64,000 bases of DNA, taken from NCBI GenBank assembly GCA_965231005.1, contig OZ246405.1, positions 103,204 through 167,203 of the forward strand, in the 5' to 3' direction. This stretch comes from an uncultured Gammaproteobacteria bacterium. Lineage in GTDB: Bacteria; Patescibacteriota; Patescibacteriia; Magasanikbacterales; UBA922. Shown one piece after another: positions 1 to 64,000 of the stretch. The stretch's first letter is position 1. Each line of letters begins with the position of its first letter. The translations under genes and the position numbers were made by a program. The notes beneath the pieces were generated by a model, which was not told the origin of the DNA, did no database searches, and worked only from the letters and a program-made list of their open reading frames with translations.

Positions 1-207
1 CAACCAAATAGTAAGTCCCAACTATGCTCTGCCCTATTAGGACTGCAATCAATATTGGATTTATAGAAAGTCCAAGCCAGTACAATGCCAAGAGCGTAAT
101 CCATGTGGCGCTCACACTTAGACATAGCACACAAAATTTCATTTTTGTAATCTGCTTTATACCAAGAAGAATCAAAAAAGATATTGTAATGCTAATGAAT
201 ATAATAA

Positions 208-732
208 TCATAATCCAAATTCAATGATTAGCGCAGCAGCAGAAAGAAGAAGAAATGTAATTGCTATCCCCTGATAAGGGATCATCTTTCCTTTTCTTTT
301 TTCTTTTATCCATGAACTCATATATGGAGAAGCTACTAAGATTACAGCTCCAATAATACTCCCTACGAAAAATCTATTTACAAGATACACATTGTGCAAA
401 ATCGATCCGTATTCGCCATAGATTCCTACATACACAGAGCCTGCGTCTGTCATTAGAGAAATAAGCGGAATAACTGTTGTAACAAAGGAGATGATGGCAA
501 TAAGGAGATCTTGATGCGGAATATATTTCTTCTTTATGAGTCGTGCAATCCACAAACCCATTGCAACAGAAAATGCACCAACAAATATCCCAATACTTGT
601 TTGACCAATACCAAGCCAAGCAGCCCCCACTGCTGCAGCACCAGCACCTGCTGTACAAAGTGGACAGTGTGCAAATGCTGCAGCTGGGAAAAGGAGAAGC
701 AATGGCATGATTATTGTGTATATTTTTTTCAT
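208..732 (-). CDS. Polytopic membrane protein with N-terminal HCPLC (CxxC) motif; possible metal-handling membrane protein
   Basis: 174-aa ORF, signal/TM segments, AHCPLCTAGAG motif. First gene of a cluster with DUF411, DsbA-like and Met/His-rich proteins. Confidence 0.45.
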   Translation of the reverse strand: MKKIYTIIMPLLLLFPAAAFAHCPLCTAGAGAAAVGAAWLGIGQTSIGIFVGAFSVAMGLWIARLIKKKYIPHQDLLIAIISFVTTVIPLISLMTDAGSVYVGIYGEYGSILHNVYLVNRFFVGSIIGAVILVASPYMSSWIKEKRKGKMIPYQGIAITFLLLSAAALIIEFGL

Positions 733-734
733 AC

Positions 735-1211
735 CTATAATTTCATGAATTCAGTTTTGTTTCCTTCTGCGTCCATTCCAAAGATATGAAACTCTTCTGT
801 TTTTCTGCCTGGCATTCCTGGAGATCCAGACGGCATTCCTGGCATAGCAATACTAGCAAGGCCACTGTCGTCATTAACAAATGCTTCTACTGCTTCTAGT
901 GGAATATGTCCTTCTACAACTTTGTCTCCAAATACAGATGTGTGACAACTTTGTAATTCCAGAGGGATATTGTACTTGTCTTTTATACTGTTCATGTCAT
1001 GTGTTTCAACAATTTCAACATCATATCCTGCACGTTTTAGATAACTCGCATAGTTTCCACAACAACCACATGTTGGTGATTTGTATACTGTTACAGTTTT
1101 AGCCGAGACGATTTCTGTTGGTTTTACTATTTTTTGTTCTGGAGAATAGACAAGCATAATTCCCACAACAACAAAAACTCCAACAAAAAACCAAATAATA
1201 TTTTTAGTCAT
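735..1211 (-). CDS. DUF411 (CopG-like) metal-binding protein with CGCC motif
   Basis: 158 aa, N-terminal TM anchor, SPTCGCCGNY motif typical of DUF411 proteins found in copper-resistance loci. Confidence 0.55.
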   Translation of the reverse strand: MTKNIIWFFVGVFVVVGIMLVYSPEQKIVKPTEIVSAKTVTVYKSPTCGCCGNYASYLKRAGYDVEIVETHDMNSIKDKYNIPLELQSCHTSVFGDKVVEGHIPLEAVEAFVNDDSGLASIAMPGMPSGSPGMPGRKTEEFHIFGMDAEGNKTEFMKL

Positions 1212-1220
1212 AATGAATAG

Positions 1221-1982
1221 TTATGATTGAAGGAATGCATCAATAACAGTTTTTACCTGCTCATATGGCTGAGCACCGTTAATAGGTATTTTTTCATCTC
1301 CTGCAATAAGGATTGAATATGGTGTGCCACGAAGCCCCGCAGTTTCAGCATCACGTAATTGATCCATTACCTTTTGTTTGTGTTTACCAGAATCAAGACA
1401 GGTTTCAAACTTTTTTCTGTTCAATCCTGCGTACTCTGCAATTTCCGGAAACTGTAACGCAGCAAGTCCATCATTGGACGGCGTTATCTCGAATAAACGA
1501 TCCGCATACTTCCAAAATCCTTTGTTCCCACCCAATTCTCCAGCACATTCAAGTGCTTCTGCTTCTTTTACTGCCTTTCTATGAAGCGATGTAAGTGGTG
1601 CATGACGATAAACCCATTTTACTTTGTCACCATACTCATCAATGATTTGATTCATAGTATTGTGAAATCGTTTACAGAATGGGCATTCAGTGTCAGAAAA
1701 TTCTACAATAGTAATGTCTGCATTTTTGCCTCCTTTATACCAATCTTTATCAGTGACTTCTGCAAGAGTAATCTTTCCAGATCCCTGTGGCACTGGAACT
1801 GTTGGTTGTGCAGCTGTTCCAGAATCCTTTACAACATTTCCAGAGGATGTATTTCCAGAAAGAAAAAAACCAAGAAGGATAAAAAATCCAATAGTACAAA
1901 GAACAAGTATTCCACCTACTACTCCACTTAAAAAAGCTTTTTTCGTAGATGCTTCATCTCCTTTTTTTATGTGTTGATCCAT
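1221..1982 (-). CDS. DsbA-like thioredoxin-fold thiol:disulfide oxidoreductase (membrane anchored)
   Basis: 253 aa, N-terminal TM anchor, CPFC active-site motif (VEFSDTECPFCKRFH). Confidence 0.7.
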   Translation of the reverse strand: MDQHIKKGDEASTKKAFLSGVVGGILVLCTIGFFILLGFFLSGNTSSGNVVKDSGTAAQPTVPVPQGSGKITLAEVTDKDWYKGGKNADITIVEFSDTECPFCKRFHNTMNQIIDEYGDKVKWVYRHAPLTSLHRKAVKEAEALECAGELGGNKGFWKYADRLFEITPSNDGLAALQFPEIAEYAGLNRKKFETCLDSGKHKQKVMDQLRDAETAGLRGTPYSILIAGDEKIPINGAQPYEQVKTVIDAFLQS

Positions 1983-2053
1983 AACAAAAATTTATGTAAA
2001 TAAAAAATTCTACTGCTTGTTTGCAAAATACAAATAAAGCCAGTAGAACATTT

Positions 2054-2488
2054 TTACCAAATTTTTGGATGGAGAATTCCTGTTCTAAATAATGATATCA
2101 AAAATATATTGCACTTCCATATTTCCCTTTTTAACCTCAGGTATGCCGAAGATATGGAAAATGAATATAGATTGTTAAGGTAAAAAATCGCAACAGCAAA
2201 AAATGAAACAAAGAAAAATAGAGAATGCACTTGCTCAGTTGGCAAAACAAAAAGAGGAAGTTCATGTTCTGCAGAAAACGCACCTTGCTCCACACTGCAG
2301 CAAGGCATAGTATGATTCATGTGCCCACTATCCATGTCATTCATTGTTGCAAACATCATACCAAAAGAACCACCTCTGCAAAAAAAGAGTGTTGCTGCTA
2401 ATAATAGAATTGTTATAAGTCGAAAGTATGTTTTTGACATAAAACTAATAATCAAAATTATATTAGCACAACTTCTGCCCAATAACAA
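2054..2488 (-). CDS. Met/His/Cys-rich small membrane protein (putative copper-binding); likely true start at MSKTYF about 2440
   Basis: Segment MMFATMNDMDSGHMNHTMPCC resembles Met/His-rich Cu-binding motifs. TM segments on both sides. Confidence 0.4.
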   Translation of the reverse strand: MLLGRSCANIILIISFMSKTYFRLITILLLAATLFFCRGGSFGMMFATMNDMDSGHMNHTMPCCSVEQGAFSAEHELPLFVLPTEQVHSLFFFVSFFAVAIFYLNNLYSFSISSAYLRLKREIWKCNIFLISLFRTGILHPKIW

Positions 2489-2547
2489 ACCTCCCGGCCT
2501 AAAGGCCGGGAGAGTTTTAAACTGTACTTAAAGTATTGTAGAATCCC

Positions 2548-3564
2548 TTACCACCGACTACACACTGTTTTCATAAGTGCAGAACATACTTTGTACGGAT
2601 CCATGTTTGCTGCTGGACGACGATCTTCTAAGTATCCTTTTCCATCATTTGCAGTTGTCATTGGGATACGGATTGATGCTCCTCTGTCGCTAACTCCATA
2701 ACGAAATTCATGAATGCTGCATGTTTCATGAAGTCCTGTAAGACGTTCATGATTATCTGAACCATATACAGTAATATGATCTTGATGTCGTGCACGCAAT
2801 TTTTCACAAGCCTGATTAATCACTTCAATACCACCGTCTGAGCGCATTGCTTTTGTGGAAAAATTAGTGTGTGCGCCAGCACCATTCCAATCACCTTTTA
2901 CTGGTTTTGGATCAAGTGTTGCAATGACTCCATATTCTTCTGCAATCCTATAAAGAAGCCAACGTGCTAACCAAATCTGATCTGACACAGCAAGTGGACC
3001 AAGTGGACCAATTTGAAATTCCCATTGTGCAGGCATGACTTCTGCATTGATTCCTGAAATTGATAAACCTGCTTTCATACATGCATCCATGTGTTCTTCA
3101 ACAATGTCACGACCAAACACTTCATCTGCTCCTACACCACAATAGTATCCACCTTGTGGTGCTGGAAAACCATTTTTTGGCCAACCAAGAGGTCTTGATC
3201 CTTTAAAAAAAGTATATTCTTGTTCAATTCCAAACCATGCTTCTTCATCTTTGTACATGTTTGCAATTTCTGCAAGCTCTGCACGTGTGTTGCTTTCATG
3301 AACACTTCCATCTGCATTTAAAACTTCACACATGACAATGATGTCATCTTCTCCACGAATTGGATCTGGAATAAAGTATACAGGCTTTAACATGCAATCA
3401 CTTGATTCTCCTGTTGCTTGTTCTGTACTTGATCCATCAAACCCCCAATCTGGCAAATCCTCCAAACGTTGAATTCTACTATCTAAAATTTTTGTTTTGG
3501 AACGCAGCTTTGCTGTTGGTTTTTGCCCATCGATCCAAATGTACTCTGCTCTAATCTTTGACAT
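2548..3564 (-). CDS. glnII: Glutamine synthetase, type II (eukaryote-like GSII)
   Basis: 338 aa, N-terminus AEYIWIDGQ..LRSKTK matches the GSII family; length fits GSII, not GSI. Confidence 0.85.
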   Translation of the reverse strand: MSKIRAEYIWIDGQKPTAKLRSKTKILDSRIQRLEDLPDWGFDGSSTEQATGESSDCMLKPVYFIPDPIRGEDDIIVMCEVLNADGSVHESNTRAELAEIANMYKDEEAWFGIEQEYTFFKGSRPLGWPKNGFPAPQGGYYCGVGADEVFGRDIVEEHMDACMKAGLSISGINAEVMPAQWEFQIGPLGPLAVSDQIWLARWLLYRIAEEYGVIATLDPKPVKGDWNGAGAHTNFSTKAMRSDGGIEVINQACEKLRARHQDHITVYGSDNHERLTGLHETCSIHEFRYGVSDRGASIRIPMTTANDGKGYLEDRRPAANMDPYKVCSALMKTVCSRW

Positions 3565-3745
3565 ACATTAAAATTTTAAAAATAAAAAAACCTCTGACTG
3601 ACAGGCTTATTTTTTGTTAAATTCAGTATAACAAATATACAAGGACGCACAAGTGGATAAGTACTCCCTCTTGATACCTTCTATCAGATGTGATATGTTG
3701 CCTTTGGCATTCAGGTTCTTGTAACAACAAAACAAGGAGGACACT

Positions 3746-4696
3746 ATGAAGCCGACACTTTTTGAAGAACTTCTTGCGCTCGGACGATTTCTGGAAGGCG
3801 AGCTTGGCAAGATCCCAAAGGTCCTGCTGATGACTGGCTCTGGCGAGAACGCAATCGGAGAAGCACTCGAAGGTCCGGAGAGCCTGAGATTCCAAGACAT
3901 ACCTGCCATGCAACGCATTCTGGAGGGCAAGCCCCCTCCCAAAGGGCATGGAAGGCGCCTTTTGAAGGGCAAACTTGGAGGAGAAGAAATTGTCGTTTCG
4001 CAAGGGCGATTGCACGGCTACGGTGGATTCAAAGGTCCTGAGATTGTGCTGCTTCAGCAAGCACTCATGCTCATGGGCGTGGAAATCATCTGCCTCAGCA
4101 ATGCTGCAGGTGGTGCAAGTCATCAGTACAAGAAGGGAGATCTGGCCCTGATCCAAGATCTGTGCCTGCTCTTTTGCAACAATCCACTCACAGGTGGAAA
4201 CGACAAACGACTTGGACCGCGAAATCCTCCTGTCGCACCCATGTTCTCCCCGAACCTGAGAGCATATGTTCATCGAATGGCTAAGCAGGCTGGAATTAAT
4301 CTGTCTCCTCACGAAGCAGATTACTTTCCAACATTCGGTCCCCAGTACGACACCCCCATGGATGTAAGGCTCGCAAACGGATGCGGTGCAACAGCAATCG
4401 GGATGTCGACTGTGCCAGCTGCAATTGCTGCTGCACACATGGGAGTACTCCGAATCGGATTCACCAAGATCACGAACATGTGCCCTGGTTACGAACCCAA
4501 GGGTCAGAACGACGAAGACAAGGAACTCGACCACAGTGGCGTGACTGACACCGGAGAAAGGATCACCGAAGAAAAACTCCTCCCGCTTCTCATCGCCATC
4601 CTTCCTGGACTGGTCGAAGCAGCTGGAAACGAGCTGATGATTCCTCGGTCACGACCCTACGCACGACTTCGCGCAGAAGGCTTCCCTGGCTACTAG
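3746..4696 (+). CDS. Purine nucleoside phosphorylase (PNP/MTAP family), encoded in a GC-rich island
   Basis: Motifs LLMTGSGEN, GRLHGYGGF and SNAAGG. Strong RBS AAGGAGGACACT before the ATG. GC content far above the flanks. Confidence 0.7.
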   Translation: MKPTLFEELLALGRFLEGELGKIPKVLLMTGSGENAIGEALEGPESLRFQDIPAMQRILEGKPPPKGHGRRLLKGKLGGEEIVVSQGRLHGYGGFKGPEIVLLQQALMLMGVEIICLSNAAGGASHQYKKGDLALIQDLCLLFCNNPLTGGNDKRLGPRNPPVAPMFSPNLRAYVHRMAKQAGINLSPHEADYFPTFGPQYDTPMDVRLANGCGATAIGMSTVPAAIAAAHMGVLRIGFTKITNMCPGYEPKGQNDEDKELDHSGVTDTGERITEEKLLPLLIAILPGLVEAAGNELMIPRSRPYARLRAEGFPGY

Positions 4697-4727
4697 TTCT
4701 TTTTGGAGACAACCGAACTTACGTTTC

Positions 4728-4765
4728 GAGGCGTACTACACTGTGGTACGCCTCTTTCTTTTTTA
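4728..4765 (+). terminator. Rho-independent terminator after the PNP gene
   Basis: GAGGCGTAC..GTACGCCTC stem followed by a T-run. Confidence 0.7.
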
Positions 4766-5119
4766 AACAATTAACAACTAACAATTAACAATTACCAACT
4801 TAGTATAGAAGATTTTTCGTCGAAAAGTATATTTTATATTATCTAATATCTACTATTTAATATCTAGTATTTTTAGTATAGGTTGCTCTCAACGTACAAA
4901 ACTTCTTTATATATTGCATGCGTTTATTCAATTTATCATCCATCCGGAATACAGATTCTATATATTAGATAATAGATAGTAGATATTAAAACTGTCCATA
5001 TTCTTTAAGAATTTTTCTATGCTAGTTTGTTAGTTGCTAATTGTTAATTGCTAATTTCTTTTTGTGAATATATAATTGAACTAAGCCGATCCCTCGGCAC
5101 ATATCATTAATATAATCAT

Positions 5120-5212
5120 ATGGAATGCACATATTGTGGCGCGCCAGTTGAAGAATTTGCGTGCTATGACTGTGAAGCCTGCGAAGGATGTGGATGCATG
5201 TGTGATAAGTAA
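5120..5212 (+). CDS. 30-aa cysteine-rich peptide MECTYCGAPVEEFACYDCEACEGCGCMCDK (8 Cys); apparently leaderless
   Basis: In-frame ATG..TAA. TATAAT sits 4 nt before the ATG with no SD sequence. Its own hairpin terminator follows directly. Below the size cutoff of the ORF track. Confidence 0.4.
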   Translation: MECTYCGAPVEEFACYDCEACEGCGCMCDK

Positions 5213-5235
5213 TCCATGCAGGAACTCTGTATACC

Positions 5236-5268
5236 AAAACAAGCCCGGATAAGGCTTGTTTTGTTTTT
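5236..5268. terminator. Bidirectional rho-independent terminator (Cys-peptide gene / convergent hrpA)
   Basis: AACAAGCC cggata AGGCTTGTT hairpin with an A-run before and a T-run after. Confidence 0.65.
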
Positions 5269-5326
5269 AAAAAAAATGACAGTAGAGCCAATAAAAGTCT
5301 CTTAAATTTTTTTGCCTTTTTGCCTT

Positions 5327-8300
5327 TTAAGAAAGATGTTCTGCAATCAAATCTTCTGCAGCCATTCTAATTTCATCTGCCGACAATGTCTTATCTTTTG
5401 AAATTTTTATTAATTCTGCCTGAATAGCCTTCAATCCATCGTCTGTTAATTCCCCTTCCCATTCTTTTTCCACAACAGGAACAACTGCCTTTACAATCTG
5501 ATCATATACATCATACCATCGTGTACGGACATTTCCTTCTACAAGTGCTGCTTCTCGTGCACTCCGTTTTGCATCGTTCATAACAGCATCTACTAAACCA
5601 CGAAGTCTATCAATTGCAATGCCTTCATGATCTTCTCTAATCCGTGCCACTCGTCGCGAAACATCTTTCACACGTTTTTTTGCTTTTGCTAAATTTTTTG
5701 CACCACGAATATCATGATTTCCTGCAGGCTCAGTTTCCCGAGTTGCTTGGACAAGAGCCAAAGCAAGATCTAATTGTTTTAATAATGTAGTCCTTTGGTC
5801 TTCTGACTCGTCCTCTCTACGTATTCCTTCTGAAAAAAGCATATTAGAAAGTCTTTCTGCAGTTGGATCCATTGACTTTCCACCTCGTCTCCCTTCTCCT
5901 TGTACTTCATACATGATTGTAGGGTCAATTCCTTTAGCCATAGCAACCTTTGTATCAAGACGTGTTTTTGTCGCAATAGACTCATTTGTATTTTCTTCAG
6001 CTTCTTCCTGTGTACGAAAATATCGAAAAGAAAATTCTGGATTATCACTGTGTCTACCCCATCCTTGTATCCCAAGATAAGCATATATAGGCTGGCCATC
6101 AAACCTATTTCCAATTTCGACCTTCTTTTTTAAACCATGTTCTTGTGCAGTTGGCAATGGTCGCAGTTGCCGTGAAGCAATATTCCTGGGTTGCCCTTCT
6201 TGAGTTTTATAAAAATCCCAAAATTTCTCATCAGTATCCCTACGAACAAATTCATGATAAAGCGAAACAATTGTTCGTCTATCTGAAACATGAAACGGAG
6301 AATCAACAACAGATACCTCTACGATTAATCCATCACGTGCACGACCTAGTCTAGGCATTTCTGCAGGTCCAACTTTATAAATATCTTTTGCAGAAATTTT
6401 TATTTTTGCCTCAAATTTTTCTGGCTCAGTCCGTGAATACAATCTGACCGATCTATACTCTGGCTTATATGAATATTCCACTTCAACATCAACCCCATTC
6501 ATCTGTATTGTTGTTGGATAATATTCATTAAGATCTTCCAATTGTTCAACTTCAATGAGATCTCCTTCTTCTAAAAAGAAATCATCTTGTCTTTCTTCTA
6601 AAGCTGCCTTGGTATGAATATTTCCATGTTCACGTAACTTTCTTTCATACCACCCTGCCATGTCAAAATTCACAGAACTAATTCTTCCTTTTGATCGAGC
6701 ATAATACTGATCTACTCTCTTAATCATTGCCCCATTAATTCTTGTTACTCTTGTATCAACACTCCCTTGAGCCAAAGCTTTTGCAAATCCCTCAACCGCT
6801 AATTCAACATTTCGTATCGGTTCTTTTTTTTCTCCTGGCAAATTTTCACCTGCTCCTCTCACTCGAAATTTTACTGCATTATACACTGAATCAGTTTTTG
6901 GATCATATTTTAATTCTGTTGACTGGCGTTCTAATATGTGCGGCATGACTGCAATCATTTGTTCAGCATTTACTGGATGAATCCCGTGTGCATAATTTCT
7001 TTTTACCTCCATACCTCGTTGTTTTCCACTTCCTTCTGTAATGTGAGAGGTAATTGCAAACAATGGTTTTTTTTCAAAGGCCACAGAACCAGGAGAAGGG
7101 ACGATCGCTTTATACCCTCTTCCATTACTTTCAACCATAGAATATTCAGGTAATCCAAAACCACTATGCACTAAATACATAAGCTGATCTGCATGTGCAG
7201 AAAGAATAACAGCACCCAAGTCATCTGCGCCTGTGCTCATGAGTGTATCTTGATACGTATCCAAATCAATCTTTACTCCAGCATATTTTGCAAAATCTTT
7301 TAACCTGCGCGCAATATTTTTTAAAGTTTTTGCATTTATATAATTTGCTCGACACCATTTTTCTAACTTTTTATTTGCAGCACGACCTTCATTTCCATTT
7401 CTATGAACTGCAGTAAATAATCCTTCATCAACAGCTTTAACAAGAACTGAAATATTTCTTAACCAGTCAGAATCCCCAAGATTAAATTTAGACTGAATCT
7501 CTTTTACTCTTGCACGTGCACTTGCTCTTTTTTCTCTATTATCAAAACCAAACGCCTCATCAACATCTTTTCGTGAAGGACCCATGAACACATTCCCAAA
7601 TTGATTAAACGCAGCAAGAGCAATTGTTGCATCAATACACCCACGTTTTTTTCCTTCTACAATCATTCTTGCAATTCGTGGTTCAAAACCAAGATCTTTC
7701 ATTTCCATTCCAACATCAGTCAATGCTTCTTTTTCATCAAGTGCACCAAGAATTTGTAATTCCTTTATGCCCTGTCTTACAGCATTTGGATCTGGAGCAT
7801 CTATAAAAGGAAAAGTTTTTGGATCTAAGCCATATGATTTCAATCTCAATACAACCTGCGATAAATTTGATTGATGAATTTCAGAATCTGGATGTTGTTT
7901 CAATGCTTCAAATCTCTTTTCTGGAATAAGCCTATAACAATGTCCTTCTTGAACACGACCAGCTCTTCCAGCACGCTGCTCTGCCTGATCTTTTGAAATA
8001 AATCCTGTTCCCATTTCTGTAATTCCTGTGTCTGGATTAAATTTCACAGATCGTTCCCGACATGAATCAACAACAGCAGTAATACCAGGAACCGTTAACG
8101 ATGTTTCAGCAATATTTGTACATACGATGATGCGACGCTGTATTCCTGCTGGTTTCTTTCCTCTTATCACATCTTGTCTATCATCTTCTGGCAACCCTCC
8201 GTAAAGAGGCAATACTTCTAAACCAATATCTTCAAACTTTTGTCCTCTCTGAAGAATCAAATCTTCTAGATGACCAATCGTATCCATAATCTCTCTGCGG

Positions 8301-9148
8301 CCAGGCATAAATACAAGAACATCTCCTTTTGTTTCCACCACCGCACCTCCAGCCTTTTGAGCTGCAAGTTTTGTATATGGTATTTCTCTTCCTTCATGAG
8401 ATAACTCGTTTTGATCTACAAATTCTTTTTCAACTGGGTATGTTCGTCCTTCAATTTTTTCATGATCTTCATCATCAATACCGTAATAGTCTTGATATTT
8501 TTTCTTATCAAGTGTTGCTGTGGTAAGTAAAATGAGTGGTGCATTGTCTTCTTCATGCAACATTTTTAAAAGACCAAGAACAACATGATAATCAATAGAT
8601 GCTTCATGTAACTCATCAATAATAACTGCTCCAACTTTTTCCTTATCAATGCGGCCACTTGCAAGATATTGGAGCATAACTCCAGATGTCACAACAGATG
8701 TATGTGTATCACCAGAAAATCCTTTTCGCTCAGATGTTGAATATCCAACACCACGACCCAAATCTTCTTCTGAAACAGCTGCAACGGCATTTGCAATTCC
8801 TGTTGCAGCGTCCTTACGCGGCTGCATCATAACAATTTTGTCTGGTAATCCAAGTTCTTGCAAAGCCTCTCGCATTGCAACAGGAGAATATACAGATTTT
8901 CCAGAACCAGTTTCTCCTTCTAAAAGAGAAATGCCTTTTCTTTTTGCACTTTCAGTAATAAGAGATTTCAATTCTTTAAATCTTGTTCGAACTGGCAGAT
9001 CTTGAGACTCAATAAGTCGTTTTAATTCAGCCAAACGCCGTCGCATGCTTTCTACACCACTATCAGGACGTCCTCTGTCACCACGACGAGGATCAGACCC
9101 ATATCTGTCACTATTTTTTCTCCGTTTTCCACCATTTCCGTATGCCAT
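5327..9148 (-). CDS. hrpA: ATP-dependent RNA helicase HrpA (DEAH-box family) with long C-terminal region
   Basis: 1273 aa. GETGSGKS Walker A, DELHE, TNIAETSLTVPGI and QRAGRAGR motifs, HA2/OB-like downstream region. Confidence 0.85.
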   Translation of the reverse strand: MAYGNGGKRRKNSDRYGSDPRRGDRGRPDSGVESMRRRLAELKRLIESQDLPVRTRFKELKSLITESAKRKGISLLEGETGSGKSVYSPVAMREALQELGLPDKIVMMQPRKDAATGIANAVAAVSEEDLGRGVGYSTSERKGFSGDTHTSVVTSGVMLQYLASGRIDKEKVGAVIIDELHEASIDYHVVLGLLKMLHEEDNAPLILLTTATLDKKKYQDYYGIDDEDHEKIEGRTYPVEKEFVDQNELSHEGREIPYTKLAAQKAGGAVVETKGDVLVFMPGRREIMDTIGHLEDLILQRGQKFEDIGLEVLPLYGGLPEDDRQDVIRGKKPAGIQRRIIVCTNIAETSLTVPGITAVVDSCRERSVKFNPDTGITEMGTGFISKDQAEQRAGRAGRVQEGHCYRLIPEKRFEALKQHPDSEIHQSNLSQVVLRLKSYGLDPKTFPFIDAPDPNAVRQGIKELQILGALDEKEALTDVGMEMKDLGFEPRIARMIVEGKKRGCIDATIALAAFNQFGNVFMGPSRKDVDEAFGFDNREKRASARARVKEIQSKFNLGDSDWLRNISVLVKAVDEGLFTAVHRNGNEGRAANKKLEKWCRANYINAKTLKNIARRLKDFAKYAGVKIDLDTYQDTLMSTGADDLGAVILSAHADQLMYLVHSGFGLPEYSMVESNGRGYKAIVPSPGSVAFEKKPLFAITSHITEGSGKQRGMEVKRNYAHGIHPVNAEQMIAVMPHILERQSTELKYDPKTDSVYNAVKFRVRGAGENLPGEKKEPIRNVELAVEGFAKALAQGSVDTRVTRINGAMIKRVDQYYARSKGRISSVNFDMAGWYERKLREHGNIHTKAALEERQDDFFLEEGDLIEVEQLEDLNEYYPTTIQMNGVDVEVEYSYKPEYRSVRLYSRTEPEKFEAKIKISAKDIYKVGPAEMPRLGRARDGLIVEVSVVDSPFHVSDRRTIVSLYHEFVRRDTDEKFWDFYKTQEGQPRNIASRQLRPLPTAQEHGLKKKVEIGNRFDGQPIYAYLGIQGWGRHSDNPEFSFRYFRTQEEAEENTNESIATKTRLDTKVAMAKGIDPTIMYEVQGEGRRGGKSMDPTAERLSNMLFSEGIRREDESEDQRTTLLKQLDLALALVQATRETEPAGNHDIRGAKNLAKAKKRVKDVSRRVARIREDHEGIAIDRLRGLVDAVMNDAKRSAREAALVEGNVRTRWYDVYDQIVKAVVPVVEKEWEGELTDDGLKAIQAELIKISKDKTLSADEIRMAAEDLIAEHLS

Positions 9149-9149
9149 A

Positions 9150-9716
9150 CTATTTTAATTGAAATTTATTTACAAACAATGGACCAGCTGAAAGAGAAAA
9201 CCAATTTACAGAAAACAAAAACGGAACAACTGGGGCTGAACTTGTTAATGTAACAACATCTTTTTCTGATGAATGAGAATAAATATTTGTCAAAAATGCA
9301 CGCACGTCCTCTCCCACATCTTTCCAAATTTTTTCTATATCAAGTTCTAAATCTTTTTCACTATCTTCTTCTTGTGCCTTATCAAAAGCATCAAATTCTT
9401 GCTCAGACCAAAACATTGGCTGAGAAACATTGTGTGGTCGGATTATTTCTTCATCAGCTAACAGTGTAAACAATACGGTTGCTTCTTCATCTTCGTTTCT
9501 CCTATAAATAATTTCTGTAGCAACATCTTTTAAACGCAAAAACAACATTGCTATAAACAATGGTGGGGCTTGTCCAAATATTTCTACTGGTTCATTTTGA
9601 ATACCAGAAATCATGTGACGAATAAGATCTTCAAGCTTTTCTCTATCTTCTGCATAGGATGGACTAATCTCTGGAAGATCTATTCTATTGTATTCAAGAA
9701 GTGTCTCTGCATTCAT
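9150..9716 (-). CDS. Hypothetical acidic protein, probably co-transcribed with hrpA (1-nt intergenic gap)
   Basis: 188-aa ORF, E/D-rich, no recognisable motifs. Confidence 0.45.
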   Translation of the reverse strand: MNAETLLEYNRIDLPEISPSYAEDREKLEDLIRHMISGIQNEPVEIFGQAPPLFIAMLFLRLKDVATEIIYRRNEDEEATVLFTLLADEEIIRPHNVSQPMFWSEQEFDAFDKAQEEDSEKDLELDIEKIWKDVGEDVRAFLTNIYSHSSEKDVVTLTSSAPVVPFLFSVNWFSLSAGPLFVNKFQLK

Positions 9717-9755
9717 ATAATCTGTTTATGACACAATTATAACCTAACAAATAGC

Positions 9756-9820
9756 AAAAAACAATTAACAAATAACAAACTATGTAGGACTTGTTTTTTG
9801 TTAATTATTATTTGTTTTTT
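9756..9820. repeat. AT-rich inverted repeat built of AACAATTAACAA units (intergenic hairpin/terminator)
   Basis: AAAAAACAATTAACAAATAACAAAC ... GTTTTTTGTTAATTATTATTTGTTTTTT around a 12-bp centre. Confidence 0.6.
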
Positions 9821-12192
9821 AACACTGGATGCTGTCCAAACCGCCCTCTAAGAGCAGAAACTATCTTCCCAGCATAACTAGGACGTTTTTGAGAATATAA
9901 TCTAAATTTAAATGCCTCATGAATGACTTTATCTCGGATACCCAGTTCATGTGCTGTCTTCACTGTCCATTCGCCTTCACCAGAATGATGAACCTTTCCA
10001 CTAATTGCTTTTAAATCCTCACCATACAGTTCAAATGCTTCACGCAGCCATGTAATAAGATGAGATTCAATAACACTTCCATTGTCATACACATCTGCAA
10101 CACGAGAAAGATCAAGTCTGAACTTTGCTTTTTTCATAATATGGAATCCTTCTCCAATTGCCTGCATCATGCCATATTCAATTCCATTGTGAACCATTTT
10201 TACAAAATGCCCTGCACCAACACCTTCAAAAAATTCATACCCATTTGTTTGTGACATGTCAAAAAATAATGGTTCAACTTTTTTAAATGTTTCCTTATCT
10301 CCACCAATCATAACGCATGCACCATTCCTTGCACCACCTGGACCGCCAGAAACTCCTGCATCAAGAAAATGAATGCCATGTTTTTTTAATTTCTTTTGTC
10401 GTGCAATAGTATTTTTGTAGAATGAATTTCCTCCATCAATAATAATATCTCCTTTGTCCATATGCTGAACAATACCTTCTGCACCAAAAAGCACATCATC
10501 AACTGGCTTTCCAGCCGGAATCATAAGCCAAATAAGACGTGGAGTAGATAACTTAAATACAAGTTCTTCGAGTGAGTAAGCTGGTTTCATTCCCTCACTC
10601 TTTAATTTATCTGTTTCATCTGGAGAACGATTGTATCCAACAACTTTCCATCCTTTTTCCATAATATGTCGTGCAATTCCGCCACCCATTCGACCAAGAC
10701 CAACAATACCAATTTCTTTTTTGATTTTTCCTTTTGGATGGGAAAGAAATTTTGCTGCTTTTTCACTAATTGTATGTGTATTTTTTTTGTATGAATGAAG
10801 TGGAACGAGTCTTTTTTTCCATGCTTTTTCAATTGGATCTACAAACCGCCACATTGCTGCAACTTCTTCCTTTCCAACAAACCATGTTTGGTCTCCACCA
10901 ATGCAATCATTAATAAGTTTTGCATATTCTTCTGTGTACTGACGTTTTTCTTTTTTCTTATATAGCATGAAATCCAAATTTCGCTTTTCCATTGCAAGTT
11001 CAAACCCAGGTTTTTTTGCAATAAATTCAACACGAATTCCTTCGTCTGGATGCAGTGAAAAAACAACTTTATTTTTTGTATGTTTGTCTGCAGGACAAAT
11101 GCATGGAGACGGATGTTTAAATGTGACAACAATTTCCTTATGTGCTTTCCCCATTCTTTTTCCACTTTCAATAGTAATAGGAACACCACTCCAACGTGGA
11201 TTGTCAATTTCTGTTTTTACTGCAAAAAACGTTTCAACTGTTGACGTTGGATTCACACCTTTTATCTTTGTATATCCTTTGTACTGTGCACGAAAACTCT
11301 GTACTGATGCTTCAGCCAGTGTTGGTTTGTGAAGCTGTTTTAATAATATTGTTCGCGCTCTTCGAATACTTGCAGCATCTGTTGTTTTTGGAAAATCCAT
11401 GGTCAAAAGTGCGACCATTTCTAACATATGATTCTGTCCAACATCACGAAGTGCACCAACTGTTTCATAAAATGGTCCTCTATCTTCTGCACCTATGTCT
11501 TCCCAAAGCTTCATATCAATGCGCTCTATGCTTTTGTTATTCCATGCATGTTCAAGAAGATTATTTGAAAAACGAAAATTCATGATTCCTTGAACCATTT
11601 CTTTTCCAAGATAATGATCAATTCGATAAATTTGCTCTTGCTTAAAACTTGCAAGTGTTTGCTCTAGCTGACGAGCAGTTTTTCCATCACTGCCAAATGG
11701 TTTTTCTACAATAAGGCGCGCCCACCCTTCGTCTCCACCGCACGGATCTGATAATTTTGAACGACGTAAATTCGATGCAATTGGTGTAATAAATTTTGGT
11801 GCAACAGCAAGATAAAAAATTTTATTTGAACATGTTTTCCATTCATTATCAACTTTTCCAAAATGTTTTGCGAGCTTAATGTAAGATCTATATTCTGTAA
11901 ACGATCCCTTTTGAAAATGAAACATGGATAAAAATTTTTCTGCACTTTTTCTGGAAGAAGTAATCTTTTTTTCTTTTAAAATGCTAAAAATGTGATCACG
12001 AAAATCATTATCATCAAATTTGTGATGTGAAAATCCAAGAACACGAAAAAGTTTAGGTAATCTTTTTTGTTTATATAAAAAATGAAGTGATGGAACAACT
12101 TTTTTCGTCATTAAATCTCCAGTTGCACCAAATACAACAAAAACAGTTGGCAAATTGTTGACAGGCATTTTCATAAAATTTTTTTGTACCAA
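9808..12192 (-). CDS. Fused glucose-6-phosphate 1-dehydrogenase (N-terminal) / 6-phosphogluconate dehydrogenase-like (C-terminal NAD-binding Gnd-type domain)
   Basis: 794 aa. G6PD signatures RIDHYLGKE and EKPFG. C-terminal roughly 300 aa carry GIVGLGRMGGG Rossmann and AGHFVKMVHNGIEYG 6PGDH motifs. Confidence 0.8.
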   Translation of the reverse strand: MVQKNFMKMPVNNLPTVFVVFGATGDLMTKKVVPSLHFLYKQKRLPKLFRVLGFSHHKFDDNDFRDHIFSILKEKKITSSRKSAEKFLSMFHFQKGSFTEYRSYIKLAKHFGKVDNEWKTCSNKIFYLAVAPKFITPIASNLRRSKLSDPCGGDEGWARLIVEKPFGSDGKTARQLEQTLASFKQEQIYRIDHYLGKEMVQGIMNFRFSNNLLEHAWNNKSIERIDMKLWEDIGAEDRGPFYETVGALRDVGQNHMLEMVALLTMDFPKTTDAASIRRARTILLKQLHKPTLAEASVQSFRAQYKGYTKIKGVNPTSTVETFFAVKTEIDNPRWSGVPITIESGKRMGKAHKEIVVTFKHPSPCICPADKHTKNKVVFSLHPDEGIRVEFIAKKPGFELAMEKRNLDFMLYKKKEKRQYTEEYAKLINDCIGGDQTWFVGKEEVAAMWRFVDPIEKAWKKRLVPLHSYKKNTHTISEKAAKFLSHPKGKIKKEIGIVGLGRMGGGIARHIMEKGWKVVGYNRSPDETDKLKSEGMKPAYSLEELVFKLSTPRLIWLMIPAGKPVDDVLFGAEGIVQHMDKGDIIIDGGNSFYKNTIARQKKLKKHGIHFLDAGVSGGPGGARNGACVMIGGDKETFKKVEPLFFDMSQTNGYEFFEGVGAGHFVKMVHNGIEYGMMQAIGEGFHIMKKAKFRLDLSRVADVYDNGSVIESHLITWLREAFELYGEDLKAISGKVHHSGEGEWTVKTAHELGIRDKVIHEAFKFRLYSQKRPSYAGKIVSALRGRFGQHPVLKNK

Positions 12193-12225
12193 TAGTATAA
12201 CATAAAAAAAATTCTCATTCGATGA

Positions 12226-12254
12226 TTGACGAGAAAGATTATTCCTGGTATTGT
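12226..12254 (+). promoter_or_regulatory. Sigma70-like promoter of the Zn-ribbon mini-operon (TTGACG-17-TATTGT)
   Basis: Hexamers with 17-bp spacing roughly 25 nt upstream of the GGAGGTG RBS. Confidence 0.45.
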
Positions 12255-12279
12255 CTTGTCACGAACACCGGAGGTGGCC

Positions 12280-12468
12280 ATGAGTAAGGTCAGCAATGCG
12301 ATGAAGCAAAATCGCAAACGAAGACGCAACGGATATTGGATTTGTAGCACTGAACATTGGTTTCCAAGGCTGCGAGAACGCAGAAAGTGTGGACAGGTCA
12401 ATCATCCCGGAACTTCTCACTGCTACTACTGTGGTTCGAGAAAACCCAGATCCCAACGGAGGAAGTGA
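12280..12468 (+). CDS. Tiny basic zinc-ribbon protein A (62 aa; YWIC-x14-CG-x8-HCYYCG)
   Basis: RBS GGAGGTGGCC then ATG. C4 pattern. Stop TGA overlaps the next ATG (TGATG). Confidence 0.5.
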   Translation: MSKVSNAMKQNRKRRRNGYWICSTEHWFPRLRERRKCGQVNHPGTSHCYYCGSRKPRSQRRK

Positions 12469-12692
12469 TGACGAAGAAAAAACGCCCTGGTCGCACTGTC
12501 AGAAAACGCGGGCGCAAGCCTGTCCGAACCAAGCCAGATGGTGGCAAGCTGCCCTGGGGTCGAAGTACTCCGCAGGAACGCCGACTCAACCGTCTGATCA
12601 AAAGAGGGGTCGTGAAAAAGCCCGAACCCCTCAAAAAGCGGGTCCAAAGGCGAACGCATCTTCGCGTCGTCCGAGATGGAGACCGCTGGTGA
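12468..12692 (+). CDS. Extremely basic (Arg/Lys-rich) 74-aa protein B, translationally coupled to A
   Basis: ATG overlaps the stop of A by 1 nt. About 40% K/R content. Confidence 0.45.
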   Translation: MTKKKRPGRTVRKRGRKPVRTKPDGGKLPWGRSTPQERRLNRLIKRGVVKKPEPLKKRVQRRTHLRVVRDGDRW

Positions 12693-12729
12693 AAAAAACG
12701 AGGGTTGTGCCTCGTATTGGGAGAAGCCG

Positions 12730-12954
12730 ATGAAAACCAACGAACGACTGATCCGCGCAACCCGCGGAGTCATTGCTGCAACTCGCAGAGGTCCACGCCC
12801 GAAGGTGAAGGGAAAGTCCAAGACGATTCCCTACTGGGTTTGCGAAAAATTCCGCAAGGAAGAAGACACTGAGCCGTGCGGTGCGCACAACTCCATGAAC
12901 GACAAGCGCTGTGTGACCTGTGGCAAAAAGCGCCCAAAGAGAAAGAAAAAGTGA
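12730..12954 (+). CDS. Tiny basic zinc-ribbon protein C (74 aa; YWVC-x11-CG-x8-CVTCG)
   Basis: GGGAGAAG RBS 5 nt before the ATG. Same zinc-ribbon module as A. An alternative upstream ATG lies at 12676. Confidence 0.5.
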   Translation: MKTNERLIRATRGVIAATRRGPRPKVKGKSKTIPYWVCEKFRKEEDTEPCGAHNSMNDKRCVTCGKKRPKRKKK

Positions 12955-13124
12955 GCGAGCATCCAGTTGAAAAAAACGTCAACAAAGACGCTGAAGTTGG
13001 ACTCGCTTCTGATGACGAAGCATACTGGATTTGCTCTGCAAAAATCGACGATGTAGTCTGCTGCCACTGCAACTACGACAGTGATGAGCATTGTATCCGG
13101 TGTGGCGGACCAAAAGCGAACTAG
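12951..13124 (+). CDS. Small zinc-ribbon protein D (57 aa, acidic N-terminus; YWIC-x8-CCHC-x7-CIRCG); GTG start overlapping stop of C
   Basis: GTGA start/stop overlap. Third copy of the YW[IV]C zinc-ribbon module. Confidence 0.4.
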   Translation: MSEHPVEKNVNKDAEVGLASDDEAYWICSAKIDDVVCCHCNYDSDEHCIRCGGPKAN

Positions 13125-13149
13125 TCAGAACAATTCAATAAGGAGTTAG

Positions 13150-13190
13150 CCCCTGAAGCGAACCTCTGTGTCGTCCAGGGGTTTGTTTTA
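13150..13190 (+). terminator. Rho-independent terminator closing the Zn-ribbon operon
   Basis: CCCCTG ... CAGGGG stem then TTTGTTTT. Confidence 0.7.
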
Positions 13191-13793
13191 TGTAATTACA
13201 AAATTAAGTCCATCAACAATATGATCTGCATATTTAGTTGATCCAGCATATGGATGATCTTCTGGTCGAACAACTAAATAAGTATGAACTTGAGGGTGAG
13301 CCTTTTTCACTCGTTCAACATTTTTTGGCTTATCGTCTATAAACCAAATCTCATCATATTCTTTTAAAAAAATTTCTACTACTTTTTCCTTTTGCTTTCT
13401 CGAAATAATTTTCCCAACCTCTTTTGATAAATTGCTGTGCGATATTTTTTCAGTTTGTAATTCTGCATCGCCATGAGTAGCTATAGAAATATAAAAACGA
13501 TCTTTGTGTTTTTCAATAAAATCATGTACATCAGAAAAAACAAATTCCTGTGCATGTTGTTCAATAATATCAATCATTGCGCCATGCATTGCCTCCTTAT
13601 CTGGATGAGAAAGCGATGCAATAAACTTATCAATATCAACGACAACACAACATTTTTTTAACGCATCACGTTTTGCATGGAATTCTTTTGAAGAAATACC
13701 AAAATCGTCTTTGAATCTTTTTTTCAAAACATTAACATACCGTGTTGTATTAAACACGGTATGATCAAAGTCGAGTAAAATTAGTTTTTTCAT
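13188..13793 (-). CDS. HAD-superfamily hydrolase
   Basis: 201 aa. N-terminal LLDFDHT motif (DxDxT-type) and downstream FIDDKPKN-like motif. Confidence 0.65.
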   Translation of the reverse strand: MKKLILLDFDHTVFNTTRYVNVLKKRFKDDFGISSKEFHAKRDALKKCCVVVDIDKFIASLSHPDKEAMHGAMIDIIEQHAQEFVFSDVHDFIEKHKDRFYISIATHGDAELQTEKISHSNLSKEVGKIISRKQKEKVVEIFLKEYDEIWFIDDKPKNVERVKKAHPQVHTYLVVRPEDHPYAGSTKYADHIVDGLNFVIT

Positions 13794-14491
13794 AATTCAA
13801 TAACCCCAAGTTCAGGAAAGTTAGGACGACTGCCCTTTTCTATTTTGTCATACATTGATGCAGGAATGCCAATATCTCCTAAAAAAACTTTCCCAGATTT
13901 GTCTTTTCCGTTTTCTGTCTGAAAAGCTTTTTTTGGCAAAGCAAGTGTAAGCGTTGCATCTGCTCGGACACAAGGATCAAAACACTCTCCTGTTGTAGCA
14001 TCTACGCCAGATGGAACATCATATGAAATCACAAATGCATCACTTACTTTTATCTCTTCTATCAACGTCTTAAAATTATCACGCGGCGCACCATCTAAAT
14101 GATAACCAATCAATGCGTCAACAATAACGTCTGCTTTATTTACAATCAGTGCTGTTTCATTCGGCTTCTCTTTGAAATGTATAATATGAACACCCGTATC
14201 ATGCAATTCTTCTAGATAATACTCTGGATCTGGTTTAATATCATCTGTCACAAGAATAAGTGTGACATTATGGCCCCTCTTTAAGAGATACCTTGCAGCA
14301 ACAATACCATCTCCACCCTTATTCCCTTTCCCGCATACAACTGCAACATGTGAATCTTTACTAATATCTAATGCATCAAAAACTGGAATGATGCGCTCGC
14401 CAGCAAGCTCCATCATTGTACGAATTGGCAAACCATTTGCAACAGCAATCTCATCGAGTCGTTCCATTTCTTTTGCAGTTGAGTAATACAT
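13790..14491 (-). CDS. NAD(P)H-hydrate epimerase (YjeF N-terminal domain / Nnr)
   Basis: VAVVCGKGNKGGDGIVAARYL motif; 233 aa. Confidence 0.75.
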   Translation of the reverse strand: MYYSTAKEMERLDEIAVANGLPIRTMMELAGERIIPVFDALDISKDSHVAVVCGKGNKGGDGIVAARYLLKRGHNVTLILVTDDIKPDPEYYLEELHDTGVHIIHFKEKPNETALIVNKADVIVDALIGYHLDGAPRDNFKTLIEEIKVSDAFVISYDVPSGVDATTGECFDPCVRADATLTLALPKKAFQTENGKDKSGKVFLGDIGIPASMYDKIEKGSRPNFPELGVIEL

Positions 14492-14623
14492 ATTTAAAAA
14501 ATAAAGAAATTAGGAAATTAGGAAACTAAGGGAACAAAGTAAAAAGACCCTATCCTTTTATAACTTTTGGTATCAATTTAAAGCCCCTTATTTCTTAATT
14601 TCTTTATTTCGCTATTTCTTTTT
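14492..14623. repeat. Intergenic inverted repeat AAATAAAGAAATTAGGAAATTAGGAAAC / TATTTCTTAATTTCTTTATTTCG
   Basis: Roughly 28-bp arms flanking a 60-bp spacer, between two minus-strand genes. Confidence 0.55.
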
Positions 14624-15388
14624 TTAGAGATAATCTAAAATTGCATCGTAGTTAATAAAGTCAAACCAGCTATACACAAGACTTGTCCAAACCCCGAAGT
14701 TTCCGCTTACTAATAGTATACCAAGTAAGACCAAAAGTGCACCACCAACAATTGAAATGACGTCAAGGTATTTTGAAATCCTTTTTACGTACTCAAATGC
14801 ATGTCCAATTCCCAGCGCGAGGAGCAGAAATGGAAGTGCAAGACCAAGAGAAAAGATAAATAAAAGAAAAGCTCCTGAAGCTATCTGTCCTGACGTAGAA
14901 GCAAGGACTAAAATTGAACCGAGCACAGGACCAACACAAGGTGTCCATCCAAATGCAAAGGATGCGCCAAACAAAAATGAACTCGATGGCTTCCCTGGTG
15001 TAAGTGATGAAGCAAATGATAATTTTTTTTGTTTATTCAAAAAATTAAAAAATGGAAGCTTAAAAATATGCATTAAATACAAACCAAAAAATATAACAAG
15101 TATTCCACCAATCCGTGTCAGAATAAGACGATACTTTGCCAATGCAACTCCAGCTGCTCCAAACAAAGTTCCAAAGAGAATAAATACAACAGAAAAACCA
15201 ATTACATATAACAATCCATTCAAAAATACTTTTTTTCTGATTCCTTGCAATTCTTTTTTGGAATGCCTCCCATGCACTGATACACCACTAATAAAACCAA
15301 GATATCCTGGAACAAGTGGAAATGTGCACGGAGCTAAAAACGTAAGGACTCCAGCAATAAATGCTGGGATCATGAGTGTTGTATCCAT
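14624..15388 (-). CDS. ccdA: Cytochrome c-type biogenesis / thiol-disulfide electron transporter CcdA (DsbD membrane core)
   Basis: 254 aa polytopic protein with paired Cys in TM1 (LAPCTFPLVPGY). Confidence 0.8.
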   Translation of the reverse strand: MDTTLMIPAFIAGVLTFLAPCTFPLVPGYLGFISGVSVHGRHSKKELQGIRKKVFLNGLLYVIGFSVVFILFGTLFGAAGVALAKYRLILTRIGGILVIFFGLYLMHIFKLPFFNFLNKQKKLSFASSLTPGKPSSSFLFGASFAFGWTPCVGPVLGSILVLASTSGQIASGAFLLFIFSLGLALPFLLLALGIGHAFEYVKRISKYLDVISIVGGALLVLLGILLVSGNFGVWTSLVYSWFDFINYDAILDYL

Positions 15389-15515
15389 AATTGTGAGTCA
15401 CCAATTTTTAAATCAATATGGTAATTTGTCTAGTCAGTATATCAAATCGGCTTTTATATTTGAAGATTGACGAGTTTACAATATATTGGTAATCTTACAC
15501 AACGAACTTTACTTG

Positions 15516-15565
15516 TATGGCCTCTAAAGCCTTTATGGCATTTATGGCCTTTTAAGCCTTTTAGC
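15516..15565. repeat. Copy 1 of dispersed GCCTTTAAAGGC/GGCATTTATGGCC palindromic repeat family (abuts start codon of TPP enzyme)
   Basis: TATGGCCTCTAAAGCCTTTATGGCATTTATGGCCTTTTAAGCCTTTT with 9-10-bp periodicity. Confidence 0.7.
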
Positions 15566-17206
15566 ATGAACGCAGCAGACCTTTTTGTACGAGCACTAGA
15601 AAATGAAGGAGTTGAATATATATTTGGTGTTCCAGGAGAAGAAAACCTTCGACTTTTAGAATCAATCTCAAAATCATCAATAACATTAATAGTTACCCGG
15701 CACGAACAAGGTGCTGGTTTTATGGCTGCAACATATGGCAGACTTACTGGAAAACCAGGTGTGTGTCTTTCGACCCTTGGTCCAGGAGCAACAAATTTAG
15801 TTACTGCTGCAGCCTATGCCCAACTTGGAGGAATGCCAATGCTCATGATTACAGGACAAAAACCAATTAAAAGAAGCAAGCAAGGACATTTCCAAATTAT
15901 CAATACAGTGGAAATGTTTCACCCCCTCACAAAATTAAGTAAGCAACTTACAAATGGAAACCATATTTCTGCAGCAGTACGAAATGCATTTAAAATTTCA
16001 ATGGAAGAGCGTCCTGGTGCAGTTCACTTAGAACTTCCAGAAGATATTGCAGAAGAACAAACAACTCAAGGACTTTACAAACCGAAAAAAATGAGAAAAC
16101 CAACACCAGATGAAAATGCAATGGATGAAGCAATAAAGATGATAGAGCAAGCAAAACATCCCCTCCTTCTTATTGGTGCAGCAGCAAATAGAAAAAAAAT
16201 TTCACAAGAACTCCGTAAATTTATAGACAAGACTGGTATTTATTTTTTCAATACACAAATGGGTAAAGGTGTTGTTGATGAACGACATGAACAATTTTTA
16301 GGGACAGCTGCACTTTCAGAAGATGACTACGTTCACTGCGCAATTGACCATGCTGATTTGATTATTAATGTTGGGCATGATGTTATTGAAAAACCACCAT
16401 TTATTATGAAACATCTTGGACCGCAAGTCATTCACATTAATTTTCTTCCAGCAAAAATTGATGATGTGTACTTTCCACAACACGAGGTCGTTGGCGATAT
16501 CGACAATGCACTTGAATATATAAATAACAATATTGAAGTGCAGAACCACTGGGATTCTTCGTATTACAAAAGACTAGAAATAGGACTTGAACAAGATATA
16601 GCAAAGAATACTACAAATAATTCTTTTCCTGTCCTTCCACAACGGCTTGTTGCAGATGTTCGTAATGTTATGCCCGATGATGGCATTGTCACGCTTGATA
16701 ATGGCATGTATAAAATTTGGTTTGCTAGAAATTATAAGGCACATAAACCAAACACGCTCCTGCTCGATAATGCACTCGCAACAATGGGAGCAGGACTTCC
16801 TTCTGCCATGATGGCAAAGCTGCTTTATCCAGAAAAGAAAGTACTGGCTGTTGTAGGAGATGGTGGATTTATGATGAATTCTCAAGAAATGGAAACAGCG
16901 ATTCGTCTTAAACTTGATTTGACTGTTATTGTTATTAGTGACAAAGCGTATGGCATGATTAAGTGGAAACAAGCAGAGATGGAGTTAGAAGACTTTGGAC
17001 TAGATTTTGAAAATCCTAATTTTATAACATATGCAGAAAGCTATGGCGCAAAAGGATATCGTATAAACAAAACAGAAGAATTGAAAAAATTATTAGACAA
17101 AACAATGAATGAAAAAGGAATTCATCTGATTGAGGTGCCAATTGATTATTCTGTAAATACTCATATTATTAGCCAAGAATTAAAAGAAAAGGCTTGTAAA
17201 TTTTAA
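15566..17206 (+). CDS. Thiamine-pyrophosphate enzyme, acetolactate synthase large-subunit-like
   Basis: N-terminal TPP-enzyme domain, central domain and C-terminal TPP-binding motif (GDGGFMMNSQE). The ORF track starts upstream inside the repeat; the ATG at 15566 is the likelier start. Confidence 0.75.
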   Translation: MNAADLFVRALENEGVEYIFGVPGEENLRLLESISKSSITLIVTRHEQGAGFMAATYGRLTGKPGVCLSTLGPGATNLVTAAAYAQLGGMPMLMITGQKPIKRSKQGHFQIINTVEMFHPLTKLSKQLTNGNHISAAVRNAFKISMEERPGAVHLELPEDIAEEQTTQGLYKPKKMRKPTPDENAMDEAIKMIEQAKHPLLLIGAAANRKKISQELRKFIDKTGIYFFNTQMGKGVVDERHEQFLGTAALSEDDYVHCAIDHADLIINVGHDVIEKPPFIMKHLGPQVIHINFLPAKIDDVYFPQHEVVGDIDNALEYINNNIEVQNHWDSSYYKRLEIGLEQDIAKNTTNNSFPVLPQRLVADVRNVMPDDGIVTLDNGMYKIWFARNYKAHKPNTLLLDNALATMGAGLPSAMMAKLLYPEKKVLAVVGDGGFMMNSQEMETAIRLKLDLTVIVISDKAYGMIKWKQAEMELEDFGLDFENPNFITYAESYGAKGYRINKTEELKKLLDKTMNEKGIHLIEVPIDYSVNTHIISQELKEKACKF

Positions 17207-17216
17207 TAAAATACAT

Positions 17217-18581
17217 ATGCCACTGTTATCTCACAATCCAGCGACAGGACAAGATGTTCAACATTTTGAAGAATTAAGTGATGATGCTGTTCAAGAAAAA
17301 ATAGCAAAAGCACAGACAGCGTTTGCCTCGTGGAAAAAGACAAGTTTTGAACACAGAGCTTCACTTATGTTGGAATTACAATCTGTATTATTGAGCCAAG
17401 AAAGAAAGTGGGCAGCAATCTCTACACTTGAAATGGGGCGGCCAATCACCCAATCTCTTGCAGCAGTAAGAAAGTGTGCATGGCTTTGTGAATACTATGC
17501 TGAAAACGCTGAGAAATTTTTAATTGAAGAACATGCTCAAACAGAAAACAAAGAAAGTTATGTCCAATTTGATCCGCTCGGCATTATTCTTGCAGTTATG
17601 CCGTGGAATTATCCTTACTGGCAAGTAATCCGTTTTGCTGCACCCGCAATTATGAGTGGAAATGTTGGACTCTTAAAACATGCGTCCAATGTGCCGCAAT
17701 GTTCAGAAGCACTTGAAAAAATGTTTCAACTGGCTGGTTTTCCAGAAGGTGTATTTCAGAATCTTCTTATTGGTTCTAAAAAAGTTGAAGGTATTTTGCG
17801 CGATCCACGTGTTCAAGCAGCAACATTAACAGGAAGTGAATACGCTGGAAGAAAAGTTGCAGAAACATGTGGTGACGAAATCAAAAAAACATTGCTCGAA
17901 CTTGGTGGCAGTGATCCATTTATTGTACTCGCTGATGCAGATCTTGAACTTGCATGTACTATTGGGACAACGGCACGGCTACAAAATACAGGACAAAGTT
18001 GTATTGCTGCAAAACGATTCATTGTGGTAGAAGAGCGATATGATGAATTTGTTGCCTTGTATAAAAAGAAATATGAACAGCAAATTGTTGGTGACCCAAC
18101 AGATGAAAAAACAACAATCGGTCCAATGGTTTCAAAGCAAGCAGTTGAAGAAATTGATGAACAAGTGAAAAAAAGTATTGCTCTTGGAGCAGAACTTATT
18201 GTTGGTGGAAAGAAAGTTGATCGACCAGGATATTTTTATGAGCCAACAATTTTAGGAAATGTAAAAAAAGGAATGCCATTTTATGACGAAGAAGTTTTTG
18301 GTCCTGGTGCTGCAATTATAAAAGTAAAAGATGAAGAAGAAGCAATTCGTGTTGCAAACGACACACCATTTGGTCTTGGTTCTTCTATTTGGACAACAGA
18401 TATTGAAAAAACAAAAAAACTCGCAGCAAACATAGATGCTGGCGCTGTATTTATCAATGGCATGGTAAAGTCTGATCCTCGCCTTCCGTTTGGTGGAATA
18501 AAAAAATCAGGCTATGGACGTGAACTTGCAAAATACGGGATTATGGAATTTGTAAATGCAAAGACAGTTGTGGTGGCCTAA
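17217..18581 (+). CDS. NAD(P)-dependent aldehyde dehydrogenase (succinate-semialdehyde DH-like)
   Basis: 454 aa. ALDH motifs ELGGSDP and catalytic Cys context GQSCIAAKR. Confidence 0.85.
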   Translation: MPLLSHNPATGQDVQHFEELSDDAVQEKIAKAQTAFASWKKTSFEHRASLMLELQSVLLSQERKWAAISTLEMGRPITQSLAAVRKCAWLCEYYAENAEKFLIEEHAQTENKESYVQFDPLGIILAVMPWNYPYWQVIRFAAPAIMSGNVGLLKHASNVPQCSEALEKMFQLAGFPEGVFQNLLIGSKKVEGILRDPRVQAATLTGSEYAGRKVAETCGDEIKKTLLELGGSDPFIVLADADLELACTIGTTARLQNTGQSCIAAKRFIVVEERYDEFVALYKKKYEQQIVGDPTDEKTTIGPMVSKQAVEEIDEQVKKSIALGAELIVGGKKVDRPGYFYEPTILGNVKKGMPFYDEEVFGPGAAIIKVKDEEEAIRVANDTPFGLGSSIWTTDIEKTKKLAANIDAGAVFINGMVKSDPRLPFGGIKKSGYGRELAKYGIMEFVNAKTVVVA

Positions 18582-18606
18582 AAATTTAAACAAAAAAAGA
18601 CCTGTG

Positions 18607-18900
18607 TCAATGGAGCACAGGTTCAAATCTTAGATTAACGATTTTCCCATCTTTTAATTTTTCCTTTTTTCGTACAGACGCCTTTACTGGCAAGACAAAC
18701 TCACCTTCTTTTGTTGGAAAAATACTTGTTGGCCAGGTTGTTTCTCCAATAGTTACCATAACACGAATACTCCCAAAACCACGCCGTTTTTGCTTATATC
18801 CCTTTTTAATTTTTGCAGAAAGTGTTTTATTGATTGTTAAAAAATGCCAAGAACCCTTTTCTCCGCTCCAAATCCAAAGCTTTGTTTTTGTCTTATACAT
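18607..18900 (-). CDS. DUF1905-family small protein
   Basis: C-terminus GETTWPTSIFPTKEGEFVLPVKASVRKK...GKIVNLRFE matches the DUF1905 consensus. Start placed at MYKTKTK. Confidence 0.5.
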   Translation of the reverse strand: MYKTKTKLWIWSGEKGSWHFLTINKTLSAKIKKGYKQKRRGFGSIRVMVTIGETTWPTSIFPTKEGEFVLPVKASVRKKEKLKDGKIVNLRFEPVLH

Positions 18901-18982
18901 AATGTAACTACTATCACCTATTGGAATAGTATACCAAAAAAATGCCCCTGCCCTGACTATTGCCAGGACAGGGACGAAAAGG

Positions 18983-19357
18983 TCACACTCCATGCAAAGC
19001 AAAGAGCTCGTTGATCTCTCCACTCTTGACCTTGTCCAGGTACACTTGTTCATCATTGGTGAATGACACCGGGAGCTCCTGCACAGCCGGAAGCGCCATC
19101 ACCTTCTCAGCATCTCCTTCTTCAAGACACTTGTCCTGCTCCAGAATCCGAGACACCATTGCCTGTGACTGCACAGGTGCAGGATGACGTCCAGTTCCAT
19201 CCTCTGAAATGATGATGATGTGATGGTGATCTCCTGCAGTTTCACAATCACACCGAATCGAAGCTCGTCGTGTAACAGACATACTTCCATAACATTTTTC
19301 GATCCTTATGGCATGATAGTAATCTGGATCCAAGACAACATGGTTGTGTTCACTCAT
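18983..19357 (-). CDS. Hypothetical protein in a short GC-rich (about 50%) patch (MSEHNHVVLDPDYY...)
   Basis: Strong RBS AAGGAGGAAGTC before the ATG. His/Cys-containing (CDCETAGDHHH). No family recognised. Confidence 0.45.
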   Translation of the reverse strand: MSEHNHVVLDPDYYHAIRIEKCYGSMSVTRRASIRCDCETAGDHHHIIIISEDGTGRHPAPVQSQAMVSRILEQDKCLEEGDAEKVMALPAVQELPVSFTNDEQVYLDKVKSGEINELFALHGV

Positions 19358-19569
19358 GACTTCCTCCTTATGGAAGTTGAAAAATTTTGGCAAAACCAAA
19401 ACCCTCTCTTTCGAGAGGGGGTTATGTTGATGAATAGTAAAAAAATATCAAGACAACTCACTCTCGAAAGAGAAAGTTGTTACGACGAAAATTATATTGT
19501 GAATATATCGCATTTATCATATATATTTACCCTAGCATGATTACCTATATACGTCAATACTAAATAAGA

Positions 19570-19890
19570 CTATATTACATGTAGCAGTAATATCATGAGT
19601 AATATAAAAACCAAAAAACTAACTTCTGTACCAAGCAATACAAGTGCATCTTTTTTCTTTTTTTCAAGGTACAAATAAACTGGCCCTCCAAAAACAAGAA
19701 GAAAGCAAACAAGTGCTGAGACAACAAATAGCATCAAAAACGTTATAGCACCAAATATTTCTGGTGATGATCCAAAAATTTTATCACCATTCATCATGAG
19801 TAAACTGACTAGAAATACATACCAAACAAGTCCCATTGATGTTAGCGTGCCAATTGAATACAGTTTGTGGTTGTTGTGTTTCTTTTTCAT
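19570..19890 (-). CDS. Small membrane protein (3 TM)
   Basis: 106 aa, hydrophobic. A terminator hairpin, CCCTCTC..GAGAGGG + T-run, lies just downstream at 19385-19420. Confidence 0.45.
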   Translation of the reverse strand: MKKKHNNHKLYSIGTLTSMGLVWYVFLVSLLMMNGDKIFGSSPEIFGAITFLMLFVVSALVCFLLVFGGPVYLYLEKKKKDALVLLGTEVSFLVFILLMILLLHVI

Positions 19891-19948
19891 ATTATTAATC
19901 TACAAAAAGTATAACATAAAAAATACTCGGCATAATAGCCGAGCACTC

Positions 19949-21289
19949 TTATCTTTGAGATTTTTGTCTTGATTGTGATTGGCGTCTATTTCTTCCAGAA
20001 CTTTTTCTACGACGTGAGCCAGATGAAGAATGTTGACTTCTTCCTCCATGACGAGAACCACCTCTCGAAGATCTCCCTGTTCCACCTTTTCGGCGACCTC
20101 TTGAACTTCCTCTTCCTGACCCCTGTGGTCGTTCTGGGCGTGGTGGCTTTGGTCGTTGTGGTGGAAGTGTTGGAAGTGACAATACTGGCAATGATTTGCG
20201 AATTAATCGTTCAATTTTTCTTACGTCGGCCTTTTGTGGTGGAGTAACAAAAGAAATTGCTTTTCCAAAACGTCCTGCACGTCCTGTTCTTCCAATTCTG
20301 TGGACATAATCTTCTGAATTATCTGGCAGATCAAAATTAATAACAAGTGAAATATCTTTTACATCAATTCCACGCGCTGCAATATCGGTTGCAACCATGA
20401 TACGAAACTTTCCTTTTGTAAATCCTTCGAGCGCAGCCTTACGTTGTGGTTGAGAACGATTGCCATGAATTTCTGTTGCCGTATGTCCCATGTTTCGTAT
20501 ATCACGCGCAATACGTTTTGCACCATGTTTGGTTCGTGAAAATACAAGGGTTGTATTTTTATCATACTTTTGCAAGAGTGAATCAAGCAAACGCATTTTG
20601 TCATTTTTTCTTACAACAAATATTTCTTGTTCTACATTTTTTGCAGACGTGCCTTGTGGTGCAATTTCAATTCGAAGCGGCAATTTCATAAATGCAGTTG
20701 CAAGCGATGAAATTGACTTTGGCATGGTTGCTGAAAACAACATGACTTGTCGCTCTTTTGGAATTGTCTTAAGAATTTTCTTGATCTGTGGTAAAAATCC
20801 AACATCAAGCATTCTGTCTGCTTCATCAAGTGCAATAATTTTGACTTTATTAAGCTTGTACAATCCTTGATCCATAAGATCTACAAGTCGTCCTGGCGTT
20901 GCAATAACAATATGTGGATTTGTTCTTAGCCCCTTTACTTGAGCATGTTGGGAAACTCCTCCAATGATGACTGTGGAACGCAGCCCAAGTGGACCACCAA
21001 CTTGTTTAAATGCTGCTTCTACTTGAAGCGCAAGTTCACGTGTTGGAACAACAACAAGTCCTTGCCCTTTATAAAGCGCAATCCGCTGAATCATTGGAAT
21101 TCCAAAAGCAAGGGTTTTCCCAGTCCCTGTTTGTGCAATACCAACAACATCTTTTCCTTGGATAGCCCCAGGAATAATTTGATGCTGAATTGGTGTTGGA
21201 GTTGTAAATCCTTTTTGTGTAAGGATGTCGAGAAAATTTTTCCCTATCCCAAGGTCGCTAAAACGACCTGTTTTGTTTTCTTTTTGCAT
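19949..21289 (-). CDS. DEAD-box ATP-dependent RNA helicase with C-terminal RG/RS-rich tail
   Basis: AQTGTGKT, PTRELA, DEAD, SAT and HRIGRTGRAGR motifs. The C-terminal roughly 80 aa are Arg/Gly/Ser-rich. Confidence 0.9.
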   Translation of the reverse strand: MQKENKTGRFSDLGIGKNFLDILTQKGFTTPTPIQHQIIPGAIQGKDVVGIAQTGTGKTLAFGIPMIQRIALYKGQGLVVVPTRELALQVEAAFKQVGGPLGLRSTVIIGGVSQHAQVKGLRTNPHIVIATPGRLVDLMDQGLYKLNKVKIIALDEADRMLDVGFLPQIKKILKTIPKERQVMLFSATMPKSISSLATAFMKLPLRIEIAPQGTSAKNVEQEIFVVRKNDKMRLLDSLLQKYDKNTTLVFSRTKHGAKRIARDIRNMGHTATEIHGNRSQPQRKAALEGFTKGKFRIMVATDIAARGIDVKDISLVINFDLPDNSEDYVHRIGRTGRAGRFGKAISFVTPPQKADVRKIERLIRKSLPVLSLPTLPPQRPKPPRPERPQGSGRGSSRGRRKGGTGRSSRGGSRHGGRSQHSSSGSRRRKSSGRNRRQSQSRQKSQR

Positions 21290-21419
21290 GTGTTTGTATA
21301 TATGACCCGATGTTCTTGTAGGTCATATACTGACAAAAAGATTCGAGTCGTCGTGCTGCTCGCGAGCGGCGCGACTTAAATGAATAACTTATTCTACCAC
21401 AGAAGTTGTATTTTGTCAA
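21290..21419 (-). promoter_or_regulatory. Promoter (TTGACA-17-TAGAAT) plus roughly 110-nt structured 5'UTR of the DEAD-box helicase gene
   Basis: Consensus hexamers at 21414-21419 and 21391-21396 on the minus strand. The UTR contains the GC palindrome GCTCGCGAGC and a 9-bp inverted repeat TATATGACC..GGTCATATA immediately before the ATG. Confidence 0.55.
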
Positions 21420-21434
21420 GACTTCCTTCTTTTT

Positions 21435-21863
21435 TCAATTTGTATTTACCATATACGTTTCTAAAAATTTTTTAATCGCTTCTACAGTTGCGTCCTTTAC
21501 TGTTGGATCACTTGCTGCAACCCATTTAGCAAAATTATACAGTGTTTGATTCTCCACATCAAACCATTTACCATTCCTGTACAAAAATACAAGCAACGTA
21601 GTCATTGCAATCCTTTTATTTCCATTTTGAAATGGATGATTTTTAATCATAAGATAGAAAAGAATTGCTGCTTTTTCAATTAATCCTTTGTAAAATACTT
21701 TCCGCGAAAATGTTTGAAATGGAGTGTGAAGACAACTTTCAAGAACACCCTTGTACCGCGTACTAAAATCAGGAATTGGTTCATTCCATGATAATGTTTC
21801 TTTTGCCAGTGCGTGAGACACTTCTTCCACATCCCCAATTGTAAGAATTTGTATCTTTGCCAT
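21435..21863 (-). CDS. doc: Doc (death-on-curing) / Fic-family toxin
   Basis: HPFQNGNKRIAMTT motif, which is the Doc variant of the Fic motif. 142 aa. Confidence 0.75.
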   Translation of the reverse strand: MAKIQILTIGDVEEVSHALAKETLSWNEPIPDFSTRYKGVLESCLHTPFQTFSRKVFYKGLIEKAAILFYLMIKNHPFQNGNKRIAMTTLLVFLYRNGKWFDVENQTLYNFAKWVAASDPTVKDATVEAIKKFLETYMVNTN

Positions 21864-21865
21864 AC

Positions 21866-22135
21866 CTATTCTTTTGCCAATAACTTGAGTGTTTCACCAT
21901 ATTGAGACACGGTCTTCTTAACAGCCTTCCTTATTTCTTCTTTTTCCTTATCTGAGGGTTTTTTGTCAATCAAGTGAGCCACATCTTTTTTGTCAATAAC
22001 AAAATTGCGACCGACTTTTTTAGCTGGAATATCTCCTTTTTTTATTTTTTGAAACACAGCCACACGACTAATTCCAAGTAATGCAGCCAGCTCAGTTGTA
22101 GAAATAAGATTTTTCATATAGTTACATATTAACAT
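21866..22135 (-). CDS. HTH DNA-binding protein (excisionase/MerR-like), putative antitoxin of Doc
   Basis: LAALLGISRVAVFQKIKKGDIPAKKVGRNFVI HTH. Sits immediately upstream of doc with a 2-nt gap. Confidence 0.6.
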   Translation of the reverse strand: MLICNYMKNLISTTELAALLGISRVAVFQKIKKGDIPAKKVGRNFVIDKKDVAHLIDKKPSDKEKEEIRKAVKKTVSQYGETLKLLAKE

Positions 22136-22171
22136 ATGTTAAGTGATGTGTCAAATGTTAACATATGTTAA
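22129..22171. promoter_or_regulatory. Two copies of 14-bp palindrome TTAACATATGTTAA (putative operator of the HTH-doc operon)
   Basis: Perfect palindromes at 22129-22142 and 22158-22171, 29 bp centre to centre, overlapping the RBS/promoter region of the HTH gene. Confidence 0.6.
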
Positions 22172-22232
22172 GTTTCTAGCCACGTAGCCCATTATTCCCC
22201 ATTGAGCTAGAATCTGTTATCATTAACAGACT

Positions 22233-22730
22233 ATGCAAACCCCATATAGAAAGCCTGGAAAATACGCAAACAAAAAACATGATCCCCTTTTGACCGAGGA
22301 GAAAGTTAATGCACTCAAAAATAGGCTTAAAAAATTGAAAGAGTTACATCCAAAACTTACAGCAGAAGTTGCAAAGCATGCAGAAATGGGAGACTTTTCT
22401 GAAAATGCAGAATACCAACATGCAAAGTGGCAGTTGCGGCGTACAAATAGAAGTATTCAAACAATTGAAAACAGATTAAACCATGCTGTCATTGTAAAAC
22501 CACCAAAACAGAACAACACTGTTGACTTGTATCACAAAGTTACAGTTAAAATTGGAAATGAAAAAAAGACTTTTCAAATACTTGGCTCTTCTGAGACAAA
22601 TCCAAAAAAAGGAATTATTTCAAATCAATCTCCTATTGGTCTTGCACTTATGGGGAAAAAAGTTGGAGACAAAGTAAGAATTATTCTTGCAAAGAAAGAA
22701 GTGGAATACGAGATTATTAGTATTAAATAA
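22233..22730 (+). CDS. greA: Transcription elongation factor GreA
   Basis: 165 aa. N-terminal coiled coil plus C-terminal FKBP-like domain (VTVKIGNEKKTFQILG). Confidence 0.85.
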   Translation: MQTPYRKPGKYANKKHDPLLTEEKVNALKNRLKKLKELHPKLTAEVAKHAEMGDFSENAEYQHAKWQLRRTNRSIQTIENRLNHAVIVKPPKQNNTVDLYHKVTVKIGNEKKTFQILGSSETNPKKGIISNQSPIGLALMGKKVGDKVRIILAKKEVEYEIISIK

Positions 22731-22740
22731 TCTCAAATCA

Positions 22741-22771
22741 AAAACACCCTGCAAGTCAGGGTGTTTTTAAA
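22741..22771. terminator. Bidirectional rho-independent terminator
   Basis: ACACCCTG caagt CAGGGTGT flanked by an A-run and a T-run. Confidence 0.75.
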
Positions 22772-22772
22772 T

Positions 22773-22976
22773 TTATGCTTCTGGCGCTTCTTCAAACTTT
22801 TGCTTCATTTCAGTCATCCATTTTTCTTTTTCTTGTTCTGCATTTGGATTTCCTTTCATTGCTTCCATAACATCTGCATGCTGAGTAAGCCAGTGTGGAT
22901 GAGCAGCTTCTAACCAACCTTGAAAATCTTCCCCTTGAATATCTGTACCACATTGGTCACATTGTAACGTTTTCAT
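22773..22976 (-). CDS. Small hypothetical protein (67 aa, CDQCG motif)
   Basis: ORF only. Confidence 0.35.
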   Translation of the reverse strand: MKTLQCDQCGTDIQGEDFQGWLEAAHPHWLTQHADVMEAMKGNPNAEQEKEKWMTEMKQKFEEAPEA

Positions 22977-22996
22977 AGTGTTTACATTAATATAAA

Positions 22997-23497
22997 TTAT
23001 TCTGTAATAAGTTCTCTTCTATTTTTAACAATCTCTTCTAATTCCATTATTGGTCCCATAATTGCAGCCACTTCTTCTGGAGAAGTATTCTCATCAATAT
23101 CTGGCGTTGCAAGGACTTTGTCAATAAGGTCAGGGTCTACAAATCTTTTAATAAGTTCTTCTCCTGCAGGCATGACAGTTTCATTTTGAATTGCACCCTT
23201 TGCTATTTTGATATCTCGATTTATTCTTTTCGCATTTAATTTTTTATAATAATCACTGTCTTGTTCAGAAAACTGCTGAACTTTATCACTTGGCCAAGAT
23301 TTTGCGTCCCTGTTAAGCCAGTCAAGTGCTGCGACCTGAAGAATATGTCTGGCATTGCGAACTTGACTTTCTCTATCGCCATTTAGCACTCTGTCACGAT
23401 CTTCTGCTTGTCGTTTTGCATCAGCCTTTTTTCTTTCCTCCTCCCATTTGGCCATGTCTGCTTCTGATCTCATAATATTAAATTTAAAAATACACAA
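22997..23497 (-). CDS. Hypothetical charged protein
   Basis: ORF only. Likely start at the internal MRSEAD. Confidence 0.35.
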   Translation of the reverse strand: MCIFKFNIMRSEADMAKWEEERKKADAKRQAEDRDRVLNGDRESQVRNARHILQVAALDWLNRDAKSWPSDKVQQFSEQDSDYYKKLNAKRINRDIKIAKGAIQNETVMPAGEELIKRFVDPDLIDKVLATPDIDENTSPEEVAAIMGPIMELEEIVKNRRELITE

Positions 23498-23535
23498 ACT
23501 AAGTGTATCATTTTATAAATTTAGCGCAAGTAGTA

Positions 23536-23787
23536 TTAGCGATGTTTACACCCAGGCCAACAGCACGGTCTTCGCTTTCCTTCTGCTAGTTCTTCTTTTG
23601 TTCTTTGAATTCTTTTTTTTCTTGTTTCCTCTTTTTTTGCATCTTCAACCCAACAAATCCACTCGTTTCGTGCAAGAGGCGTAATATCTTCCCATGCATC
23701 AATAATATTTGAAGATGATATAAGAGCAGTTCGTAAATCATCAGGAACCGCATGAACTACACCAGAAGCAATAACTTTTTTTTCCAT
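23536..23787 (-). CDS. YdeI/OmpD-associated-family small protein (C-terminal RRPCCWPGCKHR)
   Basis: The characteristic C-terminal Cys motif of this family. Confidence 0.5.
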   Translation of the reverse strand: MEKKVIASGVVHAVPDDLRTALISSSNIIDAWEDITPLARNEWICWVEDAKKEETRKKRIQRTKEELAEGKRRPCCWPGCKHR

Positions 23788-23795
23788 ATCGATCC

Positions 23796-24761
23796 TTATG
23801 TACTTTTCACAGGGAAAAACACACTTGTTTTCAATTCTTCTGGAGAAACTTCTTTTGGACTATTCCAATACTGTTCAAAAGGAATATCTCTTTGCTTTAT
23901 TTTCTTAGCTCTTATGTACATCATTCCCATGGACCATGCATTGCCAACAAAATCATATGATCCATTGTGTTTTATTTCAAGTGCCGTTCCTGCATTGACT
24001 GTACCCCGTACATATTCATCTCCAAGATCAACGTCCTTTAATTCTTCATCAGACACAGCTGCAATATATGTCATGGTCATCGCCTTCATATCCACCTTGG
24101 GATAAAGGCTGAGCCAATGCTTTGCTGATTTTCCTTGTTTTACTACAATGTCTTGAATCAATTGATCAAAATCTTTTGGCATTTTTTCAGCTATGTCATC
24201 AAATCCTACGGTTCTCTGAATACCAACATATGAAAATGCTTCAACATCTGTCATGCCTGCATTTGTCGTTGTTGCTTGTATAGATCCTTTTTCAACAATT
24301 TCCTTTAGCATTCGTAGTCCTCGTTTATAATCCATACCAATCCAGTTCTTCATCGTCTTGACCATAAAGAAAAGGAAAAACGGCATGCTTGAATCCATTG
24401 TCCATGTCACTGTTGTTTCTCCATTCTTTTCTTCAAAAAGAAAACTGGTTACAGCTTTTGATTTAAACGGTTTAATAAAACGCAAATCATAAGCTAATTT
24501 TCCATCTTCATTTGAAACAAGTGTGTTGTTTCCTGAACCAATAATCTCACCATCCCATGACATGGTATGTCCAGATTCACCAGCAACACCAGAGATTTCC
24601 ATTTTGCAATTTGGTTCTGCAACAGTCCATGGTGACCAACTATTCCACGAATTAAAATCTTGAACAATCTTTTTAACCGTTTCTTTGTCTGCAGCAATTG
24701 TTGTGCTTTTTTCTACATGATATTTCATAAAAGTATTGTTAAATATGTTTATAGCGATCAA
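23796..24761 (-). CDS. SRPBCC (Bet v1/AHSA1-like) domain fused to GyrI-like effector-binding domain
   Basis: N-terminus VEKSTTIAADKETVKKIVQDFNSWNSWSPW. Two-domain 321-aa protein. Confidence 0.55.
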   Translation of the reverse strand: MIAINIFNNTFMKYHVEKSTTIAADKETVKKIVQDFNSWNSWSPWTVAEPNCKMEISGVAGESGHTMSWDGEIIGSGNNTLVSNEDGKLAYDLRFIKPFKSKAVTSFLFEEKNGETTVTWTMDSSMPFFLFFMVKTMKNWIGMDYKRGLRMLKEIVEKGSIQATTTNAGMTDVEAFSYVGIQRTVGFDDIAEKMPKDFDQLIQDIVVKQGKSAKHWLSLYPKVDMKAMTMTYIAAVSDEELKDVDLGDEYVRGTVNAGTALEIKHNGSYDFVGNAWSMGMMYIRAKKIKQRDIPFEQYWNSPKEVSPEELKTSVFFPVKST

Positions 24762-24762
24762 A

Positions 24763-24966
24763 TTAGGACTTATATTTTTTCTTCACTAAACTCACAATTC
24801 CAAAGATTATAAATATAACACCTATTAATTGACCACCTGGACTGTCGTCAATCTCAGCATATACAAACATAAAACCTCCTAAGATTATTGCAAGTGTGTA
24901 GAGTAGAATTTTTACTGTTTTCATATGAGGTATATTAATGTATTCACAATAAATTAAGCTTAGCAT
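24763..24966 (-). CDS. Small membrane protein (67 aa, 2 TM)
   Basis: ORF only. Confidence 0.3.
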   Translation of the reverse strand: MLSLIYCEYINIPHMKTVKILLYTLAIILGGFMFVYAEIDDSPGGQLIGVIFIIFGIVSLVKKKYKS

Positions 24967-25041
24967 ATCCTGAAAAATAAAAAAACCAGCCAGGTATAGC
25001 CGATTCTTTTGTGTCCTCTGAAAGGAAATTGATCTACATTA

Positions 25042-25419
25042 TTAAAAATCTTCTTTAAAATCTTTCTCAATTGACAGTTCTTCACCTTTTTTAATATCTC
25101 TCAAAGCAATATCTGCTTCTTGTTCAAAATCTGGATAAACATTTGGATCGCTAAATCGATTTACATGTCTTTCAGGGTCTGGATAATAATAAATTACACC
25201 ATTTCTTTTGTGAGTAAAATGTTTTTCTTCAGATGGTAATTGGTTGTATTCTTCTTCGGTCAATGTTTTGAGATTGTATTTAATCACTATCTCTCCTTTC
25301 CTAAAATCTCTAAGAGCAAAAACACCAAGACCATCATTAAATTGTCCAATAGTAGACTTTTTTATTTCAATATCGTGGTAAATATTTTTCATATATAATA
25401 ATACTATATGATTAAACAT
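25042..25419 (-). CDS. SET-domain protein (putative protein-lysine methyltransferase)
   Basis: GLGVFA...KGEIV, NRFSDPNV (NHSCxPN-like) and GEELSIEKDF motifs. Confidence 0.5.
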   Translation of the reverse strand: MFNHIVLLYMKNIYHDIEIKKSTIGQFNDGLGVFALRDFRKGEIVIKYNLKTLTEEEYNQLPSEEKHFTHKRNGVIYYYPDPERHVNRFSDPNVYPDFEQEADIALRDIKKGEELSIEKDFKEDF

Positions 25420-25635
25420 GCTCTGTCTAGAGAAAACTTGAAAAAATCATTTGGCTAAAACGATTCATCATTGAAAACCCTTTTTTGGATGTGTTCAAAA
25501 CTAAACCATCACAAACACCAAACAAAAAACCACCTCTCTTGAGATGGACTTTTGTGTGCGCCGAATGTGAAAGTCCTCCAAGATCTTTCTCGACGCGTAA
25601 TTGTTTCTTCTGGCCAGCGCGACGATCGCGAATGA

Positions 25636-26661
25636 CTAGAAAATCCCCATGAAAGCAGCGGTACAGAACGCAAGCCACAGCACGATCTTGATCACACTCT
25701 CTGTCCGGGTGAGCGTCCAGTCCGTGATCATGAAAACCACGGCGAACACTGTTGACCCAGCCAGGCAGTACAGAATCCACTGCGAGTGCACCCACTCCAT
25801 CTGGATACCGCCCATCCATGCCACCGGAACACCGAGACAGATCAGGATATCAAATGAGTTGGATGCAAACGCGTTTGCGATGGCACCATCCGCATCACCA
25901 CGCTTGGCAGCAAGTACCGAGATCAGCGCGTCCGGCAGTGATGTCGCAGCCGCCAAGATCGTGACGCCAAGCACCGCCTCGGACATGCCATAGTGATGCG
26001 CGAGCTCGAGCCCGGCCTCGACCATGAAGTGACATCCGACACCGATGAGAGCGATGGTGACGAGCGCAAATCCGATGTGCTTGATGACGCTCCCCTCAAC
26101 CTTCTCGTCGCTGCTGTAATTCCAGCTTTGGACGATCAGACCGATGATGTACACCACGTACATGCCGATCATCACCCAGCCTTCCCAGCCGCTCAAGAGG
26201 TGGTAGCCGTCGCCGTTCGCTTTGCCGAAGTAGAGCGCACCGATGAAGAACGCCACGACCAGCAGATACATGACACCGTCGCGCTTGACCACGCTGTGGT
26301 GCACGGGCAGGCCACCGGTCGCGAATGACGAGAGCGCCGGAATCACCAGGATGTTGAAGAGGGCAGAGCCAGCGATGGCACCTGCACCTGCCTCGAACGA
26401 TCCAGCCATCAGCGCTGCGACGACAGTGAAGAACTCCGGCGAACTGCTGCTCACCGCGTCCAAGGTCGCGCCACGCACGCTCGGTGCGATGTTGAAACGC
26501 TTCCCAATCCAGTCGGTCTGCTCGCTAAGCAGTTCGCTGACTTTCCAGATTAGGATGGTGCAGACTAACACCGTTGCAATTGAAATGAACATGTGACCTC
26601 CCAGGCCGTTCGTCCGAAGAAAATATTCCCGTCGGGTCAAAAAAGTCAAAATATTCAACAA
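25636..26661 (-). CDS. CaCA-family cation/Ca2+ exchanger (YrbG-like), GC-rich island
   Basis: Two alpha-repeat regions (GATLDAVSSSSPEF.. and GVTILAAATSLPDALISV). GC content far above the flanks. Probable start MFISIATV after a GGGAGGTCAC RBS. Confidence 0.75.
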   Translation of the reverse strand: MLNILTFLTRREYFLRTNGLGGHMFISIATVLVCTILIWKVSELLSEQTDWIGKRFNIAPSVRGATLDAVSSSSPEFFTVVAALMAGSFEAGAGAIAGSALFNILVIPALSSFATGGLPVHHSVVKRDGVMYLLVVAFFIGALYFGKANGDGYHLLSGWEGWVMIGMYVVYIIGLIVQSWNYSSDEKVEGSVIKHIGFALVTIALIGVGCHFMVEAGLELAHHYGMSEAVLGVTILAAATSLPDALISVLAAKRGDADGAIANAFASNSFDILICLGVPVAWMGGIQMEWVHSQWILYCLAGSTVFAVVFMITDWTLTRTESVIKIVLWLAFCTAAFMGIF

Positions 26662-26671
26662 CTTAGAATCG

Positions 26672-26713
26672 ACGGAAACAGCTCAGTATAGCATAAAAAT
26701 CCCTCTTTGTCAA
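26672..26713 (-). promoter_or_regulatory. Promoter of the CaCA gene (TTGACA-17-TATACT)
   Basis: Consensus hexamers on the minus strand with 17-bp spacing. Confidence 0.55.
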
Positions 26714-26752
26714 GGGATCATTATCTATATTTTGCTAATATAAGCGCTTTTT

Positions 26753-26846
26753 TGCTCCTCCGGCAGGATTCGAACCTGCGACATCAACGTTAACCCCGAT
26801 AGCATTCGCTACGCTCATGTCAATCGGGACACAGCAGCGTGGCTCT
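26753..26846 (-). pseudogene. Degenerate partial copy of tRNA-Asn (3' two-thirds) with roughly 40-nt insertion
   Basis: About 80% identity to the tRNA-Asn acceptor-3', T-arm and anticodon-3' region (GCAGGTTCGAATCCTGCCGGAGGAGCA). It shares GCCACGCTG but cannot form an acceptor stem. Confidence 0.4.
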
Positions 26847-26852
26847 ATTTTG

Positions 26853-26926
26853 CTCCCCCGGTAGGACTCGAACCTACAAGCATCCACGTTAACAGCGTGG
26901 CGTTCTACCAATTGAACTACAGGGGA
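26853..26926 (-). tRNA. tRNA-Asn (anticodon GTT)
   Basis: Cloverleaf: acceptor UCCCCUG/CGGGGGA, D-stem GTTC/GAAC, anticodon stem CCACG/CGTGG with loop CUGUUAA, T-loop GGTTCGAGTCC, discriminator G. CCA is not encoded. Confidence 0.85.
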
Positions 26927-27220
26927 ATATGGAAATAAAAAATGCCGCTTTCGCGGGCATATGTAGATAACAACAAATACCCGCTATTGCGAATTATTAT
27001 TGTTGTTATTGTTTACAATTTTCATTTTCATATACATAGTATACCAGAAAACGCAGCCTATGTCAAGTTATCTTTATCCTTTTCCAAGGATGCAGGATCA
27101 ATTCCATACTTTTTCATAGCATCTTCCTGCGCCTTTTTCATCTTCATTTCAATCCCCTTGTCCATAGCTTTTCCAAAAAGCCAGCCTGTAATTTTTCTTA
27201 TAATTGCTTGTAAAGACATA

Positions 27221-28204
27221 TTAACGAATTCCAATTATTTCAATAACATCCTCCATAGTTTCTTCTGCAATTTCTGCAGCCTTGTCAGCACCATGAATCA
27301 AAATATCTGCAATTTCATTATGATTACTCATAAGTTCTTTTCTTCTCTCACGAAAATCTGCAAAATAATTTCCAATTGCTGCACTTACTTCTTTTTTCAA
27401 ATCACCGTATCGAATGTCGCCTTTCTTTTCTGCAGTAACAAATTTCTTATGCATTTTTTTATCACCAAATTGTTCAAGAAGAAGTAACAAATTTTCAACA
27501 CCTGGTGCAGCACCACCACCTTCTGTTGCTGTGACAGCTTTTTTCATTTTCTTTTCAATAACATTTGGCTCATCTGCAAGTTCAATGACATGACCAAGTC
27601 CTAAACTTTTACTCATTTTCTTTTCTGGATCTAATAAACTTTTTACACGAGCTGTTTTTGTAAGAAGTGGTTTTGCTTCTGGAAAATATTTTTTGTATTT
27701 ATTGTTAAACCACCGTCCAATTTTTCTTGTTAATTCTACATGTTGTACTTGATCTTCTCCAACAGGAACATGTGTTCCTTTGTACAATAAAATATCTGCT
27801 GCTTGAAGAATTGGATATGTAAATAATCCTGCATTAATATTTTTTTTCTGTGCACTTGATTTATCTTTAAACTGTGTCATTCTATCTAACTCTGCAATCG
27901 GTGTCACCGTATTAAAAATCCAAGAAAGTTCTGTGCACTGGGGCACATGAGACTGAACCCAAAATGTTGTTTTCTTTGGATCAATTCCTGCTGCAATTAA
28001 CTCTGCTGCTGTACGGGTAATTTGATCATGTCTCTCTTTTGCAGTTTGATCTCCAGTAAGTGAATGAAGATCTGCAATAAAAATATACATGTCATACTTT
28101 CCACTTTCTTGAAGTTCAACCCAATTTTTTACTGCACCCAAATAATTTCCTAGATGGAGATTTCCTGTTGGTTGTATACCAGATACGATAATTTGTTTTG
28201 CCAT
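27221..28204 (-). CDS. trpS: Tryptophanyl-tRNA synthetase
   Basis: HLGNYLGA (HIGH-class) and KMSKS motifs. 327 aa. Confidence 0.9.
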   Translation of the reverse strand: MAKQIIVSGIQPTGNLHLGNYLGAVKNWVELQESGKYDMYIFIADLHSLTGDQTAKERHDQITRTAAELIAAGIDPKKTTFWVQSHVPQCTELSWIFNTVTPIAELDRMTQFKDKSSAQKKNINAGLFTYPILQAADILLYKGTHVPVGEDQVQHVELTRKIGRWFNNKYKKYFPEAKPLLTKTARVKSLLDPEKKMSKSLGLGHVIELADEPNVIEKKMKKAVTATEGGGAAPGVENLLLLLEQFGDKKMHKKFVTAEKKGDIRYGDLKKEVSAAIGNYFADFRERRKELMSNHNEIADILIHGADKAAEIAEETMEDVIEIIGIR

Positions 28205-28251
28205 ATAATTTTTTAATCTCCTATAGTGTAACTAATAAATGAATGATAATC

Positions 28252-28283
28252 AAGAAAAAGAGCTTGCCACGAAAGTAGCAAGC
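28252..28283 (-). terminator. Rho-independent terminator after the small-peptide gene
   Basis: GCTTGC tactttcgtg GCAAGC followed by a T-run on the minus strand. Confidence 0.65.
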
Positions 28284-28302
28284 CCATCTCCTTTTTCTCC
28301 CT

Positions 28303-28446
28303 TTACCACAGATTTACCCCTGGTTGAAGCAATACCTTTGTCGTTGATCCCTTGGACTCTGATTCAATCTGAATCTTCATGACCGACAATGCACTGAAAA
28401 TCAACCACAGAAGAATCAACAACCTATGCAGTGTTTTCTTCTTCAT
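28303..28446 (-). CDS. 47-aa peptide with N-terminal signal/TM segment (MKKKTLHRLLILLWLIFSALSVMKIQIESESKGSTTKVLLQPGVNLW)
   Basis: Strong RBS AGGAGGTGAC 0 nt after the upstream stop and 5 nt before the ATG. Below the ORF-track cutoff. Shares a GC-rich island with the upstream ligase. Confidence 0.4.
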   Translation of the reverse strand: MKKKTLHRLLILLWLIFSALSVMKIQIESESKGSTTKVLLQPGVNLW

Positions 28447-28454
28447 GTCACCTC

Positions 28455-29213
28455 CTATGCAACAAGAGCTTGACTATCAAACCTGGCAACCTCCCAAACG
28501 AACTCTGCCCAATCAAGGACTGTTTCGATGTGCTTGGGAGTACCGAGCACGCGAAGCTCAGTCGTACCGAGAACAGTATTGCGGACAAACTCGTATCCCT
28601 GGTCGTCTGCGTGCTCAAGAAAATGATTCTCGTCACGAAAGATAATGGGCGGCACTTCTTGCGGAGCCATGCGTTCGTACAGCTGCAGACGCTTGCCATT
28701 GGAACTATCACCCATCTTCCTAAAGCGCGGCAGTCTTCTCTTGAGACGGTTACTCACCTGGACCTGATGGGCCAGATCTCTACAACCATAGTGGAAGTGA
28801 GTTCCAGCAACGCGGCACGCAGCACGGATCTTCCACTCTGGCATACTTGCTGCCATGGCAAGATACTTTGGATCTGGATAGATGTCATACGGCATATCTT
28901 CAGGAGCCGCCTCCATAGGAACGAGTAGCAGGCCCAGATACACAGCAACAGCTTCTCCTTGCTTCTTTGCTTTGTACAAACCAGCTCGCATTTCACTGAT
29001 ATTGGCGTATGGCTTTATCGGCCGAAACTCTACCTGACAACGCGAGAGTTCAAATGTCCACTCACCAGGAGCAAGCCTTGTCATGATCCTGAGAAACTCA
29101 ACTGCCTTCGGTGTTGGCAAGCCTGTTCTTGGATCTACAAGAAAGAACTCAAGTTCTGGACCAATGTACCCCACCCACTCTTGTTTGAAATGAACCTCGT
29201 TTGCAAAACCCAT
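28455..29213 (-). CDS. GCS2/YbdK-like carboxylate-amine ligase, short form (252 aa)
   Basis: GPELEFFLVD resembles the GxExE(F/Y)xLVD N-terminal motif. THFHYGC matches HVHVGC of YbdK. The C-terminal region is about 120 aa shorter than YbdK. GC-rich. Confidence 0.45.
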   Translation of the reverse strand: MGFANEVHFKQEWVGYIGPELEFFLVDPRTGLPTPKAVEFLRIMTRLAPGEWTFELSRCQVEFRPIKPYANISEMRAGLYKAKKQGEAVAVYLGLLLVPMEAAPEDMPYDIYPDPKYLAMAASMPEWKIRAACRVAGTHFHYGCRDLAHQVQVSNRLKRRLPRFRKMGDSSNGKRLQLYERMAPQEVPPIIFRDENHFLEHADDQGYEFVRNTVLGTTELRVLGTPKHIETVLDWAEFVWEVARFDSQALVA

Positions 29214-29580
29214 GATAACCTCCTTTCAGCACAGTTTTATGCTGGTCAATACCTGCACGCGCATTAACCAAAATAAAAAACTTCTCGTAATACCTGAGAA
29301 GTGTTTGAAGAACATAAACATCAGGTATTACAGATTGCGTAGTACCCACCACCAATTTTTAGAAATAATTACACGTGCATGCATATTATTTAGAAAATAT
29401 TTTTTAGGAATTCTATGAATATTACCACCAGGTCACCTAAATTTTTCACAACCAATATGACCAATAGTCCTCTTGTTATATTTTTGGAATCAATAACACC
29501 ATCCTCCTCTTCCAAACTGAATACTTCCTCCTGTCCTGGCAATAAAATTACATTTTGTCTCTTTTTCATACGCCATAAAC

Positions 29581-29613
29581 TTAAATAAAAACCACGGAGC
29601 GTACTCCGTGGAT
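29581..29613 (-). terminator. Rho-independent terminator after pspC-domain gene
   Basis: CCACGGAG cgta CTCCGTGG followed by TTTTTATTT on the minus strand. Confidence 0.7.
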
Positions 29614-29746
29614 GTTTATGTGTATGTGTTTTAACCAAACATTAACGGAGCACTAGTTTAAGTACCTTGCTCCAACGATGCGTTGTTAATATTTGATTTC
29701 TCATATGTATATACTATAGCCATTTAAACTATTGTTGTCAAACGAA

Positions 29747-29971
29747 CTATACAACCTCCCCATCTATTACAGATGGATCACCTTTTTCTGGAATAAGCCA
29801 GTATGCAATGAGGTAGAGAATGACAAGAGGAAAAAATCCTGTCAGTAATATGCCAAGCGCAAAAATGATTCGAACGACATTTGGATCGACTTTGAAATAT
29901 TCTGCGATCCCACCACAAACTCCTCCAATGAGTTTGTGTTTTTTTGATCTATATAGTTTTTTCATAAACAA
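29747..29971 (-). CDS. PspC-domain membrane protein
   Basis: KLIGGVCGGIAEYF motif; 74 aa. Confidence 0.7.
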   Translation of the reverse strand: MFMKKLYRSKKHKLIGGVCGGIAEYFKVDPNVVRIIFALGILLTGFFPLVILYLIAYWLIPEKGDPSVIDGEVV

Positions 29972-29981
29972 ATAAATTATA

Positions 29982-30518
29982 TTATTCTCTTTCTAAAAAT
30001 AAACGAAGCTTTGTTAACACTGCTATGGTCCATCCATTTTTTATTTCACCATCAACTATCATCTGCTCAATTTTTTCAATTGGAAATGTGTGGACTTCAA
30101 TTAGCTCTCCTTGATCTTGGCTTGTTTCTCCGAACTCAAGCCCTCTAGCTAGCAATATTGGTGTACTTGCACTATTAATCCCTGGATCAATTGTTAATTT
30201 CCCAAGTTCTATAACCTCTTTTGCAAAAATACCAGCTTCTTCTTTTAATTCACGTTTTCCAGCATCAATAGTACTTTCATCATCATTTCGATATCCATGC
30301 GGGAAATTCCATGTCCAATCTTTAATCGGATAGCGCCACTCTTTTAGAATAACAAGTTTTCCATCATCAGTCATTGGAACAATAAGTGGTGCACGCATAT
30401 CTCCCCTATCAATGAATGCATAGTCTGCAACTGATCCGTCTTTTCGCTCAACTGTATCAACAAAAAGCTTAACCCAATTATTTTCAAATTCTTTTCTTTG
30501 CTTAAGCTTCTTCATCAT
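29982..30518 (-). CDS. NUDIX hydrolase
   Basis: Nudix box GKRELKEEAGI. Confidence 0.75.
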   Translation of the reverse strand: MMKKLKQRKEFENNWVKLFVDTVERKDGSVADYAFIDRGDMRAPLIVPMTDDGKLVILKEWRYPIKDWTWNFPHGYRNDDESTIDAGKRELKEEAGIFAKEVIELGKLTIDPGINSASTPILLARGLEFGETSQDQGELIEVHTFPIEKIEQMIVDGEIKNGWTIAVLTKLRLFLERE

Positions 30519-30529
30519 ACAAAGAAATT

Positions 30530-32503
30530 TTATACTTCGATTACGACCGGCAATACCATTGGCCGCTTCTGTGTTTTAGTATAAATGAATTGACCAATTT
30601 TGTCTCGGACATCATTTTTAAACTGATTTGTGTCTACCCAATTTTTTGGATCACTTTCTGTTACCATTTTTTTCACTTTGTGACGGATGTCTTCGATCAG
30701 TTTTTTATTATCTTTCAAAAAGACAAAACCACGAGAAATAATATCTGGATTGTGAACCAATTTTCCAGTCTTAGCACGAACTGTTGCAATCACCACAACC
30801 ATACCATCTTCTGCAAGAACTTGACGATCTCTAAGAACAATATGCTGTGTGTCACTTACACCAAGTCCATCAACAAACACATAATCACTGACTGCTTTTT
30901 GTTTTAGTACTTCCAATCCTTTCTTGCTCAGTTCAATAACTGTTCCATTGTCTGGCACAACAATATTTTCTTTTGCAAATCCATGTTTTACAGCAAGTGT
31001 TTCTGCTTCTTTCAAAAAGAAATGGTTTGCATAGACTGGAACATAATAATCTGGTTTTACCTGATCAAGCATATCTGTAATGTCTGTTCGTGTTGCATGT
31101 CCACTAATATGAACATCCATAACATCACCGTGAATCACATTTTCACACTGTCGATAAATATTATCTTTTAAACGCTGGATAGTTCTTTCATTCCCTGGAA
31201 TGATGGAAGAGGAAAATACCACAGTATCATGCTTTCTGAGCTGTACTGTACGATGTCGTCCGCTTGCAATTCTATTGAGAACTGCATTTTCTTCTCCTTG
31301 CGCACCAGTACAAATGATAACCACTTTATTCTCTGGATATTTATCTACTTGCTTTACATCAATAAGAATTCCTTTTGGCAATTTTACATAGCCAAGCTCT
31401 TTTGCAATTTCAATATTCATTTTCATGCTATACCCATCGAGGGCAACAAGTTTCCCAAGTTTTTTTGCAGCTTCAATCACCCATTTTACTCGTTCAACTT
31501 GTGATGAAAATGTTGCAATCACAATTCTTCCAGGTGCGTCAGCAAGAATGTTCTGAAGATTCTCGTACATTTCCTTGTATGTCCCATGACGCTTTTCATT
31601 GAGAGAACCCAAACTTTCAAGCATGAGAATACTTGGGCGCTGTTTAATTTTTGCCAATTGATCGTACCGCAAATGAGTTTTTCCTTTTTCATCTCTTTCC
31701 ATAGTCCAATCACCAGGATGAATCACAGATCCTGCAGGTGTTTCTAACACAACACCCATAGAATCCATAATTGAGTGTTCAACTTGAAAAAACTTCGCTG
31801 TAAATTTTCCAAGTTTTACTTTATCTTTTAATTTTTTTACTGTAATTATTTTCAGCTTACTTGCTGTTCCCTTTTTATAATCTTCTTGCTTATGTTTTAT
31901 AAGTGCAAGTGTCAACGGACGAGCAACAATAGGTGGATTTCCTAATTTTTCTACAACAATAGGGGCGCCACCAATGTGGTCAAGATGACCATGCGTGAAA
32001 ATAACACCGCGAATATTTTTTTCTTTTCCTTCTAAGTACTTTGTATTCGGAATAATGTAATCAATTCCTGGTTGATCCTCTTCTGGAAACTGAATTCCAA
32101 TATCAATAATAACAATGTCATTTTCATATTCGAAAATGGTCATGTTGCGACCAACTTCTTCACACCCACCAATTGGAATAATACGCAATGTTCCTTTCTG
32201 AATTTTAGGGACTGCTTTTCTTTTTCCATTGTGTGCTTCACGAATATGAACACTTTTCCTTCTAGGAGGAGGGCTACTATTTCGCTTAAATTTTTTATGT
32301 CCCTTTTTTTGAGACTTAGCACGAGAAACTCCTTTCTTTGTACGAGCTTCTCCTTTTTTTGATGGACCTGTGTGTTTTCTTTGTTGCTCTTGTGAGCTTC
32401 CCTCAGAAGTACGTGTAGGCGTTCGTTTCGTCGTACTTCGTCTTGTTTTACGAGCACCACTGTTACGTCGAACCGCAGGTCCTTTTGGACGAGGTTTCAT
32501 CAT
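30530..32503 (-). CDS. rnj: Ribonuclease J (beta-CASP metallo-beta-lactamase) with roughly 100-aa basic S/T/K/R-rich N-terminal extension
   Basis: FTHGHLDHIGG motif, beta-CASP and C-terminal domain. The N-terminus MMKPRPKGPAVRRNSGARKTRR... is low-complexity basic. Confidence 0.85.
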   Translation of the reverse strand: MMKPRPKGPAVRRNSGARKTRRSTTKRTPTRTSEGSSQEQQRKHTGPSKKGEARTKKGVSRAKSQKKGHKKFKRNSSPPPRRKSVHIREAHNGKRKAVPKIQKGTLRIIPIGGCEEVGRNMTIFEYENDIVIIDIGIQFPEEDQPGIDYIIPNTKYLEGKEKNIRGVIFTHGHLDHIGGAPIVVEKLGNPPIVARPLTLALIKHKQEDYKKGTASKLKIITVKKLKDKVKLGKFTAKFFQVEHSIMDSMGVVLETPAGSVIHPGDWTMERDEKGKTHLRYDQLAKIKQRPSILMLESLGSLNEKRHGTYKEMYENLQNILADAPGRIVIATFSSQVERVKWVIEAAKKLGKLVALDGYSMKMNIEIAKELGYVKLPKGILIDVKQVDKYPENKVVIICTGAQGEENAVLNRIASGRHRTVQLRKHDTVVFSSSIIPGNERTIQRLKDNIYRQCENVIHGDVMDVHISGHATRTDITDMLDQVKPDYYVPVYANHFFLKEAETLAVKHGFAKENIVVPDNGTVIELSKKGLEVLKQKAVSDYVFVDGLGVSDTQHIVLRDRQVLAEDGMVVVIATVRAKTGKLVHNPDIISRGFVFLKDNKKLIEDIRHKVKKMVTESDPKNWVDTNQFKNDVRDKIGQFIYTKTQKRPMVLPVVIEV

Positions 32504-32626
32504 AATATTTGTAATGAATAGTATAGGAAATAGAGAAAACGTTATCTCTGTATCCTAATATAATAAAGTTAATATATTGTGTGCTGAGAAAAAGCCTCAA
32601 ACACGTGTACGGAAAATAAAGAAATC

Positions 32627-34681
32627 TTAGTTCTTATTTTTCCATTTCTTTTTAGTTTTTACGTACCATTTTGTCACGTCTGCAAAACGGTCTGTTGGAG
32701 AAAAAATATTTGTAACAGTCAATCCTTTAATCTTATCTGTTGTTGCGTATGTATATATAGGAGTATACAAGAAAATCGCAGGTTTGGCATCCAATACAAT
32801 ATCTTGAAATTGGATATATAGTTTCTTTCGCTCTTCTTCGTCTGTTGTTTCTCTTGCTTTTTCTAAAATACCATCTAATTTTCTATTTACATAACGAGAA
32901 AGATTCAATCCTGGGAAATCAATTTGACTAGAATGCCAGAACGGATACTGATCAGGATTCTCACCAACAATTAACCCATACAATAACACATCATATTTTC
33001 TGGTTTTCAATACTTCTCTTGTGATATCTTTTGATGACACATATTCAATACGTGTATTCACACCAATTTCTTGCCAATACCCAGCAATCAACTTTGATGC
33101 CTTTTCAAATTCAGGTGTATTACTTGTAACAATCGTAATTGTAAGAATATTGTCATCCTTATTTTTTCTATAAAATGTTTGCGCTTCATGCAACTCTTGA
33201 TCTAATTCCTTTTCAATCCTTTCTTCAAGCGCCAAACGAATTGATGACGTTGCATGTTCGTTTGTTGCCGCAGTATCTCCTTCTTCCCCTTCTGCTTCTG
33301 ATGCTTTCGCAGCCTCTTCTTCTTTTTTCAATTCTTCTTCAAATGATTTTAAGATATCTGCTTTACGGAGTTCACGATAATCAGCCGCACTAATGCGAGA
33401 CCATGTTTTGTCTAACAAATCATTTGCATCAGAAACACTGTATGGAACCTTTGTAATGTCAGGATTATGTCCAGGAGATCCAGGCAACAACGGACTATCA
33501 ATAACCTGTCCTTCTCCACCAATACTCTGACTTATAATTCTGTCTTTATCAAGTGCAATAGTGAGTGCTGTTCTAACATTTTTATCTTCAAGAACTGGTT
33601 GATTCTTTTGATTGAAAAATAACGCAGTATACTGTGGCAATCGCAATGTTCGAAGTTCAATATTTTTTCGCTCAACCTTTTCTCGCAAGTCATATGGTAC
33701 ATAGTTTAGAGAACCAATCTTTTGTTCTCTAATTGCACTGATTGCACCACTTGCACCTTCGTATTCAGGAAAGAAACGAAATGCAAATTCTTCAAGATAC
33801 GGAAGTTCATCATAATATGATTCAAATCGCTTCAACTCATAACTATAGATGAATCCTGTTTCGTCTTTTGCAAATTTTTTAAACATAAACGGTCCTGTTC
33901 CAATTGGCTGAATATTTTTCTGTGCCAATGTAACCCGTTCAGGACTAATATCAATCCAAATGTGTTCTGGAATGATTCCCACGACAAGAGATGAAAGAAA
34001 TGGTTGAAATGGATCTGAAAGAGTGAAGGTCACAGTATAATCATCTACTGCTTCAACAGCAATACCATCAAACGCCACACGAAGTGGACTACTTACCAAT
34101 GGATTTTGAATTGTTTCAATGGTAAAGACAACATCATATGCAGTAAATGGCTGTTCATCATGCCACAATACATCTTCGCGAAGTTTAAATGTATATACTT
34201 TTTCATCTTCACTTACTTGATAGGATGCAGCAAGATCTGGAACTAACTGTTGTTGGCTGTTATATCTCATCAATCCTGAATAAACCAAACGCACCAAATC
34301 TTTATCAACATCATTTACAGATGCAAACAAAGGATTAACACGTTGTAGAGATCCAACAACACCTTCTATATGTCTTCCACCTGATGCAGCAATTTCCTGT
34401 CGTTGTGTATTTATCAAAATCATCCCTGACCACACTATACTGACAACAAAAATAAGAAGGCTTATATGAAAAATCTGCGACTCACGACGAGTTAGAATTT
34501 TTTTAATATGTCTGATTTGATGAAAACGAGGAAATACTCGTTTATGCACTCGTCGTAACAATTCAATATCATGACGACGAGAAACCAGTGGCCTCACTCC
34601 ACGGAGACGATCAATTCGCTTTAGGAGTTTATGAAAGAATCTTTCACGCACAGTATTTATATCAACCTCGATACTCGGCAT
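32627..34681 (-). CDS. ABC transporter substrate-binding protein, family 5 (peptide/nickel type), membrane anchored
   Basis: 684 aa. N-terminal TM, SBP_bac_5-like core, E-rich insert. Confidence 0.7.
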   Translation of the reverse strand: MPSIEVDINTVRERFFHKLLKRIDRLRGVRPLVSRRHDIELLRRVHKRVFPRFHQIRHIKKILTRRESQIFHISLLIFVVSIVWSGMILINTQRQEIAASGGRHIEGVVGSLQRVNPLFASVNDVDKDLVRLVYSGLMRYNSQQQLVPDLAASYQVSEDEKVYTFKLREDVLWHDEQPFTAYDVVFTIETIQNPLVSSPLRVAFDGIAVEAVDDYTVTFTLSDPFQPFLSSLVVGIIPEHIWIDISPERVTLAQKNIQPIGTGPFMFKKFAKDETGFIYSYELKRFESYYDELPYLEEFAFRFFPEYEGASGAISAIREQKIGSLNYVPYDLREKVERKNIELRTLRLPQYTALFFNQKNQPVLEDKNVRTALTIALDKDRIISQSIGGEGQVIDSPLLPGSPGHNPDITKVPYSVSDANDLLDKTWSRISAADYRELRKADILKSFEEELKKEEEAAKASEAEGEEGDTAATNEHATSSIRLALEERIEKELDQELHEAQTFYRKNKDDNILTITIVTSNTPEFEKASKLIAGYWQEIGVNTRIEYVSSKDITREVLKTRKYDVLLYGLIVGENPDQYPFWHSSQIDFPGLNLSRYVNRKLDGILEKARETTDEEERKKLYIQFQDIVLDAKPAIFLYTPIYTYATTDKIKGLTVTNIFSPTDRFADVTKWYVKTKKKWKNKN

Positions 34682-34740
34682 ATGCCGAGTTCAAGAAATA
34701 TAATAATTAAAGGTTTTGGCAGCAAATGTTTATAAAAACA

Positions 34741-34959
34741 TTAGATGAGATGTGCTACAAGTGCAAAACCAAAGAAGAGAATAGATAGAACAATAGTGGT
34801 CTTATGTATGACCAAATCTATACCACGCTTTGTTGTAAACATTGTCCCAGAACCACCAAACGCAGCCCCAAGACCTGCACCTTTTTGCTGAAGCAAAATA
34901 GCGACAATAAGCAATATAGACAGGACAGCTTGTATAATTGTAAGAATGATTTCTACCAT
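34741..34959 (-). CDS. secG: Preprotein translocase subunit SecG
   Basis: 72 aa with LLQQKGAGLGAAFGGSG motif. The ORF track extends upstream into the repeat element. Confidence 0.75.
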   Translation of the reverse strand: MVEIILTIIQAVLSILLIVAILLQQKGAGLGAAFGGSGTMFTTKRGIDLVIHKTTIVLSILFFGFALVAHLI

Positions 34960-35049
34960 AGTGGAAGTATTATAGCAGCCATGAATGTTTCTATCAAATG
35001 GCAATACGAGAAAGATAATACTATATAGAGAGAAATTTGTCAATCCAAC

Positions 35050-35150
35050 AAAAGCCATAAAGGCCGTAAAGGCTCTAAAGGCTTTTTTAAACCCATGTTC
35101 TGTCCTGGTTAAACATTTACGGCATTTATGGCCTTTAAAGCCTTTTCGTA
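35050..35150. repeat. Copy 2 of the GCCTTTAAAGGC palindromic repeat family (two inverted half-arrays), directly abutting the rpmE promoter
   Basis: AAAGCCATAAAGGCCGTAAAGGCTCTAAAGGC ... ACGGCATTTATGGCCTTTAAAGCC. Confidence 0.7.
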
Positions 35151-35179
35151 TTGACAAGAAATTGTTCCCATGCTATACT
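35151..35179 (+). promoter_or_regulatory. Sigma70 promoter of rpmE (TTGACA-17-TATACT)
   Basis: Consensus hexamers with 17-bp spacing. Confidence 0.65.
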
Positions 35180-35234
35180 GCTGCCACTTTCAATATTAGG
35201 CAATTTGAGCCAAATTCTTATACACATTTTGTTT

Positions 35235-35570
35235 ATGAAAAAAGATATTCATCCAACAAGTCATCCTGTCGTTTTTGTCGATACTTCTTGTAATGAAGAA
35301 TTTATCACAACATCAACAATGACATCAGAAGAAACTCGAGATATCGATGGCGTAAAGCACTATGTCATCCATGTTGAAATTTCATCAGCGTCTCACCCAT
35401 TCTATACTGGGAAGCAAATTCTTATCGATACAGCACGCCGTGTTGAGAAATTTCAAGAACGTGCAAAGAAACAAGCTGCAGCTGCTGCAACAAGAAAAGG
35501 AAAAAAAGGAAAGAAAACAAAGGCTACTGCAAAGAAAGAAGAAAAAGCTACAAAAGAAACTTCAAAATAG
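35235..35570 (+). CDS. rpmE: 50S ribosomal protein L31 with K/A/E-rich C-terminal tail
   Basis: MKKDIHP..HPVVFVD N-terminus typical of L31. C-terminus is basic repetitive. Confidence 0.85.
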   Translation: MKKDIHPTSHPVVFVDTSCNEEFITTSTMTSEETRDIDGVKHYVIHVEISSASHPFYTGKQILIDTARRVEKFQERAKKQAAAAATRKGKKGKKTKATAKKEEKATKETSK

Positions 35571-35800
35571 CTTCGTCCATAGAAAGCAGGCGCGAATGCG
35601 TCTGTTTTTTATATGCTATAATGGAGCCAGATTAATAGAATCATATTATTAAAAACACTTCCCACCTTGCAATTTTGAAGAACCAAAATTCAAATAATGT
35701 TAGCGACATCCTTCGAAGCTCACCTGTATGAAGCGTGACACGTCAGTTGCGACTGACGTGCTGGAGCGAGTACAGAGATGAGCATAGGAGGATAAATTCT

Positions 35801-36871
35801 ATGAATGAAAAATATATACAATTGAAAGAAAAGTTCGAAAAACTTGAGCAAGATTTACAAAATCCTGCTGTTATTGGTGACCAAAAAAAGCTAAAAAGTA
35901 CCTCACAAGAATACAGCGAACTGAAGCCAATTGTTGAAAAAATATACATGTTTGAAAATGTTTCAAAAGAACTAGGAGAAACAGAAGCAATTATTGCAAG
36001 TGAACAAGACGAAGAGCTTCGCGTTCTTGCAGAAGGTGAAGTAATTCAGCTACGTGACAGAAAAAATACTCTTGAGGAAGAACTTACACTCCTAACACGA
36101 CCAAAAGATCCATTAGACAAAAAGAATGTCATTATTGAAATTCGTGCAGGAGCTGGTGGGGACGAAGCTGCATTGTTTGCTGGTTCACTTATGCGCATGT
36201 ATACAAAGTATGCTGAAAGTAAAGATTGGAAAACACAACTGCTCAGTGAAAATAGAATTGGTATTGGAGGATACAAAGAAGCAATCTTTTCAATTGAGGG
36301 AATAAATGTATACGCAGATATGAAATATGAAATGGGGGTTCACCGTGTACAACGTGTTCCTGAAACAGAAAAACAAGGACGAATCCATACATCAACCGCG
36401 AGTGTTGCTGTACTCCCAGAAATTGAAGAAGAAGAAATTGAAATTAAAGCGCAAGACCTTCGTATTGATACGTACTGTGCAAGTGGAAATGGTGGACAAA
36501 GTGTAAACACAACATATTCTGCTGTCCGCATCACACACGTCCCAACTGGGATTGTTGCGCAATGTCAGGATGAAAAATCTCAGATAAAAAATAAGAGCAA
36601 GGCTATGAGCGTGCTTCGAGCAAGAATCTTTGAGGCAGAGCAAGCAAAAAAGCAAGCAGAAATTGATTCAAAAAGAAAAAACCAAATTGGAACTGGAGAC
36701 AGAAGTGAAAAAATCCGTACATATAATTTCCCTCAAGACAGAATCACTGACCACAGAATTCACAAAAATTGGAACAATATAGAAACTATTCTCAATGGTG
36801 ATCTTGATTGTGTGATTAGCGCACTACGAGAAGCTGATTATGAAAAACGTGATCAAACACAAGACAGTTAA
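35801..36871 (+). CDS. prfA: Peptide chain release factor 1
   Basis: GGQ motif (GGQSVNTT) and RF1-type RVQRVPETE tripeptide region. RBS AGGAGGATAAATTCT then ATG. Confidence 0.9.
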
Positions 36872-37673
36872 ACAGCTCCTTTTGCAGGCAGATATTGATG
36901 CACTTGATGCAGAAGTACTTCTTGCACACGTACTCGCGAAACCTCGCGAGTTTGTTGTTTCCCATCCAGAATATATTGCTGATGTGATCCAAAGAATACG
37001 GTTCTTCAATATGGTTCGAATGAGGAAAAAAGGATATGCTGTTGCACGGATTATAAGAACCAAAGAATTTTTTGGTTTTGATTTTACTGTAAACAAGCAC
37101 ACACTTATTCCTCGTCCAGATACCGAAATACTTGTAGAAGCAGCACTCAAGGAAGCGGCTGATATATTGATTGATGTGGGGACTGGTACTGGATGTATCC
37201 CAATTTCTATGTTAAAAAATATAAAAAATTCATATAAAAAAGTTTTTGCTATTGATATTTCAAAGCACGCACTTCGAGTCGCAAAAAAGAATGCTCAAAA
37301 ACACAATGTAGACATTACGTTTTTTAAAGGAAATCTTTTGCAACCAATATTGCATGAAAATTTGCAAAACAAAAAAATTATTATTACTGCAAACCTTCCC
37401 TACCTTACAGAAAAACAATTTCAAGACGAGCAGTCAATTCAACGAGAACCAAAAAACGCGCTTGTTGCAAATGACAATGGATTGGAATTATATAAAAAAT
37501 TAATAGATCAAATAAAAACACTCACTGCAACAGAGATAACCTGTTTCTTTGAAATTGATCCCTCTCAATCAAAAGCATTGAGTGCATATATTAAAAAAAT
37601 ACTTTCAAACACTTCTATTGAAATAAAAAAAGATCTTGCAGGGCAAGATCGGATTTTATCATTTAAAATATAA
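36840..37673 (+). CDS. prmC: Release-factor glutamine N5-methyltransferase PrmC/HemK
   Basis: [11 protein letters not shown] motif and NLPY catalytic motif. Overlaps the prfA end. Confidence 0.8.
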
Positions 37674-37674
37674 A

Positions 37675-38742
37675 TTAATCGTGCTCAACTTGAGCCCGTT
37701 GATTCACTACTTCAATCCAAATTTTTCCTGGCTTTAATGTAATGTCGTTTCCATCGCTGTCGAGCCATCTTGTTTTTTGCTTTCTGTCAGTTTTTACCCA
37801 CGCTCCATCAATTTTTAGCCCGTCTTTAAACACAGAAACAGGACCAGTTCCAAGTGTCTCAATTTCTAGCCGACCAATTGCATCAAGAACTGTTGATTTT
37901 ACATGTTGGACAATAATTGTGTCAACAATAATGGGACGTAGATCTTGATCTACATGTCGTTTCCCAACTTGATATCGTTCGTACTGAAGTGTGGTTGTAT
38001 TAAACTTCCACGATGCTTTGTAATTAGGAGCAAGAAATGTTACATCTAATTCATGAACACATGATTCATCTTCTATACATGGCTCAACAATATCAAACGC
38101 CCATGGCTTTGTACTTGTTGTCTCTGTTTCAACATAATAATCGTCCCACGCTTTATTCCAAAGTTCACTAGATGTATACGTATTGTGTGGTGCAAATCTA
38201 TCTTTACTTCTCCAATAATACCACCCACGATAAAATTCATTTAGGTTAAATATCTTATGCTCTTTAATAAGATCCAATGCTGCTGGTGAACCGCCAACAT
38301 GCATGTACATTGGATTTCCATATTCACTGAGCCAATCAAGAAAATATGGGCGCGCACTTCTTACTGGTCCAACCTTTTTCACATCTTCATCCTTTGGATA
38401 TACAAGCATAAAACGAGAATAATTTGCCTCTACCGGCGCTTCATATACAATGGCAGCGTCAACAAGTCCAGACTGTGGGCGCGCATGAACATGGTTTTCA
38501 ACCATCACAGCAATAATCTCTGGATCAATTTCTTTTTTCTTTTCAACACACACCCCATCAATAAGACGACGGTGATCACACCCCAAATCATCTGTTTGCT
38601 CATTTGAAATTAAATTTTCAATTGCTGTTTTTGGTGAATTTCCAATAACAAATTGATATCCAAACCAAATCAAAAGAAGCACTCCGGTTAGGAATACCAC
38701 TGCAGATAATATGTAGATATAGTCAATGTCCTTATTTTTCAT
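37675..38742 (-). CDS. Membrane-anchored hypothetical protein (possibly DUF3048/YerB-like)
   Basis: 355 aa, single N-terminal TM. No firm motifs. Confidence 0.45.
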   Translation of the reverse strand: MKNKDIDYIYILSAVVFLTGVLLLIWFGYQFVIGNSPKTAIENLISNEQTDDLGCDHRRLIDGVCVEKKKEIDPEIIAVMVENHVHARPQSGLVDAAIVYEAPVEANYSRFMLVYPKDEDVKKVGPVRSARPYFLDWLSEYGNPMYMHVGGSPAALDLIKEHKIFNLNEFYRGWYYWRSKDRFAPHNTYTSSELWNKAWDDYYVETETTSTKPWAFDIVEPCIEDESCVHELDVTFLAPNYKASWKFNTTTLQYERYQVGKRHVDQDLRPIIVDTIIVQHVKSTVLDAIGRLEIETLGTGPVSVFKDGLKIDGAWVKTDRKQKTRWLDSDGNDITLKPGKIWIEVVNQRAQVEHD

Positions 38743-38820
38743 AATTCTTCTTTTGTTAGATCAGTATACTACATCACTAAAATAAAAAACAGGCATTGTG
38801 GCCTGTTCTTTGTTGAAATA

Positions 38821-39516
38821 TTATTCTTTCTTTTCAGCAGGAGCATCTTCTTTCTTTTCTTTTTCATCACCCTCTGCAGCATCGTCACCTTCCTTCTTTT
38901 CTCCATCAACCTCAACGTCTGCAACACTTGCTTCTTGTGTTTCTTCCATAGCTTTCAACTGTTCTTCAGTAAGTGGTGCTGCTACTTTTGCAACAAGTGT
39001 TGTGGGTTCATCTGTGACCTTGATTCCTTCTGGAAGAACAAGATCACCAATTGAAATTGCATCATCAAATGTTTTCAAAACAGTAAGATCAACTACAATA
39101 TTTGACACCAAATCTTTTGGAAGACATCGAACATTTACTTCTCGAACAGATCGAGACAATGTTCCACCAAGTTCTTTTACTGCTGCTGGCTCACCTTCAA
39201 ATTCAAGAGCAATAACAGCAGACATTTCTTCACCCATCTTAATTTGTCGCAAATCTACATGAGTGATTGTATCTTTTACTGGATCGTATTGGATATCTTG
39301 AATCAAAGATTTTACAGGTTCTGCACCATCTACTACAACATCAATCATGGTAGATTCACCAGCTTCTGAATAAAGTTTGTCAAATGTGTTGTAGTCAAAA
39401 GAAATAGAAACTGGGTCAATTTCTGGACCATAAAGTACTGCAGGAATAGAACCACTTTCACGCAAAGCTTGTGGACTTCCTGAATCACGTTTTGTCGCTG
39501 TAAGAGAAAAATTCAT
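38821..39516 (-). CDS. rplY: 50S ribosomal protein L25 / general stress protein Ctc with acidic/KE-rich C-terminal extension
   Basis: N-terminal L25 domain (TATKRDSGSPQALRESGSIPAVLYG). C-terminal KKEGDDAAEGDEKEKKE tail. Confidence 0.8.
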   Translation of the reverse strand: MNFSLTATKRDSGSPQALRESGSIPAVLYGPEIDPVSISFDYNTFDKLYSEAGESTMIDVVVDGAEPVKSLIQDIQYDPVKDTITHVDLRQIKMGEEMSAVIALEFEGEPAAVKELGGTLSRSVREVNVRCLPKDLVSNIVVDLTVLKTFDDAISIGDLVLPEGIKVTDEPTTLVAKVAAPLTEEQLKAMEETQEASVADVEVDGEKKEGDDAAEGDEKEKKEDAPAEKKE

Positions 39517-39542
39517 AATATTATTTAATAGTTATCAGTTCA

Positions 39543-39974
39543 TTATTTTTGTGATTGAAGCAAGCTACTAAATGGTTGTGATTGTTTATTAAGAATGTGA
39601 TGAAAATGCAATACATCATCTTCACTTATTGGTTCTTTATCGTAACAACGTACCACGTCGTCAGGATGTAAGTCAGTAAACAATCCAACAGAAGTCATGC
39701 CTATTGAAGAAAGAGTTACAATGGTCAACACTTTTCCTGAGCACACTTCACACGTAATGTGTACAAGATGCACACCAGCTTGTTCAAATAACACATCAAC
39801 TCCCTGTTCAGTATATGATTCGTCACATAAAGGACAATTTCGCATGTACGAAACACCTTGCTGCAACTTGTCAAAAAATGAACCTTGTTCAGGAGTTGGT
39901 AAAGATTTTTTTGACCCCATATAGCAATTTATTGTGTGGCCATAAATAATCTCACAGTGGCAACACTCTATCAT
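39543..39974 (-). CDS. Cys/His-rich hypothetical protein (multiple CxxC-like pairs)
   Basis: CCHCE, NCPLCDE and CEVCSG motifs suggest Zn binding. No family recognised. Confidence 0.4.
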   Translation of the reverse strand: MIECCHCEIIYGHTINCYMGSKKSLPTPEQGSFFDKLQQGVSYMRNCPLCDESYTEQGVDVLFEQAGVHLVHITCEVCSGKVLTIVTLSSIGMTSVGLFTDLHPDDVVRCYDKEPISEDDVLHFHHILNKQSQPFSSLLQSQK

Positions 39975-40022
39975 AAGTATAGAAAATCGTCAAGTATTTG
40001 TCTATGAAGAATAGAGTAGCCT

Positions 40023-40496
40023 GTGTACGAAATACCCCTTATTTTAAACAAAAGTGAAAAAAACAGGCACTTTTTGCGAATTCTTTTGACAAAAAAATAT
40101 CTGCACCTTATAGTGAATACACTATTATTAATCTCACTACATCTGCAAAAGGAGGCCAAACAACACAACCTACTACAAGAAATTTTAGAGGTTGTTATTT
40201 TTATTAAGGACAATGCTGTTTCTAAAGATGAATTCCAGGAATTTAGAAAAGAGGTAAATACTAAATTTAAAAAAATTGATGAAAGATTTGAGAAAGTAGA
40301 CGAAAGATTTGACCAGATTGATAAAAGATTCGAGAAAGTAGACGAAAGATTTGACCAGATTGATAAAAGATTCGAGAAAGTAGACGAAAAATTTAGACAA
40401 ACAGAAAATACAATCATTCATCATGTAGATGGACTTATTAAACTTCACACAAATCTTGAATCGAAAGTCAGAAAACTTGCATTGAGAAAAAATTAA
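40023..40496 (+). CDS. Coiled-coil protein with 14-aa tandem repeats (IDKRFEKVDERFDQ) x about 2.7; start uncertain
   Basis: 42-nt DNA tandem repeat at 40278-40400. A consensus promoter (TTGACA-17-TATAGT, 40086-40114) lies inside the annotated ORF, so the true start is unclear. Confidence 0.4.
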   Translation: MYEIPLILNKSEKNRHFLRILLTKKYLHLIVNTLLLISLHLQKEAKQHNLLQEILEVVIFIKDNAVSKDEFQEFRKEVNTKFKKIDERFEKVDERFDQIDKRFEKVDERFDQIDKRFEKVDEKFRQTENTIIHHVDGLIKLHTNLESKVRKLALRKN

Positions 40497-40520
40497 TTCA
40501 AAAAAACAAATAACATAATA

Positions 40521-40557
40521 AAAACACCTCGCCGCATTGGCGAGGTGTTTTGTGTTT
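40521..40557. terminator. Bidirectional rho-independent terminator
   Basis: ACACCTCGCC gcat TGGCGAGGTGT followed by TTTGTGTTT. Confidence 0.7.
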
Positions 40558-40981
40558 CCTGATCTATATGCTGACAAGCAAGATGTAGATCAGTCTCTCA
40601 CTGCTAGCAACAGCCAGACAAGGCGTATTGCGGGGAGAGAGTGCGAGTGTTTGTACTCACAAACCGTAATATGTATTGTACTGGCTGAAGCCAGCAGTGG
40701 GATAGGAAGTCTTCCCTCACTCCCCCTCTTGTAAAAAAGAGGAAGAGAGTTGGGTTGCGGACGATGGGTTTGAATACATCGTCCGCGAAACCCTCCTTGA
40801 TGAGATTCTGCTGCCGAGGCTTCGTCCTTTCAGACTAGAGGAACATCAATCACCCCTAAATGCTGTTTATGTCATCCACACAACTTCCGCCATCCCGAAG
40901 TGTGCTTCTCTATCAAGTCATTAATCTCCTGTATCGCGTTGCGATGAGTTGTTGAGCCGGACGAACCGACGAGCGGTTGAA

Positions 40982-41806
40982 CTACGCGGCGATCGCGGTG
41001 TCGGACGTGTTGGACGAGGTGTCGGGCTTGGTGGTGTCGGTCTCGAAGTTGGACGACCGACGGGGGATCTCACCGACCGGACCGCGCGGCTGGAACGTGA
41101 TCTCGTCCTGCCGCTTGGCGCCGAACCAGTTCACGCACTGCGAGCGCAGCTCGCCGTACTCGTTGCGCGGGTCGACGCGGATCGGACCGAGGTTGCCGTT
41201 GCGACCGAGGTGCTCACGACGCGTGGCCTCGAACTGCTCGTTCTCGCGCTGCCGACGCTTGTTCACGAAGTTCCGACGACGCGCGCGCTGCTTCTGCCGA
41301 TCCTGCCCCTTGCCGTTGCGCTTGGCCTCGCGCTCGCGCTGCTCAGCCGCCTTCTCCGCCTCCTCCGCCTTGATGTCGGCGACGAAGTCGTCGTAGGTGA
41401 ACGAGAAACGCTCGCACAGCTGGCGGAGCTTGTCCTGATCACCGGCGAAGTAGGCCCGACGACACGCACGGATCGCGCGCTGCAGGTCATGCTCGCGCTC
41501 GCGCATGGTACGCTGGTCGTCCTTCAGGCGCTGCTGGATCTGGGCCTCGCGGACCGCTTCCTTCAGCTCCGTCAGCTTCAGCCCCTTGATCTCGTCATCG
41601 GACATGCCAGCCTGGACGGCCTTGTTCTGCCAGTAGGACGTGGTGCGCTTGTCCGTGGACACGCCGGCCAGGCCCTTGAACATGTTCGGATCGGGCGCGA
41701 GCTCGGACATCTTGACACGCTTCAGACGCGGCGCCATGGACTTGACGTTGACGCGCTTGACGTTGGGGCGCTTGTTGGACGTGCTCTTCTTGCTGCTGCT
41801 AGCCAT
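40982..41806 (-). CDS. Highly charged (K/R/E/D/Q-rich) 274-aa hypothetical protein in a 65% GC segment
   Basis: RBS GGAGAAGAAAA then ATG (MASSSKKSTS...). Coiled-coil-like charged repeats. The antisense 325-aa ORF is Leu/Arg/Val/Gly/Ala-rich, as expected for antisense translation of a GC-rich charged-residue gene. Confidence 0.45.
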   Translation of the reverse strand: MASSSKKSTSNKRPNVKRVNVKSMAPRLKRVKMSELAPDPNMFKGLAGVSTDKRTTSYWQNKAVQAGMSDDEIKGLKLTELKEAVREAQIQQRLKDDQRTMREREHDLQRAIRACRRAYFAGDQDKLRQLCERFSFTYDDFVADIKAEEAEKAAEQREREAKRNGKGQDRQKQRARRRNFVNKRRQRENEQFEATRREHLGRNGNLGPIRVDPRNEYGELRSQCVNWFGAKRQDEITFQPRGPVGEIPRRSSNFETDTTKPDTSSNTSDTAIAA

Positions 41807-42380
41807 TTTTCTTCTCCGTTGAAATGGCAACCTATGTGTAAACTCGGTCTGAGTTCTATAGCGCACCAATCCAGGCACGCCAACCACTGTTTTCTTTCAT
41901 GCACCGTGCAATCAGATAAACACTAGGAGTTCGGTAAATCCCCCCAGCGTATACACCTATGGCTAGGCATACGTTGGGAGAATTTTCCTCAGCAACAATT
42001 GTTGACTTGATATGGAAAGAACGTTTGTTTGTTTGAGTTTGATTCAACAGAGAAGAGCGACGGACGTGTTGGGCAGGTAATATATTTTGTCCCTCAGCTG
42101 TTCGCTCTTTTCTGTTACCTCAAACATACTCTTTCTGCAATCCGGCCTTTAGGCCGGAAAACAAAACACCTTCTTGGTAGAAGGTGTGATGCGAAATGCT
42201 TGAATTTCACTATCTTGTTTATTCGAGTGTGAAACAAGATAATGTACATTTCCACCAATCCTCTCTCCAGAGATGATGAATAGTTGGGTTGTAAGGGCCG
42301 TACCTACGACAAACTCTTTTTGATTTTTAACAGCACAGTATAACACAAAAAAAAGGTTTTGTCAAGACCCTTCCCTGCTT

Positions 42381-42412
42381 GAAAAAATAAAAAAATGGCT
42401 ATACTAAGCCAA
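42381..42412 (-). terminator. Rho-independent terminator after ftsW/rodA-type gene (second of two hairpins)
   Basis: TGGCTTAGTATAGCCA followed by TTTTTTTATTTTTT on the minus strand. Preceded by a CTTGGCT..AGCCAAG hairpin. Confidence 0.7.
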
Positions 42413-42473
42413 ATATTTAGTAATCCTTGGCTACACTAAGCCAAGTTTTATTAATAATGTTCCCTCTAGGAAA

Positions 42474-43577
42474 TCACCGCTTTCCAGACAACACAACGCT
42501 TTGCACTATTCCAATCATTGCAAAATTAATCAAAAGTGAAGAACCACCATAACTAATAAAAGGAAGAGTCAATCCAGTCACAGGAAGTAGACCAACAGTG
42601 GCTCCAATATTAACAATCATTTGAATAAAAAAGAAAAGTAACACTCCCAACACAACATAGGCAGAAAAATCATCTCTTGTTTGGCGTGCTATGGAAAGAA
42701 GACGCCACAAAAGTAAAAAATATAATCCCAAAACAAGTCCTACACCAATAAATCCAAGCTCTTCCCCAATAACTGCAAATATAAAGTCAGTATGTGCTTC
42801 TGGCAAAAAATGTAATTGACTCTGAGAACCAAAACCAAGTCCCCTTCCAAAAAATCTTCCAGCACCAATTGCAATCATTGACTGCTGCACATTATATCCT
42901 GCACCAAGCGGATCACGCTCAGGTTGCAAAAACGTGACAAGACGATCTTTTTGATATGGTGCAAAAATAAAAAACCATCCGATAATAAATAATAGTAATC
43001 CTGATCCAAGAATATATCCAATGTATCTTTTTTTTGTTCCAGTCAACACAAGAGATCCAAACCATATTGCAGCAATAATTAATGCTGAACCAAAATCTGG
43101 TTGGAGCATAATAAGTGCAACAATACTGAACATAATCAATCCACTCGAAACAACAAATTGCCAACTATCAAATCGTCGATTGTATTTGTAAATCCAATTT
43201 GAAATAAAAAGAATAAAACCGAGTTTTGCAAACTCAGCCGGTTGAAAAGAAAAACCTCCAAACCGAAACCACCCTGTTGTTCCACGAATTGTTTGTCCCA
43301 AAAATAACACTGCAATTAAGAGAATCAAAGAAGCAACATAGAGCCATTGAGAAGCTGACTGGTACACACTTATATGGATAAATGATGCAACCAACAAAAC
43401 AATAATACCAAGTATGAGTGCTATTGACTGTGTTGGAAAATAAATAAGTGCCTCACCTTGGGAAAGGTCAACACTATAAATTGCTGCTAGTCCAATTGCC
43501 GTTAAAATAAAAACAAGGATCGCAAGTATCCAGTCAAATCTATAGACAAGAATGAATTTTCTTGAAAGGAGTGACAT
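42474..43577 (-). CDS. SEDS-family peptidoglycan glycosyltransferase (FtsW/RodA)
   Basis: 367 aa, 10 TM, conserved FLPEAHTDFIFAVIGEELGFIG loop. Confidence 0.85.
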   Translation of the reverse strand: MSLLSRKFILVYRFDWILAILVFILTAIGLAAIYSVDLSQGEALIYFPTQSIALILGIIVLLVASFIHISVYQSASQWLYVASLILLIAVLFLGQTIRGTTGWFRFGGFSFQPAEFAKLGFILFISNWIYKYNRRFDSWQFVVSSGLIMFSIVALIMLQPDFGSALIIAAIWFGSLVLTGTKKRYIGYILGSGLLLFIIGWFFIFAPYQKDRLVTFLQPERDPLGAGYNVQQSMIAIGAGRFFGRGLGFGSQSQLHFLPEAHTDFIFAVIGEELGFIGVGLVLGLYFLLLWRLLSIARQTRDDFSAYVVLGVLLFFFIQMIVNIGATVGLLPVTGLTLPFISYGGSSLLINFAMIGIVQSVVLSGKR

Positions 43578-43682
43578 ACGAAATTACAGTACCATATTTA
43601 AGATACAAGGCACAAGATACAAAAAACCTCTGAACGAGGTCTGATAAAATTGGAAAAGGAGGAATCAAGCAGCCTCCTTTTT

Positions 43683-43736
43683 GTCATCTCGAGCGAACGG
43701 AGTGAGCCTGCCTGCCGGCAGGCAGGTCGAGATGAC
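43683..43736. repeat. GC-rich composite palindrome: CCTGCCTGCCGGCAGGCAGG nested in GTCATCTCGA..TCGAGATGAC
   Basis: Perfect 20-bp palindrome at 43707-43726. The same 20-mer recurs at 63119-63138. Confidence 0.7.
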
Positions 43737-43760
43737 AGACAAGCCCTATTATCCTAAAAC

Positions 43761-46914
<3,154 letters not shown>

Positions 46915-46924
46915 ATAGAATCAA

Positions 46925-46958
46925 AGACAAGGCTATCACAGGCCTTGTTTTTTTATGC
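46925..46958 (+). terminator. Rho-independent terminator after gyrB
   Basis: ACAAGGC tatcacag GCCTTGT followed by TTTTTTT. Confidence 0.7.
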
Positions 46959-46996
46959 CAATTTTAGCCAAATATTCAATATTCCACCCTTTAGGC

Positions 46997-47025
46997 TTGA
47001 CAATAAGGCAAAATCTATATATACT
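46997..47025 (+). promoter_or_regulatory. Sigma70 promoter for secE-nusG-rplK (TTGACA-17-TATACT)
   Basis: Consensus hexamers with 17-bp spacing. Confidence 0.6.
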
Positions 47026-47071
47026 AACGCCATCAATTCCGGCCCAGGGCCGTTTTTAAATACTTGAAAGT

Positions 47072-47260
47072 ATGAACTTCATCAAAAAGGCACAAGACTA
47101 CTTCCGTGGAGCTATATCTGAACTCCGAAAAGTCACATGGCCAACACAGAAGCAAACAACAAATTATTCAATAGTTGTTATTGTAATGACAGTCGGAGTA
47201 GCCGTTTTCTTCGGTGTTCTCGATTATATACTAAATATTATCCTTGGATTGGTACTATAA
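47072..47260 (+). CDS. secE: Preprotein translocase subunit SecE
   Basis: 62 aa, single C-terminal TM. Sits upstream of nusG in the conserved synteny. Confidence 0.7.
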   Translation: MNFIKKAQDYFRGAISELRKVTWPTQKQTTNYSIVVIVMTVGVAVFFGVLDYILNIILGLVL

Positions 47261-47277
47261 ATCCTCACATTTTTATA

Positions 47278-47822
47278 TGGCAAAACAAACATTAGAACTC
47301 GGCCGCAGATGGTATGTGCTCCACACATACAGCGGATACGAGGAAAACGTAAAAAGAAATCTTGAACAGCGTATCGATACATTTGATATGTCTGATAAGA
47401 TTTTTACTGTTTTAGTTCCAAAAGAAAAGAAAATTAAAATCAAACATGGAAAGCGACAAGTAGTAGAAGAAAAAATCTTCCCAGGATATGTTCTTGTAGA
47501 AATGATTGTGAACGATGATTCATGGTATGTTGTTAGAAACACACCAAACGTAACCGGATTTGTCGGTTCTGGAACAACTCCTGTCCCTGTTGATCCAAAA
47601 GAAGTTGAATCACTCATGGGTCGTATGACTGTTGAAGAACCAACACATAAAATTGATGTTGCTGTTGATGACCCAATTAGAATTATTGATGGACCATTTA
47701 AGAATATGGAAGGAAAAGTATCTTCTGTTGACGAAGCACGTGGAAAAATTAAAGTATTGGTCAGCATGTTTGGAAGAGAAACACCGGTTGAGCTTGATGC
47801 ACTGCAAGTGAAAAAATTGTAA
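47278..47822 (+). CDS. nusG: Transcription termination/antitermination factor NusG
   Basis: WYVLHTYSGYE NGN domain and C-terminal KOW. Start at MAKQTLEL. Confidence 0.85.
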
Positions 47823-47881
47823 ACAATATAGAATGTCCTAACGGAGCTTCTCATTCTATTTGTAAAATATAATGTAACAAT

Positions 47882-48307
47882 ATGGCAAAAAAATTACTCA
47901 CACAAATTAAATTGCAAATTCCAGGTGGAGCTGCAAACCCTGCACCTCCAGTTGGTCCAGCACTTGGACAACACGGATTGAACATCCAAGACTTTTGTAC
48001 ACAGTTCAACAACAAAACATCTGACAAAAAAGGCGAAGTTGTTCCTGTAGTAATCAATGTGTATGAAGACAGAAGTTTTGACTTCATTACAAAAGTTGCT
48101 CCTGCTAGTGAATTGGTAAAAAAAGCAGCTGGAATCAAAAAAGGTTCTGGAAATCCATTGAAAGACAAAGTTGCTAAAATCACAAAAGCACAATTGAAAG
48201 AAATCGCAGAAAAGAAAATGCCAGACCTAAATGCAAACGATATTGATGCAGCAATGAAAATCATTGCAGGGACTGCAAAACAAATGGGTGTAACAATTGA
48301 AGGATAA
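47882..48307 (+). CDS. rplK: 50S ribosomal protein L11
   Basis: [11 protein letters not shown] motif; 141 aa. Confidence 0.9.
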
Positions 48308-48321
48308 TATAGATATATACA

Positions 48322-48355
48322 GAAAAACTCGCCAACCATGGCGAGTTTTTGTTAT
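48322..48355 (+). terminator. Rho-independent terminator after rplK
   Basis: CTCGCC aaccatg GGCGAG followed by TTTTTG. Confidence 0.7.
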
Positions 48356-48385
48356 ACTTGTTTCATCCAAGTAAATAAACTATAT

Positions 48386-49309
48386 ATGAAAAAGACATTT
48401 GCTTCGCCAAAAATTGCCATTATCGGCGCTGGAGCAGTAGGATCAACAGCTGCCTTTGCGTCAACAATAAAAAACGTAGCATCTGAAATTATTTTAATTG
48501 ATATTAATGAAGACAAGGAAGCAGGCGAAGTCATGGATATTACTGATGGTCTTTGTTTTGTTGAAACAGGATGTGTAAAAGGTGCTGACTTTAAGGACGC
48601 CCGCAATGCAGATATCCTCGTTATTACTGCAGGGGCACCACAGAAAAAAGGAGAAACTCGATTAGATCTTGTAGAAAAAAATAAACATATTCTCCGATCA
48701 ATTTTTAAGAGTATTGGAAAAGTAAAGCGAACAGCTATCATTTTAGTTGTTGCAAATCCTGTTGATGTACTAACATACGAAGCACAAAAAATTAGCAAAC
48801 TTCCACACGGACAAGTGTTTGGAAGTGGTACAACACTTGATACTGCACGACTTCGATCACATCTGTCCTCACACTTTCATGTAAGTCCACAAGATGTGCA
48901 AGGTTTTGTTCTTGGAGAACACGGCGATAGTGAATTTGTGGCCTGGAGTACTGTAAGCATTGGAGGGATTCCTGTACTAAAAAGTAAAAAATTTTCAAAA
49001 ACACTTGCAAACAAGATAGAAAAAAAAGTGAGAAAAGAAGCGTACGAAATTATTAACCGAAAAGGAGCAACGTTTTATGGAATCGGATTAGTTATCACAG
49101 ATATTTTAGAAGCAATCCTATACAACCAACATAAAATTATGCCAGTAACAACATATATGAAATCATGGAATGGAATTTCTGGCGTCTGTCTTGGTGCTCC
49201 AGCTGTTATTGGAAGAATGGGAGTAGAAAAACATTGGGAGTTGCAATTAACCACACAAGAAAAAAAGAAATTAAAAAAATCTGCAGATATAATAAAATCA
49301 TATTTGTAG
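48386..49309 (+). CDS. L-lactate/malate dehydrogenase (LDH/MDH family)
   Basis: KIAIIGAGAVGS Rossmann motif and LDH-family core. Start at MKKTFASPK. Confidence 0.8.
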   Translation: MKKTFASPKIAIIGAGAVGSTAAFASTIKNVASEIILIDINEDKEAGEVMDITDGLCFVETGCVKGADFKDARNADILVITAGAPQKKGETRLDLVEKNKHILRSIFKSIGKVKRTAIILVVANPVDVLTYEAQKISKLPHGQVFGSGTTLDTARLRSHLSSHFHVSPQDVQGFVLGEHGDSEFVAWSTVSIGGIPVLKSKKFSKTLANKIEKKVRKEAYEIINRKGATFYGIGLVITDILEAILYNQHKIMPVTTYMKSWNGISGVCLGAPAVIGRMGVEKHWELQLTTQEKKKLKKSADIIKSYL

Positions 49310-49328
49310 AACAATTTTTTTTGTCACT

Positions 49329-50150
49329 ATGCAGATTAAAAAAATAATTATTCTCTCTCTTGCACTCATACTTGTTGGTGCAGGATGTTCGGATACACCA
49401 GAAGAACCAACAAAGGTGGTTGTACAACCAATAAAAAAAGAGATAGTGAAAAAACCAGAATCCTCGCCACCAATTGAAAAAGCATATCAATTTTGTAAAT
49501 CTCAAGGATACAATATTGTTATGCATTATGACACAATCGCAAAAAAGAATGTTATTAGCTGTGTCTTTTCAAATAATACACAATGTGAAGCAGTACATTA
49601 TCTAAAAGGAATGTGTGGGCCAGATGCTGGTGCGCGTATTGCTACAGGACCAATAGACAATAACCTCACTGCTTTGAGGTATTGCGATAGAACCAGCCCT
49701 CCAGTCTGTGGTGCAGATGGACACAATTATTCAAATCACTGCGTAGCAGCACAGCAGAATGTAAAAATTCTGCATGAAGGACTTTGTACAGAAAGTGAGC
49801 AGGCAAACCCACTGACCACACAATCGCCTACAGCAGCAATTCCAAACACATCAAACAATGGTAGTGTTGTTCCTCAAAACGAACAGCAAACAAAAGAACC
49901 AGCTCCATGGCTAAGTACACTGTTTGATTTGATTCAATCTCAGCAACCACTTAATCCTCGGACATTTGTAGAACGGTGCAACTATGCTGGTGAGACCTAT
50001 TATCACTATGTTGAAGGCTGTAAAAACTGTTTCAGTATTCTCTATAATTACGATAGCACCATAGCATGTTTCCCAAATAATGATATAAATATCTCCTGTC
50101 CAGGAAACTTTAAAGGAAACTGTACAAGAATCTGGAGAGATAATCGGTAA
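49329..50150 (+). CDS. Lipoprotein with Kazal-type inhibitor-like cysteine domain(s)
   Basis: Lipobox LVGAGC. CDRTSPPVCGADGHNYSNHCVAAQQNVKILHEGLC matches the Kazal pattern C..PVCG.DG..Y.N.C...C. Confidence 0.5.
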   Translation: MQIKKIIILSLALILVGAGCSDTPEEPTKVVVQPIKKEIVKKPESSPPIEKAYQFCKSQGYNIVMHYDTIAKKNVISCVFSNNTQCEAVHYLKGMCGPDAGARIATGPIDNNLTALRYCDRTSPPVCGADGHNYSNHCVAAQQNVKILHEGLCTESEQANPLTTQSPTAAIPNTSNNGSVVPQNEQQTKEPAPWLSTLFDLIQSQQPLNPRTFVERCNYAGETYYHYVEGCKNCFSILYNYDSTIACFPNNDINISCPGNFKGNCTRIWRDNR

Positions 50151-50285
50151 ATGCTGTAAATGCCTTAAAAGCCAAAAAGGCTTTAAAGGCTGAAAGAACC
50201 CTATACATCGATAAGGAGTCTCTCAATGAAAATGCAAAGAGCCTTTAAAGCTTTTACGGCATTTATGGCCTTTTGGGCATTTTAG
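50145..50285. repeat. Copy 3 of the GCCTTTAAAGGC palindromic repeat family (two inverted half-arrays) abutting the rplA promoter
   Basis: GCCTTAAAAGCCAAAAAGGCTTTAAAGGC ... GCCTTTAAAGCTTTTACGGCATTTATGGCCTTTTGGGCA. Confidence 0.7.
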
Positions 50286-50289
50286 AGAC

Positions 50290-50330
50290 TTGACAAAAAA
50301 CCGAAACGTGGGTATAATGCGCCCACGTTT
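50290..50330 (+). promoter_or_regulatory. Sigma70 promoter of rplA (TTGACA-17-TATAAT) with 9-bp inverted repeat AAACGTGGG..CCCACGTTT straddling the -10
   Basis: Perfect consensus hexamers. The palindrome arms lie at 50303-50311 and 50321-50329. Confidence 0.65.
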
Positions 50331-50385
50331 TTATTCATGTGGGATCTGGCCAAAATCCAGAGTTTGTACCACATAATATATATTT

Positions 50386-51087
50386 ATGAAAAAAGCAAAG
50401 AACAAAGGAGTTTCTAAGCGCATGCAAGAAAACCTTGCAAAAATCGACAAGACAAGAACATATAGTCTTGACGAAGCTATTTCTCTTGTAAAAGAGACAA
50501 GTACCGTAAAATTTGATGCTGCTGTTGAAGTTCACATACGACTTGGTATTGATCCAAAAAAGAGTGACCAACAAATCCGCTCAACAGTAACACTTCCTCA
50601 CGGAACTGGTAAAACAAAAAAGATTGCAGCATTTGTAGGAAACAACGACGAAGATGCAGCAAAAAAAGCAGGAGCTGATTTTGTTTACGGAGAAGAAGAA
50701 ATCAAAAAAATTAAAAACACAGGAAAAATTGAATTTGATGTAGCAGTTGCTACACCAGAAATGATGCCAAAACTTGCAGGTATTGCAAAAGTTCTTGGAC
50801 CACGTGGGCTTATGCCAAATCCAAAGACTGACACTGTAGGTCCTGATGTGGCAAAAATGGTTGAGCAGTTGAAAAAAGGAAAATCATCATTTAAAAATGA
50901 TGATACAGCAAATATTCATCAACCAATCGGAAAAGTGAGCTTTGAAGATGGAAAACTAAGAGAAAATTTTGAAGCATTTATTGCTGTCCTTAAAAAGGTA
51001 AAACCAAATTCAGCAAAAGGAACATACTTGAAATCTGTATACCTTACAAGTAGCATGGGGCCAAGTGTAAAGATTGCAATGGACTAA
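50386..51087 (+). CDS. rplA: 50S ribosomal protein L1
   Basis: 233 aa, typical L1 sequence (VEVHIRLGIDPKKSDQQIR). Confidence 0.9.
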   Translation: MKKAKNKGVSKRMQENLAKIDKTRTYSLDEAISLVKETSTVKFDAAVEVHIRLGIDPKKSDQQIRSTVTLPHGTGKTKKIAAFVGNNDEDAAKKAGADFVYGEEEIKKIKNTGKIEFDVAVATPEMMPKLAGIAKVLGPRGLMPNPKTDTVGPDVAKMVEQLKKGKSSFKNDDTANIHQPIGKVSFEDGKLRENFEAFIAVLKKVKPNSAKGTYLKSVYLTSSMGPSVKIAMD

Positions 51088-51102
51088 TCCAACTTACAAC
51101 AT

Positions 51103-51140
51103 AAAACACCTCCGAGTATATCAGAGGTGTTTTTTTTATT
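51103..51140. terminator. Bidirectional rho-independent terminator
   Basis: ACACCTC cgagtatatcag AGGTGT followed by TTTTTTTT. Confidence 0.7.
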
Positions 51141-51149
51141 TATTGTCTA

Positions 51150-51944
51150 CTATTTAAAAAGTAACACTAATGAAGAAACAATAACAACAGCTGCAAAAAT
51201 CATTTTCACCCATGCATTCCCCTTTTTCAATGCTGTATGAATACCAATATATCCACCAACCAACATGCCAAAAAATAATGCAAATCCATATTCCCAATGA
51301 ATCATTCCATTGCTAATAAAAATCCAAAGAGAAACAATAGAAAGCGCTACACCAGAAACACGCTGAGTCGCATTTGCCTTATTAATACTAAAACCAAAGA
51401 AAAGCATCATGATGTAGAAAATAATAGTAGACGCTCCACCTGCAAAAAAAGCTGCCCATGCAGAAGCCACAAAATACAAGCCATATCCAACACCCTTTCT
51501 TAATCCTTTGTGTTCTGTATGTACAATACCTAACTTTGGTTTTATAAGAATAACAGGAAGGAGTGTCAACATTACAACTACAATAATGCCTTTGAGTACT
51601 CCTTCATCAGTATCAATGAGTATGTTTGTACCAACAAAAGCCCCCATAGCAGCAAGGATAAAAAACCAAGGTACAAATTTCCACAAAATCTCTTTTGACT
51701 TCAAAAACCTTGTTATGGCACCTATCTGAAGTCCAAAAGATCCTAATCTATTCGTTGCAATAGCAATATGTGGAGGTAAACCTAAAAAAATGAGAAATGG
51801 AATACTGACCAGCCCACCGCCGCCTACCATAGAACCAAAAAAGGCCGCAAAGGCTCCAATAAAAAATGTAGAGATAATTCCAGGTACATTCATAATTATG
51901 TTGCTAAATAGTACAGCAACAGTATACACTAGATTTGGGAACAA
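51150..51944 (-). CDS. TSUP (TauE/SafE) family membrane transporter
   Basis: Two homologous halves with GGGLVSIPFL and ATNRLGS motifs. Confidence 0.7.
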   Translation of the reverse strand: MFPNLVYTVAVLFSNIIMNVPGIISTFFIGAFAAFFGSMVGGGGLVSIPFLIFLGLPPHIAIATNRLGSFGLQIGAITRFLKSKEILWKFVPWFFILAAMGAFVGTNILIDTDEGVLKGIIVVVMLTLLPVILIKPKLGIVHTEHKGLRKGVGYGLYFVASAWAAFFAGGASTIIFYIMMLFFGFSINKANATQRVSGVALSIVSLWIFISNGMIHWEYGFALFFGMLVGGYIGIHTALKKGNAWVKMIFAAVVIVSSLVLLFK

Positions 51945-52108
51945 CCGAAGCCTTTGGCCATTAAAATCGAGTGTTTTCCCCTATTGCACTGTGTCTTCTG
52001 ATTTGATAATATTGATAAAAGAATGGCAACCTTGTTTCCTTCACATGCCAATATACACCCACTCTCTAGAGCGGGGTCGTTTCTTTTAGAAAGCTAACAC
52101 ATACTATT

Positions 52109-52591
52109 ATGAGCACAGAACATCGCCAAAATTTCATCTCTTGGGACGAATGCTTTATGCGTATGGCACGCACCATTGCAGAGCGGTCAAAAGATCCTTC
52201 TACGCAGGCTGGAGCCGTAATCACCACAAAAGATAATGTTGTTATTGGTCTTGGATACAATGGATTCCCACGCGGTGTAGATAATGAAACTTTCCCATGG
52301 GAAAGAGATACTTCTTTGCCACTCGACGAGACAAAATATGCATATATTTGTCATGCCGAAGAAAATGCAATTTACAATGCAAACAGCAATACAAAAGGCG
52401 GAAGAATTTACTGCACACTCTTTCCTTGTAATGAATGTGCAAAGTCAATAATTCAAAATGGCATTACAGAAGTTGTATTTGAAAGCGACAAATATCACGA
52501 CACACCTGTTTGTGCAGCCTCACGAAGAATGCTTGATGCGGCAAAAGTCAGTTGTCGTCAGTATAGCTCTGATTGGGACACAGAAAAATAA
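52109..52591 (+). CDS. dCMP deaminase (ComEB-type, CDA fold)
   Basis: CHAEENAI and PCNECAKSI zinc-binding motifs. Confidence 0.8.
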   Translation: MSTEHRQNFISWDECFMRMARTIAERSKDPSTQAGAVITTKDNVVIGLGYNGFPRGVDNETFPWERDTSLPLDETKYAYICHAEENAIYNANSNTKGGRIYCTLFPCNECAKSIIQNGITEVVFESDKYHDTPVCAASRRMLDAAKVSCRQYSSDWDTEK

Positions 52592-52608
52592 ATTGAAACA
52601 GCCTTTTT

Positions 52609-53154
52609 ATGAAAAAAATAATCATTGGTATTGTTGGTGAAAATGCATCTGGAAAAACAACAATGACAAATTATCTAAAAGAAAAATACGGAGCAATATC
52701 GTTTCGTTTTTCAGATATGCTCTCTGACATCCTTGATCGAGTCCATGTTGAAAAAAATAGAGAAAACCTTCAAGCGCTTTCTACATTTTTACGTCAAACG
52801 TACGGAGAAGACATTATGTCAAAAACACTGGCAAAGGATGTTGAACTTTCTACAAATAATGTTATTGTCACTGAAGGGATACGAAGACCAAGTGATATAA
52901 CCTATTTAAAAAATATGGAAGGTTTTATGCTTGTAGCAATTGTTGCAGACATGAAAGAACGATATGGCCGACTAAAATTCAGAAATGAAAAAAGCGATGA
53001 CAAAGAAAAAACATGGGAGCAATTTCAAATTGATGCAGAGCATGAGTCAGAACAAAAAATTGCTGAAATTGCAAAAGAAGCAGATGTTGTTATTTCAAAT
53101 AACGGGACGATTGAAGAATTATATGCACAAATTGATGAGATGATTCGCGTATGA
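52609..53154 (+). CDS. P-loop nucleotide/nucleoside kinase-like protein (dNMP-kinase or dephospho-CoA-kinase-like fold)
   Basis: Walker A IGIVGENASGKTT. 181 aa. Embedded in the thymidylate block. Confidence 0.5.
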   Translation: MKKIIIGIVGENASGKTTMTNYLKEKYGAISFRFSDMLSDILDRVHVEKNRENLQALSTFLRQTYGEDIMSKTLAKDVELSTNNVIVTEGIRRPSDITYLKNMEGFMLVAIVADMKERYGRLKFRNEKSDDKEKTWEQFQIDAEHESEQKIAEIAKEADVVISNNGTIEELYAQIDEMIRV

Positions 53155-53573
53155 AGCTAAAAGTAAAAATGCTCAAGGAAAATGCAAAAATGCCAAGCTA
53201 TGCTCATCCAGGAGATGTTGGTTTAGATCTATATTCTACAGAAGATTATACTCTCCAACCTGGAGAACGGAAAATATTTTATGTAGGTTTTGCGCTTGAA
53301 TTCGATTTTGGACATGCAGCAATTGTAAAAGATAAAAGTGGTATGGCTGCAGCTGGAATACATACGTGTGGTGGTGTTTTTGATGCAGGATACAGAGGAG
53401 AATATAATGCACAGTTAGTAAATTTTGGAACTGAACCATACGAGGTAAAGGAAGGACAAAAAATTGCACAACTTATTATTTACCCAGTAATTATTGGAGA
53501 ATTAGAAAAAGCTGATGAACTTTCTGATACTTCGAGAGGAGAAGGAAAAATGGGAAGCACAGGGAAGTTTTAG
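53151..53573 (+). CDS. dut: dUTP diphosphatase
   Basis: AGIHTCGGVFDAGYRGEY and C-terminal RGEGKMGSTG motifs. Confidence 0.85.
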   Translation: MKLKVKMLKENAKMPSYAHPGDVGLDLYSTEDYTLQPGERKIFYVGFALEFDFGHAAIVKDKSGMAAAGIHTCGGVFDAGYRGEYNAQLVNFGTEPYEVKEGQKIAQLIIYPVIIGELEKADELSDTSRGEGKMGSTGKF

Positions 53574-53595
53574 TTGAAAACTAAAACTTCGTTGA

Positions 53596-53686
53596 TTGGT
53601 TAATTAGTTTATTAGTTAATTAGGAGTCTAAGAAAAATTTTTCTTATTAATACAATTAACTAATTAACCAGTTAACAAATTAACGA
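53596..53686. repeat. AT-rich inverted repeat of TTAATTAG/AATTAAC units between dut and thyA
   Basis: TTGGTTAATTAGTTTATTAGTTAATTAGG ... AATTAACTAATTAACCAGTTAACAAATTAACG. Confidence 0.6.
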
Positions 53687-53690
53687 ATCT

Positions 53691-54563
53691 ATGAAGTCAT
53701 ATCTTGATATTGTTCGTCGCGTATTAAACGAAGGCGTAGAAAAAACCAACAGAACAGATACAAGCGCCATTGCAATTGCTGGCGCTATGTTTGAACATGA
53801 CATGGCAAAAGGATTTCCCCTTCTGACAACAAAAAAAATGCCGTTTAAAGTTATTGCAACAGAATTAGAATTTTTTATAAAAGGAATCACAGACAAAGAG
53901 TGGTTAAAAGAAAGAAAAAATCATATTTGGGATGAATGGGCACATCCACACAAAGCACCATATGGACATGATGAAGCGTCAAAACAACGAATGATGGAAG
54001 AACGTGACCTTGGACCAATTTACGGATTTCAATGGAGAAATTTTAATGCCAATTACAAAGATTATGATACAGACTACAGTGGACAAGGAGTTGATCAATT
54101 AAAAAAAGTAGTTGAAACACTCAAAACAAACCCAAACGACAGAAGAATGATTGTTATGGCGTGGAATCCATGTATGTTAGACCAGATGGCACTTCCACCA
54201 TGCCACTATGGTTTTCAAGTAACAGTAACAAATGGAAAACTCAATCTCCTGTGGAATCAACGGTCTGTAGATGTAATGCTTGGTCTTCCATTCAATATAG
54301 CAAGCTATGCACTTTTACTTCACCTTCTTGCAAAAGAAACTGGACTACAAGAAGGAAGACTTATTGGTTTTCTTGGAGATGTCCACGTATATTCAAATCA
54401 TGTCGAAGGTGCAAAAGAACAACTTGCACGTGATCCAGACCTTTACCCACTTTGTAAAATTGTAACAGACCCATTTACTTCAATTTTTGAATGGGAAGCA
54501 GGACACACCAAAAAAACAGGATATAAAAGTCATCCTAAAATCCCATTTCAAATAGCAGTCTAA
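53691..54563 (+). CDS. thyA: Thymidylate synthase (ThyA)
   Basis: 290 aa. Catalytic region LPPCHYGFQ and folate-binding motifs. Confidence 0.9.
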   Translation: MKSYLDIVRRVLNEGVEKTNRTDTSAIAIAGAMFEHDMAKGFPLLTTKKMPFKVIATELEFFIKGITDKEWLKERKNHIWDEWAHPHKAPYGHDEASKQRMMEERDLGPIYGFQWRNFNANYKDYDTDYSGQGVDQLKKVVETLKTNPNDRRMIVMAWNPCMLDQMALPPCHYGFQVTVTNGKLNLLWNQRSVDVMLGLPFNIASYALLLHLLAKETGLQEGRLIGFLGDVHVYSNHVEGAKEQLARDPDLYPLCKIVTDPFTSIFEWEAGHTKKTGYKSHPKIPFQIAV

Positions 54564-54735
54564 AAAGGCCAAAAAGGCTTTAAATGCCTTAAATGCCATA
54601 AACGCTAACATTGAAAAAAATAACATGATAGAGTACCTTGAGGAGGTAATCAAAATTTCTAAAAATAATTTAATTTGGTTCAGAAATATCAAATAAGCCT
54701 TTAAGGCCTTTGGAGCTTTTACGGCATTTACAGCA
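54563..54735. repeat. Copy 4 of the GCCTTTAAAGGC palindromic repeat family (two inverted half-arrays about 90 bp apart) upstream of folA
   Basis: AAAAGGCCAAAAAGGCTTTAAATGCCTTAAATGCCATAAACGC ... AAGCCTTTAAGGCCTTTGGAGCTTTTACGGCATTTACAGC. Confidence 0.7.
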
Positions 54736-54742
54736 TTTTTAT

Positions 54743-55216
54743 ATGATTTCTTTAATTGCTGCAATATCAGAAAATAATGTTATTGGTGTTGACAATGACC
54801 TTCCTTGGCATATTCCAGAAGATCTTAAACATTTCAAAGAAAAGACAAGTGGAAAAACAGTGCTCATGGGAAGAAAAACCTGGGAGTCTATTCCAGAAAA
54901 ATTTCGCCCCCTTCCAAAAAGAACAAATATTGTTATCACAAGACAAAAAGATTATAAAGTCCCTGAAGGAGTTGAATTATTTTTTGATATTGAAACGGCT
55001 CTTGAAAAACATAAAGGAGAAGATGTGGTTGTTATTGGCGGTGGAACAATTTACGAACAAACAATTGAAAAAGCAGACACACTCTACATTACTCATGTTG
55101 AAAAAACGATTGATGGCCATGCATTTTTCCCGTCTATAGATACTACCCAATGGAAAGAGACCGAACGCGACAACCGAGAAGGATTCTCGTTTGTTACCTA
55201 CAAAAAAAATGAATAA
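54743..55216 (+). CDS. folA: Dihydrofolate reductase
   Basis: ISLIAAISENNVIGVDNDLPWHIPEDLKHFK, GRKTWESIP and GGGTIYE motifs. Confidence 0.85.
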   Translation: MISLIAAISENNVIGVDNDLPWHIPEDLKHFKEKTSGKTVLMGRKTWESIPEKFRPLPKRTNIVITRQKDYKVPEGVELFFDIETALEKHKGEDVVVIGGGTIYEQTIEKADTLYITHVEKTIDGHAFFPSIDTTQWKETERDNREGFSFVTYKKNE

Positions 55217-55229
55217 CTAATAAACAAAT

Positions 55230-55273
55230 AGCCTTTTGAGCCTTTATGGCTTTTAAGGCATTTAAAGCCTTTT
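55230..55273. repeat. Copy 5 of the GCCTTTAAAGGC palindromic repeat family, upstream of tmk
   Basis: GCCTTTTGAGCCTTTATGGCTTTTAAGGCATTTAAAGCCTTTT. Confidence 0.7.
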
Positions 55274-55276
55274 ATT

Positions 55277-55984
55277 ATGTTTATCATGATCGATGGTATT
55301 GATGGCTCTGGAAAAAGTACCATCATGAATGCCTGGACAGAACAACTTATATCAGAAGGAAAGTCTGTTTTTAATATCAAGGATTATTGGAATAAACATC
55401 ATTCACATCCGCAGGCCGAAGAACTGCAGACCTACGATGTTATTATTTCTGCAGAACCTACGACAGTCTGGGTTGGTGCTGCAATTCGACAAGAAATAAT
55501 AGCAAATGATACAAATTATTCTGCTCTTGCAACAGCAGCAGCATATTCACTCGACAGACACATTTTATATACTCGCCTACTTATTCCGCTACTCCAAGCA
55601 GGAAAAATTGTTATTCAAGATCGAGGTGTTTCTACTTCTTTATGCTATCAACCAATACAAGATAGTGATTTAAGCGTAGAGCGGGTAGCAAGTCTTGAAG
55701 GAAATGCTCTTGCACTCGATCACCGGCCAGATCATTTGATTATCGCAGATGTTGATGTTGAAAAAGCACTCGATCGATTGGGTGGAAGACATGAGAAAAA
55801 AGACGATGCGCAGTTTGAAAAGAAAGAGTTCCTTGAAAAAGCAAAACAATCGTTTCTGAGTGAAACATTCCAAAAAAACTTTTTATCTCGCGGAACACAG
55901 GTACATACATTGAATACAGACGAAAATATTGATATAATGAAAACGAAAGCAATTGAATTGCTCTCAGACATTTTTAAGTCATAA
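55277..55984 (+). CDS. tmk: Thymidylate kinase
   Basis: Walker A IDGIDGSGKST and the DR(Y/H) region. 235 aa. Confidence 0.8.
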   Translation: MFIMIDGIDGSGKSTIMNAWTEQLISEGKSVFNIKDYWNKHHSHPQAEELQTYDVIISAEPTTVWVGAAIRQEIIANDTNYSALATAAAYSLDRHILYTRLLIPLLQAGKIVIQDRGVSTSLCYQPIQDSDLSVERVASLEGNALALDHRPDHLIIADVDVEKALDRLGGRHEKKDDAQFEKKEFLEKAKQSFLSETFQKNFLSRGTQVHTLNTDENIDIMKTKAIELLSDIFKS

Positions 55985-55993
55985 AAAAGTAGT

Positions 55994-56731
55994 ATGCTTA
56001 TATCAGCAAAAGATCTGATCAATCGAAGTATCGATCTTTACAAAAATAAATCAGAACATCTTCTTCCATATGTGTGGCTTCTCCTTATCCCAACAGGACT
56101 CACTGGATTAGTTCAAATGTGGACAGAATTTAATGGTGAAGTCTTTTCAATTACATCAATTGTTCTTGCAATTATCTTCTCAATCTTTAGTTTGTGGTTT
56201 ACTGTTGTCTTTATCCGTGTTATTGCAGAACTATTTGAAAATAGACAACCAAAAGGCATGAAAAAAGAACTTGAAGAAGCACGCCACCTTATTATTCCAA
56301 TTATTATCGCATCAATTTTAAGTGGTTTAGCAGTTATTGCTGGACTTATTCTATTTGTTATCCCTGGAATCATCTTTGCAATTTGGTTTGCGTTTGTAAG
56401 TCAAGCAGTTGCTCTTGATCATAAAGAAAACGGGGGTGCACTTAGAATGAGTAAAGCACTTGTCCAAGGAAGATGGTGGGCAGTATTTTGGAGACTCCTT
56501 GCACCAGGATTTGTATTTACAATCTTCATTTGGATTGTACAAGCAATTGTTGGCCTTCCACTTGGATATTTACTAGGTCTATTTGAGCCAAACTCAAGCC
56601 TCTTTATCTTAGGTTCTGTACTATTTGTCCTTGCTATGGCGCTTGTTGCTGTATTATTTGTACCGCTTGTTACAGCAGCACCAACACTCCTCTATCTTGA
56701 GCTAAAAAGAACAATGTCAAAGAAGAGTTAG
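55994..56731 (+). CDS. Polytopic membrane protein of unknown function
   Basis: 245 aa, about 6 TM. Confidence 0.45.
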   Translation: MLISAKDLINRSIDLYKNKSEHLLPYVWLLLIPTGLTGLVQMWTEFNGEVFSITSIVLAIIFSIFSLWFTVVFIRVIAELFENRQPKGMKKELEEARHLIIPIIIASILSGLAVIAGLILFVIPGIIFAIWFAFVSQAVALDHKENGGALRMSKALVQGRWWAVFWRLLAPGFVFTIFIWIVQAIVGLPLGYLLGLFEPNSSLFILGSVLFVLAMALVAVLFVPLVTAAPTLLYLELKRTMSKKS

Positions 56732-56797
56732 AAAACAAAAAATGAAAAAAGGCTCTCAATTGAGAGTCTTTTCAATTTAGCATGAGAATGGTACTAT

Positions 56798-58354
56798 GTG
56801 TCTATGAATACATATCAAGCAATCATTGGAATGGAGGTGCATGTAGAGCTCAAAACACTGAGCAAGATGTTTTGTAGTTGCAAAAATGAACCTGAACTAA
56901 AAGATCCAAATACAAATATTTGTGAAATCTGCCTTGGTCATCCTGGCACACTTCCTGTTCCAAATAAGCAAGCAATTATTTGGACAGCACTTATTGGAAA
57001 AGCACTTGGCTGTTCAATACGAGATCTGTCAAAATTTGATAGAAAACACTATTTTTATCCTGACCTTCCAAAAGGATATCAAATATCACAGTATGATGAG
57101 CCAATTGCTGAACATGGCAGCATAACACTCCGTTTCCCGCTTGAAGATAATATACGAGATGAAGCAGTCATTGGGATTGAACGGGCTCATTTAGAAGAAG
57201 ATACAGCTAAATTGCTGCATAATACTGACAAAAGCACACTTGTGGATTTTAATCGAGCAGGGACACCACTTGTAGAAATTGTTACAAAACCACATTTTCG
57301 TTCTGCGCTCGAAGCAAAAGTATACTGCCAAGAATTGCGCACACTTTTTCGATTCCTTGAAGTAAGTAATGCAGATATGGAAAAAGGACAGATGCGATGC
57401 GAAGCAAATGTGTCTGTCCAAGAGGCAGGAAAATTTGAAATTGTTGATTCAATTGTAAAACCACTTGGAGACTATGAACTTAATGCAAAAGTTGAAGTAA
57501 AAAATATAAATTCATTTAAGGCAGTTGAAAAAGCAATTGAATTTGAAATCAAAAGACAAACTGAAATGCTAGAAAAAGGAGAAACATGGGTGCAGCAAAC
57601 TCGCGGCTGGAATGAAAATACAAATGAGACAGTGCTTCAACGAACAAAAGAAAATGCTGCTGATTATAGATACTTTCCTGATCCAGATATTCCACCATTT
57701 CATCCAAAAGAACTTTCAAAAGATGTTAGCATTCCAGAACTTCCTCAGGCAAAGCGTATCCGTTTTCATGAAGAATATGGTTTTTCATATGCTGACGCAA
57801 ACATATTGGCAAATACAAAAAAATGGGCAAACTTTACTGAATCAGTCATGAGTGAATTGGTTGAATGGCTCTATGCACTTCCAGAAGTAAAAGGAGAAAG
57901 TGATGAGATTAAGGAAGAAAAGAAATCAAAGATAGCCCGCCTTGCAGGAGGATGGATTACTACAAAATTAATGGGGATCATGAAAGAAAAAGGACTTGAT
58001 GTTTCTGATCTTCAGGTGTCAGCAGAAAATTTTGCAGAATTAATTGCATTGGTATATACAAAAAGAGTCAACTCTACAAATGCGCAAAAAATTCTTTTGG
58101 AAATGGTTGAAAGTCCTACAGACAAAGACCCAACACATATTATGGAAGAAAAAGGATATGGACAAATATCTGATGAAGGTGCGCTCGGAAAAACAATTGA
58201 TGATGTCATTAAGAATCATCCAAAACAGGTTGAACAATTTAAGTCTGGAAAAGATCCTATTATCAAATTTTTGATTGGAATGGTTATGAAAGTAACAGAA
58301 GGAAGTGCTGATCCTGCTGTTGCTGAAAAGATGTTGAGAGAGAAGTTAGGATAA
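56798..58354 (+). CDS. gatB: Asp-tRNA(Asn)/Glu-tRNA(Gln) amidotransferase subunit B
   Basis: N-terminal IGMEVHVEL..CSC motif, GatB central region, C-terminal YqeY-like domain. Confidence 0.9.
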   Translation: MSMNTYQAIIGMEVHVELKTLSKMFCSCKNEPELKDPNTNICEICLGHPGTLPVPNKQAIIWTALIGKALGCSIRDLSKFDRKHYFYPDLPKGYQISQYDEPIAEHGSITLRFPLEDNIRDEAVIGIERAHLEEDTAKLLHNTDKSTLVDFNRAGTPLVEIVTKPHFRSALEAKVYCQELRTLFRFLEVSNADMEKGQMRCEANVSVQEAGKFEIVDSIVKPLGDYELNAKVEVKNINSFKAVEKAIEFEIKRQTEMLEKGETWVQQTRGWNENTNETVLQRTKENAADYRYFPDPDIPPFHPKELSKDVSIPELPQAKRIRFHEEYGFSYADANILANTKKWANFTESVMSELVEWLYALPEVKGESDEIKEEKKSKIARLAGGWITTKLMGIMKEKGLDVSDLQVSAENFAELIALVYTKRVNSTNAQKILLEMVESPTDKDPTHIMEEKGYGQISDEGALGKTIDDVIKNHPKQVEQFKSGKDPIIKFLIGMVMKVTEGSADPAVAEKMLREKLG

Positions 58355-58371
58355 AAAGGCTCCAAAAAAAT

Positions 58372-58408
58372 TCACCCCCCGACGTTGTCGGGGGATTTTT
58401 TTCCTTCT
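58372..58408. terminator. Bidirectional rho-independent terminator
   Basis: CCCCCCGACG ttgt CGGGGG followed by ATTTTTTT. Confidence 0.75.
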
Positions 58409-58416
58409 AATAGTTC

Positions 58417-59253
58417 TTACAAATCTCGAACCTTTCGGATGAAATCAGCACACCACGGCCAGTGACATTCGTAGAGATACAAGTCGAACGCTTTCTCTTC
58501 TCCGACTGGAGGTGATTCAACAAGATCAAAGCGAACGTGGACATCTCCGAGTTGGTGGAATAGCAGTTCAGGAATGCTTGTGGCACCATGTTCTGTAGCA
58601 ACCACGACTCGAACCCACTGCGCATCGGGAAGTGCTTGAGCAAGCGCTTTCATTCCTTTTGCACGAGGAGTCATGATGACATCACAGGATTCAGCCAGCC
58701 GATCCAACTTTTTATCTTTTGCCCAAGCAAAGGAACGCATTCTTCCTTGCTTGTCACCGCGTGTACCGTCTGGGAACAGTTGAATGCAGATTTTACTGCC
58801 TGGGAAACGTTGAACGCCTGAACGAATCGCAGGGACTGCCTGCGTAGCATCACCTCGATCGACAAGGACACCCCCAAGCATTTTTACAGCCCAACCAAAT
58901 GGGCCCCTTTTCAGCTCGATCTTGCCAATAGGGATAAACAAATGCTTTTTGAAGAGTTTGTCCACTGCAGCAGCGTATTCTGGAAGTTCATGTGCAAATG
59001 GATGTGGGCCCCACACCACGACTGGCCGATCTGGATCTAAGCCCATCAAATTGACCTCGAGGATTACCTTGCGGCCAAAAGCGATGCGTAAGACAGGAGC
59101 GATCCATGGGCCCCACTGATGTGCAAACCAATTGGCATGTTTTGCCGAGAGGAACACACCAGATAGGAGCGCAAGCAACACAACAAGGCTGCTAATCATG
59201 AATGCGACTAATACACCGAAAAGAACCCGAAAAGCTCTTAAAAACGCCCTCAT
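58417..59253 (-). CDS. Membrane-anchored lysophospholipid acyltransferase-like protein (PlsC/LPLAT family), GC-rich (about 50%)
   Basis: FPDGTRGD matches acyltransferase motif III (FPEGTR). The N-terminal TM is present; the HxxxxD motif is not clearly conserved. Confidence 0.45.
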   Translation of the reverse strand: MRAFLRAFRVLFGVLVAFMISSLVVLLALLSGVFLSAKHANWFAHQWGPWIAPVLRIAFGRKVILEVNLMGLDPDRPVVVWGPHPFAHELPEYAAAVDKLFKKHLFIPIGKIELKRGPFGWAVKMLGGVLVDRGDATQAVPAIRSGVQRFPGSKICIQLFPDGTRGDKQGRMRSFAWAKDKKLDRLAESCDVIMTPRAKGMKALAQALPDAQWVRVVVATEHGATSIPELLFHQLGDVHVRFDLVESPPVGEEKAFDLYLYECHWPWCADFIRKVRDL

Positions 59254-59421
59254 ATGCCCTCCTTCTTGGGAATACAGCAGTACTCAACCAAGAAATACAC
59301 TATCTCAAAGGAGATAGATGAGTGTTCTGTGAAAAGACCTTACCATGGTCTTCTGAGTAGTGTCAAAATGCGGATTTATCCCCTTGCCCTCATATGTATA
59401 GTATGATACTATCCAAACAGT

Positions 59422-60486
59422 ATGAATACTCCAGAAGCAGCAATTCAAGATGAACAGAAAACAGCGGCCACTCCGATGAGGAGTGGTCTTTTTTATGAAA
59501 AAGATTCAGATGGCTTTTATCCATGGGATTTGAAGTCTAAGTTTCTCTCTAAAGTAAAAGAGCGAGGTGGTTTTGTGAATGGACACCTTCATTTAGATAA
59601 ATCATTTTATATTTCAAAAGGAGGTCTTGAAGACAGCATGGTAGCAATGGAAAAAAAGTGGAGAATGAGTGACTCTATTAAAAGAGCAGATACACAAAAA
59701 GATATTGAAAAACGAATAGAACTTGGACTACAAATGCTTATGCATCATGGTGTTTCAAGGGCAATGAGTTTTATTGATGCTTACAGCGCAGTTGGAACAA
59801 AAGCTATCGATGCAGCAGTCATCATGCAAGAAAAATATAAAGACAACATCGAGTTTCTTACTTCAACACAACCACTCGGAGGACTTGTAGATGCTTCTGA
59901 AAGAAATCTTTTTGAAGAAGTAAGTTCAAAAGCAGACACTGTTGGTGGACTTCCCTCTTTTGACAGACCAAACGACGACAAACATTTTGATGCACTGTTT
60001 TCAATAGCAAAAAATTTAAATAAACCACTCCATGTTCATATTGACCAAGAAAACAATCCAAATGAACGGGACACAGAAAAATTAATATCATACACAAAAA
60101 AACATGGCTACGAAGGAAGAGTTGTAGCAGTCCATGCCGTGTCTACATCAGCACAGCCAAAGAAACTCCGGCAACGCATATACAAAGAACTAGCTGATCT
60201 AGGAATCGCTGTAATTGTCTGCCCATCTGCCATGCTTTCACAAAAGCAATTAGATCATTTTGTCGGACCTATTCATAATTCAATTGCAAATGTTCCTGAA
60301 ATGCTCGAGGCTGGAGTATTGGTCGGACTCGGATCTGATGACATGCGTGATTTTTACCTACCGTTTACAGATGGTGACATGTGGACAGAAATCCGTATGC
60401 TTATGGAAGCCTGCAGATTCTATGATTTTCCAGAGCTTCTAAACATTTGTACAACAAATGGACAAAAAATATTATCAATAACATAA
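59422..60486 (+). CDS. Amidohydrolase-superfamily metal-dependent hydrolase (cytosine/guanine deaminase-like)
   Basis: GHLHLDK metal-binding motif, downstream HVHID and GSDD motifs. Confidence 0.6.
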   Translation: MNTPEAAIQDEQKTAATPMRSGLFYEKDSDGFYPWDLKSKFLSKVKERGGFVNGHLHLDKSFYISKGGLEDSMVAMEKKWRMSDSIKRADTQKDIEKRIELGLQMLMHHGVSRAMSFIDAYSAVGTKAIDAAVIMQEKYKDNIEFLTSTQPLGGLVDASERNLFEEVSSKADTVGGLPSFDRPNDDKHFDALFSIAKNLNKPLHVHIDQENNPNERDTEKLISYTKKHGYEGRVVAVHAVSTSAQPKKLRQRIYKELADLGIAVIVCPSAMLSQKQLDHFVGPIHNSIANVPEMLEAGVLVGLGSDDMRDFYLPFTDGDMWTEIRMLMEACRFYDFPELLNICTTNGQKILSIT

Positions 60487-60501
60487 TTACTTACATATCA
60501 T

Positions 60502-62112
60502 ATGCAAGAAAAGACATCGTATACACACATTGCTAGTTACGAACCAAAAAGCAAGGAGGAAGTGAACAGAGTAGTATTACTCTACTCCGGAGGATTAGAT
60601 ACATCAGTCATGTTAAAGTGGATTCAAGATGTATACAATGCAGAAGTTATTGCCGTATGTGTTGACATTGGTCAACTCGCTGATAATTTAGAAGAAATTA
60701 GACAAAAAGCACTAAAACTTGGAGCTGTAAAATCAATTGTTATCGATGCAAAAGATGAGTTCGCAGAAAAATATATTGCACGAGGAATTAAAGCAAATGC
60801 ATCATACCAAGGTGACTATCATTTAAGTACTCCAATTGGTCGACCACTGCTTGCGAAGATTGCAGTAAAAGTTGCATTTGAGGAAAAAGCAGATACTATT
60901 GCACATGGATGTACTGGAAAAGGAAATGATCAAGTCCGACTAGAAGGAACTGCTGTGACACTGAATCCTGATATAAAAGTTATTGCTCCAGTAAGAGAAT
61001 GGGGCATGGGAAGAGATGAAGAAATCGCATATGCAGAAAAACATGGCATTCCAATTCCTCATTCAAAAAACAAACCATACTCTCACGATGACAATATGTG
61101 GGGTGTGACAAGCGAAGGTGGAGAAATCGAAAATCCTGAATTAATTCCACCACTAAAAAATATTTTAGAAATTTGTAAAACACCCGAAGAAGCACCTGAC
61201 CAAGAAGAGTTAGTAAACATTGAATTTGTAAAAGGACTTCCAAGAGCATTAAATGGAGAACCGATGAAATTGGCTAGTTTGATTATTAAACTCAATGAAA
61301 TAGGAGCAAGACATGGCGTTGGTGTAATTCATCATTTAGAGGATAGAGTTGTTGGTCTAAAAGTGCGAGGAGTATACGAACAGCCAGCAGCACATGCAAT
61401 TATTCGAGCACACAAATCACTCGAAAAATACGTTTGTACTCTACGAGAAAATAAATTCAAAGAAAAAGTAGATCAAGAATGGGCATATCTCTGTTATGGT
61501 GGACTATGGTATGAACCACTTATGAGAGATCTATCTGGATTTATTGATACACTCAATAAAAAAGTAAATGGAACAGTTACATTGCGACTCTACAAAGGAC
61601 GAATTGAAGTAGTTGCACTGAAAACACCAGATGCATTGTTCGATGAGAAACTTGCAACATTTAATAAGAATGACTTGTTCAATCAAAATGCATCACCAGG
61701 ATTTATTGAACTGTGGAGTTTACAAATGAAAATGGCAAAACAGACAAAGAAAAATGTGCTTCTTGCCATTGGTGGGCAAGAAAATAAGGAACGACTCCTT
61801 GAAACGGCAAAAGAATTGGAAAAACTTGGTTGTATTTTATATGCAACTGAACACACCAGTGAATATTTTGAACGAGAAGGGATACGAACGCGACTTGTTC
61901 ACAAAATTTCAACACACGGAAAGCCAAATGTTCACGACCTTCTTGCAGAAAGACGATTTGATCTGATTATTAACATTACTGCACCACATGGGAACTCAAA
62001 AGAAGACCAAGAAGTCATGAGAGCGCTTGCTGTGAAACACAATGTAACATTAATTACCAGTGTTGGTGTAGCAAAACACACGGTTGAACAACTTCAAGAA
62101 ATGCAATCATAA
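60502..62112 (+). CDS. argG: Argininosuccinate synthase fused to a C-terminal MGS-like (methylglyoxal-synthase-like) domain
   Basis: N-terminal roughly 400 aa with LYSGGLDTS PP-loop. C-terminal roughly 130 aa (VLLAIGGQENKERLLETAKELEKLGCILYATEHTSEYFEREGI...) resembles the CarB/PurH MGS-like domain. Confidence 0.75.
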   Translation: MQEKTSYTHIASYEPKSKEEVNRVVLLYSGGLDTSVMLKWIQDVYNAEVIAVCVDIGQLADNLEEIRQKALKLGAVKSIVIDAKDEFAEKYIARGIKANASYQGDYHLSTPIGRPLLAKIAVKVAFEEKADTIAHGCTGKGNDQVRLEGTAVTLNPDIKVIAPVREWGMGRDEEIAYAEKHGIPIPHSKNKPYSHDDNMWGVTSEGGEIENPELIPPLKNILEICKTPEEAPDQEELVNIEFVKGLPRALNGEPMKLASLIIKLNEIGARHGVGVIHHLEDRVVGLKVRGVYEQPAAHAIIRAHKSLEKYVCTLRENKFKEKVDQEWAYLCYGGLWYEPLMRDLSGFIDTLNKKVNGTVTLRLYKGRIEVVALKTPDALFDEKLATFNKNDLFNQNASPGFIELWSLQMKMAKQTKKNVLLAIGGQENKERLLETAKELEKLGCILYATEHTSEYFEREGIRTRLVHKISTHGKPNVHDLLAERRFDLIINITAPHGNSKEDQEVMRALAVKHNVTLITSVGVAKHTVEQLQEMQS

Positions 62113-62114
62113 TT

Positions 62115-63038
62115 ATGGCAGATAACATCAGTTTAAAAACTGAGTGCCTTGGCATTGAATTTGAAAATCCAATTGTTCTTGCATCTGGCATTATTGGTGT
62201 TACTGCTGCAAGTATGCACAATGCCATTCAAAACGGCTGCGGGGGTGTGACAATCAAATCATTGTCAAAAGAGGTGCGTACAGGGCACCCAAACCCTACA
62301 ATGATCGGCACAAAAGACTACATGCTCAATGCTGTTGGTCTTTCTAATCCAGGGATAGAAGAAGGACTAGGTGTTGTTGAAGAATATAAAACAATGACAC
62401 AAGCGCCAATGATAGGAAGTGTGTTTGCTGGCACTGCAGATGAATTTGCGCAGCTTGCTGAAAACATGGCGCAGTCCCCTGTTGATATTATTGAACTAGA
62501 CCTTTCTTGTCCAAATGTTGGTAATGAATTTGGTGATCCATTTGCATACTCAGCAAAAGCAATTGAAACAATCACAACAAAAGTAAAAGAAAAGACGAGC
62601 GTTCCAATTTCAGTGAAACTTTCTCCAAATGCTTGGAATATAGCAGATCTGGCAAAAGCATCTGAAGCTGCAGGCGCAGATATGATAACTGCTGTAAACA
62701 CAGTAAGTGGTATGGCAATAAATGTTCAAGCTCGCAAACCAATCCTTCATAACAGAGTTGGTGGAATTTCTGGACCTGCATTATTTCCAATAGCATTGAA
62801 ATGCGTGTATGATATTTATAAGTCAGTGAAAATTCCAATTATTGGAACAGGTGGAATCACAACAGGAGAAAATGCACTTGCTATGATTATGGCTGGAGCA
62901 ACACTTTTGGGAGTTGGATCTGCTGTTTATTATCGAGGCGAAGATGTATTCAAAAAAATAACAGAAGAAATGACAGAAATAATGCAGAAAGAAAACATTA
63001 ATTCACTTCAGGAAATACGAGGGATAGCCCATCGATAA
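62115..63038 (+). CDS. pyrD: Dihydroorotate dehydrogenase catalytic subunit (class 1B PyrD)
   Basis: 307 aa, FMN-binding TIM-barrel motifs (NPIVLASG.., GGVTIKS, IIGTGGI). Confidence 0.85.
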   Translation: MADNISLKTECLGIEFENPIVLASGIIGVTAASMHNAIQNGCGGVTIKSLSKEVRTGHPNPTMIGTKDYMLNAVGLSNPGIEEGLGVVEEYKTMTQAPMIGSVFAGTADEFAQLAENMAQSPVDIIELDLSCPNVGNEFGDPFAYSAKAIETITTKVKEKTSVPISVKLSPNAWNIADLAKASEAAGADMITAVNTVSGMAINVQARKPILHNRVGGISGPALFPIALKCVYDIYKSVKIPIIGTGGITTGENALAMIMAGATLLGVGSAVYYRGEDVFKKITEEMTEIMQKENINSLQEIRGIAHR

Positions 63039-63054
63039 TTTCATTCAAAGTAAA

Positions 63055-63180
63055 GTAAGATAGAACACACCCGCCCATTTGGCGGGCAGGATTAAAGCAG
63101 ATTTGCCAGGATCTAATCCCTGCCTGCCGGCAGGCAGGTGTGAAAATCCTGGACGATCCTGGTGATCCGCGTACTATCTA
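63055..63180. repeat. GC-rich structured spacer between pyrD and pyrK containing second copy of CCTGCCTGCCGGCAGGCAGG palindrome and nested inverted repeats
   Basis: Palindrome at 63119-63138. CCCGCC cattt GGCGGG hairpin at 63069-63084. GGCAGGATT..AATCCCTGCC arms. Confidence 0.65.
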
Positions 63181-63234
63181 GTCAATCATAGTTTATTTAT
63201 CCAGCATGATTCTCATTTTCACTAATGCAAAAAT

Positions 63235-64000
63235 ATGCCAGATTCCCCAATAATGATTCCAATCGCAGAAATTGTAAAAGAAACAGAACATGTAAATACA
63301 TATTATTTTGATTACCCTCTTGGGAGTGAACCAGGACAATTTGTGATGTTGTGGATTCCTGGCATTGATCAAAAACCATTTTCAATTGGATATGACGATG
63401 GAAAACGATTTGGGCTTACTATTTTTGCTCTTGGCAAATTAACACATGCACTAGCAGAAATGAAAGTTGGAGACCGAGTAGGCATCACTGGACCATACGG
63501 TACAACTTTTCGAGTTGAATCAGACCGACATTATATTATGATCGCTGGTGGATATGGTGCAGCACCACTTGGGTTATTGTCTGAACGATTACAAGAAAAA
63601 AATGTAACTGTTGATTTCTGTGTTGGAGCAAGGGGTGAAGAACATTTGTTATTTGAAGATCGAATGACAAAACTTGATTATGTTACAACGCATGTTTCAA
63701 CAGACAACGGAAGCAAAGGACATCATGGCTATGTTACTGATATACTAAAAAAACTCCTTGAGGGATATAAAGGAAGCGACAAAAATATTCTTGTTGCAAC
63801 ATGTGGACCAGAACTTATGGAAAAGAAAGTGTTAGAGCTTTGTAATGAATACAATGTTGACTGCGATGTAAGTATTGAACGATTTATGAAATGTGGATTT
63901 GGTATTTGCGGCCAATGTTGTGTTGATCCGCTAGGCATTACCATGTGTAAGCAAGGACCAGTTGTCCCTCGTGATTTAGTAAATAAAATAACAGAGTTTG
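63235..64000 (+). CDS. pyrK: Dihydroorotate dehydrogenase electron-transfer subunit PyrK (partial, runs off window end)
   Basis: In-frame translation to the window end without a stop. FAD/NAD-binding (MIAGGYGAAP) and C-terminal 2Fe-2S motif CGFGICGQCC. Confidence 0.8.
   Translation, partial: MPDSPIMIPIAEIVKETEHVNTYYFDYPLGSEPGQFVMLWIPGIDQKPFSIGYDDGKRFGLTIFALGKLTHALAEMKVGDRVGITGPYGTTFRVESDRHYIMIAGGYGAAPLGLLSERLQEKNVTVDFCVGARGEEHLLFEDRMTKLDYVTTHVSTDNGSKGHHGYVTDILKKLLEGYKGSDKNILVATCGPELMEKKVLELCNEYNVDCDVSIERFMKCGFGICGQCCVDPLGITMCKQGPVVPRDLVNKITEF

What the first reader, a model, noticed from the sequence alone, without database searches (positions are those of the whole stretch)
28252..29213. 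GC-rich two-gene cassette: short GCS2/YbdK-like carboxylate-amine ligase coupled to a 47-aa signal-peptide-bearing peptide
A minus-strand unit is compositionally distinct from its flanks. A 252-aa protein has GPELEFFLVD and THFHYGC motifs that align with the ATP-dependent carboxylate-amine ligase family (E. coli YbdK: GIELEMQVVN and HVHVGC). It lacks roughly 120 C-terminal residues. Its TAG stop is followed directly by AGGAGGTGAC-ATG of a 47-aa ORF (28303-28446) with a hydrophobic N-terminus (MKKKTLHRLLILLWLIFSALSV) and a terminator. A ligase plus small exported peptide resembles peptide-modification or bacteriocin-like systems. Alternatively the peptide is a membrane micro-protein partner. 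About 530 bp of gene-free, hairpin-containing DNA lies upstream.
Basis: partly seen in the sequence, partly recalled or inferred. Interest (0 to 1): 0.6.

Follow-up and report, generated by a model that had tools for sequence, protein, structure and literature searches.

The report
Tryptophan-controlled compact GCS2-type ligase gene
A short enzyme gene of the glutamate-cysteine-ligase type lies next to the tryptophan-tRNA synthetase gene and is probably switched on by tryptophan shortage through a three-tryptophan leader peptide, while the 47-residue "peptide" beside it is not a conserved partner.

Summary
The sequence observations hold. There is a 252-aa GCS2/YbdK-like ORF (28455-29213, minus strand) that is richer in G+C than its flanks. 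A 47-aa hydrophobic ORF with an AGGAGG site follows it, then a terminator.

The short length is not a truncation: about 200 cluster representatives of ~255 aa form a compact subfamily, mostly in Patescibacteria. All catalytic motifs are kept, the AF2 model has pLDDT 95, and the fold is YbdK-like.

The 47-aa ORF has no counterpart in 65 other loci, including a syntenic relative (L017) with only an 82-nt spacer there. The recurrent partners are amidohydrolases (AstE/AspA-like, GATase1/C26, GGCT).

The family is tied to tryptophan. Within 5 kb of the ligase gene, TrpRS occurs in 24 of 66 loci and tRNA-Trp in 13. Directly upstream are T-box leaders with an invariant UGG loop (24 loci), a Tyr-Trp-Phe leader-peptide attenuator (12) or a TrpR-family gene (4).

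In the window, the "gene-free" upstream DNA encodes MHARVIISKNWWWVLRNL (29384-29328), followed by mutually exclusive antiterminator and terminator hairpins.

Best reading: this is a ligase induced by tryptophan starvation, with unknown substrate. The peptide-modification idea is not supported.

The parts
29713..29741 (-). Promoter-like site (TTGACA, 17 nt, TATAGT; 11 of 12 matches) just after the PspC stop codon
   Evidence: This is a consensus match only.
29585..29708 (-). Structured ~124-nt RNA ending in an intrinsic terminator (29611-29592). It contains a 20-codon ORF, MRNQILTTHRWSKVLKLVLR, with one Trp codon, and has alternative 1:2, 2:3 and 3:4 pairings. It could be the PspC terminator, a first attenuator, or both.
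   Evidence: MFE is -37.1 kcal/mol, z = -4.72, with 0 of 200 shuffles folding as well. Alternative helices are -20.9, -20.0 and -14.0 kcal/mol, and constraint folding switches between them. Terminator scan is; inverted repeat I2 is.
29328..29384 (-). Leader-peptide ORF MHARVIISKNWWWVLRNL, with three consecutive UGG codons at 29354-29346 and its stop codon at 29330-29328
   Evidence: Read and verified. This is the only TGGTGGTGG on either strand of the 64-kb window.
29287..29331 (-). Antiterminator hairpin I4. It has 11 perfect base pairs (arms 29331-29321 and 29297-29287), and its 5' arm begins at the leader stop codon.
   Evidence: Energy is -16.2 kcal/mol, z = -4.96, 0 of 200 shuffles. It forms when a ribosome is modelled as stalled at the UGG codons.
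29270..29306 (-). Terminator-like hairpin I8 (core stem 29303-29296 with 29286-29280) followed by UUUUUUAUUUU. It cannot form together with I4.
   Evidence: Energy is -7.9 kcal/mol, z = -2.25. It forms only when a ribosome is modelled at the leader stop codon.
28455..29224 (-). Compact GCS2/YbdK-type carboxylate-amine ligase, 252 aa, with its AGGAGG site (29224-29219) and ATG at 29213
28303..28456 (-). 47-aa ORF (MKKKTLHRLLILLWLIFSALSV...NLW) with its AGGAGG site (28456-28451). It is specific to this lineage and has no detectable homologs.
28250..28285 (-). Intrinsic terminator closing the ligase transcription unit
   Evidence: 11 pairs, 6 G-C, T-run. Inverted repeat I1.
27221..28204 (-). Tryptophan-tRNA ligase (TrpRS), the recurrent neighbour of this ligase family
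   Evidence: TIGR00233 trpS scores 306.9 bits against a cutoff of 176.75. TrpRS lies within 5 kb of the ligase in 24 of 66 loci.

Best explanation
**What it is (shown).** The 252-aa gene encodes a functional-looking member of a compact (~255 aa) subfamily of GCS2/YbdK-type ATP-dependent carboxylate-amine ligases. The subfamily is found mainly in Patescibacteria.

**Chemistry (inferred from the family).** The enzyme phosphorylates a carboxylate, most likely the gamma-carboxylate of glutamate. An amine then attacks to form an amide bond.

**Tryptophan link across the family (shown).**
- The gene is linked to TrpRS and tRNA-Trp.
- It is preceded by T-box leaders with a UGG loop, Tyr-Trp-Phe leader-peptide attenuators, or TrpR-family repressor genes.
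- It is usually followed by an amidohydrolase (AstE/AspA-like, GGCT or GATase1/C26).

**Control in the window (inferred from sequence and folding models).**
- An 18-codon leader peptide with three tandem Trp codons precedes the ligase.
- When charged tRNA-Trp is scarce, the ribosome stalls at WWW, the 11-bp hairpin I4 forms, and transcription reads through into the ligase.
- When Trp is plentiful, the ribosome reaches the stop codon inside I4. That blocks I4, so the I8 hairpin plus U-run terminates transcription.

**Physiological role (speculative).** The ligase may be one part of a tryptophan-scavenging pathway that uses gamma-glutamyl or N-acyl conjugates. This copy has lost, or never had, the adjacent hydrolase.

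**The 47-aa ORF.** It is a lineage-specific passenger. It may be a real small membrane protein, but it is not a conserved partner or substrate of the ligase.
For: **Ligase identity**
- Pfam GCS2 is above its cutoff, and NCBIfam YbdK/GCL models give partial hits.
- There are 197 representatives, nearly all 245-290 aa.
- Invariant E20, E22, E55, E62, E219 and R221, and near-invariant H139, H141, R175 and R211, are all kept in the window protein.
- The AF2 model has pLDDT 95.1. Foldseek top hits are YbdK 1r8g and 1tt4 (query TM-score 0.74-0.75), then plant GCL, then glutamine synthetases.
- The GhExE signature and arginine fingers are described in PMC2588565.

**Family context within 5 kb, 66 non-redundant loci**
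- AstE 28, TrpRS 24, GATase1 16, GGCT 4, TrpR 4, tryptophan 2,3-dioxygenase 3, PLP decarboxylase 3, chorismate mutase-methyltransferase fusion 9.
- tRNA-Trp(CCA) lies beside the ligase in 13 loci, about one third of all tRNA genes found.

**T-box leaders**
- Rfam RF00230 matches the full model with E = 8e-9 to 1e-5 and the canonical GGUGGUACC sequence.
- 23 of 31 predicted pairs show compensatory changes.
- U-G-G-G is invariant in the Stem I internal loop.
- All 24 profile hits lie directly upstream of the ligase and nowhere else.
- The bulge base N is C or U in 22 of 22 cases, matching the G73 discriminator of the co-located tRNA-Trp genes.

**Other family leaders**
- A Tyr-Trp-Phe attenuator occurs in 12 type-B loci.

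**The window**
- WWW leader, I4 and I8.
- The syntenic relative L017 has a TrpR-family gene in the same interval.
- L049 has a WW mini-ORF 149 nt upstream of its ligase.
Against: - The I8 terminator hairpin is weak: 7 bp, a 9-nt loop, -7.9 kcal/mol, and 8 of 200 shuffles fold as well.
- The WWW leader is a single instance. No close relative is available to test its conservation, because the nearest ligase is only 43% identical.
- The L049 leader did not show a clean structural switch in simple folding.
- TGGTGGTGG would occur about 0.13 times by chance in 64 kb, so its significance rests on position and context.
- The window ligase is the most divergent member: lowest profile score, longest tree branch, and a unique 8-residue deletion of the conserved FxxNPRxCW segment.
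- No partner hydrolase occurs anywhere in the 64 kb, so this copy could be decaying.
- Reading UGG as the T-box specifier is my interpretation of the alignment, not a tool output.
- The substrate is unknown. Co-expressing a ligase and a hydrolase for the same bond would be a futile cycle.
Confidence: 0.6

Rival explanations
1. The ligase modifies the co-transcribed 47-aa exported peptide, forming a peptide-modification, bacteriocin-like or Pup-like ligase and substrate pair.
For: - The small ORF starts 8 nt after the ligase stop codon and has a perfect AGGAGG site, in a genome that rarely uses one.
- It ends 18 nt before the terminator.
- Its N-terminus is of a rare signal-peptide-like type, shared by 2 of 513 small ORFs.
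- Its GC3 (0.54) resembles that of the ligase.
Against: - No homolog of the peptide exists in 65 other loci.
- Only one unrelated membrane-like ORF lies downstream of a ligase elsewhere.
- The syntenic locus L017 has no room for it.
- It is not in a 15-billion-protein collection, and gene callers chose the opposite strand.
- There is no transporter, protease or immunity gene nearby.
- The peptide ends in Trp, not the Glu or Gln needed for Pup-like ligation.
- Earlier comparative work found no small conserved ORFs beside GCS2-sized ligases (PMC2588565).
Confidence: 0.03
2. The 47-aa ORF is a genuine, lineage-specific small membrane or secreted protein. It is co-transcribed with the ligase, for example as a membrane anchor or an unrelated passenger acquired with it, but it is not a substrate.
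For: Start signals, position and hydrophobic N-terminus are as in the first rival. Both genes carry AGGAGG sites that look foreign to this genome.
Against: There is no conservation, no family hit and no gene call. The GC1/GC2 pattern (0.35/0.31) is atypical for coding sequence, and 47 codons are too few to judge.
Confidence: 0.3
3. The ligase is a decaying remnant. It would be an orphan copy that lost its hydrolase partner and its T-box or TrpR control, and is drifting towards a pseudogene. On this view the WWW mini-ORF and hairpins are coincidental.
For: - A unique 8-residue deletion in a segment conserved as far as YbdK, seen in 1 of 53 sequences.
- The lowest family score and the longest branch.
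- No partner hydrolase in the window.
- Only 35% identity to the syntenic L017 ligase, while neighbouring genes are 55-72% identical.
Against: - The 252-codon ORF is intact and keeps all invariant catalytic residues.
- The predicted fold is very confident.
- It has its own strong start site and terminator.
- A Trp-codon leader lies in exactly the interval where the syntenic relative has TrpR and other family members have Trp T-boxes.
Confidence: 0.15

Closest known systems
E. coli YbdK and the GCS2 family (Pfam PF04107; PDB 1r8g, 1tt4)
   Same: It shares the GhExE metal and ATP motif, the HxH motif, the arginine fingers and the GT-E-R strand. It is the best fold match, with query TM-score of about 0.75.
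   Different: The compact subfamily lacks the ~110-residue C-terminal helical region of YbdK. It scores far below the NCBIfam YbdK cutoffs (41 against 176 bits). It sits in a tryptophan-linked context that is not known for YbdK.
The GCS2-sized 'new carboxylate-amine ligase' family of Iyer, Burroughs and Aravind 2008 (PMC2588565)
   Same: These are ligases of the same superfamily, paired with a GATase-like thiol peptidase or an AIG2/GGCT cyclotransferase. They have no small Pup-like ORF nearby, and were predicted to make small peptide-like metabolites.
   Different: Those proteins are full GCS2 size and come from Proteobacteria and Firmicutes. No tryptophan link, T-box or AstE partner was reported for them. 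Direct homology to the present subfamily was not tested here.
The leader-peptide attenuator of the E. coli trp operon (trpL). This comparison rests on textbook knowledge.
   Same: It has a short leader ORF with tandem Trp codons. An antiterminator competes with a terminator followed by a U-run, and the ribosome's position decides which forms.
   Different: Here there are three Trp codons and a three-segment design, in which free RNA folds into the antiterminator. The terminator is weak, there is no sequence homology (no Rfam Trp_leader hit), and the regulated gene is a ligase, not a biosynthesis operon.
T-box leaders (Rfam RF00230), including those with a shortened Stem I
   Same: The family's upstream elements match the full T-box model. 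They have the GGUGGNACC antiterminator bulge and a codon-like loop.
   Different: They score below the Rfam gathering threshold (40-53 bits against 93) and have a very short Stem I. They control a GCS2-type ligase instead of an aaRS, biosynthesis or transporter gene. The window itself has no T-box.
The PafA/Pup system and ligases that modify ribosomal peptides
   Same: PafA belongs to the same ligase superfamily and acts on a small protein.
   Different: There is no conserved small ORF, no C-terminal Glu or Gln, and no accessory genes.

Membership tests
GCS2 / YbdK carboxylate-amine ligases (PF04107) | Score above Pfam's gathering threshold | tested here: met
   32.3 bits against 21, over residues 18-168.
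GCS2 / YbdK carboxylate-amine ligases (PF04107) | GhExE motif, second acidic pair, HxH motif, two arginine fingers and the GT-E-R strand | tested here: met
   G18-P-E20-L-E22, E55, E62, H139, H141, R175, R211, E219 and R221 are all present. The motif definition comes from PMC2588565.
GCS2 / YbdK carboxylate-amine ligases (PF04107) | Glutamine-synthetase-like fold matching solved YbdK or GCL structures | tested here: met
   pLDDT 95.1. Matches to 1r8g and 1tt4 have query TM-score 0.74-0.75 and E of about 4e-8.
GCS2 / YbdK carboxylate-amine ligases (PF04107) | Full-length architecture with the C-terminal helical region, and NCBIfam YbdK-family cutoffs | tested here: not met
   The profile covers YbdK residues 6-262 of 372. 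TIGR02050 scores 41 bits against a cutoff of 176. It is therefore a compact sister subfamily, not a YbdK equivalog.
GCS2 / YbdK carboxylate-amine ligases (PF04107) | ATP-dependent amide-forming activity | not testable with these tools
   This needs an enzyme assay.
Ligase plus precursor-peptide system (peptide modification, or Pup-like) | A small ORF conserved next to the ligase in homologous loci | tested here: not met
   No homolog in 65 loci. The syntenic locus L017 has an 82-nt spacer.
Ligase plus precursor-peptide system (peptide modification, or Pup-like) | Accessory transporter, protease or immunity genes, or a C-terminal Glu or Gln on the small protein | tested here: not met
   The neighbours are PspC, NUDIX and TrpRS. 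The peptide ends in ...NLW.
Ribosome-mediated trp-type attenuator | A short leader ORF with tandem Trp codons upstream of the regulated gene | tested here: met
   MHARVIISKNWWWVLRNL lies 115 nt upstream of the ligase. It holds the only TGGTGGTGG in the window.
Ribosome-mediated trp-type attenuator | Mutually exclusive antiterminator and terminator with a U-run, with the outcome set by ribosome position | tested here: met
   I4 against I8. Constraint folding gives I4 on a stall at UGG and I8 when the ribosome is at the stop codon. The terminator is weak.
Ribosome-mediated trp-type attenuator | Conservation in relatives and a demonstrated response to tryptophan | tested here: inconclusive
   No close relative exists. 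Analogous devices do occur: a WW leader in L049, and Tyr-Trp-Phe attenuators in 12 loci. The response itself cannot be tested here.
T-box leader (RF00230), in the window | A match to the T-box model upstream of the gene | tested here: not met
   No hit at E <= 1 in 25000-31000. No gathering-level hit in the window. No hit with the family profile. The T-box is present in 24 other loci.

The most novel reading that the evidence does not exclude
The compact GCS2-type ligase and its amidohydrolase partners form a previously unrecognised tryptophan-starvation module in Patescibacteria and related small-genome bacteria. Four unrelated tryptophan sensors have converged on it: a UGG T-box, a Tyr-Trp-Phe attenuator, a WWW attenuator and a TrpR-family repressor. 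It is physically linked to tRNA-Trp and TrpRS. On this reading its substrate or product contains tryptophan or Trp-tRNA. Examples would be a gamma-glutamyl-cycle-like scavenging route, or ligation that uses Trp-tRNA as the amine donor. That would show how bacteria without tryptophan synthesis cope with shortage.
Probability: 0.45. Interest if true: 0.8.

Novelty: new variant of a known kind. Interest (0 to 1): 0.6.

Why it matters
Ultra-small bacteria generally cannot make tryptophan, the costliest amino acid, and how they handle shortage is unknown.

T-box, TrpR and leader-peptide control almost always marks genes that restore the supply of the cognate charged tRNA. A GCS2-type ligase under all of these controls, beside tRNA-Trp and TrpRS, points to an undescribed enzymatic step in tryptophan supply.

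It also gives directly testable material. The candidate substrates, a compact 252-aa enzyme and several leader RNAs can all be tested in vitro.

For the original claim, the analysis shows that the eye-catching ligase and peptide pair is not a conserved system.

Tried and rejected
**Searches that gave little**
- The word-index homolog search found only 4 relatives. The exhaustive search was needed.
A 12-sequence alignment worked.

**Tests for remnants in the window (all negative)**
- No remnant of an AstE-like gene in the 250-bp spacer, and none anywhere in the window.
- No remnant of a TrpR-family gene in the upstream region.
- No trp-operator-like palindrome such as those in L017.
- Rfam gave nothing for the upstream region except a sub-threshold terminator-like hit.

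**Tests for a partner peptide (all negative)**
- tblastn of the 47-aa ORF against all loci, a scan for membrane-like ORFs downstream of the ligase, and clustering of 900 small ORFs.
- The clustering instead exposed the T-box and the Tyr-Trp-Phe leaders.

**Weaker or unresolved points**
- The L049 WW leader did not show a clean structural switch in MFE folding.
- Recent horizontal transfer of a 'cassette' was considered. The ligase is at the same position in syntenic L017, and family-wide its GC3 exceeds that of neighbours in 41 of 58 loci, while the AstE gene next to it is usually lower. The odd composition is therefore partly a trait of the gene family, and its cause is unresolved.

**Literature and a search I skipped**
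- Searches linking carboxylate-amine ligases or T-boxes to Patescibacteria/CPR, TrpRS or GCS2 found nothing relevant.
- I ran no further search on the 47-aa ORF. The exact sequence is absent from the collection, and a 47-residue hydrophobic query could not reach significance.
Full report
**1. Checking the observation**

The window holds a 252-aa ORF at 28455-29213 (minus strand). A 47-aa ORF follows at 28303-28446.

The ligase TAG stop overlaps an AGGAGG. Four bases later comes the ATG of the small ORF. An 11-bp hairpin with a T-run (28285-28260) follows the small ORF by 18 nt.

The ligase gene has 50% G+C and GC3 of 0.49. The native genes around it (RNase J, NUDIX, PspC, TrpRS) have GC3 of 0.16-0.29.

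**2. The protein**

Pfam GCS2 matches above threshold, but only over the N-terminal two thirds. NCBIfam YbdK and GCL models give partial, sub-cutoff hits.

The word-index search found 4 relatives. An exhaustive phmmer search found 197 cluster representatives, nearly all 245-290 aa. The short length is therefore a subfamily property.

In a 53-sequence alignment, E20, E22, E55, E62, E219 and R221 are invariant. H139, H141, R175 and R211 are nearly so. The window protein keeps all of them.

A family profile aligns with YbdK residues 6-262 of 372. It matches the GhExE, HxH and GT-E-R motifs, which PMC2588565 describes as the catalytic core.

AlphaFold2 gives pLDDT 95.1. Foldseek's best matches are YbdK (1r8g and 1tt4, query TM-score about 0.75), plant GCL, and then glutamine synthetases.

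The window protein is the most divergent member. It has the lowest profile score and the longest tree branch. It alone, of 53 sequences, lacks an 8-residue FxxNPRxCW segment that aligns with the ...HWDIRP element of YbdK.

**3. The 47-aa ORF**

Some evidence favours a real gene:
- It has a perfect AGGAGG site in a genome where 54 of 59 long ORFs have no Shine-Dalgarno core.
- It lies between the ligase stop and the terminator.
- Its N-terminus (basic residues, then a hydrophobic stretch) is shared by only 2 of 513 small ORFs in the window.

The evidence against a functional pairing with the ligase is stronger:
- It matches no family.
- The exact sequence is absent from a 15-billion-protein collection, and the gene callers took an opposite-strand ORF that overlaps the terminator.
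- tblastn finds nothing in the other loci.
- Only 1 of 65 other loci has a membrane-like small ORF after the ligase. That one is unrelated, has a TTG start and has no ribosome-binding site.
- Clustering 900 small ORFs around all ligase genes yields no family that includes it.

The decisive comparison is L017. It is syntenic with the window: SecG is 61% identical, the SBP 56%, RNase J 72%, PspC 57% and TrpRS 72%. There the ligase is followed by 82 nt containing a terminator, and then TrpRS.

**4. What accompanies the ligase elsewhere**

A scan of one genome per species gave 66 loci. Most are Patescibacteria, and some MAGs are labelled Gammaproteobacteria.

Clustering the neighbours and identifying them with Pfam gives these counts within 5 kb:
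- AstE/AspA-like deacylase: 28 loci, usually immediately downstream.
- TrpRS: 24 loci. All those tested pass the trpS equivalog cutoff.
- GATase1/peptidase C26: 16 loci.
- A longer GCS2 paralog: 15 loci.
- A chorismate mutase-methyltransferase fusion: 9 loci.
- Another ligase-like protein: 8 loci.
- GGCT: 4 loci.
- Trp-repressor family: 4 loci, directly upstream.
- Tryptophan 2,3-dioxygenase: 3 loci.
- PLP decarboxylase: 3 loci.

tRNA-Trp(CCA) lies beside the ligase, or beside the ligase and AstE pair, in 13 loci. That is about a third of all tRNA genes in these loci. The arrangements vary and several lineages are represented.

Pairing of GCS2-sized ligases with GATase-like peptidases or AIG2/GGCT, with no small ORFs nearby, was noted in 2008 (PMC2588565). 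I found no report of the tryptophan link.

**5. Regulatory elements upstream of the ligase in the family**

The small-ORF clustering produced 'peptides' conserved on both strands. That pattern marks conserved RNA, not protein.

Aligned, the element shows 31 pairs, 23 of them with compensatory changes. It matches the Rfam T-box model over its full length: L054 at 52.7 bits (E = 8e-9), L057 at 44.3 bits and L052 at 40.3 bits. It carries the canonical UAAGGUGGUACCACG sequence. These scores are below Rfam's gathering score of 93.

A profile of the element hits 24 loci. Every hit is directly upstream of the ligase on the same strand, with none elsewhere.

The short Stem I carries a 3'-side loop, R-Y-U-G-G, followed by G. 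The U-G-G-G is invariant in the 16 aligned sequences. I read this as a UGG (Trp) specifier followed by the usual purine.

An independent check agrees. The bulge base N of UGGN is C or U in 22 of 22 cases, which pairs with the G73 discriminator of the co-located tRNA-Trp genes.

Twelve type-B loci instead have a mini-ORF with an invariant UAU-UGG-UUU (Tyr-Trp-Phe). It reads into a segment that pairs with the 5' half of a strong terminator. This is a textbook ribosome-mediated attenuator, and it has no Rfam match.

Together with the four TrpR-family loci, about 42 of 66 loci have a tryptophan-sensing device immediately upstream of the ligase.

**6. The window's upstream 'gene-free' DNA**

On the minus strand, 29384-29328 encodes MHARVIISKNWWWVLRNL. 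Its three UGG codons form the only TGGTGGTGG on either strand of the 64 kb.

The stop codon lies in the 5' arm of an 11-bp perfect hairpin, I4 (-16.2 kcal/mol, z = -4.96). The 3' arm of I4 overlaps a second hairpin, I8 (-7.9 kcal/mol), which is followed by UUUUUUAUUUU. The ligase ribosome-binding site lies about 45 nt further on.

Constraint folding gives two states:
- With a ribosome footprint at the UGG codons, I4 forms. This is the read-through state.
- With a footprint at the stop codon, I4 is blocked and I8 forms. This is the termination state.

Further upstream is a promoter-like site (11 of 12 matches). After it comes a 124-nt structured RNA (z = -4.7) with a 20-codon ORF holding one Trp codon. 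It has 1:2, 2:3 and 3:4 alternative pairings and ends in the 29611-29592 terminator. This could be a first attenuator, or simply the PspC terminator.

In syntenic L017 the same interval encodes a TrpR-family protein. L049 has a WW mini-ORF, MCKANLSNNSNWWQALRLLS, 149 nt upstream of its ligase. It lies behind a promoter-like site and before a hairpin with a U6 run, but simple folding shows no clean switch there.

**7. Synthesis**

Shown:
- The gene is a compact GCS2-type ligase with intact catalytic motifs.
- The family is linked to TrpRS and tRNA-Trp, and lies behind T-box, Tyr-Trp-Phe and TrpR-family devices.
- The 47-aa ORF is not conserved.

Inferred:
- The window copy is induced by tryptophan limitation through the WWW leader.
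- The enzyme forms a gamma-glutamyl-type amide.

Speculative:
- The ligase and the hydrolases form a scavenging cycle for tryptophan conjugates, or the ligase uses Trp-tRNA.

Caveats:
- I8 is a weak terminator.
- The leader is a single instance.
- This ligase copy is divergent and has no adjacent partner.
- The substrate is unknown.

**8. Composition**

High G+C is partly a family trait. Ligase GC3 exceeds that of its neighbours in 41 of 58 loci (0.62 against 0.37 in L017). The adjacent AstE gene is usually lower.

The ligase occupies the same position in L017 but is only 35% identical. Vertical descent with fast divergence, and in-place replacement by a foreign copy, both remain possible.

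**9. Verdict**

The ligase assignment is supported, and the ligase and peptide system is not. The real interest lies in the tryptophan-responsive control and context of a compact ligase subfamily, which I could not find described in the searchable literature.

Noticed in passing
window 25636-26661 (-), with tRNA-Asn at 26852-26926 (-): A Na+/Ca2+ exchanger gene has 57-60% G+C and GC3 of 0.74 in a genome of about 35% G+C. It lies about 190 bp from a tRNA-Asn gene, so it is probably a separate horizontally acquired island at a tRNA.
   Followed up: partly
window 25042-25419 (-); also L006, L048, L063, L069: A small SET-domain protein recurs within 5 kb of the ligase in 5 loci, including the window.
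   Followed up: partly
L003, L036, L042, L044-L046, L050-L054, L057, L058, L060-L065, L067, L069 and others, 2-536 nt upstream of the ligase: These loci carry divergent T-box leaders with a very short Stem I and an invariant UGG loop. They score only 40-53 bits against Rfam's gathering score of 93, so standard annotation misses them.
   Followed up: yes
L009, L012, L015, L020, L024, L027, L030, L033, L035, L037, L039, L041, 50-235 nt upstream of the ligase: A conserved leader-peptide attenuator has an invariant Tyr-Trp-Phe (UAUUGGUUU) and a terminator, CCUCUUCCNCGGAAGAGG followed by a U-run. It has no Rfam family.
   Followed up: partly
L040, L052, L054: Two TrpRS genes lie near the ligase. 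One paralog carries a four-cysteine motif (...C...C...GCVxCK...). Both score above the trpS cutoff.
   Followed up: partly
58 family loci, for example L071, L060, L062, L017: The ligase gene has higher GC3 than its neighbours in 41 of 58 loci, by up to 0.3. The AstE-like gene immediately downstream is usually below the local mean. This is an unexplained bias specific to the gene.
   Followed up: partly
L017 5470-5503: Tandem palindromes resembling the E. coli trp operator (GTACTAATGTACTAGTACACTAGTAC) overlap the promoter-like region of the TrpR-family gene upstream of the ligase. None occurs in the window.
   Followed up: partly
window 28239-28382 (+): A 47-aa ORF on the opposite strand was called as a gene in public annotations. 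It overlaps the ligase terminator hairpin and is probably spurious.
   Followed up: partly
window 3746-4696 (+) and 58417-59253 (-): Besides the ligase, these are the only two long ORFs in the window with a perfect AGGAGG upstream, in a genome that otherwise lacks Shine-Dalgarno sites. I did not check whether they are also foreign.
   Followed up: no
L016, L017, L021, L036, L043, L044, L046, L051, L062, L071 (record titles): These MAGs are labelled Gammaproteobacteria or Francisellaceae. They carry T-box leaders and an RNase J / SecG / PspC gene order shared with the window, so the taxonomic labels may be unreliable.
   Followed up: no
L023 6842-6929, L029 5584-5670, L032 822-908: tRNA-Leu(UAA) lies immediately downstream of the ligase in the three related loci where a TrpR-family gene precedes it, or where the contig starts at the ligase.
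   Followed up: no

Follow-up and report, generated by a model that had tools for sequence, protein, structure and literature searches.

Organization of the locus

The window analyzed here, a 64-kb stretch of DNA (64,000 nucleotides) with a mean GC content of 0.381, comes from a host with a small, AT-rich genome, probably of the Patescibacteria type. It contains a segment of about 1.6 kb, hereafter the core, that deviates in base composition and codes on the minus strand for a single protein of 274 aa (Table 1). In a 200-nt profile, GC reaches 0.69 within 40601-41951, in agreement with an earlier note on this DNA that had placed the GC maximum of the window at 40940-41830. The core consists of a structured leader, the ORF, and a structured 3' region, and is bracketed by two inward-facing terminators of the host type. 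The ORF is 66% GC and its flanks are 45-49% GC. The earlier note had treated the right flank, 41830-42470, as one unit. This stood for the part up to 42160, with 41807-42160 (45% GC) assigned to the core, but not for 42161-42473, which at 35% GC is host-like and contains a strong promoter (42365-42337, minus strand) as well as terminators. The terminators that the note had placed at the edges of the segment were recovered, a bidirectional one at 40521-40551 and that of RodA at 42396-42411. The stem type of the bidirectional terminator recurs at 51097-51135.

Table 1. Features of the orphan-gene locus; positions are those of the 64-kb window.
Feature	Position	Strand	Basis or remark
GC-rich core of foreign composition, ~1.6 kb	40559-42160 (borders approximate)	minus	GC 0.45-0.69 vs 0.30-0.35 on either side
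Lineage-specific 2.5-kb insertion	39975-42473		Interrupts the RodA, Zn-ribbon, L25 gene string
Coiled-coil repeat protein gene	40023-40496 (start codon uncertain)	plus	Part of the insertion; 29.5% GC, 42-bp tandem repeats
Bidirectional host-type intrinsic terminator (AAAACACCTC...GAGGTGTTTT)	40521-40551	both	Ends the plus-strand coiled-coil gene and the minus-strand foreign gene
Structured 3' non-coding region	40552-40981	minus	z = -5 to -7, -0.38 kcal/mol per nt; inverted repeat I2
Hairpins of the 3' region	40757-40786; ~40720-40748; 40596-40702 (107 nt); 40559-40593	minus	Folding
Orphan gene, 274 aa, 31.7 kDa, pI 10.1	40982-41806	minus	Coding periodicity; ATG start, TAG stop
Hairpin GCCAUUU / AAAUGGC (start codon paired, Shine-Dalgarno in loop)	41802-41828	minus	MFE and centroid folds
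Shine-Dalgarno-like GGAGAAG	41811-41817	minus	GGAG to ATG = 7 nt
Structured 5' non-coding region	41829-42160	minus	z = -6.3 (41800-42160); inverted repeat I1
Hairpins of the 5' region	~41941-41981; 42037-42125 (long, imperfect); 42143-42158 (CCGGCCTTTAGGCCGG)	minus	Folding
Putative ~170-nt transcript, promoter to terminator	42158-42331	minus	Fold z = -3.3; suggested by promoter and terminator positions
Intrinsic terminator, 9-bp stem plus UUUUGUUUU	42166-42187	minus	Between the sole recognizable promoter and the foreign gene
Sigma-70-type promoter TTGACA-17-TATACT, extended -10 TG	42337-42365	minus	11 of 12 consensus matches
Tandem pair of similar terminator hairpins directly 3' of RodA	42396-42445		Includes RodA terminator 42396-42411

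The orphan gene and its predicted protein

The minus-strand ORF proposed in the earlier note is the true coding frame. Its three codon positions have GC contents of 0.62, 0.44, and 0.90, a single codon out of 274 ends in A, and the three-base periodicity starts and stops exactly at the ORF borders. In native genes of the host GC3 is 0.16-0.28, consistent with the foreign look previously ascribed to the segment. The GGAGAAG ribosome binding site named in the note was likewise recovered, at 41811-41817. A 325-aa ORF on the plus strand was rejected as a gene; it is a codon-aligned antisense shadow of the 274-aa ORF (GC1 = 0.83-0.90).

As had been suggested, the encoded protein is hyper-charged, with 37% charged residues and a net charge of +19. 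Residues 1-50 form a Lys/Arg-rich disordered N-terminal arm and the C-terminal tail is also disordered. Between them the AlphaFold2 model has a pLDDT of 80-96 over residues 51-200, exceeding 90 for the long helices that span residues 53-202, and an Arg-rich stretch (residues 161-202) lies inside the predicted helices. The middle part would be a long α-helical hairpin or coiled coil, one helix of which is rich in arginine, and the architecture as a whole is suggestive of nucleic acid binding or condensation.

To the extent of the collections searched, the protein stands alone. Among 5.8 billion clusters, a word-indexed search run at E<=0.01 and at E<=10 matched only the protein itself, as did an exhaustive phmmer search of 1.84 billion representatives; in a total of about 15 billion proteins it is a strict singleton. 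Searches of Pfam, PHROGs, NCBIfam, and PADLOC assigned it to no family, a sequence search of the PDB gave no match, and tblastn searches of phage and plasmid sequences left it unmatched. Scans of GTDB genomes, IMG/VR, and JGI metagenomes with back-translated patterns found no relative, and with Foldseek the AlphaFold2 model had only non-specific helical matches in BFVD and the PDB. Pointing to neither a donor nor homologues elsewhere, every protein and DNA collection searched returned the self-match only. The earlier note recognized no bacterial family for the protein and called for a homology check; the searches agree with it in revealing no bacterial homologue of known function. The resemblance to eukaryotic or viral nucleolar-type proteins that it also mentioned found no sequence or fold support in BFVD, the PDB, or a comparison with the hepatitis delta antigen (HDAg).

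Structured flanks and expression signals

Both flanks fold more stably than shuffled sequences (z = -7.6 for 41790-42335 and -6.35 for 40515-40990). The signal is located in 40500-40870 and 42000-42300, with the coding sequence at a z of about 0 to +2, and the stem-loop clusters are equally stable on both strands. Neither flank shows coding periodicity, consistent with the earlier description of them as hairpin-containing DNA without credible ORFs; the three hairpins quoted there correspond to 40559-40593, 42143-42158, and 42166-42187. Apart from a 16-nt GGCC hairpin, the two flanks have nothing in common with each other or with the remainder of the window; this hairpin also terminates the glutamine synthetase gene. 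Long structured intergenic DNA occurs elsewhere in the window as well (4697-5326, z = -8.4).

A known non-coding RNA or ribozyme in the flanks, for which a covariance-model scan had been recommended, was not found. Scans of the whole window at the Rfam gathering threshold and of both strands of 40400-42600 with Rfam 15 at E<=10 detected no family and no ribozyme, and neither group I or II introns nor other known large structured RNAs gave a covariance-model match. No tRNA or tmRNA was found.

The hairpin enclosing the start codon is a candidate translational control element. The 5' region would present a series of stem-loops, the last of which would occlude the AUG and possibly control translation, and the hairpin stack in the 3' region would stabilize or terminate the mRNA. 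The one recognizable promoter resembles that upstream of the Na_Ca_ex gene in another island of the window and, like the bracketing terminators, is of the host's own type. Transcription of the orphan gene would require either read-through of the terminator at 42187-42166 from this promoter (42365-42337) or a promoter that we did not recognize, and the gene may therefore be weakly expressed or silent. The putative transcript of about 170 nt that would end at this terminator could be an sRNA or an attenuating leader.

Insertion site

The core is part of a larger insertion, also containing a coiled-coil repeat gene convergent with the orphan gene. In one relative (L004), 16 bp separate RodA from the Zn-ribbon gene, with L25 next in line; in another (L006), RodA and L25 are direct neighbors 58 bp apart. 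Since these genes are contiguous in both relatives, which are distant ones with RodA identities of 42-55%, the 2.5-kb stretch is an insertion in the lineage studied here. Nothing resembling it was found at the syntenic loci of L004 and L006.

The earlier note raised the possibility that the flanks are remnants of a mobile element. No hallmark of one was found at the locus: in or beside the island there is no integrase, transposase, reverse transcriptase, Rep, or tRNA, and no att or target duplication. Mobility signatures are common in genomic islands, though not obligatory. Direct repeats were not found at the borders. An inverted match of 16-17 nt between 40543-40559 and 42155-42171 was considered as terminal inverted repeats, which it probably is not; it is not beyond chance (10 of 100 shuffles) and looks like the shared tail of host terminators. 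No second copy of the unit was found in the 64-kb window, IMG/VR, JGI metagenomes, or GTDB genomes.

Shine-Dalgarno motifs and the type of donor

We also examined how common the Shine-Dalgarno (SD) motif is among the 40 genes of the window. It precedes five of them, four of which are genes of GC-rich islands. The other 35 have no such motif and native genes lack it. Besides the orphan gene, SD motifs are found in the genes of every other GC-elevated island of the window, namely PNP, Na_Ca_ex, GCS2, an acyltransferase, and a Zn-ribbon operon. An SD at ideal spacing that is common to the GC-rich islands and absent from native genes points to a donor of the prokaryotic type, whether bacterium, phage, or plasmid. 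The donor would be GC-richer than the host and use SD motifs. As the orphan protein is wholly without relatives, a phage or plasmid is a likelier donor than a bacterium itself. An attempt to identify the donor through the Na_Ca_ex island gene failed, the best matches being just 55-57% identical. GC3 rises across the islands from 0.44 through 0.74 to 0.90, resembling successive stages of amelioration, with the orphan-gene island the least ameliorated.

Origin of the core

On balance it is probable, if only modestly so, that the core (about 40559-42160) is a very recent horizontal acquisition carrying an orphan gene for a nucleic acid-binding coiled-coil protein with its own structured untranslated regions, possibly derived from a phage or plasmid. 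The foreign DNA would have entered a site that varies in this lineage and is flanked by two convergent terminators of the host type, the gene arriving with its own untranslated regions. This reading builds on the foreign composition, the coding frame, the orphan status of the protein, the insertion relative to the two relatives, the SD contrast, and the excess of stem-loops, and would extend from there to the type of donor, the binding of nucleic acids, the roles of the hairpins, and expression of the gene. Genomic islands and singly transferred genes account for up to 13% of Patescibacteria genomes (PMC12455944). Several points count against an acquisition. A total absence of relatives, even at E<=10, is unexpected for an ordinary GC-rich bacterial gene. 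Intergenic DNA from a donor with a GC3 of 0.9 is expected to be about 10 points above the 45-49% GC of the flanks. Mobility genes, an att duplication, and a tRNA are all missing at the island, an intrinsic terminator sits between the sole recognizable promoter and the gene, and in our look-ups 40320-42045 was covered by no independent assembly.

This last point bears on whether a fragment from a GC-rich organism was misplaced between true host neighbors by an assembly or gap-closure error, which we regard as unlikely. A composition without any amelioration and a singleton protein known from a single record are what such a chimera would give. Logan look-ups with the ORF as 274, 298, or 301 aa, with the antisense ORF, and with two small flank ORFs yielded no independent contig; the Logan contigs known end at 40048 or 40319 on the left and at 42046 on the right, so that they confirm the outer parts only (up to 40319 and down to 42046), and a scan of JGI metagenomes for a 27-mer of the host terminator brought no independent confirmation of the core. 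The contig ends are uninformative, however, because breaks within ordinary host genes occur in Logan contigs too, as in L001 with its end at 44118. Moreover, contig L001 reaches into the intermediate-GC region by 115 nt, taking in most of each arm of the 42037-42125 hairpin, meaning that the right junction at about 42160 was reproduced by a second assembler. A chimera would need two false junctions 1.6 kb apart in a 1.23-Mb contig with the same operon resuming beyond, and the longest exact match between the two sides, 11 nt, is too short to mislead an assembler. The core also matches a genome-wide pattern of SD-bearing, GC-rich islands consisting of single genes or small operons. It is improbable as well that the core is the remnant, or an integrated form, of a minimal mobile or viral element, with the hairpin clusters as ends or origins and the protein coating or chaperoning nucleic acid in the manner of a nucleocapsid or delta antigen. 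The size of the unit (~1.6 kb), its one ORF for a basic Arg-rich helical protein, an orphan status typical of viral genes, dense stem-loops on both sides that are stable on either strand and thus compatible with ssDNA, and an adjoining promoter identical over 30-31 nt to that of ssDNA gokushoviruses all favor such an element. Yet Rep, integrase, transposase, and reverse transcriptase are absent inside and alongside it, the apparent terminal inverted repeat looks like a host terminator tail, and, as noted above, no further copy turned up in the collections scanned. The fold is not rod-like either, with long-range inverted repeats that are short and not collinear and an ORF whose GC precludes pairing with the flanks; there is no ribozyme or Rfam family at E<=10, no similarity to delta antigen, and no fold match to a viral protein model, and the gokushovirus match is restricted to the promoter. 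That the core is a self-contained minimal genetic element of Patescibacteria-type bacteria is very doubtful. Such an element would be a new kind of satellite or mobile element in integrated form, with one gene for a nucleocapsid- or delta antigen-like basic coiled-coil protein and with hairpin-cluster termini that serve replication, packaging, or recombination; the adjoining gokushovirus-type promoter would hint at a link to ssDNA phages.

Two other explanations divide the core differently or look to another kind of donor. Only the coding sequence might be foreign, with the structured flanks being wholly or partly host non-coding RNA genes or regulatory RNAs such as a ~170-nt sRNA running from the strong promoter (42365-42337) to the terminator at 42187-42166. 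These two signals do lie 170 nt apart around a stretch with a z of -3.3, other long intergenic regions are strongly structured too, and in AT-rich genomes structured RNAs are conspicuous for their higher GC. This is nonetheless quite unlikely, as no Rfam family was found, the entire stretch is missing at the syntenic site of the relatives, and the hairpin occluding the AUG ties the leader to the coding sequence. An exact insertion of a bare coding sequence with its SD between two RNA genes is also improbable. Derivation from a gene of a eukaryote or eukaryotic virus as an mRNA-like module (5' UTR, coding sequence, and 3' UTR) would fit a GC3-rich coding sequence with flanks of intermediate GC, which resembles a pattern found in many eukaryotes. 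The A at -3 and G at +4 around the ATG, the basic, NLS-like N-terminus, and RanBP2-like zinc ribbons in another island of the window are in line with this. We consider it highly unlikely, however; the SD is ideally spaced and common to all other islands, a poly(A) tract or signal is absent, and neither a eukaryotic or viral homologue among about 15 billion proteins nor a fold match in BFVD or the PDB was found.

If the segment is real, the orphan gene is among the cleanest examples of a just-arrived gene in an ultra-small bacterial genome, showing no amelioration and bringing in translation signals foreign to its host, which does without Shine-Dalgarno motifs. The SD-bearing GC-rich islands would be a compositional fingerprint of the DNA sources and could help to identify the physical partner or host of the bacterium, and the protein would be the first member of a new family of basic coiled-coil proteins. 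If the segment is a chimera instead, the 1.23-Mb genome as deposited has to be corrected. Both outcomes are useful and leave major concepts unchanged.

Comparison with known systems

The core is most likely a very recent acquisition rather than a novel type of system. It shares with acquired ORFan islets, described in Patescibacteria (PMC12455944) and in bacteria generally, a deviant composition, absence from the syntenic site of relatives, a single gene without assigned function, an intergenic position flanked by terminators, and the presence of other islands in the genome. Unlike them it combines an extreme GC3 contrast (0.90 vs ~0.2) without amelioration, strict singleton status among about 15 billion proteins, and long (350-420 nt), hairpin-dense flanks of intermediate GC without mobility genes.

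The core resembles hepatitis delta antigen and delta-like or viroid-like elements in its unit size of about 1.6 kb, its high GC, and its extensive non-coding RNA structure. In both cases a single ORF encodes a basic protein, about 200-270 aa long, that has coiled-coil and arginine-rich motifs. The core differs in being chromosomal DNA with hairpins that are local and not genome-wide. A delta-like, viroid-like, or rod model was rejected: no HDV, hammerhead, twister, or hairpin ribozyme was detected in 40400-42600 (Rfam 15, E<=10), long-range inverted repeats of 12-24 nt are not collinear, and an ORF of 66% GC cannot pair with flanks of 45-49%. A one-to-one BLASTP comparison with an HDAg sequence gave an E value of 0.96, providing no evidence of homology.

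As in integron cassettes, a seemingly promoterless, deviant orphan ORF is followed by imperfect hairpins of 60-110 nt. In the core, however, the non-coding DNA is far longer, and no cassette array or integrase was seen among the neighboring genes scanned. Inspection by eye found no attC cores (RYYYAAC ... GTTRRRY) framing the hairpins at 40596-40702 and 42037-42125; the latter has GTTTGAT ... CTCAAAC, which is in the wrong order and off the attC consensus. Of the features of an insertion sequence, MITE, or transposon, neither a transposase at the locus nor a second copy in the 64-kb window was found.

A gokushovirus origin or Microviridae prophage was considered and rejected. Window-wide tblastx against two genomes found only about 40 nt of promoter shared and neither VP1 nor VP4; capsid, pilot, and replication genes and other DNA similarity to gokushoviruses are absent throughout the window. 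The promoter next to the core is nevertheless identical over 30-31 nt to promoters of two gokushoviruses (Microviridae), Dulem virus 93 (PP511516) and Human gut gokushovirus (KX513866). This identity spans the -35 box, the 17-nt spacer, and the -10 box (CTTGACAAAACCTTTTTTTTGTGTTATACT), and in the phages too the promoter adjoins a GC-rich, hairpin-rich non-coding stretch.

An insertion with a GC-rich core downstream of RodA

On balance, we slightly favor a very recent horizontal acquisition as the origin of the GC-rich locus: an orphan gene encoding a basic coiled-coil protein would have entered a variable spot of a Patescibacteria-type genome together with structured UTRs of its own. The locus was compared with syntenic RodA loci of distant relatives; in the nearest species representatives, one labelled Patescibacteria and two with generic labels, RodA is only 42-55% identical. 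One of these loci (L004) has the gene order p303, RodA, 16 bp, Zn-ribbon protein, L25, DUF3048, and in another (L006) L25 begins 58 bp after RodA. In the window these genes keep their order and strand, but RodA and the Zn-ribbon gene are separated by 2.5 kb (39975-42473). This makes the locus a lineage-specific insertion, comprising an AT-rich part and a GC-rich core.

The earlier note was right that the segment is the GC maximum of the window: in a 200-nt profile GC reaches 0.69 inside 40601-41951, against a mean of 38%. Its foreign interval, 40560-42470, stands for about 40559-42160 and not for the remainder. As 42161-42473 is host-like (35% GC), the foreign core is narrower than proposed. 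Both terminators and the three hairpins it cited are present.

Features of the locus, read downstream from RodA
Feature	Position	Strand	Remark
RodA end	42474	-	
Two similar terminator hairpins	42445-42396		downstream of RodA
Strong promoter, TTGACA-17-TATACT, extended -10	42365-42337	-	
Intrinsic terminator	42187-42166	-	ends ~170 nt following the promoter
Structured leader, intermediate GC (45%)	42160-41807	-	
Target ORF	41806-40982	-	after the leader
3' region, hairpin-dense, 49% GC	40981-40552	-	
Bidirectional terminator	40551-40521		also ends the convergent gene
AT-rich coiled-coil repeat gene	40023-40496	+	convergent with the target ORF

Several smaller features accompany the insertion. 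The promoter and intrinsic terminator could delimit a small RNA or an attenuating leader (42158-42331, minus strand), which has a stable hairpin (42208-42244) and no Rfam match. An ORF of 44-47 codons, with GGAGAGAGGA as its SD-like motif, passes through the terminator. In the convergent gene a 42-bp unit (motif FEKVDERFDQIDKR) is present in 2.9 copies; within its longest ORF are a good promoter (40086-40114) and an AAGGAGG (40150-40156) with no in-frame canonical start codon after it. Just upstream of the Zn-ribbon gene we noted by eye a promoter-like TAGACA-17-TATACT (39983-40011, minus strand), from which the Zn-ribbon and L25 genes, cut off from RodA by the insertion, would again be transcribed. 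The Zn-ribbon protein probably begins at an internal Met (MGSKK...).

The target gene and its product

The minus-strand ORF of 274 codons runs from ATG to TAG, with the reported ribosome-binding site, GGAGAAG, 7 nt before the ATG. Because GC-rich DNA gives long ORFs by chance, and the plus strand has one of 325 aa, the frames were compared. GC at codon positions 1, 2, and 3 of the minus frame is 0.62, 0.44, and 0.90, the signature of a true coding sequence from a GC3-rich background. Its third positions are 0.4% A, 9% T, 47% C, and 44% G, and coding periodicity is confined precisely to the ORF. In native genes of the window, GC3 is 0.16-0.28. The plus-strand ORF has its greatest GC at position 1 and is a codon-aligned antisense shadow of the target.

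The protein (31.7 kDa, pI 10.1) has 37% charged residues and a net charge of +19, with +10 in residues 1-50 and +11 in 161-202. Single-sequence AlphaFold2 predicts confident long helices (53-65, 78-121, 124-133, and 138-202; pLDDT 80-96) between a disordered N-terminal 50 and C-terminal 70 residues. From this architecture we infer that it binds nucleic acid. The earlier note recognized no bacterial family, and the searches agree: the protein has no match in Pfam, PHROGs, NCBIfam, or PADLOC, nor among PDB sequences, and Foldseek matched no structure in BFVD or PDB. The protein matched only itself both among 5.8 billion clusters at E<=10 and by exhaustive phmmer of 1.84 billion representatives. 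No matches were returned by tblastn against phages and plasmids, and no relatives were found in GTDB genomes, IMG/VR, or JGI metagenomes.

Structured flanks

Neither flank has a credible ORF, as reported, or any coding periodicity. Compared with dinucleotide shuffles, they fold strongly (z = -7.6 for 41790-42335, -6.35 for 40515-40990, and -6.3 for 41800-42160). In 150-nt windows the signal is concentrated in 40500-40870 and 42000-42300, with z = 0 to +2 in the target CDS. In the predicted fold, the AUG is paired within the last hairpin of the leader, whose loop contains the SD. Folding is about as strong on one strand as on the other, and G-U pairs are similar in number, so the data leave both RNA and DNA as the level at which the hairpins act. 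The suggestion of a ncRNA gained nothing from Rfam: a scan of the whole window at the gathering threshold and one of the locus at E<=10 found no family in the flanks, ribozymes and group I/II introns included. The only tRNA in the window is far from the locus. Strong structure also occurs at 4697-5326 (z = -8.4, AT-rich inverted repeats) and 29214-29981 (z about -5), so excess structure alone is not peculiar to the target locus.

Shine-Dalgarno motifs mark the GC-elevated islands

A Shine-Dalgarno (SD) motif is absent from 35 of the 40 gene starts in the window. The five with a motif comprise the target, three other GC-elevated genes (PNP-family, 3746-4696; GCS2, 28455-29213; an acyltransferase, 58417-59253), and a native gene in which the motif lies too far upstream. 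In addition, GGGAGG stands five nt upstream of 26592, the likely true ATG of the Na_Ca_ex gene (25636-26592; GC3 0.74), and an operon of small, GC-rich Zn-ribbon genes for basic proteins (12281-13124) has GGAGG or GGAG before each ATG. The island motifs are canonical (AAGGAGG or GGGAGG, 5-7 nt before the ATG). Every GC-elevated island in the window thus has SD-led genes, and the host is SD-independent. GC3 is 0.44-0.74 in the other islands and up to 0.90 with the target. Most simply, the host has repeatedly taken up DNA from donors that use SD and are richer in GC, and the target came last; both islands and transfers of single genes have been described in Patescibacteria (PMC12455944). This shared pattern is evidence against a eukaryotic source (the earlier note had seen a resemblance of the protein to eukaryotic or viral nucleolar-type proteins) and against a one-off assembly accident.

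Alternative explanations

An assembly chimera, with a foreign fragment falsely joined, is improbable. Independent contigs that a second assembler (Logan) built from two runs agree fully (100% identity) with the host sequence, extending on the left to 40048 (ERR2281800) and to 40319 (ERR2281801, where the contig stops in the 42-bp tandem repeat) and on the right down to 42046 (ERR2281800). For 40320-42045 no independent Logan contig was found; the position of a contig end carries little meaning here, since such ends also fall within ordinary genes. The right contig extends 115 nt into the intermediate-GC core, spanning most of the two arms of a hairpin (42037-42125), and so reproduces the junction near 42160. 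A chimera would also need two false junctions 1.6 kb apart inside a 1.23-Mb contig, where the longest k-mer shared between the sides is 11 nt, and would have to match, by coincidence, the SD and GC features shared by the other islands. The observation as a whole is real.

A delta-like or viroid-like element is rejected, with no Rfam ribozyme, no rod, mismatched GC between ORF and flanks, and no similarity of the protein to delta antigen. The hairpins lack the attC core sites of integron cassettes, and for an IS or MITE there is no transposase and no second copy within the window. The inward-facing terminators of the core share an inverted tail, AGGTGTTTTGT(G)TTTCC; the likeness is within chance, and the tail is the usual terminator design of this genome (e.g. 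51097-51135); we do not read it as a terminal inverted repeat. The promoter (42337-42365) has a significant match of about 40 nt (BLAST E = 8e-6, 31 nt exact) to the intergenic promoters of two viruses, Dulem virus 93 and a gokushovirus of the human gut; the rest of the window matches neither virus, and a gokushovirus prophage is rejected. Flank GC of 45-49% is below expectation for spacers of a donor with a gene GC3 of 0.9, an intrinsic terminator separates the sole recognizable promoter from the target gene, and the protein lacks any relative in the collections searched; we therefore keep, at low probability, the reading of the GC-rich core as a minimal element.

Other observations

The promoter CTTGACAAAACCTTTTTTTTGTGTTATACT (42325-42366, minus strand) has 30-31 nt of identity, including the whole 17-nt spacer, to PP511516 (2169-2210) and KX513866 (344-376). 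Its exact 30-mer was not found in IMG/VR. These gut gokushoviruses (Microviridae) share nothing else with the locus; the common promoter may hint at a phage-host link with this lineage or at a promoter that travels.

The window's most strongly structured intergenic region, 4697-5326, lies beside the PNP island. Its 27-nt inverted repeats are at 4844-4870 and 4962-4988, and by eye it has a small cysteine-rich ORF (about 5113-5212, MECTYCGAPVEEFACYDCEACEGCGCMCDK). The operon at 12281-13124 (plus strand, GC about 50-55%) encodes four small proteins, two or three with RanBP2-like zinc ribbons (W-x-C ... C-x3-N-x6-C-x2-C) and one an extremely basic 74-aa protein (MTKKKRPGRTVRKRGRK...); its sole Pfam match is a weak one to Zn_ribbon_RanBP. 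Unlike the orphan target protein, the Na_Ca_ex protein (25636-26661) returned no self-match in the 5.8-billion-cluster search (best matches 55-57% identical), so the deposited annotation may omit the gene or call it differently. Between this island and tRNA-Asn (26852-26926) lies TGCTCCTCCGGCAGGATTCGAACCTGCGACATCAACGTTAAC (26757-26800), which looks like the T-arm and acceptor, the 3' half, of a second tRNA and is called neither by Rfam nor by ARAGORN run with introns allowed; its position would fit an att-type remnant of island integration at a tRNA gene.
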